DNA of 63,702 nt, filler included, from Choristocarpus tenellus KU-1152 (lineage: Eukaryota; Protista; Phaeophyceae): the NCBI GenBank assembly GCA_964200185.2. It is 13 parts of 13 records of this genome, joined end to end, with 100 filler letters (N's around TTAATTAATTAA, not from the genome) between each part and the next. Parts side by side here need not be neighbours in the genome. Positions count along the whole stretch, not along the records: positions 38,318 to 45,222 come from CAXNAD020007095.1; 12 more parts are not named here. One strand, given 5' to 3'. The stretch's first letter is position 1, and each line of letters starts with the position of its first letter. The notes under the pieces are model-generated. The model was not told the origin of the DNA. It was given only the letters and a program-made list of their open reading frames with translations, and did no database searches. A program made the position numbers and the translations under genes. Of this stretch, positions 1 to 63,702 are shown piece by piece.

Positions 1-84
1 CCTCCCTACCACCGCTCGTACAAACCACAAAATAGCACTCTAATCAATATTTATCAGCAGTACCATGAAGATCCCCCCCCCCCC

Positions 85-1361
85 TTGGTCTGTGGCTTTG
101 CCCCATCTTGCTGCGCGAAGATGGTTTGTCCTTTCAGCCTAGGCATGTGGGCCTTGATTGCCAGGGTTGACATCCTCGATCATGAGCTTCTTATACCTCT
201 CCCTGTCCACCATGGCTGGCACAGGCACCTTGGTGCCTTTGGGGCAATGTTTGCCGGAGCACTGAGCGACCCTGGTGTCCACGATCAGTCAGATGTCGAT
301 TTTCCCATCAAACCACACCCCATTGGAGAGCAAGTGAAAGTATCTTCGAGGATATGAGTTTTGCCCTGTTTAGGCTTTTGGGGCTTGACTTCCCGTGTTT
401 TCTTAAAATGACATTTTCCCACCCTGAAATGTTTCGGAGTAGGTCAAAATGTATTCGTTATGAAAAAGTATGTCCGGAACAAAGATAAGGACACTTCCCA
501 ACAAATGTGATACCCCAAATTACATCAAAATCACATTAGATTTTTACCCCCAAACGGACGCGGCTCTACCATCGAAGATACTTTGAATCAGGTTCCTAGG
601 ACAGGTCACAACTGTGGGGCTTAAGAGGGGTCCTCAGTGCGGTGCAGGTACACACACACCTTGCCCATCTTTGAGGATGTAAAACCATACTTCTCATCCA
701 CACACACAGAGATTGTCCACTAATACCTCGAATCCCCCCCTCCTGTGCGTGTAGCTGATGAATAAAATTACCCTGTTGACTTCTGCTACTCTTAGGGTAC
801 TGGCATAATCCACCACTACTTGACCTTCATCTTCTCACGCTTGCATAGGTCCCACAATAAGGCAAGGGAGACCCCAGCTTTGACCGCCTATATGCGGAAA
901 GATGTGCGGTGTATCGATGGGACATCCCAAATATCTAGGATACTTGTATGGCAGTCACATCGCCCCTTGGAACGCCATACAAGGACCATGCATTCACCCC
1001 GTGCAATCTAGCTGTCATTTGACAGAACATGGTGATTCGGGAAATCCCACTTCTGGGCCAAAGAATTGAGACCGACAGGTGACGAAAGAATGAGTGAGTT
1101 GCTTGAACGAGTGAAGGCCTCCATCCTAAGCATCCCAATGCCCAGTTTGACAGTTTCATCAAGTTTTTCGACGCTGTCAAATGCTATTTGGTCGACTTTG
1201 CACCAATGATCCTTCACAGTCATGACAATCAACCATCTCAAACTTTACACGCCTCCCAATCTATACGAGAACTAAGCCTCATCGTGAGGATTGATCACAA
1301 TGGTCATTCCCGGGCGAGAACGGAGCCTGCAAAAGTTATGTTTAATTCCGAATGGAGGAAG
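85..1361 (-). mobile_element. Decayed Tc1/mariner (plant/oomycete-type) transposon copy, interrupted by a MITE
   Basis: Colinear with the copy at 26686-28397. Minus-strand GKIDI/QQDGAKP-type motifs are present. Ends in a Stowaway-like TIR ...TTCCGAATGGAGGAAG|TA at 1361. Confidence 0.8.
332..589. mobile_element. MITE family A (~260 bp, TIR GAGTSAAAGTATCTTAGAGGGTA)
   Basis: TIRs AAGTGAAAGTATCTTCGAGG and ATCGAAGATACTTTGAATC. It interrupts the mariner sequence; the empty site is visible at ~27495 (TTGGAGAGGTTCC). Confidence 0.85.
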
Positions 1362-1442
1362 TAGAATAATTGCTTACAAGTCACGTGGACCATGTCCATA
1401 ACCTACGCTTGACACACTACCATCAACCATCCAGCAGCACTT

Positions 1443-1508
1443 GTAGTATTAGTATTAGTAGTAGTAGTAGTAGTATTCCTCACCATATATATATATATAT
1501 ATGTATAT
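1443..1508. repeat. (TAG)n and (TA)n microsatellites
   Basis: Directly visible tandem repeats. Confidence 0.8.
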
Positions 1509-2284
1509 GGTGCCCTATACACGTGTAACTATAAATTGCTCACTCTATTCATCAGTCTTTGACACCAAGAAGAGCATGTAACACATACATCTGTATCCAC
1601 ATGGGGTTCAGTTAACCAAACAGGTAGAGCTTGTACCTATCCATCACCCGAAACACAGATCATTCTGTAATGTCATCTACACAAACCACCACCCTAGGCA
1701 GCAATTGGACCCTATACAAAGGAGCTTTCGTGGTCTGTCATGCTATCAGAACCAATACTACCATGTGGGGGAAGTTAAAACAGCACAAACACTGAAAAAA
1801 TAGTAGAAGGAAACTTTGTATGGAGGCGAAAATTATATCCAGATTCTCTATCCACAAATATAATCATGTGACATCGCCCAGCTCAACCAACCTTGCCTTG
1901 TAGTTTAAATGTCGAAATGTTTCTTTGACAAAGACATGGAGGAAGGTCATCATCAGTCGACACAAGCCACCTCTACCTGACCTACTCAACAACAGGATTA
2001 AATTTGGCAACCTAACCCCAAAAAAAGAAGGTACCATGTCAAACATATTTCGCCTCATACATTACTAGGCCTCAAATAAACCCCAAATCGAAGTGCATGT
2101 CAGAGGAAGAAAAATTAACTTCTGGAGATGTAGCTGTTAATGCATTGCTACAATTGCATACTATCAATGCATAGTTTATCCATGATGAAATTTACAACAC
2201 GCAGTCAACCTAGTATTCATAGCTCTCTCTGCATACACACAAATGCTACAATACTATTTTAGGAATACTTGGGACAGCCTTTAT

Positions 2285-4216
2285 CTACTTCTGGGCCAAT
2301 GCTTCAGCCCCACTGGCACCTCCAACTGACATCCCACGGACACCCACAGTATCCTGCCCTCCCCCCTCTATCTCTTCTTCTTCCAACCAAGTCGTGACTT
2401 GAGCCCAGATAGCGGTTCTTGCCTTAACAACTTCAGGAGAGTCATCTGACTTCGAGGGGTGAGTCCAGAAGTGGTGTGAAGCGCCTGGCAAAGAAAAGAT
2501 GAGAGTTTAGGAACAAGGTTAGGATCAAGGTTCAGAGATCATCAACGTAGATGGGCACCTAAAAATTGGTTTGCTTGAACATCAATCAGGATGATAATCG
2601 GGAGCATGTTCTGAGGGCAATGGTCAGTTATTCTTCTGCAGCTTTTGAAATCAGTTCAAGTGGGTGAGTGCGTAGGCCAGGGAGAAAGAAACCATCATGG
2701 AAACGACCTCATTATAACAACAGTCATTACCTGATTAGGCTGAACAAAACCCATTGACCTACAAGTTAAATAACCAATCTTGTCTTCAAAACCTCTTCTA
2801 ATTTTGCTAATGGATAAGTTGCCAAAAAGTTAAAGAAATTGGTTCTAGCAAGATCATCTTCAACAACATCCTATTCACAAACCCCTGTGCGGAAAAGATG
2901 AAATAGAAACTCAATATATATCGCAAGGGTAGAATCCATTCTCAAAAAAGAACAGAAAAATGAACATTAAGAAAAAACACCAAGTCACGGAACATTTTAA
3001 AACTCTGTGGAAAAATTAGTTTAAGAGATCCCATCATTTTTGAAGCGTGCGATCTTAACAGTAACCCCTAAACCATTCGACAAAATTGTTGTAGAGAAAA
3101 ACCTGCTAAACCCCTTTACTATGAGATAGACCGACAACTGAATGTTCTCATTTTGGTGACAACGTTGTTATTATCCGCAAGTTTTGCTTTTACAATGGTA
3201 CCTGACTAACCTCATCCAACTATTGTTCATGCATTAGAGCAAGCCAGCAAGGTACACATATCTCCGAACCCATTGGTGCAAGGCACATAATACTACATAT
3301 GTTGGACATCAAGAGTGCATGGCCTCAATGTAGGCAGGTACAAGTTATATAAGACCCCTCCTTGAATCAAACAACTTACAAGGAAATGGGGGTATACCTT
3401 CTGCACTACACATGGTTGCAACTGTTCATACAAAAATCACATAACCTTGCATCACAACAAAGCGTATGTATTTCGTTTTTTCCTTAAATGGTGTACTTTT
3501 GAATCAGATTATATACTGTACAACATAGTCTACCATATTCCACACTGCTATAGTACTATACACTACCACGTGTTCTCAATGTATCGCACCCACTCTACTA
3601 TCTCACAATGCCAATGTCTCTAGAGGTGAGAACTCAATATTTAATTTGATCGTCAACTGTTATTCTTACCCTTCACGTAAAGGACAGGAAGGCCAGGCAT
3701 GGGTTCCTTCAGCACTCCCAGGGCATGCCAAGGGTCGATATCACCATTAGGAAATATCACGCGAGAGCCCCTGATATGGTCAGTATGGTTGTGAACAAAA
3801 GGGGTCGGTCAGTGGTGACGGGGGAGCAGTATCTAGTGAAATGGCACCCTTAAAAACAAATCGTTAACTGATCCATCTGCTCCCAACAATATTATTCACT
3901 TTCTTTGCGGAGCAAGATCGGAATGACCCTAACCCTAGAGAGTAAGTATCCTACCATATACTGAATTGTTGAAGAAAGAAAATGACGTGTGATATACCCT
4001 GCAACCAGGTGGTACCATACGTATGTTCTAACTACCCTCCGTAGCAGCACCCGTTGGCCTCATTGTCAACTCAGACCCACACAGACCACTGTGCTGCTGG
4101 GCAACACAGTTCTACCTATGAAGAAAGAACAGTCCAACACACTCCACACCACATCATACTGACAGGTGACACTATCCCAGAAAACAGGAATAGATGTTTT
4201 CTATCAACATGTACAA

Positions 4217-4249
<33 letters not shown>

Positions 4250-6850
4250 TTGTGTTGTCCCAGAGATTGGAGTAGATATCCGTATCTTGACTTGCCTGGG
4301 GTTGATCCCCCCGTAATAGAGGTTGGTAAATTCAACCTGGGCCCGAACCTCATCTGGTGTGATTCCAAAGGCATCAACACACAGCTGAAGGTCCTTCTCT
4401 AGTGTGTGAAGTCCCTGTGTGAAGGGACATTTCGTACCCACCTCACAGGTCTGGGCGGTACATAGAACAGATACGGAAAAGATGGTAAGTTTTTATTTAG
4501 TTCTTTTTTTAAAAAGAACACAAAAAAAAGATGTTTAAAAAAGTACATAAATACTCTGAGTCAAAGTAAAGGAAGGAGAGGTACCCAGGGTTGAACTTTT
4601 TCAACATTCTCAACTAAAATTTAGCACACCATCCATCCGTAGTATTATTTATGGATGAATCGTAAGAGATTGAAAAACTGGCTTACAATGCAAAACAGCC
4701 GAAAACTGGTACCTCTCTGAGTAAGTTGATGTCGCCGGAGGAGGGCAGGAGACTAAAGATCATAGGCACATCACACAAAACAAACTATCATTTTATAAAC
4801 TACAATGTAGTCAAAGACTTCCTCATCGGTGCTCCTGTGTCCTCTACCCCTTTCCATCAAACCTTGCATGGGTAAACACAGCTTGCTCAAAACAAATGTC
4901 AAACACGTAACCACTCTGATTTATACACCACAGCCACTCATCTACACTCTCATGGTCTTACTACACAATTCCAAACCTTTTCAGCTTCAGAGTTTCGTAA
5001 CTATCACACAAACATATGCAATAGAACTAATGTTCAAAGACCGCACAAAAACACTCACAACACACTCACAACACACTCACAACACAATTCTTATCAAGAA
5101 AACACAACCCGTTCGACCAAGGTGACTCCAAGTCCCATTGAACTCCACCTGATAGAACCCAAACTCAGTGCAAGTCTGGTACAGCCATGCACGGTCTGGA
5201 TCAGTGGGATCCGTCACCCAGTCTCCCAAGGCTGCAGGTTTGACTGCCATTGCTGCTCCTCGGAGATGCCTCCTGGACACAGCGGAAGATGTGGGAGGGA
5301 AGACCTCGCATTTGTCGCCTTGACCCGACTCTGTTGACATGGATCGCTGCTGCTTTCGGAGTACTGCAAGCCTTTCCACCTATGCCAAAACAGTGGAGTT
5401 TATGGAATAAACATATTAGCAATTGACCAGGCTGATAGAGTCAAAGTATCTTGGAGGGTAGAGTCACGTCTGTTTGGGGGCCTAAATCCAATGCTGCAAT
5501 TTTGACTATCGTGTTTGTTAGAAAGTGTTAATATCCTTGTTCCGGACACACCTTTTCATAACATACACCTTTTACCTACTGACCCAAGGTACTTGGGGGG
5601 GGGGGCAGTCTACAGCAGGGGGTCCATTTGGACCAAAACCAGGAAAATTGCACTTATACTATCCATCCAACGTATGCAACTAAATCACCCAAAATAGCGA
5701 CATGAAAAAATTGACCCCAAATGGACAGCCGCTACACTCCCCAGATACTTTGAGCCACTCCGAAACATTTTGGAGTAGGTAAAATGTCAACAAAACATGT
5801 GAGAAGTCAAGCCCTGAATGGACAAACAGGGCAAAACAATGTACCCTCTAAGATATTTTACTCTTACAACTCTTGTACTGGGAGCAATAACACAACTCAC
5901 TAGAGATGGATATGGATAGATGGATTGCAAGCTACTCCTGAGGTTCCAGATAAACATTCAATTGTTCAAGGAGACACGCAGTAGGCCAACTATTGTTGCT
6001 GCAGAGCATAGAGTAGCTACGATAGTCAGGAAAGGATGTCAACTCAATCACAAAACTCAACTTTCATCTATGCCACCCTAACCCTAATCCTAAATTTGAC
6101 AAACAGCTACCTTGGTCTTTGTATATTCATAACCCTTGCATGTTAGCCCCCGTAACCACCCTTCAAAATATGGAAGTCCTTAACCCTTCCTCTGGTACAC
6201 ACCAAATCCATGTTTTTCGCCTCCCAACTCTTCAGCCACCCACAACTATCCTGTTGTGCAATTATGGAAACAACGGTCCTTCACACACATGGGAAATTTC
6301 GATGCCCCTCCGCCTTGAACTCTAAAAGAAAGGTGCCAATCCAATAAAACATTATTGAGGCTTTTGCTAGTTCGTCTTTACCAACAACTAGAGTAGTCTT
6401 GACCATTGCAGAACCCTGAAATGATCCCATGTACTGAATGAAATATTCACATCAATCACAAAATAACATCAATCAGTTATTACAACCCTCCATATTTAAC
6501 TTTCACCCCACCAATTCGCTCAGGAATAACTCCTCCACTTAACAAACCAGCATGTGTGTTGGCCTATACAGTGCCCCCCCTTCTGTGGCATGGAAGCTCA
6601 ACCCTGTCTAAAATAGTACCCAACCTACGGTTGACCCATGTATATTCTTAAGCAATGTCGCCTCAACCAACTCACATTTGAGCCTAGAGAGGCGTCTGTC
6701 ATTACAGCACACACTTTTTGTATGTTACACAACTCCTCTTGGCAGGCAGGGTCGTTCTCTTGGATGGGAAGGGAAATGACACCGTCTCCTGCAAACAATA
6801 CTTGGGCGGAAGGGTCCTCCAGTGATTGGCTGTTGCACAGGTCAAACATG
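2285..6850 (-). CDS. Serine carboxypeptidase, peptidase family S28 (PRCP/PRSS16-like), 3' exons only
   Basis: Phase-consistent exons 6850-6676, 5379-5149, 4450-4296, 3770-3670, 2484-2285. They give FDLC...QENDPAC, RAWLYQTCTEFGFYQTC, TNLYYGG, SRVIFPNGDIDPWHALG (catalytic Asp) and GASHHFW (catalytic His). No 5' exons were found before the gap. Confidence 0.93.
4558..4732. mobile_element. Degenerate MITE of the GAGTCAAAG group (family C-like), intronic
   Basis: Starts GAGTCAAAGTAAAGGAAGGAGAGGTACC with inverted GGTACCTCTCT near 4708-4718; resembles 47744-48013. Confidence 0.5.
5438..5863. mobile_element. MITE family A (reverse orientation) containing a nested family B MITE
   Basis: GAGTCAAAGTATCTTGGAGGGTA ... 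TACCCTCTAAGATATTTTACTC; the two halves are separated by 5581-5756. Confidence 0.85.
5581..5756. mobile_element. MITE family B (TIR GGGTCAAAGTATCT-polyG)
   Basis: GACCCAAGGTACTTGGGGG... to CCCCAGATACTTTGAGCC, flanked by ACT/ACT. The same body occurs at 7633, 19760, 29179 and 45352. Confidence 0.8.
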
Positions 6851-6870
6851 CTGATGATCGAAGGGGGGGA

Positions 6871-7052
6871 GGGTTAGAGTGAAGCAATGTTAGAGTCAGG
6901 GTTAGGGTTAGAGTGAAGCAATGTTAGAGTCAGGGTTAGGGTTATAGAGTGAAGCAATGTTAGAGTCAGGGTTAGGGTTAGAGTGAAGCAATGTTAGAGT
7001 CAGGGAGGGTTAGAGTGAAGCAATGTTAGAGTCAGGGCGAACAGTGAAGCAA
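6871..7052. repeat. ~34-bp minisatellite built on telomere-like GGGTTA hexamers
   Basis: About five copies of GGGTTAGAGTGAAGCAATGTTAGAGTCAGGGTTA, with no unique spacers. Confidence 0.92.
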
Positions 7053-7632
7053 TATAAAGAGCAATGATGAGAATCAGAGGGAAGAACTCAAATGATACAA
7101 GAGTAGTGCATATGTTAACAATTAACTTACTATTGCTACAAAAAACAAAATACAAAATACAAAACATAGCTTATTCTTGGTTTAAATTATTTCAAGACAT
7201 AAGTCGGACCCCTCCAGAAGTAGTCTGGCCTGCTCCAGGCATACATGCCTGAGCCAAAGCGACATGGGAAGCGAGCTCGTGGTCTTTGCTTGCAAGTGTC
7301 AGGGAGTCAACAGCAGTGAACAGCAGTGAACATAAGAGTAAGTGCATCTTCGTCCTGTTTGCTTGGTGCACCTTGTTCATTCTCTGCATGGCAATACAAC
7401 TACAACAAAGGTTTCTCACCTCCCATGCCACCACACACAAACACAAACACAAACTCACACTGCCACACTATCTCATTTCTAATACCCATAAATTATTTCC
7501 CCAAAATGGACATCGTAAGGCTTCAAGATGTCATTCAAGATGTCAGATTCTATCTGGTCGTGTTTTTGCCACTGGTTGCGGATTGTGTGCCAGAGTTTCA
7601 TGAGGGGTCTCCTAAGGTATCTAGGCGGGTGA

Positions 7633-7772
7633 GGCTCAAAGTATCTGGGGGGGGGGTGGCGGCTGTCCATTTGGGGTCAATTTTGCCATGTCGCAATTTT
7701 TGTGTGATTTGGTTGCATACGTTGGATGGGTAATGTAAATGCACTTTTCCTGATTTTGACCCAAATGGACAC
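7633..7772. mobile_element. MITE family B, truncated by the gap
   Basis: GGCTCAAAGTATCTGGGGGGG...; the body is the reverse complement of 5620-5756. Confidence 0.8.
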
Positions 7773-7872
7773 NNNNNNNNNNNNNNNNNNNNNNNNNNNN
7801 NNNNNNNNNNNNNNNNTTAATTAATTAANNNNNNNNNNNNNNNNNNNNNNNNNNNNNNNNNNNNNNNNNNNN
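7773..7872. other. Artificial 100-bp contig linker (N-TTAATTAATTAA-N; stops in all six frames)
   Basis: The identical linker is at 7773, 11227, 19862, 23728, 29374, 32299, 35407, 38218, 45223, 49127, 57741 and 60470. Confidence 0.97.
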
Positions 7873-7927
<55 letters not shown>

Positions 7928-9047
7928 GCACTGGGGCGTCCAAATGGGCCCTCCTATATGTACTGGAAATGGTATGAATATGTTGTGAAAAACGCATAAA
8001 TGGAGTGCCAGGTTGGTCTTTTTTGGGTGGAATATTGCATAGTCTGCATCTAGTGTATGTACTTGGAGCTTCGGATGTTCGAAAAGTGTCCTTTTTGGAG
8101 GTCGATTTATCTGGTGGGGTGTTTGTGTGGTTAGTATATTGTGGAGTGTGGATTGGGTTGGATCATCTCGCGTGGCTTCATCGCATTACTGGAGTGGGAT
8201 TAGTGCTATTTGAGATGGGTATTTAGGGATTGCCATTTCCAGCATAAAGCGATATGTGATTGTCAATTGATGGAGAGGGCCTCGTGAAATGGTGAGGGGT
8301 AAGAAGGGATAAGGAATTTGTGTGGACTCCATGTAAGTTGAGGGTGTGCAAGGGGATGAATTTTTTCGACGGGATTAATTGCATGATGTTAGTGTATTTT
8401 GGAGGTATGTCAATTATGTCCTTTGTGGAGGGGGGGCATGTGATATCACAGTGTAACAAGCGTGTTATACGGGAGAGGGGAATGTGCGATGTTGATTGTT
8501 ATCTCCGTCTGTTAAGGGTGTAAGGAGGAACGCCGCATATAGAAGACTACACTTTAGAAGGGGGGTGTGCAACGAATTCTTTTCTGTAGTGATGTGTATT
8601 ATTATTTGCGATGTGAGAATATATGCTTTTCTAGCAAACACACAGAGAACTAAATGATTTTTTCAATGTAAAAACTCTTTACATATACATTTCTAACTAC
8701 AACACACCATGTAATATATACCAGTAGTCGTAAGGAATGTAATTGACCAAGAAACAGGTTTGGAACCGTCTAGAGGTAAAAACCAACACAAAATCAAAAG
8801 GTGGGGCTGTACACGTACGCCTAAAAAAGGAAGGAGATATAGACATTACACCCTTGTGTAATTGAAATGGAAGAAATGACCCCTGCCTCGATAACACACG
8901 TCCGACCTCAACTATGATGTGGACAGGATGTCCAACCGGAGGCATGATGTCTCCCATTAGATGAGGGGAGGGAGTGACAGACGACCGCGAATTTCGAAAA
9001 GATGGTAGCGCGTCGGACTCGTTGCAATCCTCCGTTCCATATCGCGG

Positions 9048-11226
9048 TCATGTGGGAAAGGTCCAGAACCAGGATCCCGGCTCCGCGTTGGGCTCCGTGC
9101 TGTATAGTTGTTGAAGAAGATTGATATTTCGCACCTCGCCATTCTCCCATTTGACCTCATAGGGGTAGCTGAGTTGCTCCTCTCCCTCTGGCTCGGTATG
9201 ACGGGGCTGGTACTTGGTGACGGTCCCTCACATCCACTGCTCGTCCATCCAAAAGTACATTCCCCTGCCCTTAGCTCTAGAATGAAGTGTCCCTTCCCCG
9301 TCCAAAACTGGCACAATCCTCAATGATGGTTCGAGGAGGATGTATGTCCCGGTATCCTTCTCTCTACGGTTTGCCTGTAGAGTCATCCGCTCCTTGCGTT
9401 TGTTGGCGCGCTGGGCTGCAGTCTTATCGTGGTCCCTTTTCTCCTTCTCCTTTAGTTGTTCGACCCCGTCCTTGATCTCGTCCTCTGTCAAGAATGACTT
9501 CAGCTTGGGTGGCAAGGAGGTGTCATCATATTGACCCTCGTAATGCATAAAGTAGGTACATGCCCTGGAATCGTCTATGTCAACGTCGCGGACTTGCCCC
9601 CAGATGATATCATCTCCACTCCTGCACAGGACGAAGGGGGTGCCTCGGCTGAACTAGGCATTGGAAGTGTCTCCACGTCTGCGTTGTCTCGAGAAGCGAA
9701 CTGGGATCCCGTCGAGGGATTGCCGATTGGATTCCACAGTGAATCTCTAGTATTGAGCGGGGAGGATGGTGTAGGTATCGCCTAGGTTGTTACGACGAAG
9801 GTGTGTGAAGTCAGACTCGACAATAGCCTGAAGGGGGACAACACGGGGACCCGGTTGATTGGTCTGCAGTTCGAGCACGTTATTTGTGTTGATGGTTTTG
9901 GGGTGGCGGGTTAGATCCTGAAGACTATCGTAGAGTAATATTTAGTTAGGAATCTCGGGGGCCTCACCCGATTCGCACGTGAGAGGCGAACTGTCGGCAC
10001 TCCATCAACGAAAGTGGCAGTCAACATCTTGAAGTCTTCCCTGACAAACACCACCTCATCACCAGCACTGAACACCCCTCCGTAGTTGGAATGGTCCCTG
10101 GAGTTCCATTTCACGGTCTCCTTCTTGTTTACGGTGAACGTCAGGAACTCCAACCCACCATATTCCGACGGCTCCGTCCGCACAATGCATAAATTCCCCA
10201 CTGCGAGCTGCCTCTTCTTCCTAGAGAGATGGTTCCTAAGGTAAATGTCACACACGTCGTCTTCGAGGGAAAATCCGAGGTGGATCTCCTTGAGTGCAGG
10301 CACGTGTGTGCCCTGCCACTTGCAGCCAGTGAGGTTGCCAATTGAACAGCTCGTGCAGTAGCACGACACCTCGGTATAGACGACCTTGGATGAGGTACCA
10401 TTTGCACTTGGACTGGTGATGAACCTGTGCATGGACTTTACGCCGCCGAACTGGGGGACGCGGTGGTCATGTCATCCCTTCTGATCGATTTTGTACGCCG
10501 GGAGGTGAACGATGTCCTGTCTCCTTATGGTATCAGGCTGCAGCAATTTCGCGAAGGTCTTTGAGTGTGCTCTTCCGTCACTGTCCACCCAATCCTAAGG
10601 AGTACAGTGTTGTCGTGTGTTTATTGAGAGGTTCGAACTTAGATGCACATACTCCTCACTTATGTTAAGCACGAGGATATCGATGTTGTGGAATGATCGC
10701 GAGAGAAAACAGTCTTGAATTATGGTGTTGTCGGATTTGTTTTTTGTCAATGGTGATATTTATGCGCAGACAGAGGGCATATTTTTGTTTCGTGTTTTTC
10801 GAATCCTTACAGGATGAAAGACACGCAGGGTTGGATGCTGGACAGAACGAATGTGTTGATACTCGTCGTGTGTGGTGGTGGGTTGTGGAAAGAGAAGTTT
10901 AATATGCAGTAAAGCTGTTGTCATTTGTGTTTATGTCCAGATTGTGAAGGTGGGTGCTTGTAACAGATAGTTGCTGGGGATTGAAGAGGTGCTGTACTTA
11001 GGAGGATGCCAGGGGGAAGTGCGAAAAAGTGTCGGATACCAAGAAATGACGATACTAATTGGAGGTTATAACGCATGTGGAATAAAAGGATGTGTACCAT
11101 ATGTGTGGATTGTGTGGGGGGGTATCTGACCTTGGTGACAACAGTCTGTCCTGGAGGAACCTTGCGGTCCCTACGGAGGCGCCCCTCTTCCTCTGGCGTT
11201 GGATCCCTCAGCGTGTATTCTGTCTT
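9048..11226 (-). pseudogene. C-terminal half of a spliced DNA transposase (Sola2-like) with a Cys cluster and two Tudor-like modules
   Basis: Exons 11226-11131, 10594-9968, 9917-9048 (GT-AG introns, phase 0) read in one frame: RRQDIVHLPAYKID...GVKSMHRF...EVSCYCTSCSIGNLTGC...WGQVRDVD..YFMHYEG..LTEDEI...KGRGMYFWMDEQW.GTV...YEVKWENGE...LY...GSWFW. In-frame stops at 10472, 9747, 9654 and 9228. The catalytic DDD region is absent (gap), so the superfamily is inferred from C-terminal motifs. Confidence 0.65.
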
Positions 11227-11472
11227 NNNNNNNNNNNNNNNNNNNNNNNNNNNNNNNNNNNNNNNNNNNNTTAATTAATTAANNNNNNNNNNNNNNNNNN
11301 NNNNNNNNNNNNNNNNNNNNNNNNNNTAATTTGACCCATTGATTAAAGTTAAGTGGGGCATGCAGCACCCCATAAAATCAGAAATATTTCCTTTTATATG
11401 AGAGTTTTTCTTATACAACTAATCACTAGTAAAAGGTTCTGATAACTCAACCACTAATTGATTGTTCTTTTA

Positions 11473-11528
11473 CTCCATGCATACTCTACCAGAACTGTTC
11501 GATAGAGTTGGAAGAGTCTAATCAAACT
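11473..11528 (+). mobile_element. Terminal fragment of a second mariner-like family
   Basis: TA|CTCCATGCATACTCTACCAGAACTGTTCGATAGAGTTGGAAGAGTCTAATC matches 60571-60625, which precedes a transposase ORF. Confidence 0.6.
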
Positions 11529-13677
11529 CTAGACCTGTCCTGGATCTCTACTCTCCCCTTCTCATCCTGGTTGTTTGATCCCTATGCCACCCTATACTTC
11601 CACCTCTAGCAGGGGCTCCAACAGATATCAGTGCCTGAACATTTCTTTCCATCCATCTGCCTTACTGTCTCTTTCGGATCCTGTAAATTTCACAAGCTCT
11701 CATTTGCAGATTGAGTCTTGCTGCATGCCCTCTTCCAGTAGCCTGTCTGATCTCCATAAAATGCGCCCCTCAATGAGGCAATCGTGTATTGCACTTCACT
11801 GCGCCTCCCCACTAGGCTCATTATCAATTAGCCTTACCTCCTTTACCAGCTTGTCCAACTGGATGTTAGTAAGAGTCGTATCTTCCCCTACAGGTAGATG
11901 AAGAAAATTAACCTTGGACTACAAAAGGACTATGATTCTGTCTCTTGCAAAATGGCTCCTTGGTGCTTCAAATGGACTGCCATGATTGTCCACTACCTGT
12001 TGTGCAACAACACCTAAACTCTTTATCAAAGTCGCCAAAGCCATGCTGGCTTCGTGGACTTATCATTTAGTCCATCTGGTTGCAGCAAATGTTTTCCCTC
12101 TTTGCATTCTCTCAACTAAAACTGAGAAACTTCTTCCACTTCTCACCTTATCTGCTTGAAAAAACAATTCATACACGGTATTACGGAAGCGGGTCACATC
12201 ATGGGATAAGATGTAAATGGGCTCAAACGTGTGCTGGACAATGTACACTATAGAGGAAAGTTGCCCTCGCACTGGACATCATGTGCAGGTCCTGCTAGAT
12301 AGATATTGGGTAAGCAGACTGCAGGCCATGTGCAGGTCTAGTGTTGACCTCAATTATATCCGCTACAGGTCTGAATTTTCAAGGGTAGCACCAGCAGCAT
12401 TGAGTGTGGTATTGTGTGAGGTTCGTACAGAGTCATCCGATACAGACCTATAACCTACTCACACATGGAAGTATGTAGGTGTGACTGCACAAAAAAAACC
12501 CCAGATAGCCCAGAGAAGTAGATCTTGATCAGCTCATCTTGCCAAAAGACAACATTTCCCCCCTATCAAACAGCAAGGGATCATCACCATCTCATCAAAC
12601 CCCGGGAAGACAGTATCAAAGAACAAAATCTACTCTTAAGAAATTGGTGTCACCAAAAATGGAACACAGTTGTGTGTGCTCGCAATCCTGAACCAGGCAA
12701 GAGGCTAGGATTTAAGCTATACAGGACATGTACAATACTGTAACAAGTAATGGGCTGATTGATAAATAGGAGTACGTAAAAGATTCTGCAAACAGGGCAG
12801 ATATTCTCCTCATATATTAGGGTCTTGGGTCAATTTAGGGGAGCACCGTACATTGGCCATGAACAGGATTGTGCTATCTTCAGGGCATGAGCACAACATC
12901 ATTCAACTAGGCAAGAAATTGAGGTGATGTGGCATGCATCATCTTCGGAAAGAGATATGACTGCCAATGGAGTGCATGCGGTAAAAGGTAGGTTGGCCAG
13001 CATGAGTGAACTAAAATGATTGTTCATCACCCAGGTAATAATGGGATGGATATGATAGCAGGGTTGAAACATATTATCCTTAAGAGTCAACCAAGATTAC
13101 ATAAAGATTAAAAGTTGAGCGGTGACCAGCAACCAATTCTAGAACGCCTGGTTCATGCTCACCCACTGGCAAGATTTTCACAATATAGTTGTTGAGTTGA
13201 TACTGTTTTAAGAGCCGCGACAGGTGCACGGTCTAAATGCTGTGGAGTCCAACATATCGAGGTGGTTGCTGGCATGGTGTCTGACAAAGATTGGCAGGCA
13301 TTTTTAAGGCACCCCAGTAACGTCAAGTGTACAAACACGTCACTTTTAGTCCTCTGGCCTTCCTGTTTGGACGTTCTATCGGGTCACACTTGTGATCGGT
13401 CAGACTATATATAAAGAAGCACATGCAATAAAAAGATTCTCAAGGCAAGTGTAGCTAGGAAGTCCTATGCATGAGGACCTGCTCTAAAACAAGAGTAGAG
13501 AAGAACAATTTTCTCGATTCACCCCTTCCAGCACCAACCTTAGTTTTTCATTTTTTTTGAAGTATACACACAGTGCTTTTGGAGTTTTTCAAGTACGGTT
13601 GTCCCCTACAGAAAACAAATGATATTAAGTTAGTTTCCTCGGAGTGCCCTACCTACACATTGGGGGTCACCCCCCTG

Positions 13678-16600
13678 TCACCATTTTTTTTCAGTAGCAA
13701 GCAATGGAGCCTCATACATGGTATTGGATGCCTTGCAGCAAACGGACCCGACTTCCAAAACCACCTCTGATGTGAGTTCTTTCTCATCTTCCTTTCCTCC
13801 CCCTAACCCCTCTAATGACCTGGTCATTGCCCCAGAGTGTGCTTCTCCTGCTTCTTCCTCCCTCTCTGCCTCCTCAAGTAGACTTGCCATGTCACCCGGC
13901 ATGGATGCCACACTGACATGAACAATCGGATCCTGGAGTATTTTGGACATGCTATTGTCAGTTTGATAGTCTGACCAAAGATCTAGGTGGGGTCTAGAGT
14001 GGTATGCAGTGCCTAACCTTCTCAGGGGTAAAGTCAATCACTCTTCACAGTAACTCACGCTGTCTACCTACACTTTTGGAATCAATAGGCAGCATCAATC
14101 CCTAACCCTAACCCATTCAATATGGGGCATATGACCACGAAATTCAAGTAATGGTCCAATCTCAACTCTTAAGATAAATCATCAATACTACAAACGACCA
14201 GGCACAGCTGTCACACTTTAAGGGTAAAGAGTATGCATAGTATCGGATGGAAATTCATGAGGTGAGTTTTGCAAAGCATCAGGAGAGGGAGAGAGCAACA
14301 TTTACACAAATCATGTAGTGCAAAGTGACAAGTCTATTAATCACAAGTCATGTATCACTATAGTTCAAACTGTTAGTTTGGTCTCATTCGTCGGTAAGAC
14401 AGCACACTGAGACTGAGTTTGTTGAGTTTGTTGAGCTCCCATCAGACATGCATGGGTCTGAGAACCTGTCAATCCCGTTGCCTGTGGCTCCCCCCTGTTG
14501 TAAAGGGGTGTCCGTGGGATTCACTGTGCTGAGGCCCGACAGAGAACACTCTAGGAGGTCAACCAACCAAAAAAAAGAAAAGAAAATGTTCAAACAAGTA
14601 AGAATGCTTTATATACCGTGTTGAGTCAATAAAAAAGGCGCATACCCTGCAACCCTCCCTCACCCCCTCAAACCTACTAAAATATGAGGATCACTTCTTG
14701 CTCCACACTGAATGTAACGCCAAACTCAAAGAGTGGGTTGCTGAGGGTGCTTTGTCGAGATGACAACATACGAGCAGTTGAAGTAGAAATTGCCCAACAG
14801 GCTGGAGTTTTTGAGTAAACTCAAGCGCTGTAACAAATCGGGCAATGGGTCAAGCACAAAAATTGTTACCTTGACATTTGAGGAATATTTGAAGTATTTT
14901 CCTTTTCAGAAGCACATGGCGTAGTTTGTTGTTGACCAGGAGCTTTGGACTGACAAGCAGAAGAAAACTAAACATCGAGTTTATTGAGGGGATACAACAA
15001 ATGTTTTATCCATCTGACTTAGATTTGAGTGGAGTTTGGACACTGCGGTTGCCTGGCCGAAGTATGCATTTGAAAAGATGGCGTGCATGCCACAGAGTAG
15101 TATCAGACACTCACAGAGCCTAAATTTCTCAAGTCAAATAGTGTACCAAAACTTGGCAACAATAAGAACACTGCCTACTGCAATTTCTTGATTTGAACTA
15201 TAATTATTTTTGAGGGCAACTCAGTTTGGATAACTAGGGAAATCGTAGCACCACCAATGTTTAAAAATAGAACCAGTCAACAGGGTTACTGTGTTTCCAG
15301 AAAATAATGGAATTGCTCAGTGTAAAAAAAATCAAAGATCGGCCGAGTATCGTCACACTATTCAAATCTTACCCTTAATGTTAATATATTATACTGTGAA
15401 CAGACTTTTCTTAGTTATACCATAATTGCCCACTAAACCAAAGCCCCATTTAAAACCCTCTTTCACAATGGTACAATCTTTGCAAAAACTGTTCCAAGCT
15501 CTTGTTCTCAGATTTATAACTCTGAAAAGTAGAAAATTCCATGTTTCCATCAACCACGACATTTTCTAATATGCTACTGGAGTTCTTGTTTTCCAAATAT
15601 CAAGATGGAGTGACCCCATCGAAAACGTTTCAGAGGATACTTGGATTTCAATCAATGCAAGTGATCTCTCAAGGTCGGATGAGCCTGAATCATATCTTAG
15701 GCGGGAAGGGTGTAGGTTAACCCAGCCAGGTAGCTTATTGACTACCTTTGGTGGAGAGATGGAATGATGAATGCAGGCAACTAACTGTCTAAAAAACAAA
15801 CTACATATTCCTGCCACTGTGTATGACTTCCACAAAATTTTCAGTGTGCAAGGAAGGATCCCTCACCAGTGAAAAATAATTGAACAGAACCGAGACCTGA
15901 AGAAGATTTTGGTCTTGCTGCACTGACTATGATCCAAGTATTTCAAATGCCTTGCAGAGTGTATGTGCACACCCAAAGCTATGATAGGTGGAATGGCTTA
16001 CGTCCAAACTACCAGATTCCCTTCCTCCTGTAAAGTATCACCTCATAGTACGTGGGTTGCCTGTACTTCTGCAACAGCAGGTCCACCTTGTCGATGAGAT
16101 CCAGCACCTGGCGGGTCCCCCCAACTGTACGGAGGCACAAGAATGAACGTGTCTTGTCCTCATTGACCAGGACATCATACTTGCCAGTCACCACTATCGT
16201 GAACCTGATCCGCCGTTTGGTCAGAGGGATTATTTCTCGTAACTGAGGCCGTATCAACGCGATGAGGAATTTGGTACTTTGTCCACGCGTCCAAGAGCTG
16301 AGATCCATTAAGATACGGAACAAGGACAAGACTGCTGTTTATTGTACATCTGGAGTCGACTTTGGTAGGTGGGGAGAACGACGGGAAAGGCTCACCGTCG
16401 TGTGTTTTCGACCGCCTTTCCTAGAGCTGCTGTGAAAGGCTGGATTTGGTGGGCACGCAGGACGAACGTCTTGGAGAGGCTCAAGTGCTGAACACTAGTG
16501 GACTCAAGGTCATTGACAACCACCTCCACTGGTTTATTCTCCAACTGCATATAAAGAACAAGGGAACGAAGCAGTGGCAAACAAGAATGGAGCATAATCA

Positions 16601-17350
16601 TTCCAAGAACAGGAGATCGCCCCCTAAAGTGCATGTCCACGTTCTTTGCCAACGTACAGTCCGAAAATCTTCGGGTCAAACAATTTCGCGTTGAGGTGAA
16701 AAATGTAATACCTTTCGAGTGGGAATTTTAGGAGATCTTCGCTCCTGCTTTTGCCTCGTTGCGTCTCGGCTAGCACGCGAGTCCCAAGCTCGCGCCAGTC
16801 GCTTTCGAAGATGTCTCACGCTAGCTTCAGCCATGCTAACAAACTCTGGGGTGTTAGGTACTGAGGCAAGGAACAATGGAGCAGAGGTATGTCCCTTGAA
16901 TCACGACTTTGGAAGATTGGAAGGGGCGGCAATGCACACCAGAGAGTAGAGGGCCAAATCATATTATGGGTTGTGCGAGTTTTTACCTGGAATGTAGACG
17001 TAGGTTGGCCAATTTCCCCTCTCGTGTTGGAAACTCCGCGCCCACTGCACTTTGCCACTCCTCTCCCCTGCTCGCTTCCGCTCCACTGCTAAGTCATACT
17101 CTGAAAGGCCGAGAAGACAGGAGCTGAGACCAGGCGTCCCTTGGTGTGCGAAGGTGCCTCTTCACGGCCTTCAGATTTTGTCCCAAACAAACCACGACAA
17201 GGCCTCACCACTTTCCGCAAACATGCTGCGGATTTCATCTGGAAGCTCAGGTAGATCTGCAGTTAGCGGTGGCAGTGATTCATGCTCACGATCGCCCTCA
17301 TCGCCCGTACTCTCCTCATCTCCGCTAACGTATACGTTGAAGAGATCCAT
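13678..17350 (-). CDS. USB1: U6 snRNA phosphodiesterase (2H phosphoesterase), complete, 6 exons
   Basis: Exons 17350-17209, 17100-16987, 16860-16712, 16544-16396, 16204-16042, 13932-13678, all GT-AG and in phase. Motifs RSFQHERGNWPTYVYIP, HLSLSKT, LVNEDKTRSFL and PTYYEDPIVHVSVA, including both HxS catalytic motifs. Confidence 0.95.
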
Positions 17351-17764
17351 GTACCCATTGTTGTTGCAAATTCTGAGGTATTGAAAAGGGTTAGGGACTT
17401 GAGAGCATATTTTATCTCTAGTGTGGACAGAAAATCATGTTGATGAATATAGGATCTTCAACTACTGTTACTACTCTATTGACATATTATCACTATATTG
17501 GACTTTGTAGGAATTATCTCAGGTAAACCCAAGAACCTCCTACTGTAGGACCGATGATAACTAGTAACATTTTATCTTGTGAGACCTGTATCTAGTTTCT
17601 TTGACAAACTGCAACCTGCGCTAAGTGGTCGTGTTGAGGTTGAGGGTGTCACTTTGTTGTACCAAGTTGACCCCTTTCATTGAACTTTGTATCCTCAAGG
17701 AGCCAGTTGACACAATTCCCGTGTTTTAGATATTTGGGACGGATAGGGAGTTTCCTCTCGCAGG
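17351..17764. promoter_or_regulatory. Probable bidirectional promoter between USB1 and the anoctamin
   Basis: 414 bp, partly AT-rich and apparently repeat-free, between two divergent start codons. Confidence 0.6.
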
Positions 17765-19283
17765 ATGTCTGACTCGGGTGAATCCGAGAAAGGCAAGAAG
17801 CGAGGCGTGAGTTCCAGATTTAAACTTGGCAAGCTGTCATCAAAATTTGATGGACTGCACAATCCGTTTAAGCGTTCCAATGATAGCGACAGCGATAACG
17901 AGGATGACGCAAAAGTCCAACCTAGTGTGGAAAGAAAGCTCCCCCCCATCACCCCTGAACCTAACCTTTCAGTCCCGGTCCTGGGGACCAAACCCGTGCC
18001 TGCTGGCCAGGAACTAGATACTGCCACAGCCCCTATCTCGGATACCAAACCTGCCTCGAGTGGTTTACTATCCTCGGCCAAGGCCCTTGGGGGTAAGATG
18101 TCATCAGCAGTCACTTCCGCTCCAGAAAAGGCTGCCTCCGCTGTAAAGTCTGGTGCTGGTCAAGTCACCTCCGTTGTAGCAGCGGTCCCAGCCAAGGCGA
18201 CTTCAACTGCGAAGGCGGTGACTTCAACCGTGTCAAGAGGGGAAATTCCCAAGGAAGAGCGCAAGGAGGAGCCAGCTCCAGTAGTGGATGAACCTGTTGA
18301 TGAAGTTCCCGTGGTAGGTGGGCCTGTGCGTGGAACAGCTGACGTCGTTCTGCTAGGTGTCAAGGGACAGAAGGAAAACATCCTCCAGACCCTACGCGAG
18401 CGAGGATTCATTGTTCATGTGGTAAGTCATACGTAGAGCGTATTGTTGTCTCTTTGCCTGTAACGTGACTAGCCACACATCTTGTATCCGATCCCACTCG
18501 TCTGTCCCGTATCCCATCGTTGTTTTGCGTAGGCGTTGCTGCACGAGGAGGCGGGAACATTCACAATCGCTGCAGGCATTGGGCCAAAGCTCCTTGTTAA
18601 GATTGCGCTTAAGATTAATCTACTGTTGAAGGAGACAAACGAGTACACGTGCCGTGAGATGGCCTTGCTTGTGGGAGGTGCCATCAAGGTCCTTAGTCGG
18701 TCAGATCTTGAGTATAGTGAGGTGAGTGATTGCCATGCTGATCAATTAGGCCTGTTAGGAGAGCAGACAACTGGTTGCTCTCCTGCTGGTCCGTTCTCCA
18801 GCTCTGCAAATGTTTTAGGAAGGGAGAACGGTAAAATGATCACCATGCTACTATATCAATGTTCCAATCTCCTGTCTCAATATCACGGATGGTTCCGCAC
18901 AACCATCGACCAAATATTTGGGTTGTCAGGAGTCCTGAAAGCAGTGTCATCGTGAGCTAAATGGTACAATGAAGAAAGAGTAGGCTCTGCCTTCCACACT
19001 AAACAAACTTGCTGGCACGGCTGAGATCACATCCTTCTCCTGTACATCCCAGTCCAGATATGAGAGATTGGTTAAGTTGGAAGGTGCTCATGTCCTTTGC
19101 ATTCCTGTGCTATCTTTTTCTTCTTGTTTTCTTGTTTTTTCTTTGTTAGACTGTCCTGCTGCACAACAAGGAGGAACTGGCTCGTTTGACTGAGACCAAG
19201 AGCAATCAAGCCCCAGATGCTGTGTTTTCGTACTATGGCTCATATGTTGCGCTGTACTTTGCCTGGCTTAGGTTCTACACCAA
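17765..19283 (+). CDS. Anoctamin/TMEM16 family protein, 5' exons
   Basis: Exons 17765-18421, 18533-18721, 19150-19283 in phase. Exon 3 reads VLLHNKEELARL...QAPDAVFSYYGSYVALYFAWLRFYT, the conserved pre-TM1 anoctamin signature. Downstream exons were not identified before the gap. Confidence 0.88.
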
Positions 19284-19759
19284 GTAAGGCGTAGTGTTTG
19301 ATTTAATTGTCAGGCATACATTTGTGTATGTTAAGAATTGCATCGCTAATTGATGGTTCTGCAAGATACTCTGGTATTTGCTGCGTCCTCCAGGGGCACT
19401 TGTTTGTGATGATCGGCTTGAAGGCTAGTTATTCGTCAACACTTAGAAGTGCAGTACCTCTGCGAAAAACAATGAGACCAGGCCCGGTTCAGCGGAGGAC
19501 ACGGGGGGCGTTGTTGTACCTATATTTGACCCTGTTGATGGTTACGTATAGGCCGGCCCTGCTCACCTGACTTAATATCCCCGTCGCTCACCTTTTCTGC
19601 GTAGTGTTAACAACTCTTCTGCTGGGGGACCTACAATTTTATTGTTTCTTGTTTATTCCCGCAAACCCTTTCGTAGGTTGGGAAAATTTCGGTTGTGTTG
19701 TTGATGTCAAGCTAATCAACACTTGGAAGTGCACACCGCTTGAAACCCACCACCAACCG

Positions 19760-19861
19760 ACCCGAAGTAACTGGGTTGGGGGGGGGGGGATCTGCCCCAG
19801 GGAGTCCATTTGGGAGATAACCAGGAAAAGCGCACTCATTTTATCCATCCCACATCTGCGA
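19760..19861. mobile_element. MITE family B, degenerate and truncated by the gap
   Basis: PolyG followed by CCAGGGAGTCCATTTGG...ACCAGGAAAAGCGCAC, as in 5600-5670. Confidence 0.65.
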
Positions 19862-22171
19862 NNNNNNNNNNNNNNNNNNNNNNNNNNNNNNNNNNNNNNN
19901 NNNNNTTAATTAATTAANNNNNNNNNNNNNNNNNNNNNNNNNNNNNNNNNNNNNNNNNNNNGGCACTTTCCATTTACCATTTTGGGTCAAACTCATCCTC
20001 CATAGTATGCTCCATCCTCAATTTTGGTGATCGGCTGTTATAAACAGGGAAAGAAAAGTCACCAGCAGCAAGAGGAGGAGGTTGTGCCTATTCAATACAT
20101 TGGAATGCCAACGCCACACGTACAACCAAATGTAGTAGTAGTAACATGCCATCTATTGTTAGTATCATCACAAAATATGAACAATTATTGTGGAATCCAT
20201 TGTGAACACAACCACAAATAATACTTTGTATATACTACTGAATGGTAAATCTACGTGTCCTGTTTGTTGTTGGTGATACGGTACTACTAATGTTCAAGTA
20301 GTATTATTAGTATCGAACGAAGTCGTCCAACCATAATAATGTTCTACTTGGAGTATCTAGTAGTACATGACACATAATATGCATCCACCTCCGTCTGGTT
20401 TTTGAAACTCCATTTTTAGTGTTGATTGGAGTGCTTTCATTCTTACTATTAATAATATCGGATTGAATATGTACCGTTTGAGTCTATTTGCTGCTCACTA
20501 CTTCAATGACCAAACAATCTGTCTTCACAGAAAGTGCGTTCCAAGATAGATCGCAAAATCGTGTTTATGGTGCAAAAAAAGCATAAACGAGACATTTTTC
20601 ATCGTCCATGTTTTTACTATTACTCATGTTTCAAAAGCAACAACCCCTGTGTTATGGGTGGGGTGTAATGTAAAAAAAAAAGAGATTAAAAGTGCCAACA
20701 CGTCACAGCGAAACTCACCCTACAACTGTACTATACAACAGTACTGCACGTGTCCTATGAGAATGTTTATGCAATCTCCTCCCAAAAAAAGTTCTAAAAT
20801 AAACACTAAATAAATCTCCTTTACAACACAAAATTCACACCGAAAATTTCTCACATACTAAGAGGCAGACTGAGTGCACACTCTATAGTATAGTGCAGTT
20901 ACACTCCAGATATAAATTGACCGGTTCACTAGTCTACCAGCAGCCAAGTCAAAATGACCTCCAGGATATGACAGACTACCAGGCAAGATACAACATGGCC
21001 TTGATACAGCATACTAAACAACTGCCTTCTTGTCACCAGCCTCGAGTTCTTTCTCGAGTGCAAAATAAATACCCCTCCTCTCCACATGCGACCCAATTTG
21101 TAAAGCCCTCACAATGCACACATTGACCTACCTTTGCCTTGGTGATATTAATCAACTCAACCCATCACGTACCCATAGAGGTGGCATCTACTTTCCCACC
21201 CCTCTACGCTTCAGACACCCCAGAGGTATCCATTTCCGTGCCCTCTCCCCCGCCTGTAAAACCACTTCTACAGTACATCCATTTATTCCCTATACAACTA
21301 GGACTAACAGTTACGAGATTAGAGGGGCAAGGATGATACTGCCAAGAAGTAGTGTTTCACAGCAAAAGAATGCCAGGTGGTTTGCCACAATCGTTTGATT
21401 GGACTCATTCACTATGCCACCTTCCTGGGGATCTCACATGCCTGTAGCTTAGTCGCCAACAATATGTTGGGGCTTAGCTTGAGACTGCCAGTAGTATGTA
21501 ACATACCATACCGTCACGCCAACTAGCCAACCTCTTGGGAAAACAGCATACTGGAACCCTATCTACATCCCTCAACCTCCAGCTTCCCTGTCTAGTCTCA
21601 ACATGTCACTCCACTAATAATCCGAAATAAAGAATAGGCTGAAGAAATACACGGAGGCATGAAAGGACAAAGAAAGAGGGGGAAAATACAACACCTGACA
21701 CAATGATGATCACACCACATTTAAGGCTGAACCCCTTTGTACCAATCAAATACATCAAATATCACCTTGATTCCCACCCCTTGTCTTTGAAAAAAGACAC
21801 CAGCATAAACCTATCACTGCAGTAGCCAATCACAATATAATGATGTAATGTAATGATCCTTGAGTTCTTTCCCCTTTCCATTCGCAACAAAACACCCTAT
21901 AACCAGCACCACAAACCCACCCATCCACCCACTCCCCCCCTGCCTGAGATTCCCGCTGACACCAAGACAAGGTGGCATGTGGCCCATTAACAGCCAGTCA
22001 GAGGACTAACACCCTCAAAAGATACGCTCCTCCACCTCCTACTGTCCAGTTTAACTCCTGTATTGTACCCCGCCCTGACACTATCCATGTGAAACCTAAA
22101 GTATTCATGCCCTGTCTGGATCACCTATGCAGGCCATACTATCAGCCCTTTGCAATTGTATTACAATGCAA

Positions 22172-23672
22172 TCACTCCTTCTCCTCCTCCTCGCCACTAC
22201 TTGGGGGATCAGGTGGGGAGGGGACTATCTTCAACATAACAGCAGTCTTAGGATCTGTGGCTGTCAGAGGACTCGGACAAGAAGTGGATGGCTGCGCATC
22301 AACATCTGGCTTTGATGGTGCAGGGAGACCCACAGGATGAGATGAATCAGAAGATGAACAATGCGTGCCTTTAACAGCAGGCCAGCCTTCACTGTTTGCC
22401 TGCTTTTGTTCATGATGGAGCGCGCAAGAGGCGACAGCACGTTGGTCAGGAAAACGGCATGTTCGATCTTCATCATAGGCTCGTTGGTGTGAAGTTCCGA
22501 GTTCAATCCTTTGCATCCCACACAACTACGTCAGAAAAAAAAGCATTCTGATTGTACCTGAACATACTTGAGGCGAAAAACCCCCAACTCAAACCGAATG
22601 CCAAGGTGTGAACATTTCTGAGTGCAGGTCAATAGTTGGTGCACAGTACATTTATAAAAACAACTATCAATGCCAACCAAACCAAAACAGGTAAAGCACG
22701 GAATGGTCAAACCTCTTAAGTGGTCGAACTTAAACAAAATTGATCCAAGTGCAAAACTGACCAGTCCAAATTCCGTGCACAGTCAGATCTAAGGCCACAA
22801 CTGGAGGCAACCATGGAGTGTGTAGTGCCCTTTGAAGCTATGCACAAGGCTAACAAAACACCTCCCCATCGAACATTGAGCACGCCAATCAGGTACAGCA
22901 TCACACCACAATTCTAGAGAGGGTAGCAAGGCATTGTTTCGTACCTCTCTGCAGAACGAAACCAACACCAAGGTCGCAACAAACAACCACTCTACTCCCA
23001 TCTCAAAAACTATCAAACAAAAAAGAGGCATCTTGACAAGAGCAGCAGAATATCATTTCACAACCCTAACCCTAACCCTACTGAGAGTGCAGAGAGCGTA
23101 CACTAATAAAACATTCTCAAACTACTACTGCACTGGTAAACACCACATGCTGGCGAGAGATACGCCCACCCCATCAAAAAAAAAACCAGGCAGGCAGACG
23201 GTTCATTTGAATATTGCTCACTAACCAATGAGCACCACTTCAAATGGATCCATACCAACACCCATGTTAATCCCCCTGCATTTTTCACACCCGACACTCT
23301 AAGGTTTGTGCTCCTCCGGTGGAACAGAAGAGGACAGTATCCTTGCAACGATCAGCTCCAACAAACTTGCAGGTGGATGCTTACGACCTTTAAAAATTGC
23401 AACAAAAATCTAGTCATCAAGACGACACTATATTGATTCTCCCTGTCCAAAGATGTGGGAAACATAGCCCAGTAGGAAAGGGAGGAACAAAAACCACCAC
23501 TTAGAAAAACAAAAAAGGAAGCGCTTGAAGTCTCACCCTCACTGTCTTCTGCAGCTGCCTGTAGAACATCATTCCATCGAAGAGCATGTCCAACTCATTC
23601 AACTTGCCATCCGCTGAAAACCCTGTCCGGAGCATGCCTTTCTTTTCTACCTCTATCAACGCGCCGTGAAGC
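22172..23672 (-). CDS. Probable 3' exons of an uncharacterised gene; the first exon resembles a stramenopile domain seen in bZIP/PAS-type proteins
   Basis: Exon 23672-23537 reads LHGALIEVEKKGMLRTGFSADGKLNELDMLFDGMMFYRQLQK with AG/GT borders. Further acceptor-bounded open frames start at ~22949 and ~22525; their joining is unresolved. Confidence 0.4.
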
Positions 23673-23856
23673 CTTCAAGTCAGAGGGCAGTCCATCAGAG
23701 AGAGACAACACAGGAATGCCAGAGGGGNNNNNNNNNNNNNNNNNNNNNNNNNNNNNNNNNNNNNNNNNNNNTTAATTAATTAANNNNNNNNNNNNNNNNN
23801 NNNNNNNNNNNNNNNNNNNNNNNNNNNCTTGAATCTATCGGCCTCTATATGGACTG

Positions 23857-24381
23857 GAGTGCTAGTCTCTTAGAGGGTACGAGTTTTGCCCTCATTGTCC
23901 GTTTGGGGCTTGGCTTCCCACAGTTTTTTTAATTACATTTTCCTACTCTGAAGTATGAGCCAAAGTATTTTAGAGGGTAGAGCCGCGTCCATTTTGATGG
24001 CCAAAATCCAGCATTGCGATTTTTATGTAATTTTGGCAATGTGATTGTTAGGAGATGTCAATATCCTTGTTCCGGACACACCTTTTGGTAACATATACAC
24101 TTTACCTACTCCGAAACAGTTCAGAGCAGGTAAAATATCATTAAAAAATATGAGGGTTAGCCAAGCCCCAAATTGACAAACAGGGCAAAAACCCGTACCC
24201 TCTAAGATACTTTCACTCATATGTTTCAGAGTAGGTAAAATATATACGTAATAAAAAGGTGTGCCCAGAACAGGGATACTGAACTTCCTAACAAACACGA
24301 TAGCCAAAATTACATCAAAATAGTAACATTGGATTTTGGCCCCAAACGGATGCGGCTCTACCCTCTAAGATACTTTGACTC
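23857..24381. mobile_element. MITE family A with a second, inverted family A copy nested inside (23957-24218)
   Basis: Outer TIRs are flanked by ACTG/ACTG. The inner copy GAGCCAAAGTATTTTAGAGGGTAG...TACCCTCTAAGATACTTTCACTC is flanked by GTAT/ATAT. Confidence 0.9.
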
Positions 24382-26055
24382 ACTGGTTCGTTGGTGTGGT
24401 CCAAGACTGTGCGTGTGTTTCCATATCCCAGCAGCACCAGCTGAATCCCCCCCACATATTGCAAAGGAGACTCTTAAAAGCCCCTTGTATCATTTGTGAG
24501 ATGGCTGTCCCCACTCGTGATGGACAGAACATGAATGTGGGCTTGGTTCCACCACTGAACCATTCTCTGCCTCTCTACTCTGTACTTCTCCTTCAAATGC
24601 CTAGAACTTCTAAATCCACTCGCCAAAAAATGTCCTTCAGCCCATTGTATCTCAGAGAGAGGGGGTCTTTGCCCAGATTGTTCATTCGGGGCTTGATGGG
24701 ATGTTGCAAGATACCCTAGTTTGGCTTATTGTATCCTAGAGAAGGGTTCGGGTGTCCATTCGTCCCTTGGTCACCCTGTAATCATTTTCTTGTCACTTGA
24801 CTCAACAAGTCAAATATAAGGGCAATTTCCTTCATCTGGACGCACCTTCATTTTCTATCCCCCTGTCTGGACCAAATCCGAAGGAAAATCACCCCCAAAA
24901 CGGGCATCATTCATCATGCTCATTCTTTCGAATTTTGAAAGGGTTTTGGTTGTGGGGTCTAGAAAAGTATCCCGGACCTGCTTCCAATTGAACCCCCTGC
25001 GATCCCTCTTCTCACCCTTAGAGTATGGGGCAACATTCTTGTTGTACCAAAGCGGTAAACAAAATCAGGTAACATTGAACTTGCACACTGGCATACAGCA
25101 TTTTTTGCTTCCTCCTATTCACGGGTGGTAGTTTTTAATGCGCTGCAGGCTTGCATTGCTTTCTCCAGCTCTACTAGTACAATTATCTATATGATTGGGA
25201 CAAATGGAGATATTGTCGCGCATGCGATGTAGAGAAAAAATTAAAGGGGTATGATTAATAGATGTCAATATGTAACATAAAAGAGGTTGCATACAGTTTT
25301 TGTGAACACGTTTGATAGGTGACAGGTGACTTCTACCATCCTAGAAGCTCTTCCGATTTCTGTTTCATTCCGGATTACATTAACGTTCCAACTGTTACCC
25401 CCAATTCAAATATCGACATACATTGTGGGTGACCATCGTTGTTCTTTTGGTGGAAGATTGCAAGTTTCAGGACAGGAAGTGGTCCCAAATGCTTTATGTT
25501 GATCACAAACATCCTGCATTTCTTTGTTCAGCCCAATCCTCAACACCTTGCACACCTCCTCCATGTACTCTTTGTTCTGACTGTGGACACCGAATAGGCG
25601 CAAACAACGTACTGAGCTGAACTCATGGTATGTCTTTTCTCCCTTTTCCCCATCAAACGCAATACCAGGTACAACCCCAATCGTAGATATATGCAGTGGT
25701 GGGTTATGATACGGTGATTTTCCTCTAGCAAGCAACCCAACTAAAACATTAATTCACTGTCTTCCTGCAAGGCAGATTCTCCATCTTCATATCAACATTC
25801 ACCTTCCTTCCCATCATTCTCCATACACATAAGAAGATCTCGTAGATGGGTCGATGTCATGCTTGTGTACGTACCCCACCCTCCTAGTTTCAGAGTACTT
25901 GTTCACATAATGGGTATTAGCTTATTGTGAGTCCTACATATGTTTTATTATGCTTGTGTGGTTGTTTGTGTGCCTGCGTTTCTCCTTCTCTCCTCCAAAT
26001 ATTGCAGGGGGAACCCCCCCGAACAATCGGTACCAAAAATTTTGGTTTTGATTAA

Positions 26056-26330
26056 AGACCAAAGCATTTAAGAGGGTAGGAGTTTTGCCCTGTTTTTCTG
26101 TTCGGGGCTTGGGTTCCCACGGGGTTTTTGTGCCCTTTTTCGGTTCCCTGTGCGAACTTTTGGGATTTTGGAGTAGGTAAAATGTATAGGAAAATGAAAG
26201 GTGCGGTGCGTCCAGAGTACGGATATTGACACTTGTTAACAAACACGATATAGCCAAGATTAATAAAAATCGCAACATTGGATTTATGAATCCTGACGGA
26301 CGGGTCCCACCCTCTTCAATGCTTTGACTA
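26056..26330. mobile_element. Diverged MITE family A copy
   Basis: AGACCAAAGCATTTAAGAGGGTAG...CACCCTCTTCAATGCTTTGACTA; body colinear with 42115-42376; flanks TAA/TAA. Confidence 0.8.
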
Positions 26331-26685
26331 TAAACTGAGATTTGAGTTAATCGGACTCATCCAATCGCTGCAATTCAGAACACTAGTACTTTTGTTATTA
26401 TTATCGCATCAGTGTGAGGAATCCAAGATCTGCGGTTGAAAAAGTAGTTAAAAGAAGGAGACACACACGAATGAAGGAAATGGGAACAAGGATCATAAAA
26501 GAAAAACAAACAGGTGGAAGCAAAAAGAAGGAGAAGAGAGAAAAGAAAAAAAAGGAGTGAGAAGGAAGAATAGAACCTAGGAGAGAAAAGCACCACCACA
26601 CAAAAGACGGAAGGGGAGGAGGAGGAGAAAGAAAATGAACACAAATAATGGATGCTAGAGGATAAGCCCAAAAAGAAAACATACG

Positions 26686-28397
26686 CTTCCTCCATTCGGA
26701 ATATAAGATAACTCTTCCAGACCCGATGAAGGAGCAAGACTTTTTTTTCACATGTTCATATTTTATGCGTTGTATTATACAGACACGAAATGGTTGCCCC
26801 AATATATCTCAAGAAAAACGGGTCAGCCTACACCAATCTATGATTCCGTTCCTGAAGTCCACCAAAACTCCATCCCAGCACGGTATTTCGCCGCACCCAC
26901 AAGAGCATTCAGAGGGAGCTTGCCTATCTTCTCAGCTTTTTCCTTTCTAAGATGGGGAATTTTGAACATGTTATCACCCTTGACCTTGGAACCTAGCACT
27001 TCACCATAAACTGCGAAGAGGTTCTAGCAGACGCGCTCTAGTGTCTCCAAGGGATAAATATCAAACGGCTCCATTGTGGCCTCCACCAGCTCCTCTGTGT
27101 TGGTCACCCCCTCGTCTTCCTTCAGTTACTGGATGGAATGAAAGAATCCTAAGTCGTCGACATTGAGGTGAGACGAGTTGGCAGACTGGGTCTCTATGAC
27201 AATGTCATCCTCTGTCGTCTCCTCTATTGCCTCCATGACCTCCCCTTTTGTGTGTGGCTTTGCCCCGTCCTACTGCGTGAAGATGGTGCGTCCTTCTGGC
27301 CTAGGCCTTGATTTTTCCGGGACGACGTCCTCGATTATTAGCTTCTTATGCCTTCCTTCCTATACCTCTCCCTATCCACCACGGCTGGCACAAGTATATC
27401 TCTGTACCCTTGGAGTGGTGTTTGCTGGAGCGCTGAGCGACCTTAGTGTCCACAATTGACCAGATCCCGATTTTCCCATTGAACCACACCCTGTTGGAGA
27501 GGTTCCTAGAATGGGCTACAGTTGCAAGGAACATCACCTTCATAATGTAATGCTTAATCTGTGCCCGTGGGGGGTTGGGGGGGTCCTCAGTGGGGTGTAT
27601 GTACACACCTTGCCCATTTTCGAGGATGCAAAATTACTTCTCGTCCACATGCACCCAGTCATATAGATCATCTACTCATACACCACTTCCCCTCCTCTTG
27701 TGTGTGTGGCTGATGACGAGACACACCCTATTGACTTTTTGATGGTCTGAGAGGACTAGCTTAATCCACTGCTTAACCTTCTTCATCTTCTCGCGTTTGC
27801 ACAGAACCCACAATGAGGCAATGGAGACCCCATCTTTGACAGCCCATATGCCGAAGGATGTGAGGTGTACCGATGGGACATCCCAAACGTCGAGGATACT
27901 TTTGCAGTGGCCACATCGCCCCTTGTGATGTTGTAGAGGGCCCATGCATTCACCCAGTGCGATGGAGCTGCCATACTCTTTCAGATGATTGAACACAGTG
28001 ATTCGGGAAATCCCAAAGTCCTTCTTGATGGTCACTGCCATCCCTCAAGGCATCCGAGTCTCGCTTCCTTTCGCCTCCAGACATTGTGCCACCACACTGG
28101 CCTTCGTCGGGGTGTTCAAGTCTGTGGACCCTGAACAGAATTCTGGCTGAAGAATTGGAACTGACGGGCAAGAACAGGATGAGCCATTTGAACGATGGGG
28201 GGTCTTCATCCTAGGTATCGCAATAAACACCCACTTTGACAATTTCATGAGGTTTTTGAACCCCATCAAATGCGACTTGGTGGTGGACTTTGCACTGATG
28301 ATCCTCCACAGTCAAGACAGTCAAACATCTCAAACTTTGCCTGGTCGGGAATGGAGCTTCCAAAAGTTATGTTACATTTAATTCCAAACGGAGGAAG
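26686..28397 (-). mobile_element. Full-length but decayed mariner-like transposon (~1.7 kb)
   Basis: TIRs CTTCCTCCATTCGGAAT and ATTCCAAACGGAGGAAG|TA. Transposase motifs WVHVDEK, KVMFLATVA, WFNGKIGIW, AQRSSK, Q*DGAKPH and QSANSSHLNVDDLGFF, with stops and frameshifts. Confidence 0.92.
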
Positions 28398-29178
28398 TAT
28401 ACAAAGAACAGACAGTGATGGTGGTTGGTGTTGGTGGCTTGGGAGACCATAGCTCCTGTTTTGGTGTGATGTACATTAGCTATTCGAGGTTGTTACAACA
28501 CGCTCCAGAACTCACCTCCACAGGAAGTGCAACTTAAATCTAACAACCTTAAAACGACGCTATGGGGGTGTTGCCCTTGGTAACAGTTTCTTGGGTGTCA
28601 GACGTCTTCTCTCGATGCTTCACTCAGTGCTTACCAAAGTGATGGACTTAATGTTTCACTCAAGATCAAAATACGGAACGAGGGGTAATGGATCGTATCC
28701 AAAAGCCCTTTTATTATTTTCATCATCCATCCGATTTATGTAGACTATAACCTAAAAGACATCTGCAAACTGTTGTATATATACTCCAAACCTTTATTAT
28801 GCAACTTCTAGGAATTTTGACGTTTCTTCTGTAAGGTTACGTATGCATTACGAATCTTACTCTGCATCCTCTAAGAAATTAGCATTTACTCTGTAAGGCT
28901 ACCTATGTACTACTAAACTCGTACTGCTCGCGCTTTTTAGAACACGAGAAGAAATGCTCGAGCTATTCGCCTGTAACAAGTTTTGTTAAATTACCATTCA
29001 GACATTCAAATTTTTGTGTTGTTGGCACGAGTTCATACCACTCTTGTTGGGTAGTGACCTTCATGTTCCAACCCTCATCTCCAATCCCAAAACCTGTCAA
29101 GGCTGTCTTGGAGACAAGTTCACCTGCTTTTTTGCTTCTATTTTTCATCCACAAGCTCCCCAATCGTAAAATTCTTGA

Positions 29179-29351
29179 AGCTCAAAGTATTTAGGGGGGG
29201 GTGGCGGCTGTCTACTTGGGGCCCATTTTTCCATGTTGTGATTTTGGGGTATTTGTTTGTATGCGTTGGATGGATAATGTAAGTTCACTCCTACTGGTCA
29301 GGGTCCAAATGGACACCCTGGTGTAGACTCCCCCCCCCCCCCCCCCCCCCC
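29179..29351. mobile_element. MITE family B
   Basis: AGCTCAAAGTATTTAGGGGGGG...GGACACCCTGGTGTAGACT-polyC, near the contig end. Confidence 0.8.
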
Positions 29352-29473
29352 GTCCCTCGCTCCTCTTGCTGATNNNNNNNNNNNNNNNNNNNNNNNNNNN
29401 NNNNNNNNNNNNNNNNNTTAATTAATTAANNNNNNNNNNNNNNNNNNNNNNNNNNNNNNNNNNNNNNNNNNNN

Positions 29474-32298
29474 GTATCAATTTTGTATACACTATGGTGT
29501 ACATAAAGTAACGAAATAGAGTGTATTATACAGGGTAAGATTGATTACTTGGAATGCAAAAGGGTCCAGACCTGCCAACCTCTCGATTGGTTACATCATT
29601 TTCACACATTAATCGGGGATGATCCCAACCCTTTGTCAGAGATACTACATGCTGAACTATTCTCATGCGCTAAGTACTGACTGAAATGTTTCACTACGAC
29701 TGATAATTGTATCACCTCTGCTCCTGCCTTGCATATCGCGCATTGCCTTCAGTACCCCCCCCTGGTTGTTGCTCCGTCTCCTTCCTCGAATATTCCGTTG
29801 GGGCTGCCCAAACGTTTTTCCACTTTGATCTTAGTCCGGCGTTTTGTGGTACAGCACAGAGGATAGTACAGGAGGTACAAGCCGATAATTTTGCCATGTG
29901 AAAAAGTTGGGAGGCACTAAAAACAGGGAAGTCAATGCCACCTTTACCACTCAGTCACAAGACCACCCGTACGAACAGCGAGACCTTACCCATCATGCAT
30001 GAGGAACAAGCCAAAACCAGGACAAGGTCATTGCCTGGCTTGAGTAGAGTACAACAGTGATCCTGTGGGGTGAACTGAAACGTGTTCAAGGCTCACAAAG
30101 TAGTAAGCTACACCATACGTTGACTTGAACTTTACGTCATGCTATTTGAATAACTTACACCATGCAGCACCACACCACACACACGTGGCGATACCTTGCC
30201 AGACAGACATACATACACACATACATTCATAAAACATCATGTAGCGTGCAACAAAACCGTAGTAGGTCAAAGCTCAAGTTTCTGACTATGCGACAGACTG
30301 ACAACTCCTCATGGTAGCATTATTACTCCCTGAATCATTACCTTGAATGAGGTACACAACCATTTGGTACACCTGTACTACCTTGTATTTCTTCTGGTTA
30401 CTGCTGTAAGGTAAGTAGGAGTCAGTTATTAATTCATCGTGATAATTTATGCTTGGTGTTATTCTCTCTACTTCCTCGACTACTCTGTCTTACATACAAA
30501 CTCTCACAGAGGACAGATAGATGATGGGCAGCTTATTTTTTTCAAGTTTTGTCCACAATAAGTTGTAACATCAGTCTGATAAGTGGGTATAGTAAGGCTT
30601 TACCTAACCCTGCACCTTACTCTATACGGACTATCACAGGTGGATGCACCGGCGACCATGCTGAAGTCCTGGTCTGGGTTTCTTTCCCTGCTAGGGGATG
30701 CTCCACTTCTGTCAGGATACGTTGATTCTCTTGTTGGAGTTGGATGAAGTTCGAACGAGGAACATGGTCAGCAGTTTATCCACGGACCTAGAGCTTCAAG
30801 AGATCCTGAGGCTATTCAGGCCGTCCAGCATTGGTTCTTGCACACTCGTTGACATGGTGCGCAGTGAACGCAGGGATGGTGTCCCCAAACTGTACCTGTG
30901 AAGTGGTCACCTCACGAACGGTTGAATGTGGTGAGGAAACAGAGTTGTCCTTTATATGGGTATCATGTTTGGGCCAGCTGACACAGTGTTCGAGGGTTGA
31001 CGACACTGTTCCTGCACGACCACGATGATCTGTTGGGGGAGATGGGGGGGAACCTCGTCTGCAATTTGCATTTTTTGAATTATTGGATGCGATGAGCAGT
31101 GATCGGAAGAACTTGAGTCTGAGTCATGATTTGTGGATGAATCCACATCTTGGACTAACTCGCACTCGTTGACTTTTCTGCTCCTCTTGCTTGCTTCCTC
31201 GAAACGTTCAGCAAGGTGTCCTTCAAAACATTTATCGGTTACCCTATCTCTGAGTTCACCAGTGTCATCAATATGAATAGTTTGATTCTGTGGGGTATCG
31301 TTCACTCAGGCAAGGGCGGTGAAGGGAATCACTGGGCAAGACCGACGGACTAAGATGAACCGTAACTGAGATGGTGAGGTTAAGGTTGGAGAAGTGCAAA
31401 GACCGCAGGGTATTGCAGAATATTGTAGAGTGATGAGAATCTCAATAGAGAGGGATCATCAGAATGTCACAACCCTGCTATATACACTGATAGTAATACA
31501 ATTGTACTATGTACCAGATACTTACCACTGTGGAAATAATAACAATAATAGTAAGGTCGGGTGTTCAGGGAGTTTTTTTTTTTTGAGATGCGGAAATGAG
31601 AGGATAAGGTACAAAAAATTGAGAAATCAGAAGGGAAGGTAAGACCTACAAATTCGACGTTTAATCTCATGTTTAACGCAGAATGAAAAATGGGGTAGGG
31701 GACATAACAGTCCCTTTTTTTTTGTAGAGTGAAAGTATCTTAGAGGGTACGAGTTTTGCCCTGTTTATCCATTTGGGGCTTGGCTTCCCATGGGCGTTTT
31801 ATTACATTTTCCTTCGCCAAATGGTTTCGGAGTGGGTAAAATGTGTATGTTATTAAAAGGCGTGTCCAGAACATCGACGTTGACACTTCCTAACACACAC
31901 TATAGCCAAAATTTAATCAAAATTGCAACATTGGACTTTGACCCCCAAATGGACGCGACTGTACCGTCTAAGATACTTTGACTCGTAGCCAGGAATATAT
32001 TTTGTTAGTTTTCATTTATGTATGTGGGGCCACACACTTAATATTTTTTTAATATCAGTAGTACCTTGCTTGGTTTGACCCAAATCAATCGAGAGATAGG
32101 CAGGTTTGGACCCTTGCGCACTACTCTAAGCCATCTTTATCCTTTCTTTGCAATACACATTGTGCACAGTAGTGAATGCAAATTGACATCCTCGCTTTCC
32201 ATACACAAGGTGACACCACAATTAAGCAAATAACAGCCGATTTCAAAAATTGAGGATGGAGCTTTTCATTGAGGATGGGCTCGACCCAAAATTGACTG
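29474..32298. mobile_element. Long-TIR DNA element (MULE-like architecture) with decayed minus-strand coding interior
   Basis: 29474-29592 is a degenerate inverted repeat of ~32083-32190 (core AGGGTCCA(G/A)ACCTGCC(A/T)A(C/T)CTCTCGATTG). A third copy of the terminus is at 38540-38732. Confidence 0.55.
31727..31984. mobile_element. MITE family A
   Basis: GAGTGAAAGTATCTTAGAGGGTAC...TACCGTCTAAGATACTTTGACTC; flanks GTA/GTA. Confidence 0.92.
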
Positions 32299-32779
32299 NN
32301 NNNNNNNNNNNNNNNNNNNNNNNNNNNNNNNNNNNNNNNNNNTTAATTAATTAANNNNNNNNNNNNNNNNNNNNNNNNNNNNNNNNNNNNNNNNNNNNCC
32401 ACCCCCCCCCCCCCCCCCCCCCCCAGATACTTTGACCCATACCATTACACATTTCGGATCAACCATAGTCTCTTTGAGCAAAAGATGTCACAGATGAACC
32501 ATTACACATTTCGCATCAACCATAGTTTGAGTAAATGATCAAAACATTCCTTTAGATACACCAGACCAAGCAGGCAGTTGTGTTGTTGCACTATGACACA
32601 CACCTGTCTCTAAACGTGCTAAGAACAGCACAACCAAACACACTTTCACATCAATCATTGTCTACTCGAGTAAAACTTGTCATCAGACGTACCAGAACAA
32701 ATCCATCGGTGCTTTGTTGAACTATGATACCCTTGGTTACAAACTAGACACACCACAACAATGCACAACTCATACGAAA

Positions 32780-35050
32780 TCAGGTTTCAACATCAAACAG
32801 TGTGACTAATGACCCGACGAACATGTATAGTTTCACCTCATGCCCAGAAGGCCGCAAAATGACTGTGGCCGATGGCACGTCATCACCTATCATGGGATAT
32901 GGCATGCTTGATCTCAATTTCAATGCAGACCATGACGGGTGGGTAAATTTTACTCTAGAGCTTGTTGCCCTTGTTCCCAACTTAGCAGTCAACCTCCTAT
33001 CCTCATGCTCTGCTTTAAAGCTGAGAAAGGAACCATCAAATGGAAAGGTGATACTTACTATATATCGTATGTGGAGGGTCTTCTACTTATTATTGAGTCG
33101 GATGGATCTATGTACACAGCCGAAGTTGAAAGGCTGGAACCCCTGATGAATCACCTTCTGTACAAAATGTCTGGTCTGCACCAATGCACACTAACGTTTT
33201 CCATCGCATTTTGAACTATGTTGGTGAGCACATCCTCCTTCGTACAGCACTTGAACAGGGGATCAAGCTGTCAGGACATCTGATCACAATGACATGTTCG
33301 GGGTGTGTTAAGGGAATTCGAATCAAAGATCCCATCCCCAAATTTACTGTGGTTCGTACTAAAGGACCGTTCATCAGCATTTTATTGATCTCACCGGAAC
33401 CACAAAAGTATGATCTCTTAGTGGGGCACTGTAAAGTCCTGGTGATTGTTGACGATGCTGCGCATTTCTTTGGATATACCTCCTCAAGCAAAAGAACAAC
33501 GCAGGAAAAGCCCTTGGGCGATGGAACATGACTGAAGACATCCGCATTCGATATATCCGACATCATCTTGGGGATGAGTGGCAACGTGAAGAATTTCAGA
33601 CGTTATAGGTGGAAATGGGTGCAGTCAGGAAATGACAAGAACAGGAGAACCCCAGTACAATGACGTGGCCAAACGCCATATCGTTCAGGTTGACAATGGT
33701 GCAAGGGGCAGCACTTACTCTGCGGGGTTGAGTGAGAAAATGTGGTTGTAGGGAGAGGCTTATCATCATTCAGCGTTCATCCTCAACAGAAATACCACTG
33801 TTACAAGTAAGGGGATCTCGCCTTATTGTGCATCATATGGGAGAAGTTGGGTCCCTGATCGGTGTACTGGCTTTTGGCACCCCTGGATACTACAAATCCA
33901 AACCAAGACATAACCCTGGGAGTCACGGGCAACACTGCATCATGCTCGGGATGTCAAAGAATCAACCCCATGACATGTTTCGCGTCCTAGACCTCGCAAC
34001 CAATCGAATACTCCAGCGAGCAGGCGTTTATTGGCACCCTACAAAAGATGGTAGGGTACCTTGTCCGAGTTCTGATTTTGAGCATGTTGATGATGATGTG
34101 GATGATACTCCAGGATACATCCTCCCTCCCCATGTGCGCTGAAGGACTACCGAAATCCAGGAGATAGAGGGTGATGATGATGGAATCTCCTGGATTGAAG
34201 GAGGATTAGGTGATGGCAATGAATCTGGAGATACATTGGTTGATGCCGGTGAAACTGTGGATGCTAGCACCTGTGATGAAAATGACATAAATTGGATTGG
34301 TGGGGACAACGAGAATGGTGAAGGGGAAGACGAGACACAGCAGAATGACAGCCGTAGCGACAGAGAACTTCGATGTCTCAGTACTGGCAATGGCCACCCT
34401 TTCCTCATTGCACCAGATCTGGCAACCATCAAATGTTTCTGGTGAAGTTGCTGTTTTTATGATGACTTCCACTTTTTTTTTAAATTTGTTTATCTGTTCC
34501 ATCGAGACTGCCTGCCCTTCCTTGTAATGTGTATGAGTGATGATTCTATTCGTGTGTTAGCGGATGAGCTCCCTCCAGAACCCAAGACTGTAAGAGCAGC
34601 ACGTAGCTCTCCCGAATGTGATTTATGGGATCAGGTTAGGGCAGAATAGATGTCTGGTTTGTTGTTGAATAATGTTTGGGTGAAGACCGTATTAGCCCGT
34701 GGATGCAGGGCAATAGACACTAAATGGATTCACAAACGTAAGAACAATAAATTGGTGAGGTAGTCAAATACAAGGCACTTTTGGTAGCAAAGAGTTTTCG
34801 ACAGATTGAGGGTTTGTGCGTTTAGTGAAAACTCTTTATGGCACCAAACAGGCTAGCAAGGAGTTCAATAATTTGTTGGTGCGCGTTTTTGGAATGATGT
34901 GGTTTAAATCAATATAGAGCAGATCCCTGTGTGTTGCACTATGTGTAAGAAATTGCGTTGTTGGTGCTGTAGTATTCCCTCACGTTGACGATCTTATCGT
35001 GACAGGAACATCTGATATTTTGATTTGGGTTCGCTCCAGGATTAATGAGT
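32780..35050 (+). mobile_element. Ty1/copia LTR retrotransposon pol remnant
   Basis: Order protease (TNDPTNM..VADGT..GYG..VPNLAVNLLS), pre-integrase (FHRILNY..CSGCVKG), integrase/SH3, RT (EPKTVRAA..W, IDTKWIHKRK, HVDDLIVTG), with many stops and frameshifts. Confidence 0.9.
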
Positions 35051-35506
35051 AGTTTTGAGCCTTTCCTCCATGAAGCTATTCAACAGAAATAGTTGATAGA
35101 CAATTTGAAAGGGAGGGTAAGAGAAAGAGAAGGCCTGAGGTATTGAATTAATTCCCGCTAAACCACCCTCGTTTCATGTTTGATGGGGGAGGCCGGGATA
35201 GACATGCTTTCTCCTAAGGGGGCAGTAACCATGATTTCCTTATTTGATTGTTGCTCCTCAGAGGTAGGTGGGAGGGGCATCCTTGATAATCAGGTAGGCC
35301 AAGCCATTTAACAGGGGATTCGCAAAATTGAGGGAGGAACGGGACTATGAGGAACGTTGTTTTGCGAAAACTGTATTAAAAAAGTACCGAAAGGTTTTTT
35401 TTTGTGNNNNNNNNNNNNNNNNNNNNNNNNNNNNNNNNNNNNNNNNNNNNTTAATTAATTAANNNNNNNNNNNNNNNNNNNNNNNNNNNNNNNNNNNNNN
35501 NNNNNN

Positions 35507-35577
35507 ACATCAAATTCGCAACATTGGATTTTGGCCCCCAAATGGACACTGCTCTACCCTCTAAGGTACTTTGGCTC
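35507..35577. mobile_element. MITE family A right end
   Basis: ...CCCAAATGGACACTGCTCTACCCTCTAAGGTACTTTGGCTC. Confidence 0.8.
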
Positions 35578-35579
35578 TC

Positions 35580-38100
35580 TGACAAACTGGTTCACAGCAG
35601 TACTATCCCTACTGCCCACCAGGATGTTGTCGACATGTATGGTGACTAATGTTTCCAGTTCACCATCCATATTCCTTCTTAACTTATAAGGTCAGGTTTT
35701 GACTGTTTGAACCTCAAAATCATTAATGAGTCCGTGAGCATGCAAATCCAGTTCCATGATGCCTGGACTCAACCATATATAGAACAGTTCAGTTTCTCAA
35801 CAGCCCCTGGAAACTTCCGGTACTGCTCTGATAACTCAATAAAGATATCTTCCTCTACTGATGCTTGAATTAATGCCTGTTCCACAACCAGATGCCTTAG
35901 CTCCAGATCCTCTATGCCTGCTGCCGATGTCGTTGGCACGAACTTCTCTGTGTAGTCCAGTTCAGGGGTTTGCCAGAAGCCTTGCGCCAAAAAATAGCAC
36001 TCGTATCTCACCACTTTACCATCCTCGTCCACTTTTCCCTTGAATACTATTTCTAAACCAACCACCTTGCGGTCAGTTATGCGTGACATCTGTATCTAAA
36101 TGTTGTCAGTTTCCAGTCCCTCCATTTCAAGTTAAATTGCCTTCTCCTAGTACCTTGATTCTACTGATGAAAGAGCTTGTGACAGATTTGTTGGTTCAGG
36201 TGGTAGCTCACTTTCCAGACCCTCCGCGATGATCAATGCTTGCTTGTCATATCATCGTGTGCCTACTCCTCCATCCTTCCCAGCAATTTGAACTTCCCCA
36301 ATCATTTTGTCAAAATGCTGCATAGTGCCAAGCCGTTGTTGTTGACGGCAAGTTCCTCATCATCGACTTCTCGATAGCCAATGCTACCACCATTCTGCTT
36401 CTCACTCAACCTTGTATTGCTGGATAAGCCTGCCCAGTCCAGGGATCACATATTTGCGCAAGCAATTCTGGATGGTTGTTGTTGTGACTGATCCCCTACA
36501 TCTTTGGGTGACTTCAGTTGTTCGTGTCGCCTTTCTTTTGTCTCAGATTGGTTCCTTGCCACCATACTAAACTGCCCCGTAGTAATACTGGGTCTAGGGT
36601 GTTGTCCTTTGTCATGGGATTTGATCTCGTTCTTTTGTCCCACCTGTGGATGCCACATCACATCCTGCCTTATCACTATTGCTCATGTTGCCAGATTGAG
36701 CACTTTTATCGTACTCTTTATACACACACATATATGCATAGCTCCCAGTCGTTTGCCTGTTTGATGCCAATCCAAGCATAATGTATTTGCACCAATGTGG
36801 TGCTAGTTTTTTACTCTGGGAAGTGTTTCAAGAGAAACCCACCGTGCTAAATGACTGAATGCCATCTAGGTTTGCCCAGCAGCCATGCCACTTCTTAAAT
36901 AGTGGCGTACCACGTTCGTTCGTGGTGGTATCACAATTGTTGGTTATACCTGTAATAACCTATCGTCTTGGTAGTACAGGGGTTTATTCAAGCTCCAATA
37001 ATGATACGGTCATGGGATTGACTCCTGGTGTGGTTACATAGTTATACGTCTGTTTAACACACCTGTTTAAAGGTGACACACGCCATTAGGATACACAACC
37101 TCGCCTTAGTAACTGCCCTGCCGAAGTTAGACACTGATTAGAGGAATAAAAACCCTCTATCGAAACCTCACCAAATCTAACAGCTTGCAATTCCTGGGAA
37201 TAGCTTTTGTATTAACGTTTAGTCAAGACTACTTTCGTGGTAGCACGGGGATTTACTAAACGTTCAAACATTGGTTACCATGCATGCCACGATCATTGCT
37301 TCCGTCCATAGGTTCGGCCTGCCTCCTTTCTGCACACTCTCCAGCTTAGCCAATGTTTTTTCTTTAAGCAGACCTAGCGCCCTCTCTGCCACCCTGTTGT
37401 GTTGAAGCGTATCAAAGCATAGTCATCTCGTGTATGATAGACAGCTCCGTTAGCAATTCATGGAAGTTTCCTTCAAAATCACCTCTCTCACTGGTGCTGA
37501 TGATGCCAATACTCCACTTTATGGGCTTAGACACATTAACAATGAGTTCCTTGAGAGCATCCACCGCATCAAACTTGTTCTTCAGGAATCACACCCACTT
37601 CATGCGAGAGTAGTAGTCATCAACAAAGATCAGGACATAACGCTTTCCTAGATGGCTTGTCAACCTCATCAGCCCCGTCAGGTACGCAAATAGGCGTCCC
37701 AGTAGTCATTTTGCTCTGTTGTTTGTAGTCTTATGCCATGTGCTCGTGCACTTTTGCTGTGGAGAACCCTAGAAGGGTGTCCAGCTCCCAGTTAAAGTGA
37801 TTCATGCTGCTTTGGTTGTCTTTTACACATTGCATGAGCTGCTTGTGTGGGTGCCCTATCATATTGTGCATTTCCACGTTGTCATTTCCATCACATCTCT
37901 CTGATCAAATCGTTACTGCAAGTAGTGTCCCCGATGCTGAAGACCACAGTATCTCGAAAGCGTACAGTCCTTCTTTCCCAGAAGGAAAGAAGTATGCGTG
38001 AATTATTTTGCCCAGTACCACTGCGTCACCCCTCATGTGAGTGTCACAGCCTCACGTATTCGAAGCACCCTTCGCTGATAGTAGGTTCCACCCCAACTTT
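35580..38100 (-). mobile_element. Ty1/copia LTR retrotransposon pol remnant
   Basis: RT motifs VFKGKVDEDGKVVRYE..LAQGFWQ..LDYTE, VEQALIQA..EEDIF, SIYG and HVDNILVG; integrase QHNRVAERA near 37380-37410. Confidence 0.88.
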
Positions 38101-38136
38101 GATACTATTCCTACCCTTTCCAAGGTAGCCATTTTT

Positions 38137-38217
38137 GGGTCAAAGTATCTAGGGGGGGGTGTCGGCGTCCGTTTTTCACCCTTTTTTCTATTTTTACTTT
38201 TTTTGTGCGATTTGGTC
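38137..38217. mobile_element. GGGTCAAAGTATCT-polyG terminus (family B-like), truncated by the gap
   Basis: GGGTCAAAGTATCTAGGGGGGGGGTGTCGGCGTCC. Confidence 0.65.
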
Positions 38218-38539
38218 NNNNNNNNNNNNNNNNNNNNNNNNNNNNNNNNNNNNNNNNNNNNTTAATTAATTAANNNNNNNNNNNNNNNNNNNNNNNNNNN
38301 NNNNNNNNNNNNNNNNNCAAGGAGGGATTTCAGGGCTTGTGGGGGACAGGTTACGCAGCTCCCTTCCCCACCCCACCAGTACCCAGTGGGTCCACAAAGC
38401 GGAAATACCCCCCAACCAACCCCTTCGCACAGCCTTCACGGAGGTAAGTTGTACTGCTCTTCAAAGCCGAAACCAATTTAGAGGTATGAAGGGTTGCTCT
38501 TCAAGATTACCGAGAATGGACAAAAAATACGCCATTTTG

Positions 38540-38732
38540 TGCAAATTTCAGAAAGAGCCCTTTGCTGAATTGTGGCGTCACTTTGTGTGTGGAAAAGCCT
38601 TTTTTTTCCATTTTTGCGTACAACTATTGCGAACATAAGGCAATGCAAAGTAGTGTGTTGTGCAGGGTGAGAAAGTGGCGTAGAATACGAAAGAGTCCAC
38701 CAAACCTGCCTATCTCTCTCGATTGGTTTGGA
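38540..38732. repeat. Copy of the long terminal repeat of the 29474-32298 element
   Basis: AATTGTGGCGTCACTTTGTGTGTGGAAAAG...CCAAACCTGCCTATCTCTCTCGATTGG matches the reverse complement of 32083-32250. Confidence 0.65.
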
Positions 38733-40317
38733 TACCCAGGCCCTGATCACCTCCACACCAGACACATCCGCTAGGCCGTCACCAGCACAGACATTGGCCA
38801 CGAAGGCGTACCTGCCGTTTTTGTGAATGTCTGGGCTCCAATGTACGCCTCCCCTGATTCCCTCCCTCTTGAGTTCTGAAGATTTCCAAACAGTTTTATC
38901 ACCTCTCTGCTCTGGGGGAAATTGCCCCCCAGTAGCTTCCTGTTTGTTATTTTTAGGTGGGTATGTGGCTCAGCATTCTTGTCAACTGACATCCATATAC
39001 TTGGACAGGAACTGGGAGATATCGGTGTAAATTTGGATTTGGTGTTCCCAAGAGGGTGGAAAGGGCCCTAATGGACACCCTCCCAAGGCACGAGTGTGGG
39101 GAATGGGCCTCTCAAGCCTGGACGGGGAAAACGATTTCACTGGTAGTGGTGCTCGCAGGAGGGATTATTTTCTTGACCTTGACAGTATTATATAGTGTTT
39201 CTTGAATCATCTGTTGACATGTATTTGTTGTTGGACCCACCAACCAACTGTAATGCGAATTATCCTCTTTCTGTAAAAAATCCCATTTCCCAAAATCCAA
39301 CATTCATTCTCACAAGTGGGGGCACACGACGAATAGATCCGCGCGGAAGAGAGGTGGTACTGGTCGTGGACAGACGGACGGACGAACAAAAGACAGATGG
39401 ACGGACAGGAATCGCTTGGGTTTACGGTATGTGCATAAGAGGATCAAAAAAGGTTTTCCGAGGGCCACTTTGCCGAATTACGTTTTGGTAGCCCTTTCTA
39501 AACGGATCTGTCTGTTGTCAGAAATGTAGCAGGGGTGAGTCGGCCCAATGTTAATTTTACACGAGAGGAAATGGCCCCTGAGATATAATGCGACCCAATC
39601 CCAGGGCTTGCCTAATGGCCAGGATTGCTACACCCTTTCACAGCCCCAATTGATACTGAGCCAACGTAAACGAGAGGTGACCAGGTTTTGGCAGATATTC
39701 ATCTCAAGCCAGTTTTCGATCTTTCGTAAAAGTCACTCATATTTTCTATGAATGAAATGCTAAGATGGACTTGAGACCGTTGATTTCTCTATAATAGTTT
39801 GAAAAAAATCGGCGTGATTCAGAAAATATCCTGAACACATTTGAAGAAATAGACCACCAATGTTGCACACATCTGCCATCATTCTTCAGATTCAACTCTG
39901 GGTACCTTTCGTTTACTTCAACTCATTTGAGTTAGTACTCGACCCTTATCTTGCCTTCTACACTTCAGGGAGCTTGACTGCCTTTGATTAATCAGAGATG
40001 GTATTAATTTTTTCAGTTATTATATGATAAATTATATTTCGTGCTTGTAAGCAACAAAAATATCCTTGGTTTGGGGGAGAAGGTGAGGGCTTGACTCACA
40101 CTACTAGGTGTGAATTCTTCAACTACCATTTCTATGGGGAGGACGGTTGCTAACTAGCGCTGCCTTATCCCTTACGATTCTTAATTAGGAATACGCATCC
40201 TTTCAATAACCTTCGTCGATTGGTACATGAGTGGTTGATCTTCTCGCATCTTATCCTCCTTTCCCGACTTTGGGAAGGCATTTTCTCCTATGATACTTCT
40301 AGTACTGGATAAAAAAA

Positions 40318-40369
40318 GCAATGAATTACAAAAATTATGGCTTACCAATCTCAGAATTAGTATCTGAAG
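40318..40369 (+). pseudogene. rpoH: Fragment of bacterial heat-shock sigma factor sigma-32, region 2
   Basis: Translates AMNYKNYGLPISELVSE, matching the alphaproteobacterial RpoH motif IAMxY(R/K)xYGLPxxE(V/L)(I/V)SEG; only 17 codons. Confidence 0.7.
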
Positions 40370-40431
40370 CCAAAAGAAGAATCAAAGTTTCTTTATCGAT
40401 TTTAGAATTTTGCTGTAAATATATCGATAGT

Positions 40432-40512
40432 TCCACCAATGATAGATATTAGAGCAGATTCTTTTACTAAATGAATTAATTCGTTGACCAATAACGCAAA
40501 TAAATTCTCCAT
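40432..40512 (-). pseudogene. Fragment of a bacterial polar amino-acid ABC transporter permease (HisM/GlnP-like)
   Basis: Translates MENLFALLVNELIHLVKESALISIIGG, like the conserved PxLxNExIxLxKxS(A/S)LxSxIG motif. Confidence 0.65.
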
Positions 40513-40567
40513 AAAATAATTCCTAATATAGAAATATTACTTACAAGGAGTATTCCACGCTAATAAA

Positions 40568-40633
40568 ATACCCGTTAATATAGAAAACTCCTCTATTACT
40601 AATTCTTCTTGGCAAACCATCTGCGTATCCTAT
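40568..40633 (-). pseudogene. alr: Fragment of bacterial alanine racemase C-terminal domain
   Basis: Translates IGYADGLPRRISNRGVFYINGY, the GYADGxxRxxSNxGxxxING signature. Confidence 0.78.
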
Positions 40634-42114
40634 ATAGCTCTCAAATCAAATACAAAAAAAATGAAAGAAGTATTATATATACTCTTAGATAAATTACGTA
40701 AAGTACGAGTAGGAGGCATTATAAAAGATAATTCTATTTAAAAAATGGACAAAAAATATATATTTAGGAAAAAATGATAAGGTATCCGGAATTTTACAGA
40801 AAATGATTTTACAGCAATTCAGTACATCTCTTGAGTGGTATACTCAAATTATTTCAGAATCATTAGGTGTCCTTTATAGTTACTACGATAGGATAGGATT
40901 TGAAATACTTGTATCTTTATCGCACGCTTACATATTTAATATGTTGTCCTGTCGAGAGAATTATGAGTGCGCAAGTTAAATCGACTCAAATTTTTCAACG
41001 TACTCAATTAGAATGGAAATGTGCACAAAACGCACGGGGGAAGTAAAAGGTTCTACGGCTAGTGATGGGGGGCCCTGCTGGAGGCGAAATATTTTTGAGG
41101 TGATTTTCATTTCCGCAAAATTTGCTAGACACGTTGTGATGTGATGTCTGAGAGACGATTGTATGTAACCTTTTTGGAGAAACTCCACCTTTTCCATATC
41201 ACACCAGCGATACAACAACAACCTCACCACAGCACTGCTTCCCCCATTGACCTCCATACATCCACTACAGGATGTCGTATCTGATGCATGCACAACCTGT
41301 TGTTGACCTTGCGTTTGTGAGTGCAAGGATTACCGCTGGACAAATGGCACAACAGTGGCTGAGGTAGCCAACAAGGAACAGATAGGCCATAACGGCATCA
41401 GGACATTTGCTGTTCGATGGTGAACAATAGACCTTAGTTTTGATCCTCGCCATCTCTGTGCTGCATGCTCCTGTTCAGTGCTAGTAATTTTGGTGTATAA
41501 AGTCAAGCGTATGAGGAAACGAAATTCTGGTGGCATGGGAGTTGGGGACCACCCTGTAGCATAGGGCAGGGCAAGTCAGTATTGATGTTTTGAAGATGAT
41601 TGATGGCTTCTGGGGGCCAATGATTTTTGGAAAAACTGAAATGGGACAACGCGGACAACATGATCATATGTGGGATAAGGATCGCTCAAACGGATATCAG
41701 GCAGGTAAGGATGCTCTAGAGGGCCTCAGACGGACAAAGAGTCAACGAAGATTCTGATAATTTAAGAGCTGAATCAACATTTGGCGAGTCAGAGAGATCT
41801 TTAGCAAGACTCTTCGCCAGAGACTGTGCAAAATGGACATGTGTATAGGTTCTTTATTTTATAATATGCGAGTCTACATTTTGATTTTGTCCAGGAGATG
41901 TGACTAATGAGATATGTTCGTACTCGTATATTTTATTTGTATATTTTGACTGGAAATCGGTTGCTATTTAATTAGATACAGACTATGCTGCTTTGATATC
42001 GTTAGCCATAGTATCTCTGCGAGACCAGCATATTAACAGGACATCATTTTCGTCGATAAACAATAAACGCCAACATGTTGCGGTGATCATCGGGAGAGAT
42101 AGGATAGCATGCAT

Positions 42115-42376
42115 GAGTGAAAGTATCTTAGAGGGTACGAGTTTTGCCCTGTTTGTCCGTTTGGGGCTTGGCTTCCCTCGGGGTTTTTTTAATGACATTT
42201 TCCTACTCCAAAATATTTCGGAGACGGTAAAATGTATGCGTTAATGAAAAGGTGTGCCCCGAACAAGGATATTGACACTTCCTAACAAACACAATAGCCA
42301 AAATTACATCAAAGCTGCAAGAGTGGATTTTGGCCCCCGAATGGACGCGGCTCTACCCTCTAAGATACTTTGACTC
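42115..42376. mobile_element. MITE family A, best-preserved copy
   Basis: 23-bp TIRs with one mismatch (GAGTGAAAGTATCTTAGAGGGTA / TACCCTCTAAGATACTTTGACTC); TSD GCAT/GCAT. Confidence 0.95.
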
Positions 42377-43371
42377 GCATGGTGACTGCAACTCATGGTA
42401 AGGAATAGCTAGGGATACAAATAAGTTATAAAGACACATTAGCGAGAGTATAACCACGAGTTCTGTCTCTCTTTTTTCGGTTCTTCAATAACCATGTGAC
42501 TTTCACCCTCCAACAACTGGGCCATGTGAGGCTCCCATTTCTTTCCTCTCCCGACTTCTATCTCGATCAAGTCTTCACCAAGCCATATACACAAATATCA
42601 GTCTACCAAGGATATCAGCAGATCATGAGGGTTAGGCTTTGTATATTCACGCTATCTTCTTTCATGTGCTTTACGTATAGTACACACTCATCACATAGCA
42701 ACAGAGAAATGTGTCCTATTTCTGACCCCCACTCCAAGCACACGCAGAGCTGTGCGTTTCTCCGACATACCGAGTTTCGTAAACCTAAGGGAAGAATTGG
42801 TCCATAGTTTCCTCTATGGAAATCCAACACTGTTCTCACCATCTCGCCCTCTACTGCTATCGCCCCCCCCTCCTGTCACCCCCTCCTTCTCACACCCTTC
42901 CCTTCCCTTACCAATACCCTTAGATGCTGCTAGAGGGTCTCGCGATGGCTTGGGGGACAAGACCCTCCTCAATCCTAGGAAGAGTTAACAGACAAAGGGC
43001 AACGGCACTCATACCATGGGGATGACACGGGTAGCAGACAGCACCTAGTTAAAAAAATCTACTCATCCCAGCTCAGGAATAAAGTGCGGGTAACACAACT
43101 GTGTACATGGTTGTGCATGCTCCTGTACCTCATCAGCAAGGACCTCTACCTGGCGTCAAGGGGTCGATTAAGCTCCCAACTGCGAGGAGAACTTTATCGG
43201 GATCGAAAGTGTCAGAGAAGTCGAGAAGAATAGCTCAGCATCCAGGCACATTGTTGAGAAGCTTGGCGCATGCAAGGCTCGTCGCCGAAAGCTAGTAGTT
43301 GAATTACACGGTAAAGCATACACTGGATTATTTATTGTCCGCAGGGTATTGTCCATTTGGTGCCCGATATA

Positions 43372-44046
43372 ACTATATTACTGCTATTGTCCCACCCACT
43401 ATACCACTTGTAATGTCCAATTGGCCTACCATAACGTACCGCTGTGCACGTCACTACTTTGTATTGTACCGAACTAAAGATCAACGTACATAAAACCTAT
43501 GATACACCCACTACGAGTGCTCCTTTGATCCTCGTAGTTGTATCCTCTAAACTTTTGCGGTGGAATGTTTTGTGCGCCTCGGTAAGCAAGCGGAATGCTT
43601 CCTGGGGGAGCTGGCTACTCACATTGTAGGAGGTAGAGGAGCGGGAGGATATGGCTGGAAAGGAGTAGTTAAATCCAGGCTACGCCAAATTGTTTCAGGA
43701 ACTACGCAAGTGGCATTGTCTCGATGTGCCATGCACTTCAAACTAGACTCACCAGGGAGATGGGGGCACGGAGGGGTCTGTTGGATTCTTTGGATGCCTT
43801 ACTTGCTTCCCCCCCCGTGGCACAGGAGTAGGTAGATGGGAAGCAAAGGGTGACAGTAGTACAATATTTGATAGTGGTGAAGTAACAGATTAGTGGTTTC
43901 CACACTTAAAATGTTTTATAGTGTTCTTACGTTTTGGATATTTTATTTCTTTAGGGCTAATGACGACATATATATAGTTTTCATTGGTTTCCCCCCTGAC
44001 ACATCTATCTGCGAAATGTTAGAGGGCATAATAATAAAATAATATA
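43372..44046. repeat. Rearranged pieces of repeat family D (see 60232-60469)
   Basis: 43372-43482 is near-identical to the reverse complement of 60344-60447, and 43968-44046 matches 60232-60308. Confidence 0.75.
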
Positions 44047-45188
44047 TACTTGATCGGCACAGATAATGTAAGGATAATACCAGGTTATTCGACATCCTTC
44101 CCTTGCTGAAAATAAGTATTAACTCTCAATCACAAAAATAAATAAAGAAAACGCACATGTTATCTCACATGTTCGTCAAAAACTTCACATGCTGTCTAAA
44201 AACTTGAACTGACAAATTCTTCGTCAATACATCTGCCCTCTGATAGTTACTTGATCCCTCCAAAGAATGTTCCGAAACCGTCTTTTTGCAATCGTGAAGA
44301 GCGCACTTTAATTGGTCGGTTCAAATATCGCCTTCAAGAAACTTCCGTGATTTGGGGAAGAGAGGGTTTATCATGTTGGTCGTTCCCTGCCAAGAATGAA
44401 CGTTGGAAAAGTTACATTACATTTATTCTGAACAGAGGAAGTAGAAGACAATCTTGGTATCGTAGGGGAAGAGGTAATAAATGGTTGTAAGTTGAAGAGG
44501 GAAAGCAATAGTATATTTATGGATGTACGTATGTGTGCACGTATGTACGTATTGCGGTCGTTAGAAAGTGTGCGTAATAAACACTACTCCATTTTCGGTT
44601 CATAAATATGAAAAGGATCGTCTTTGCTTCAAAATAATAAATTCAATCATGTCGTTGATAACAAATTGTTGAGGCCCTACAGATAGACTCTGTTGTTGTG
44701 TTCTCACTGACTTCCAACCAGTTTACGGACCTCCTTAGCGAAAGAATGACAAAGAATACAAAATATCTATGGAGTGAATTAATTCGAGTTCTCCTCTAGA
44801 GCCACAGCCCATGCAGTAAATGGTAGACACACACCAACAATAGAAAGTCTCCGTCCATGTCAACAATAACAGTAAAAAAGACACACCGTTCTCATCCTCT
44901 CTGCAATGCACACACCTCCTTTTACTAGTGTCGACATCATTATTAACATAGTCTTTCAACGCAGAGGTTACTTCATGCTCTGCACACCATTGATTATTCA
45001 CTCTACACCATACCCGCACACATCCCATGAATTCTAGTACCATCTCCTCCCCTGACTATTCCAAGCCACCCCGTCCACGAACCCATCAATATCGACAGTC
45101 TCTCCCCTTGATGCCAAAGCCCAGGAGTCAATTACACCATCTAGTACAGAAGTCCTTTTTCTCGAAACTTGATAGAGTATCACCGAGA

Positions 45189-45222
45189 GGGTCAAAGTAT
45201 CTGGGGTGGGTGGGGTGGGGGG
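45189..45222. mobile_element. MITE family B terminus at contig end
   Basis: GGGTCAAAGTATCTGGGG... Confidence 0.7.
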
Positions 45223-45350
45223 NNNNNNNNNNNNNNNNNNNNNNNNNNNNNNNNNNNNNNNNNNNNTTAATTAATTAANNNNNNNNNNNNNNNNNNNNNN
45301 NNNNNNNNNNNNNNNNNNNNNNGGCTTCTCTCCGGTCTCCTCGCCCGCCG

Positions 45351-45351
<1 letters not shown>

Positions 45352-45390
<39 letters not shown>

Positions 45391-45540
45391 CTACACCAGG
45401 GTGTCCTTTCGGGCCCTGACCAGGAAAATTGCACTTACAACATCGATCTAACACATGCAACCAAATTCACCCAAAAATGACGACATGGAAAAATGGGCCC
45501 CAAAAGGACAGCCGCCACTCGCCCCCAGATTCTTTGAGTC
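45352..45540. mobile_element. MITE family B
   Basis: PolyG-TCTACACCAGGGTGTCC...CCCCCAGATTCTTTGAGTC. Confidence 0.8.
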
Positions 45541-47743
45541 TCAAATCCATGACGATTGGTTGAGGCATCAAAACAGAACAATCACCATTGCCGCAGGAGA
45601 GTGCTTTTTGAAGGAGTGCAGACAAGCTGTACAAAAACTAGAAATATTTTTCATTCTTGGATGATGCCATACAGTGCAGATCAAGGGCAGGCAGTCCAGA
45701 AGGGAAACTACGTTATTTCAGCAAGCAAGGAGCTTGAACGGAAGAAGTACATTCACAATTAACTGCATGGACAGATAGATGAGGCGTACACGAACTGTCC
45801 AGCAATATTAACGTTAGCCACACCAATCAGTTACCATGTGTGTATGCGTGCATTAAGCTCGTACAAGAACACGATGATCGAACAAACACCAAATGCGGAA
45901 TACACAACAACCAGAAAAAAACAAAACAAGTACTGCCTGCAAAATAATATCTTCAAAGTGTTTCGAGCAATGTACCTTCTTGTACACAGTAAGTACCAGC
46001 ACCACTCACGTAGCCGAAAAAAACATAAAAAATAGCTATCGCTTTTCTAAAGTCAAAACAGAACAGTAGTGCCCCTTTCTCCTGCCCCACCCCTCCCAAC
46101 CCCATCCAAAAGAGGTCAAAACAAAAGCCGCACAACTCCGCCCAAGCGGTAGTGGCAACATCAACGCTTCACCATGAAGAGGCGTTTTAAGAAAAACGGA
46201 GTGAGGGAAGGGCCCTCAACTTGCTAAGCAAACAAGAAGGCCCATGCCATGCCTCGATTTCCACATTTTCTCATCAGTCTCAACAAAAAAGATAAGTGAA
46301 GAACGGCAGGAGCTCTCACAGTTAGCCTCAAATAACTAAACAACACACCTCAACAATAAATACAAAAAAACACACGTATACACACACACCATTGCACCTC
46401 AATCTCGGGAAAAAGAGATAGGACCCCAGCAAAGAAACGTTTCGTCCACTCTTGGAGTATGGACTAGCAGAGTGCACCCCTAGATAGTATCATAGACTCC
46501 TCCTTTATGCATTGTCCAGCCCACAAATCTGGCTGAGAGTCGAGCTACCACAGCTTCACCAGACATCAATGAATACACTATGGTAATACCATGGCAAGGA
46601 AATCGACTATCACGCCCATGTGTGACTTCAATCTTCACCCTCTCATCTTCCAAAACTAAACCCCTTCTTCACTCCTCCCTACTATTGATCCTACCTCAGG
46701 AAAAGTCTGTATTCCTCGATGATGAAGAAGTAGGTGGTCTCCCTCAGCATAAACACAAAGTTGGCACTCATATCGTGTCTAAGTTATCCACATTTTGCCT
46801 AACCTATCCACAGCGAAAATGAAAAAATAAGCATACCCACCTGCAACACGGTGCCAAAAAACAAATGAACATATTTCTCAACTACTTAAGCTCACTTGCT
46901 ATCCCCAAGACAACCACAAACCAACCCTTGCCTGGCTCTACCAAAAATCCATTCATCACTACAGTCAACGCTTGGAAGGGAGGAGCATGGGGTGTGTGTG
47001 GAAGAGGAGTCCTCCCAACATGTATGAAATGCAGCACAGGGCCAGCACAACGCTATATCTCCATCACAAAAAACAACAATGTTACGCAAAACCACACCCT
47101 CCACTTCATAACTATCTTGAAATCAAGACTTACTGGGAAGTAGGGAATGTGTATCAAAGGGATGTAGGGACAACGCACACCATGAGTTGCTCTTCCTCAG
47201 ATCAATAACAGACCCTCATGCCTTTGTGCACAGGCCTTGAAACCAAATCTATATAATGGGGTGAGGTGTGAAGCAAAGGGCATTGAATCATGGCAAGAAG
47301 CAGTAGAGCCCCCCCCCCCCCTAGCTTTAACCATTATTTGCCAACCCAAGATAATCTTTAGCTCACTCAAGTGTGCTTCATCTCCCCTTCATTATAGGTC
47401 TTTCACTTGAGCTCACACCACAGGGAATCATAAAACGCATCAAGCATGCCTTCCGCCTGACCAGTGTCAAAGAAACACCCGAAATAGGGATAAAAGGAGG
47501 GGGGGAGCGGGGTATGTAGGGTCCAAGCGACAAGAGGGCCCATCACAGCAATTGTGGGGCGATTCGAGAATGATGAGAACCCAGGCAGCAGAGGAGCGTG
47601 GATTGAATTAGAACGAGTCTATGAAGGCCACGCAGAGGACGTAAACAGGAATCCTTTGGTGAGTACTCTCCACTCTGATTCTTCCTGTCCATGGTCACTA
47701 TCGCTCTGAATGGTGGTAACCCAATTCATCATATATTTCTACT

Positions 47744-48013
47744 GAGTCAAACCAAAATGAGAGATACCAGAAGTGCAATTTATAGTTCCCAGAAAATTTG
47801 TGCAAATTTTCGCCTGTCCTTTGTACAAATGTGTGTAGGAGCTCCTCTGAATTGTGTTGCAAAGTTTCAAGTAGAGAAATTAACTTTCTCAAGTCAAACT
47901 TACCACTTCCTTCATCCAAAGAAACATGGGTTGTTTGCAAAAAATATTGAACTAGTGGGTTCTAATAATGCAAAACGCCCCAGAAAATGGATACCTCTCG
48001 TTTACTTTGACTC
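47744..48013. mobile_element. MITE family C (GAGTCAAA termini, different body)
   Basis: GAGTCAAACCAAAATGAGAGATACC ... GGATACCTCTCGTTTACTTTGACTC; flanks ACT/ACT. Confidence 0.75.
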
Positions 48014-49259
48014 ACTAGTAATATGACCCAATCTTTAGCAGAGAGGTATGAGATTTTTTTTCACAGGAACTCATTATGTATTACAGACAAGACTGGCTTG
48101 CATGTGAACATAAAATATACAGTAAATTATGGTACAAAGTTTTATTACTTTTAAGAGCAGGAAGTACAATTTTCGGTACATTTCGGTCTCATGAGATACA
48201 TTATACAGGGTAGACCGTACACCACAAACATACTCTAAAAGAAAATCCTACCAGTTTATCTGGCCCAACACCCTCCGCTCAGGTATCTATATGGTTGCCT
48301 ACACTGCCTCCTTATTTTACAGCTAGTATCACCGGAAATGAGCTAAGTTAGATACATTCATTCCTCATTCAGAACAGAATGCACGCACCAGTCTGGTTGG
48401 ATTGCACAGAGGTAGGTCAAGTTCACTGATAAATAACCATGCACACAACCAAGTTGCAAGCAATCATTGACCATACATGACAATCCCCCCCCCGTGTCCC
48501 AATTTGAGACTGCAGGCACTAACAATGAATGCACTTGTCATGTTGTATGTAGCATTCAATACAACATAGCCATATCAAACACGAACATCCCACTCAGCAA
48601 TTCAAGTCAAAGTACCCATTTGCTTCACTGGTGCTGCTTTCAGGAAAACTTACTAGCACAAGACATGTTTATGATCACTCCCAAGCACTGCTAGCTAACA
48701 TGTTTTGTGCTAGCTAACATCCCGCAACAATTGTCCCCCGCTCCCATGATCTAAACAAATACACAATCAACAGAACCAAAGTCAACTTTATAGTACTTTT
48801 ATACCCAAGTCCACAAGTACAAGATACCTTTTCAAACCAAGACTGAGAAATACTTCCAGAAACTCTATTTTTCTTTTTAAAAGATAAAAATAATACAAAA
48901 ATAATTGAAACCACTTGTTACACGATTCCATGTCACCACATAGTACCGCTATATTAATCAAAACCCAAACACAGACTTCGGGCGCGCCCGACTCTCTATT
49001 CTCACACAGGCTAGACTCCGATGCCCGTCCTCTGATGAGGACCTAGGGACACAACTCGTGCCTGCAACACCAACCACAGGTCCTGCCCCTCTTCCCCCCG
49101 TCCCCCCCCCCCCCCCTCCCGCCCCCNNNNNNNNNNNNNNNNNNNNNNNNNNNNNNNNNNNNNNNNNNNNTTAATTAATTAANNNNNNNNNNNNNNNNNN
49201 NNNNNNNNNNNNNNNNNNNNNNNNNNCCCCTCCAAGATACTTTGGGTCTCTAAAGGAGA

Positions 49260-52208
49260 GTTTTGGTCCTTACATAGGTAGTGAGTGGCATCAAAAGATT
49301 GCCACAGAAATGAGTACTGCTTTACTGCAGGAAGTATCATTATTTGCTCCACAACAAAAAAATGACTTTGAGAGCTCAGAAGATATACATCCTGTCGAAA
49401 ATGCGCACAATAGCATTGTGAATGAGAATATTCAAGGCTGGACAGAATAGCAGAAAATACCAAGGATATGGAGCATTGCCACATCATACACTGTTACGTA
49501 GATACCCCACTCTATTAATCCCATAGGTGTATCCAATTTGATTACCCACTTACCTCAATGAGGACTTACTGAAATTAGTTCAATATTGAATACAGAAAGT
49601 AACAAGAACTCCATAACATTTGGGAAGGTTCTCATCTGAAAGGACTTGGAACCGATGTTAGACATTGTATGATATATTGTCGCAAGTAGACAGCAAGACC
49701 CAAATGGATGAAAGAGAGTGCCAGCTTGTAGAAAGTCAAATTCAACCAAAATGCAATTATGAAACCCTGAATGGTCGGAAACAAATAAGAGGTGAGCTGA
49801 CACCCGTTGAGAATCAAATAATTGTAGAATGTTACCCCCATAGTATATACCAAATGTACAAAAGCTGAACAGGCATCCTGTCTCCTTGAGTTCCGAACTG
49901 AGTCAAAGCAGGACTGAAGCTGTTGTTGCCAAACTTTCAAGAGGCAATTGACAGACCTTTAGCCTCCCAAAAAAGAGAGCTTGAGTCATAACTGTGCACC
50001 TATTGAGGAGGGAAACTGTTGTCTCCCATAGTCTCGGCTATTTGAGTGTCAGGTTGAGGCTGTTGTAGTTAAACAGGCCATGTGCTTCTCCAATGGCTCG
50101 AAACTAGTCCAAGTGGAACCAAAAATGTTGAAAGAGCTGGAAACATGCTACCCCCATACCCTCAGCGGTTTCAAGTTAGAGAAATACCCCATTGTCAATA
50201 TTGAAGATTCGAGACAGTGCTCTAACATCCTCAAAAACACATGCAACCTGAAAAAGAAAATATTGCAAACAATGAACATTAAATTCTTTGCTTTGTGTTG
50301 TCCCAAGCAAGTAATGAATTGAAGTTTTATGTCCCCAAACTCATCAGCATTAGAACCTAATGCTCTAAATGCTTGAGTGGCCTGATATTATAGTATTAAC
50401 CTCACAGTCCCAAACAAGATCAAGCCTGACTTGGACCAAGACCATAGACCTGATGATAGCTCTATCCCTCACAATGAAACCGATCTGCAGGCAGCATTCA
50501 CAGCAGCTGCATGTCGACCTCTACCTTGCCTCTCACGGCCTGATGACCAACCTGCAATGTTGTTCATGGGAGAGGAGCCAACATCATTCAATCTCACCCC
50601 GGACTGGTCAAGGTCTCAGCTGCAAGAGTGAGCTTAGTAAGGGTATGTTTGGTGAATGGTAGGGTTGTTGTAGTTGGATGGGGGTGGAGCTCTCCTGAGA
50701 AGACCACTTCAAAGGATGGCAATGTGGGTTGAGTTGTGGAAAACAAGGTACCTTGATGTGAAGTATCGGCCTCTGTCCAGAAACCGTCCTACTCCCATAA
50801 AGGTGATGCATCTAAGAGACAAGGACAATGTAACAGCCCCGTTGGAAGTCCAGCACATGGGAAGACCCCCCCACTGCTCTGCAACAATCACGTACTGTCT
50901 ATCTTTTTAATGGTAAGGTACTTTTTAAACAGTTGAAGCAGAAAGTCTGGGTGTCATCATCAATCTTGACACTCACTAGAGGTTGACAACTCCTCACAGG
51001 CATACTTTATACAACTGAGCAAAAGTCAGAAAAAAACAGAGTGCCCTGTATTTGGAATGCTCCGAATACCATGTACTGAAGTGTGATGGTAGTGATAATA
51101 GCATCCTTGTCGGCTGTGTACTCAGGATATTGGCACAAACACAACTTGAAGAATTTTTGATAACATGACCCTCGTCTGAATTCATCGCCTATCCATGGGG
51201 TGATATTCCAGAAGTTTTGAATGCAACATTTTTCACACAACTGTTGAGTCCGGTGACATCCAGCTTTTCAGCATTATCTTGAGATTTGTAAAGCAACCTC
51301 AATAGTGCCCGTGCAAAAGGTGGTATATGTGTAATAATCAAGCACTGTTTCTACAAGATTTCCCAGCCAGAGCCATCTACTCCGACTAGTTATTTTCCTA
51401 GAACAAGAATGCGGTCAAAATACTGATTAACATTTGTGTAATAGCTATAAAATGTTGTCAACTGAACTCAAGTAGTTTTGTTGGAGTTTTGTTGAAGTCA
51501 GGACATACTTCCTTATCTCCTCATACACATGCTGCTCATTTTTGCAGGGACTTTGAGGTGGAGGACTTGGACTCAGTGGTGGATAAGTCAGGTAATTTAA
51601 ACACATTGTATGCACAAGCAGTCCCGCTTGAACCTGTAACCCTAACAACCAAAAAGACAGTGGCACAGGACAACCTTTACCCTGGAGGGCAGGAACCTAC
51701 AGTTGACCATGGTGGCGACAATGAGGGGGACAGCAACATTATCAAGTCACCCCCTCCTCCTCATCTAGAGTCTAACACTGGAATAGCTGGGGATGGTAGG
51801 GCAGATGCTCCAGGGAAGATTAATACAATGGGGGATGCGTGCAACAACAATTTCACTGTGAGGGAGGCTTTGGGCATGGATATGAACAACTTTGGAGATG
51901 TGAATGGGGGCAGGGGCGAGAAAGCAACCTTGGGGAGGGGGAGCAGAGACAGCGAGAATAATTTGAAGAGAAAGGGGGAGTTAAGAAGGGGATGTCCTCG
52001 GCTAGCTCTTGTGAAACACTCTTGTCTCAAGGTGGAGGGGGGCACTTTCCCAGTGCAGTTGTGGGATGGAGAGGGATCGGCAAGGAAGATAGGTTGCACA
52101 AAAGTTCATGTTCTTGATATCTTGGAGCACAAACAAACTGTACATGATGGAGCCTGTGCCTCGTCATCTATTACCTCTGTTATCTCTTCAGGGATGATTG
52201 TGGGATGA
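49260..52208 (+). pseudogene. Decayed coding-like tract, probably TE-derived, family not recognised
   Basis: Run of co-oriented broken ORFs (49665, 50080, 50431, 50674, 51489) with no clear splice structure or diagnostic motif. Confidence 0.25.
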
Positions 52209-55200
52209 GGGGATCGGAGAGGCTAGATGTGGTAGGAAGGGAGGACACGCACTGGGTGGGAGAGGGTAGGTTGCAACTTCACCGGAATGGAGGAGAAGAA
52301 TCATAGGTGTAGACATCCTCTCAAGTTTACAGTATAGGCAGTCAATGTCACATGACCCCTGAAAGGCTAGACACGCCAGCAAGTAATTGTGCAAGGCGCA
52401 CTTGGATCTAGGAATCCATTTCGATTTTTTACACTTCCAAAAACAAATGTAAAGTCCACATTTTGCAGGTTGATACAGAGACTAGAAGTGTACTCTAGAG
52501 AAATCGGTAGTTTACTGTTCTCCAACACATTTCCCCTGACACCTCATTTGACTGGTTCTGTCTATGTGTGCTAGGTGTAATATGATGGGGCACAATAAGT
52601 TTTTAAGAATGGTGATTTTACCCTTCATGCATACTCTTTTATACTAGTGTTTCTACTAATTAATGTGATCATAAGTTAAAACAATATAATTGGGGTCAAA
52701 AGGCTCTAAGATCTTCTTATGGAATTGAAAGAACTTGGAAATCACTGTTGACCGCTAATAAGTGAGATGTGCCTTGATAGGGGGTGGAACAGTAGCCAAG
52801 GAGGTTCAAGAGAGGTTTTGAGTGCATGTGGAATTCATTTGGGCGAGTACAAAGAAAGGAAAGAGAAGTAGAGCATTTTTTTCAGGTGAGAACATTCTGT
52901 AAACAGAAACCACAAAAAAATTCAAGGGTTGGCCAGGGGCAGGGGGTGCTGATGGTAATGTGCTATTAAGAAGTTATAAATAGTGCCTCAAGAGTATCAA
53001 ATGCGCTACATATCTGGAGAATGCAAGCAGGGCCGCCTGGTGTATTCAGTACACACAGAAGAGAGAAAGGTATTCACCACACTATGTGTTGCTCGAGGGC
53101 ATCCCCATTCCAAAATTCAGATGGAGCACTTCCAACCTTTGTCACGATCAGTCTTGACCACATTTAGTCATCATTTTCGACAGCGTGAACAATATGAAAA
53201 CCAGTGCTAGGTTCATTCATTCATGCGGCAAGAGAAGAGTCCATTGCTTCAGACAAGATGGCATGATGGCAAATTGGCTACTCATCTCCGCACCTCCTCT
53301 GCACCTCCTGGTACAGTTAGAGTTCTATGTGTAACGCTACTAATTTCAGGGGACTCCACAAACGTACAACACAAAAAATCTAAGACGACAGCTGATGCTC
53401 TCGCTAGATAGCTTTGTTGCTCCCTCAATGCACTCCTATTACTGCCAGCATATCCTTGCAACACCTCACGTGTAAATACGCACCAAGGCAGTTTCACTGA
53501 CAGACTTAATTTGTTGCACGAACGGTGAGCATTGTACCCACTGAAACATTTTACAGAGACCACCAAACTCCCAAACCAATATTGCGATATGACTTCCAAC
53601 ACTAGTTCTATCCTTGATATGAGTACTTGATAGGAAAAATTGATAACGCAAAGAGAATTATTCTAGACAGCCGTGTCGTTTTCTTCCAAAGTGGACTGGT
53701 AGGGCTGTCCCCGCAAAAGTTCCTACAGGCCTTGTTCGACCCTTTCAAAGATATTTCTTACCAATCCGGCTCACACCCCGGCCCCATCACAATTACATAG
53801 CATGGTAGTGTAAAGTCCTGCAAACAAGTAGGTTGACCTCTTGACCTGCAGCATACATAGTATATATATATGGTTTGTTGTATGCACAGAGGTATTTGCA
53901 ATAAATTTGAAAGAACAGGGGGCAGGTCCGAGTTTTAGTCGGGAAGGGTTTCAGGTTGGTTGGGCTAGACAGGATGGTTTGCGAATAAATGGTGACATCA
54001 TTCAACATTCACGACTTCAAAGTATCATAGGGTGGAGATGTAATTCTAGCAAAATCGTGCATCAAAAAGGACAGAAAAGTGTAACCCCAGGACGACCCAA
54101 AGATCTATTTTTGTTTATGGAAAAGTCGGCCTAGAAAAGGTACTTTTTAGGAGGGGTTGGGTTGAGGCCTTTACAAAAATATTAGGGGACAAGGTCACTA
54201 GCAGCCCAGCTAACTATCGATCCATTGTGAAACCCTGCTCATTTGCATCCTGTGAGTGTTCACTAATACTATCACTCAGGAAGTTTATGACTTGTATGTT
54301 ACTACTAGTAGGAAGTCCTCCGTAGCTTAGTTGAGTTTATATTTTGTCAGTATGTACAATAAACCTACAAACAAATACCCCCCACCATGTACAAGCAAAG
54401 TAGAGCTCCAGCAAGTGATACAACACTGACGGAAATATTATCGATTGGGGCAGGGTCAACTACAATACTAATACCAGGAGGACCAGGACCCACCCCATCT
54501 GTTTACAACCATATACTCTACTATTGTAATGACGTCACCATGTGGATTTGCCTTGGGAGCTTCGAATTGCTTACAATCACCTGGAAGGTGAATGCTGCTG
54601 TGCGGTGATAAGAAATGAATCAGCAAATATCTCTGTTATGCTCATCACTTGAACATGTTGTACTCATATTTACACGTGTATTGGATCATTACAGCATCAA
54701 CACACCAGGCACAGGCAACCTCCTGTGGCCCTTTTCACCAACTACTACAAAAAAAAGCATAGGACACAGATGACTATGACAACAATGTAACAGCAGAGAA
54801 AACATCAGTACATGTTCATAGGAAAGAGGAAGGGGAAAAAGAGCTTCCTAGATACCACTATGAACTCCTTAGAACAAGTACTATCATAGCTGCATATTGT
54901 AGAACAGCTGGGGCCCCACTCCAACCCCACCCCCCTTCATTATCCATCACAATGGACCTCCTCCTCACCTTTACGGCTTTGCCCTTTTGCTTGGTAAACA
55001 CGTCACAAAAAAGAAATGTTGTACCAAGCAACGCTGAACTGTAAACTCACGACACACAAGATACAAACAAGACACACATGCACACAAGTTTGCACACACA
55101 CACAGATGTACACAGAGTTCCTACAAAAAAACACATACAAATACATCACACAGACACATTGCCGGAATTTCACTGTAGCAATAGCTGTTGGGCCACATGC

Positions 55201-56061
55201 TCCAAGGAGGAGACTAAACAATCTCATCCCACTCCTTCAACCTAACCTTCTGTTTGGCATAAGCGTGATGATCTATTGATCTCATTGGTTACATGTAGGA
55301 AGGACTGTTTGCCAGGCTCACATCAACTCTTTCCTCACACTTCTGCTCTTGCCACCCTTCAACAGTCTAATCCCGTGGAAGTTTCTGAGCCCACCCCACC
55401 CCCCTCCTATTGTATTCTCTGCTCTCCTCCATTAAAATAAGGGTAAGATGGTGGATCACCAAGTCTTTTCCATCACGTATCTCCCCTTCCACCCCCTCCA
55501 CCGACACAAGGCTAGCACACACCCCACCCATGTCCACCTATGCTTCTCAACCCATCTACTCCTTCATGCATCCGGAAGGCTAAACTCTTTGCAATCTTTA
55601 GGAGCCCATTACTTCTCTGACTATTATTACCATGATAACTCCACACGCCATCATTCTATCCCCTTCCTGCATTCTCCCCTTGCAGTTTTGTGAAGACATG
55701 CTGCCACCTGTGCATGCTACATCTGGCTGTGCATGTCACAGCATCAACTGCCTCCTGATCTCTCGCCCCCCCCTCACCTCAACTACTCCAGAGGAGCAGA
55801 CCCTGGTCCTCTCCAACCCTTCCACTTTGATATATCCCCTTCCCGCAATGAGTAACTGCTCCCATTCCGCCACCCCCCCCCCCAGAAAAACAGTGCAGCT
55901 CCTTGCAAATTGCTCTGTGTTTCCTGGGATTTTAGGATGCAAGGTCTCCAACTTCTCCCCCCCAGCAAGATGGCCATGAACCTTTTTTGAGCCTTGAGAA
56001 TATGGACTTTCCACCCCCCTCCTCCTAGTACTGGTTCCACTCCTACCTAATAATTATCAGT

Positions 56062-57072
56062 TCAATCAGGCTTGATGTGGTCGTCAATGCCTGGTGTGGC
56101 ATTGATGGATAGGATGCGTACTTTATGCATAGCGGGAAGTTTGGCCACTAGGAGAATGAGACAGACTGGCACATTGACCACCAGGAACTGCACTGAGTAG
56201 CCACTGGCCACTGATGGTATGAGGCACCTTTGTTGAGGGCAAGAGGAAAGAGGAGAAGAGTCCCAAAAGAAAAAAGGATAAATAACTTACACAAACACTT
56301 TGGGGCAGGTAGTGTGATTTTGCCCAAGTCTAGGCTGATCAGGTGATGTGGATGCGTCGGAATAGGAAGGCGTGTCAATGGTTTGACTGAAAAGGTATTG
56401 AAGTTTTGCACTTTCTATATTCTGTTAGGACAGACAGGGCTCTCTCCTTTTCCTCCTTCCTCTCCCATGTTTGCTGTAATAGGCTTTTAAACAGCAGCAC
56501 TACACTGCTGGAAGAGCGACTGGGATTTGAAATTCAACCCTACCACTTTCCCAAATCCTTCTGGACAATCTCATCACCTGTTAGCAACAAGAATAGCACT
56601 CAATGTCACTAACAGTCATGCTGATCATAGAGCAAACTCTCCCCTAGAAGATGATACCAACGAACTAAACAGCAAACTGTTAAACATACACTGATAAAAC
56701 TACATGCGAACATGTTAAAAATGAATGACACAGACACATGCTGCCAAAATAGACACAAGCAACATTAGTGTACCAATCGCCAGCCCGAAGCATAACCCAC
56801 TCAAGACTTGAAGTACACAGTTGGGTCAATGGGGTAGAAGTTTACAAAAAAAAAAGGCAAAGGATAAGGATGTTTAGATACAGGCGATCACTACCTAGGG
56901 GGAGGTTGGGGAGGGCCACTCACAGAACTGCTGGCACAAGCATGAGGAATTTCTTCGTCTGCGTCCAGGGGAGGCCGGCATCAAGCTGTTCCCAGAAGGT
57001 CAATCCGTTCCATTCTCCCTGACTGAACTCATCTGGAGACCCCTTTGTCCAGTGAAAGAAGAAAAAGGTGAT
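56062..57072 (-). CDS. ORMDL: ORM1-like sphingolipid biosynthesis regulator, last two exons
   Basis: Exons 57072-56924 (FHWTKGSP..QGEWNGLTFWEQLDAG..TKKFLMLVP) and 56227-56062 (VNVPVCLILLVAKLPAMHKVRILSIN...*), phase-compatible GT-AG. The 5' exons are missing before the gap. Confidence 0.94.
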
Positions 57073-58822
57073 CTGTTGAGGGTGTTGGAGGTGTGAGCAA
57101 GTAGTGGGGTGATGGGTAAGTGTGAGGAGTGAAAAGGCAATGTTGGAAGTTCCACCATGAGTCAAGGAGGTGGGGAAAGGAAGGGTTCATGAGATTCGAT
57201 ACATAACATAAATTGGATTCCCATTAAAAATATATGAAAAGCACAATCATACTACAGTAATGGTGTGCTATATCAAATGTAATACATGATAGAACTTGTA
57301 CCTGAATCAAGATTTACAACAGAAAGCTAACACCACCAATAATTCCCACCACATGTTCTTTTCATGTGATAATATATGTGCCATTTAAAGGTTTGCCATG
57401 ATTTTTGTATGCTCCAAGCTAACAGGGAAAACCTACCATACTATGACATGGCATAAACAGCTACATACTTTGTAATGCCCTCATGCCTAGACCAGAGACC
57501 AGCTGGCCTGGATAACTGATATGGATCATTGCCACCCTCAAGTCCCTACCAAAGAATGCAAGCACAACACGAGTCCCAGGTCCCTCCTCCCTAACTCCAT
57601 CCCCTTAAAAAACCAAGAGAAGACACCTGAATATAGTAGAGAAATTTTTCACAAGACGGGCCCAAATGTATGTATGTGTGCGCGTGAGTGTGTGTGTGGG
57701 GGGGGGGGGGGAGGAGAAAGGTGTGGGGGCAGGGGTTCCGNNNNNNNNNNNNNNNNNNNNNNNNNNNNNNNNNNNNNNNNNNNNTTAATTAATTAANNNN
57801 NNNNNNNNNNNNNNNNNNNNNNNNNNNNNNNNNNNNNNNNGACAATGAAGCTTGAGTTGGCCACAGAGCGGGTATTGATTGACATTTGTATCAAGCGGAG
57901 GGGGGGGGGAGGGAGGGGCGCAAGGGAGATTGATTTCTGAATGAGATTGGGGGTTAAAGGACTGCAACTCGTTGATGCTATCAAGGCATTTGATCTTCTA
58001 GGTATAACTAAGGATATGGGTGGAGTTACAAAATGCATTTTGCGAGAGCAAGAGGGAGGTTCCATGCTAGGAATATAGTGGTCTTTGTTGTGTTAGGGTG
58101 GAAGGTGTGTAAGAGGGGGAAAGAACCAAAATGTGGCAACGTGTTTGGTGACGATGACTGAAATATGCTTGACGGGAAAAATGTACTTGGCCTCAACTCT
58201 CTCAGTATCACTTTCTCATACTGGCTATTTGCATCACTCCGTAACTTACGTAGAGAACGTGAATGAGAATCCAATGGGCAGCAAGCACCAAAGTGGAAGC
58301 AGCGGAGTGTGTGGGAGGTGGGTCAACATGAGATGCACTAGAAACCTGAAAGTACTCATAGTGGAAGCATGTGGAAAGGACGGAGCTAGGATAGCATTGT
58401 CTCCATTTAATGTGCAGGAGCAATCTGTATTGATCATTGAGAAGGAGGGCACATGCAACATCTTGAACTACATTGCAGTCCAAATAGTGGTGTATAGTAG
58501 ATACAATGGGCTGGGGGGTACTTTAATCTGGTAGAGCAAGGTTTGATCCAATCGACTCTGCATAGCTCTCGGCCTGAGAAGATGAAGCAAAGAGCGACAA
58601 TCCTGACGAAAGGGTGCTAAGTACGAACCACTAAATGGACAAAGTGGCAGAACATATATCATGCGCAACCACCCCAGCAGTAACCAGTAAAGACAACACT
58701 ATGTCACAAATCTGAAGAGAGGTGCGGCATCACCTCATCAAGAAAGCCCAACACACTCGCTGGAAGCAAAATGCTATAAATCGAACAATTGATCACAATA
58801 ACGAGTAATCGTTGGTACGTAC

Positions 58823-59673
58823 AGGATAGAAGCAAGGATAAAGCCTGTGGAGGCGGGCTCGTCCTCATCGAGGAACCACTGGAGTAGTTGCTGCACGATC
58901 AGGGGGATGAGGAGCAAAATGCCCTGTTGAAGGAAGGCCATGGCACCAGTGAAAACGATCTCCGCTCGAAAAACGCTCGCAAGAGCCTTGCTGAGACTTC
59001 GCGAACCAGCGGGCTTGCTGAGCTGAGCCCCCCATGCTTCCTCGAATCGTTTTACGAGCCTATCTGTATCCGAAGATTTGGGTGCCTCCCACAAGTTCTC
59101 TGGTTCTAGAGGTCTCGCATAAGCCAGAGACACCAGTGGGTTGATCCACCAGAAGGTGGCGTGTGATAGAAAGTTAGAATTGCTTCGTCCCCCCGGTAAA
59201 CGACCCTGCAATTTGTTTAAGGGGATGAGTAAGGATGATTGGGTGGTGTTGAGATGAACGATTCCTCGACCTCTCTCTGTAGCCCATGGCTTCAACGCAG
59301 AACACTCTTCACCGTCTTACATATTCATCATATAGCTTCCTTTGCAGTTTTAACATGGGATCCTGGGGAAAGGGGAGATCACATTCTCTAACCACGACAA
59401 CATACCAACCTGCGTCAGGCGTAGTTTCTCATCCCATTTGACCTTGAGTTTCTCCTGCCTAGCTGACCTCGACGTGTCACCGACATCTTTCTCTTCCTCT
59501 TTGACCTTGACCTTAGAAGAGAATACCTTATTAATTATTTTGGCATGTGCGAGGCAGTTGAGCGCAAGTTGCCCTGATGAAGGAGGACGAATGTTTCTGA
59601 AATGGCATAGTGAGTCATTTCAGTCGATGCAAGGTTGAAATAGCTCCTCGCAGACCTTCACGGAGGACGGCAT
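58823..59673 (-). CDS. ABCC (MRP-like) ABC transporter, 5' exons
   Basis: Exon 59205-58823 reads SNFLSHATFWWINPLVSLAYARPLEPENLW...RFEEAW...SLSKAL...PLIVQQLL (lasso motif and start of TMD1). The likely upstream exons 59673-59656 and 59511-59410 are less certain. Confidence 0.88.
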
Positions 59674-60231
59674 CAAGCTCGCCGATTCGACTCCTCCAGT
59701 AAAGTAACCAAGGAAAGGGGTACTCCTTCTCTTGGGTAGGTGTTGGCACTATACGACTTCTTGGCGTGTATGTGCTTCGGATGATCCGTAACAGGTGATG
59801 AAGATCGTCGAGACTATCAATTACGATAAACAAAGGAACTTTACGAATAGTTGGGTGAATATGATAATACTAGACCTTCTCTTTATCAACAAATAATATG
59901 GATATAGATATGTATCACTAATATATAGGTAGAAGAAGTGTGTATTTGTCACAACAAAAAAATAGAATAATTCCCTTTTCTCGCAAAAAATACATTTTAA
60001 TTTCTGTTGAATAATCTCCAACACGTGTCATAGATCATAGAGGAACTTCGGATCAAACCATCGCATGTGTAAACGTCCACAATTGAAAGAATACGTATTC
60101 TGACCTCACTAACATATGCAGATGACGTTGTGGTGTTAGGAACATATTTCTTGGAGGTTGGATAGGTGAGAGTGAAGACGGCGCGGCTGTCGAATAACCG
60201 TGTTATGCTTACGTTATCTGTGCTGATCAAG

Positions 60232-60469
60232 TATATATATATTGTTTTCATTGGTTTCCCCCCTGACACATCTGCAAAATGTCAGAGGGCATAATAATAA
60301 AATACTATAAAACACTGTAAGTTTGAAACCACTGTAGGGAGCTGATCTTTAGTTCGGTACAATACAAAGTAGTGACGTGCACAGCGGTACGTTATGGTGG
60401 GCCAATGGGACATTACAAGTGGTATAGCGGGACAATAGCAGTAATATAATTTTATTATTATGCCCTCTG
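60232..60469. mobile_element. MITE-like repeat family D, right end lost in the gap
   Basis: CAGAGGGCATAATAATAAAA (60283) is inverted as TTTTATTATTATGCCCTCTG (ending 60469); second copy at 43372-44046. Confidence 0.65.
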
Positions 60470-60570
60470 NNNNNNNNNNNNNNNNNNNNNNNNNNNNNNN
60501 NNNNNNNNNNNNNTTAATTAATTAANNNNNNNNNNNNNNNNNNNNNNNNNNNNNNNNNNNNNNNNNNNNA

Positions 60571-61168
60571 CTCCATACATATTTTACCGTAACTGTCCGA
60601 TAGAGTTGGAAGAGTCTAATCGAACACAACCCCCCCGTCGACCCCTCCGCATAGGAAGGGTGCCCAAGTGTCCCTGAATACCAAGGTTGCGCTTGCAGTG
60701 CGGCATGCCCTCGTGATGGTCCCTGGTGAGCATCAACTACCACGACACATTGGGTTGACCCTCACAACAGAGTTTGAAGTGTCCGAGCAGTACATGCGAG
60801 GGCTCTGGGAGGACGTTGCCGATCAGCAGCTGACCCATGGCTACATGCTTGACCTAGGGGTGGCAGCACGAAGTAGGCGACCTTCGGAGCTCACGCCGAC
60901 CAGGATGACCGCAATACATACTATCAACTCCAATAATTGGTCATCCACAGTGCGCCAGGTGACAATGAAAATGATCCCCAAGGGACTGAATTATAGCACG
61001 AGCACCATAAATTGGTGGTTGGATGATGTGGGGGCCATGCCCAATCACTGTTGGATCAAACCCAAGCTTAAATCGTGGCAAAAGGTTTGGAGAATGGACT
61101 TTATTTTCGATCAATTAGACTGGAAACGTGGTGTGTACGCCTCCATGGCGAACACGATCCTAACATGA
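60571..61168 (+). mobile_element. 5' part of a mariner-like transposon (TIR plus DNA-binding half of the transposase)
   Basis: CTCCAT... terminus, then ORF 60668-61168 with RSRRP, STVRQV, STSTI and WIKPKLKSWQKVWRMDF, truncated before the first catalytic Asp. Confidence 0.75.
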
Positions 61169-61899
61169 CCCTTTCCAGAAATTCGTCAAGGATTCTAAAT
61201 CTTCTTCTAGAAATTAATTTCATCATCTTCAAAAGTTATGGACAATGTGGAACAGACTTATGGCACCGAGGTAGTACTATTGTTCCACCAATATATTACA
61301 CGACTTCATTAACACAAAAAATGAAGTGTAATACATATGTGTCCTTAATAAATATCCGATCAGGATATTATCAGCCAAGGTTGATGGTATGTGGTCAGTA
61401 TATCAATCAAGCTTACGAGGTCTGAGTGTATGGAATGAGCATATCAGTCAGCCTAAATACGAGTGAGGTTGATGGATGTGGTCAATATCGCATCAAGGTC
61501 ATGGCAAAGGTCTGAGAGCATGGGACCAGCAATGCAGTCAGCTTGAATATGAGTAAAGAGGTACATGGGGCCAGAAAATAGGTCTCTTGTATCTTGTATA
61601 AACTGAGGATACTCAAGAAAGGGGGATAAAGGAGCAAACACTCTACGATGTCAATAAACTGTTGACGAGCATTTGTCACCTGACATTGCTAAATGAGCGT
61701 TCTTACACAAGCACATATACGTGATTATAAATTAACATAGCAGACGACGAGATCAATAGAGAATGTGTGGACGTTTCTCCTCCCTCCCATTCTGATATGA
61801 TTGGAAACATTGCTCACGACGACTACAACATTCCAAGTGCACACTAGGATGTACCATTTTGGTGGCTCAACTCTCAAAACGAAATGAGGTGACTGTGCG

Positions 61900-62760
61900 G
61901 TCATTACATAATGTTGGGGGATTATGCCACTCAAGAAAAGAATAAATGTGACTCATCACCTGAAGTCTCCATTACTTCCATAGTGGTGGACTTGAATCTT
62001 TGTTTTTGTTAGGGTTAGTCATTTCATGATGATCAATAAATACATTTGATGAAAATAAGACATGTGATGAACAACCACTTCTAGCACACATGACGAGTTC
62101 CAATGTGCCCGGTGATACGATCTCTTCACGACCACATTCGTCCATTCGTGAAAACGAGAAGAGTTGAGAGATAAATAACATTGTACACCTTCGAAGTATA
62201 AATTTATCTAAATGTCCACCAAGATGTATGTATAGTCTATTTGCAAGGGTTGATAGACCTGGTGAACACAAGATGTCACATCAGAGGTTGCAGTCGCGTC
62301 GCCAATGAGTGATAGCAGTAACAACTGCATTACTCTCTCTTAATGTTGCTGAATAATGACGTTGGGCTTCATCAAATTTCTTGCTGAAGTAAGCATTGAC
62401 ACCTACTGTACGTCATTAGGATTATCGGATCAGGGTTGTGCTACAAAACCTCCAGCACCATCACTCTCATTGGCATCATCATGGATGATGAACTCTTTGG
62501 CAAAGTCAGGAAAAAACGAGAACTGGGGTTGCAGTGAGTAATTGTCACTTTCACAAATGTCAAGTCCTGGTCCAATCCCCATTCTTTAGGGATGTTCTTA
62601 CTCACACCTTTCTTAGTAAGATGAAATAATGGTTTGATTAGTGTGGCTAGGTTGAGTACAGATTTACGCACAAAATTAACCATATCTATGACAGATCGAA
62701 GATCTTTGATAGTGGTGGTTTTAGGTTGTGCAGTTAAACTTGGGAAGTATTTATAACCTG
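61900..62760 (-). mobile_element. Ty3/gypsy RT-RNase H remnant
   Basis: KDLRSVIDMVNFVRKSVLNLATLIKPLFHLTKK...W..DQDLTF, then PDFAKEFIIHDDA..GAGGFVAQ after a frameshift. Confidence 0.8.
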
Positions 62761-63329
62761 TGCAAGTTTAGACTGCTGTTTGTGTGAGTATGGAAGAAGA
62801 GAGAAGAAAGACACAATTCTCCATTGCTGAATACAATCACATGGTTGAAAAGAAGAATGACCTTGTGGGGTGTCTTCTTATTGCTATTATATTATTGTTT
62901 GTGCCTCAGATGTACGTTAAAGGTTATGTCAGAGATGTTTAATTGAAATACCAAACCCTATAAATAATCCAGATGTACCATCTCATTAGTTATATCCCGT
63001 GGACTCAATCCAATGCCATAACCTCACATACACAAGAAACAGGGTACACCTTACGATTGTCCCATTTTTGCACACTCTCCCATGAGAGTGCAGGCAATGA
63101 AGGGGTTGATGGAAATCTCAAACCTAAAAAACATATATCCATAGTCAGAACGAAATTCATCTACAACCTTGTCAACATTGCCTGTCTGAATGGTCACGAA
63201 TGCTTTCGGCTATGTATTACCATAATGTACAACTTATTCTGCGCATCCCCCATGAGAGTGAAAATAAAAGAACACAAAATGCTTCAACTCTCACACACTA
63301 CTACATTTATCTTATCAACTCAGTGTCTT

Positions 63330-63545
63330 CGAAGTCTTATACTTGCTTCTTCAGATGTACCAACACAGAGATGTACGATCATGTCCCATGATGATCCCTC
63401 TCCTGGAATACGGGTGAAACTTCAAACCAGCTCCCCTCTGCAGTTTCTCTAGGTGAGCGTAGCACTTGCTCCCCCAGGCCTGAAGCCTATCATAGTTGAA
63501 GTATTGCCCGTCAGATGCTCACACGGTGTTTCATTCTTCCACTGA
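63330..63545 (-). mobile_element. Ty1/copia integrase C-terminal (SH3-like) remnant
   Basis: TPCEHLTG.../YDRLQAWGSKCYAHLEK...KFHPYSRRGIIMGHD. Confidence 0.75.
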
Positions 63546-63551
63546 ATATGA

Positions 63552-63702
63552 GAGTCAAAGTATCTAGGAGGGTATAGCCGCGTCCTTTGGGGGTCAAAGT
63601 CCAATGTTGCAATTTTGATGTAATTTTGTCTATGGTGTTTGTTTGGAGATGTCGATATCCTTGTTTCGGATACACCTTTTCATAACGTATGCATTTTACC
63701 TG
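63552..63702. mobile_element. MITE family A (reverse), runs off the window
   Basis: GAGTCAAAGTATCTAGGAGGGTATAGCCGCGTCC... Confidence 0.85.

Follow-up and report, generated by a model that had tools for sequence, protein, structure and literature searches.

A mosaic of decayed gene scraps, very likely of Rickettsiaceae origin, in nuclear DNA of the brown alga Choristocarpus tenellus

The nucleus of Volvox carteri, in a symbiont-free strain, carries an insert of Rickettsiaceae DNA (Kawafune et al. 2015, PMC4324946), and filarial nematodes carry nuclear Wolbachia transfers (NUWTs), which are pseudogenised fossils of lost infections, can duplicate, and lie near repeats (PMC12693587). Complex NUMT and NUPT mosaics form when segments are end-joined before or during insertion and are then subject to mutation, rearrangement and proliferation (review, PMC7037861). 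Bacteria of the Megaira group have been found in brown-algal sequence data from Nemacystus decipiens (PMC10132079) and Ectocarpus sp. 12 (bioRxiv 10.64898/2026.03.27.714854). Rickettsiaceae are rarely documented in ochrophytes in general, and since the brown-algal records consist only of genomes or 16S sequences from sequencing projects, residence inside the alga is left open. A literature search that had most subscription journals outside its coverage turned up no account of rickettsial DNA integrated in a brown alga, and neither Rickettsia nor Megaira is mentioned in the Phaeoexplorer preprint text and the supplements consulted (bioRxiv 10.1101/2024.02.19.579948).

Here we describe an island of bacterial gene scraps in Choristocarpus tenellus KU-1152, a brown alga of the Discosporangiales. 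Its assembly, GCA_964200185.2, was made from short reads with SPAdes (164 Mb, N50 6.8 kb, 44% GC) and is accompanied by two DNA runs (Illumina) and an RNA run, whose three samples belong to one study (Phaeoexplorer supplement, bioRxiv 10.1101/2024.02.19.579948). The culture was non-axenic. The window, that is, the whole stretch of DNA analysed, is 63,702 nucleotides long, filler included, and the island lies on contig CAXNAD020007095.1 (window positions 38318–45222). Contigs from the three runs were placed on positions 38318–44300. We take X1 and X2 to be the DNA runs and X3 to be that of RNA; since all three were made from the strain of the assembly itself, the samples are biologically non-independent.

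Gene scraps in an AT-rich island

Across positions 40310–40950 the GC content is 25–30%, against 46.5% in either flank. Four gene scraps lie here within 640 bp, in the orientation + − − +:

40310–40369, plus strand: rpoH (sigma-32) scrap of Rickettsiaceae type, about 60 bp, with an abrupt left edge
40370–40430, unstranded: AT-rich stretch of 61 bp without assigned source; fits a decayed continuation of the permease weakly (p about 0.02), and one of rpoH weakly as well
40431–40492, minus strand: polar amino-acid ABC permease scrap of a Rickettsiaceae/Megaira family, 62-bp core; may span 40420–40538 with indels
40493–40567, unstranded: stretch without assigned source, according to the shuffle test of the permease extension
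40568–40633, minus strand: alanine racemase (alr) C-terminal domain scrap, 63–66 bp, identified at family level
40634–40891, unstranded: AT-rich stretch of about 25% GC, possibly with more unrecognised scraps
40892–40952, plus strand: probable scrap of the C-terminus of atpB (F0 subunit a), 61 bp, its DNA 74% identical to that of Ca. Megaera polyxenophila

A sequence-only reading of this DNA had reported a mosaic of three scraps, rpoH, permease and alr. All three are real, and their peptides are present at the places and on the strands given there; the atpB scrap and the repeated block in which the island is set were overlooked. The extent that it gave for the permease, 40432–40512, holds for the core at 40431–40492, while any homology reaching 40512 or further is weak.

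The best match of the rpoH scrap agrees at 17 of 19 amino acids and belongs to Rickettsiaceae; sigma-32 models match it weakly (NCBIfam E about 0.01), and similarity at the DNA level covers 40310–40369. A genome scan gave 12 confirmed loci, nine of them labelled Rickettsiales, Rickettsiaceae or Rickettsia, and the Rickettsiaceae-type motif is common to all 12. Motifs of this type also occur in metagenome-assembled genomes labelled Janthinobacterium (L010, 531–590) and Verrucomicrobiia (L012, 5396–5458), the first of which resembles a mis-binned Rickettsiaceae contig.

For the permease scrap, a degenerate pattern retrieved 32 low-GC loci that form one family, with 19 of 20 residues in the best, and whose named members are Rickettsiaceae and Ca. 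Megaera venefica. Because the search was led by the pattern, the match is partly by construction; the four residues that follow and the identity of the family are independent of it. The same scrap gave no matches with phmmer against 1.84 billion representatives or in a word-indexed search, the query being too short. Gapped alignments suggested longer decayed tiles (shuffle p about 0.02 and 0.08 on the permease sides, 0.6 for atpB), and these longer limits held up poorly against shuffles and were rejected.

The alr scrap is recognised by Pfam Ala_racemase_C (E 2e-4), by the NCBIfam alr model (6e-4) and by the alanine racemase structure 3kw3 in PDB (E 4e-4). Strict patterns found no Rickettsiaceae alr in metagenome and viral contigs, and a loose pattern returned one unrelated gene.

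The atpB scrap was found without a pattern, through the flanks of the fetched permease loci. Its relatives are Rickettsiaceae, including CP104166 (Ca. Megaera polyxenophila), and the NCBIfam model of subunit a also matches. It has lost 7 of the 19 residues that are invariant in the fetched loci, among them a glutamine conserved across subunit a, and at its left edge 5 bp are duplicated in tandem. This is the weakest of the four scraps, probably atpB and by itself only moderately significant; its placement comes from the comparison with Rickettsiaceae DNA. The stretch before it, 40634–40891, gave no match above shuffle level against 560–640 kb of Rickettsiaceae DNA, and matches to cytidine deaminase and other plasmid sequences at 40637–40860 were discarded as AT-rich noise.

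In a DNA-level comparison with 560 kb from Rickettsiaceae, rpoH (58 bits), permease (58) and atpB (47) alone exceeded the maximum of the shuffled island (42.6). Over 1.2e12 six-frame sites, the chance expectation is 0.005 for the 17/19 match of rpoH and 6e-5 for the 19/20 match of the permease. NCBIfam E values of about 0.01, as obtained for rpoH and for atpB, are indecisive alone, since unrelated matches reach 0.02–0.03 elsewhere in the piece. Mismatches to living relatives at codon positions 1/2/3 number 3.1/2.0/8.9 in rpoH, 4.1/0.6/11.6 in the permease and 3.7/2.0/11.7 in atpB, a bias that resembles the pattern among the living relatives themselves. As the mismatches fall mostly at third positions, the scraps descend from real coding genes. 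Agreement at conserved sites is about 90% within the cores and 20–50% immediately outside, where the homologues are conserved too. All scraps are truncated, with stops at their bounds, and indels separate the two versions of the island described below: the insert is pseudogenised and is decaying neutrally.

These comparisons point to Rickettsiaceae as the donor of the rpoH, permease and atpB scraps, and to the Megaira group within them, a placement that follows from best matches, cores of about 60 bp at 72–80% identity being too short for a supported tree. The AT-rich intracellular alphaproteobacterium proposed earlier is thus narrowed for these three scraps. Genes for rpoH, alr and this permease are not known from brown-algal organelle genomes.

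The cores measure 60, 62, 63–66 and 61 bp (rpoH, permease, alr, atpB) and are separated by 61, about 75 and 258 bp. Roughly half the island has no assigned source. Under exponential sizes so narrow a range has a p of 0.003–0.2, depending on assumptions, and a detection limit near about 60 bp may be its cause. A repeat search of the piece found no repeats separating the scraps. An imperfect 24-nt direct repeat (79%; 40511–40534 and 40563–40586, 52-bp spacing) occurs between the alr and permease scraps, either by chance in AT-rich DNA or as a trace of junction repair.

The repeated nuclear block that carries the island

The island belongs to a longer host sequence with the following features:

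38318–41913, unstranded: host repeated block carrying the island; extends at least 640 bp past the left end of the contig
40576–40672, unstranded: 97 bp absent from the high-depth sister version (contig comparison), comprising most of the alr scrap
41642–43251, unstranded: copy, 7–8% diverged, of a host sequence; in the DNA runs the latter is single-copy, and in X3 it is abundant and free of the MITE
42115–42376, unstranded: host MITE of 262 bp, with inverted ends of 23 nt that begin with GAG, flanked by a target duplication of 4 bp

Two versions of the island were recovered from the runs. An exact contig of 463 bp (40349–40811, depth 26.7) spans the permease, alr and the gap that follows, and the other exact contigs have depths of 14–24 (14.2, 23.5). 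The second, sister version consists of contigs diverged by 4–9% over 38323–41913, with depths of 187–354 in X1 and 52–106 in X2. This is about 9–15 times the depth of the single-copy contigs, a rough estimate of copy number because contig depth is GC-biased. Sister contigs from two samples bridge the left flank and rpoH (960 bp), rpoH and the permease (X2 record 11), and atpB and the right flank (1118 bp). The homology to alr extends two codons beyond the breakpoint of the 97-bp difference, so it is probably the sister version that lost these bases.

The occurrence of the same joints in two diverged versions rules out an assembly chimera, and the stops and frameshifts of the dead genes rule out a living contaminant. 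An organelle origin of the high-depth version was rejected on size and GC: the mitochondrion (32 kb, 31% GC) and plastid (120 kb, 27% GC) of C. tenellus (bioRxiv 10.1101/2024.02.19.579948) cannot hold a 4-kb block with flanks of 46% GC. At nuclear depth, short-read contigs from two DNA samples bridge the island and the nuclear DNA of the host, with the host MITE and the transcript paralogue linked to it. The earlier view of a nuclear symbiont fossil, as opposed to a contaminant, is supported; both scrap-scrap and host-island junctions, whose confirmation by long reads or PCR it had called for, are spanned by separately assembled short-read contigs.

Searches of 117 and 43 reading segments with Pfam and NCBIfam revealed no transposase, no protein family in the block and no further scraps. 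Profile matches to dnaX, MobC, ZorC and AzlD in the reading segments were background, and a reverse-transcriptase-like motif near 40255 was unsupported by Pfam. Neither inverted ends nor element termini of the block were found within the piece; its left end is off the contig, and no right end was located. Rfam, ARAGORN, and BLASTN of the piece against phages and plasmids yielded nothing real. Inside the block, on the minus strand at 40979–41575, reading segments of 81 aa and 117 aa follow each other in one frame with a single stop between them; queried singly, neither has a match in Pfam, NCBIfam or Atlas.

The block meets the copy of the host sequence at a sharp junction at 41642. Being a paralogue of a host sequence, the stretch 41642–43251 links the island with nuclear DNA of the host. 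That host sequence has no recognisable ORF and is possibly a UTR or a long non-coding RNA. The copy is interrupted by the MITE, which the sequence-only reading had already seen on this contig and which is indeed genuine and present in very high copy; an empty site in X3 record 15 (minus 266 bp) confirms the target duplication. The traits of this element may resemble those of Sola2 elements. A second high-copy host repeat, without obvious inverted ends, covers 43300–44300 (summed depth about 160,000–190,000 in X1 over 43518–44117), and a partial match to the MITE end at 45186–45202, by the right edge of the contig, may mark where a related element begins. No contig of X3, the probable RNA run, lies over the island.

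Origin of the mosaic

That the island is a Rickettsiaceae fossil in the host nucleus, whether it came about by end-joining, by collapse of a longer insert or by capture as cargo, we consider very likely. The explanation that we favour, with some confidence, is that DNA of a symbiont or parasite of the Megaira group was end-joined at a nuclear break in the manner of a complex NUMT, and that the resulting fossil, without function, decayed and was passively amplified. The scraps descend from coding genes of a Rickettsiaceae bacterium, with alr placed at family level; this bacterium would have infected an ancestor of this Choristocarpus strain. Short pieces of several loci, released from lysed bacteria, may have been joined end to end as filler at a double-strand break. 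The insert has decayed neutrally, as the stops, indels and lost invariant residues show. The host block was also duplicated, presumably afterwards; a derivative that lacks 97 bp of alr exists in about ten near-identical copies, and its amplification would have carried the mosaic passively. Since the single-copy version is more complete than the sister, amplification probably followed the formation of the mosaic. Among 57 Rickettsiaceae loci, neither alr nor rpoH was found near the permease or atpB.

The end-to-end ligation proposed earlier would account for the joints, which are real, and for the mixed orientations; the alternative of a collapsed insert, which we regard as a less likely but serious competitor, fits the linkage of permease and atpB and the deletion in the sister version. 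It holds that one long Megaira-group insert, tens of kb in length, shrank by successive deletions and an inversion, leaving relics in roughly their ancestral order, with no need for prior end-joining. In Ca. Megaera polyxenophila and relatives, the permease (−) is followed by atpB (+) at a distance of 6.1 kb; that the two are neighbours there in the same orientation as here speaks against end-joining and is compatible with collapse. In other Rickettsiaceae, rpoH (+) and the permease (−) have common neighbour genes (L002 versus L031), and the 97-bp deletion that consumed the alr scrap is a loss of the kind required. However, what separates permease and atpB in those genomes is pepA, mipZ, fadB, dsbA and atpI, and not alr; no relic of these five was found in the gap, and it would be strange for deletions to leave four relics of almost the same size. 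Gene order within the group is also highly variable, so the linkage of permease and atpB could be due to chance.

It is improbable that a mobile element (Helitron-like, Pack-type or a retro-element) took up the scraps singly as cargo, together with a piece of a host transcript. The block around the island does have about ten times single-copy depth and runs into the host-transcript paralogue at 41642, and, as in Pack-MULEs and Helitrons, gene fragments are carried by a multi-copy sequence (the sister version, at about 9–15 times single-copy depth). Yet none of the 117 reading segments matched a transposase or another protein family, a search of the piece for inverted ends or termini found none, and the more complete state of the single-copy version places amplification after the mosaic.

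We give still less credence to size-selected capture, by which foreign pieces of about 60–65 bp would be ligated one after another and retained as an archive of an immune-like sort. Equally doubtful is its more specific form, a row of about ten uniform 60–65-bp slots, four of them recognisable, filled through size-selective capture by the nucleus or by a carrier repeat, where the stored fragments of an intracellular bacterium would be templates for silencing RNAs. The near-equal cores (60, 62, 63–66 and 61 bp; p 0.003–0.2) are what this has in its favour; against it, no repeats lie between the scraps, no RNA family was found with Rfam, no X3 contig covers the island, and the scraps decay and are deleted. 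Moreover, scraps much shorter than about 60 bp would hardly be detected, and the permease edges may extend further. The suggestion of an archive of foreign sequence tags is therefore not upheld, as there are neither separating repeats nor an X3 contig over the island.

Least credible, and largely refuted, is an artefact or another source, be it chance similarity, organelle DNA or a chimera assembled with bacteria of the culture: the scraps are short, the assembly was made from short reads of a non-axenic culture and the atpB scrap was compared with Rickettsiaceae rather than with brown-algal mitochondrial atp6, but two versions 5–9% apart have common joints, stops and frameshifts are present, depth tracks that of nuclear DNA, organelle size and GC are incompatible with the block, and the chance expectation is far below 1.

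Comparison with known inserts

Heritable integration in the Choristocarpus nucleus argues that a bacterium of the Megaira group once lived or lysed within its cells, and so points to a past infection in a lineage of algae from which no such bacteria are known. The host belongs to the earliest-branching order of brown algae, and with 60 Phaeoexplorer genomes a fossil record of Megaira-group infection becomes directly testable genome-wide. The Megaira of Nemacystus and Ectocarpus are living genomes from sequencing projects, whereas the DNA in Choristocarpus is dead and integrated in the nucleus.

The Volvox insert resembles the island in that unlinked loci are joined (a truncated 16S beside murB), a scrap of ftsQ is only 75 bp long, and host repeats are interleaved (PMC4324946). 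Its pieces, however, measure 400–800 bp or more, are largely intact and partly syntenic (PMC4324946), in contrast to the pieces of about 60 bp here, which are decayed, come from unrelated genes and are amplified inside a repeat. Largely intact genes in donor synteny, as in Volvox, are absent from the island, which holds 60-bp decayed scraps. Regular repeats between spacers, as in CRISPR or piRNA clusters, are likewise absent.

The island is like NUWTs in its homology to Rickettsiales (for alr at family level only), its junction with host nuclear DNA and its pseudogenised state. NUWTs average 430–2000 bp and come from Wolbachia (PMC12693587), whereas the pieces here are about 60 bp, lie edge to edge in a stramenopile host, and have a donor probably of the Megaira group. 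With complex NUMTs and NUPTs (PMC7037861) the island has in common segments of separate loci in mixed orientation, although linkage of permease and atpB in the donor is possible; this likeness is read from the layout of the segments, between whose cores lies DNA without assigned source. The source of NUMTs and NUPTs is an organelle, while that of the island is a bacterial symbiont, with best matches in Rickettsiaceae.

The insertion is thus of a known kind, that of the NUWTs and the Volvox insert, and of ordinary mechanism, and what is new is its brown-algal host. From known inserts it departs in the very small size of its pieces, in its amplification and in its host.
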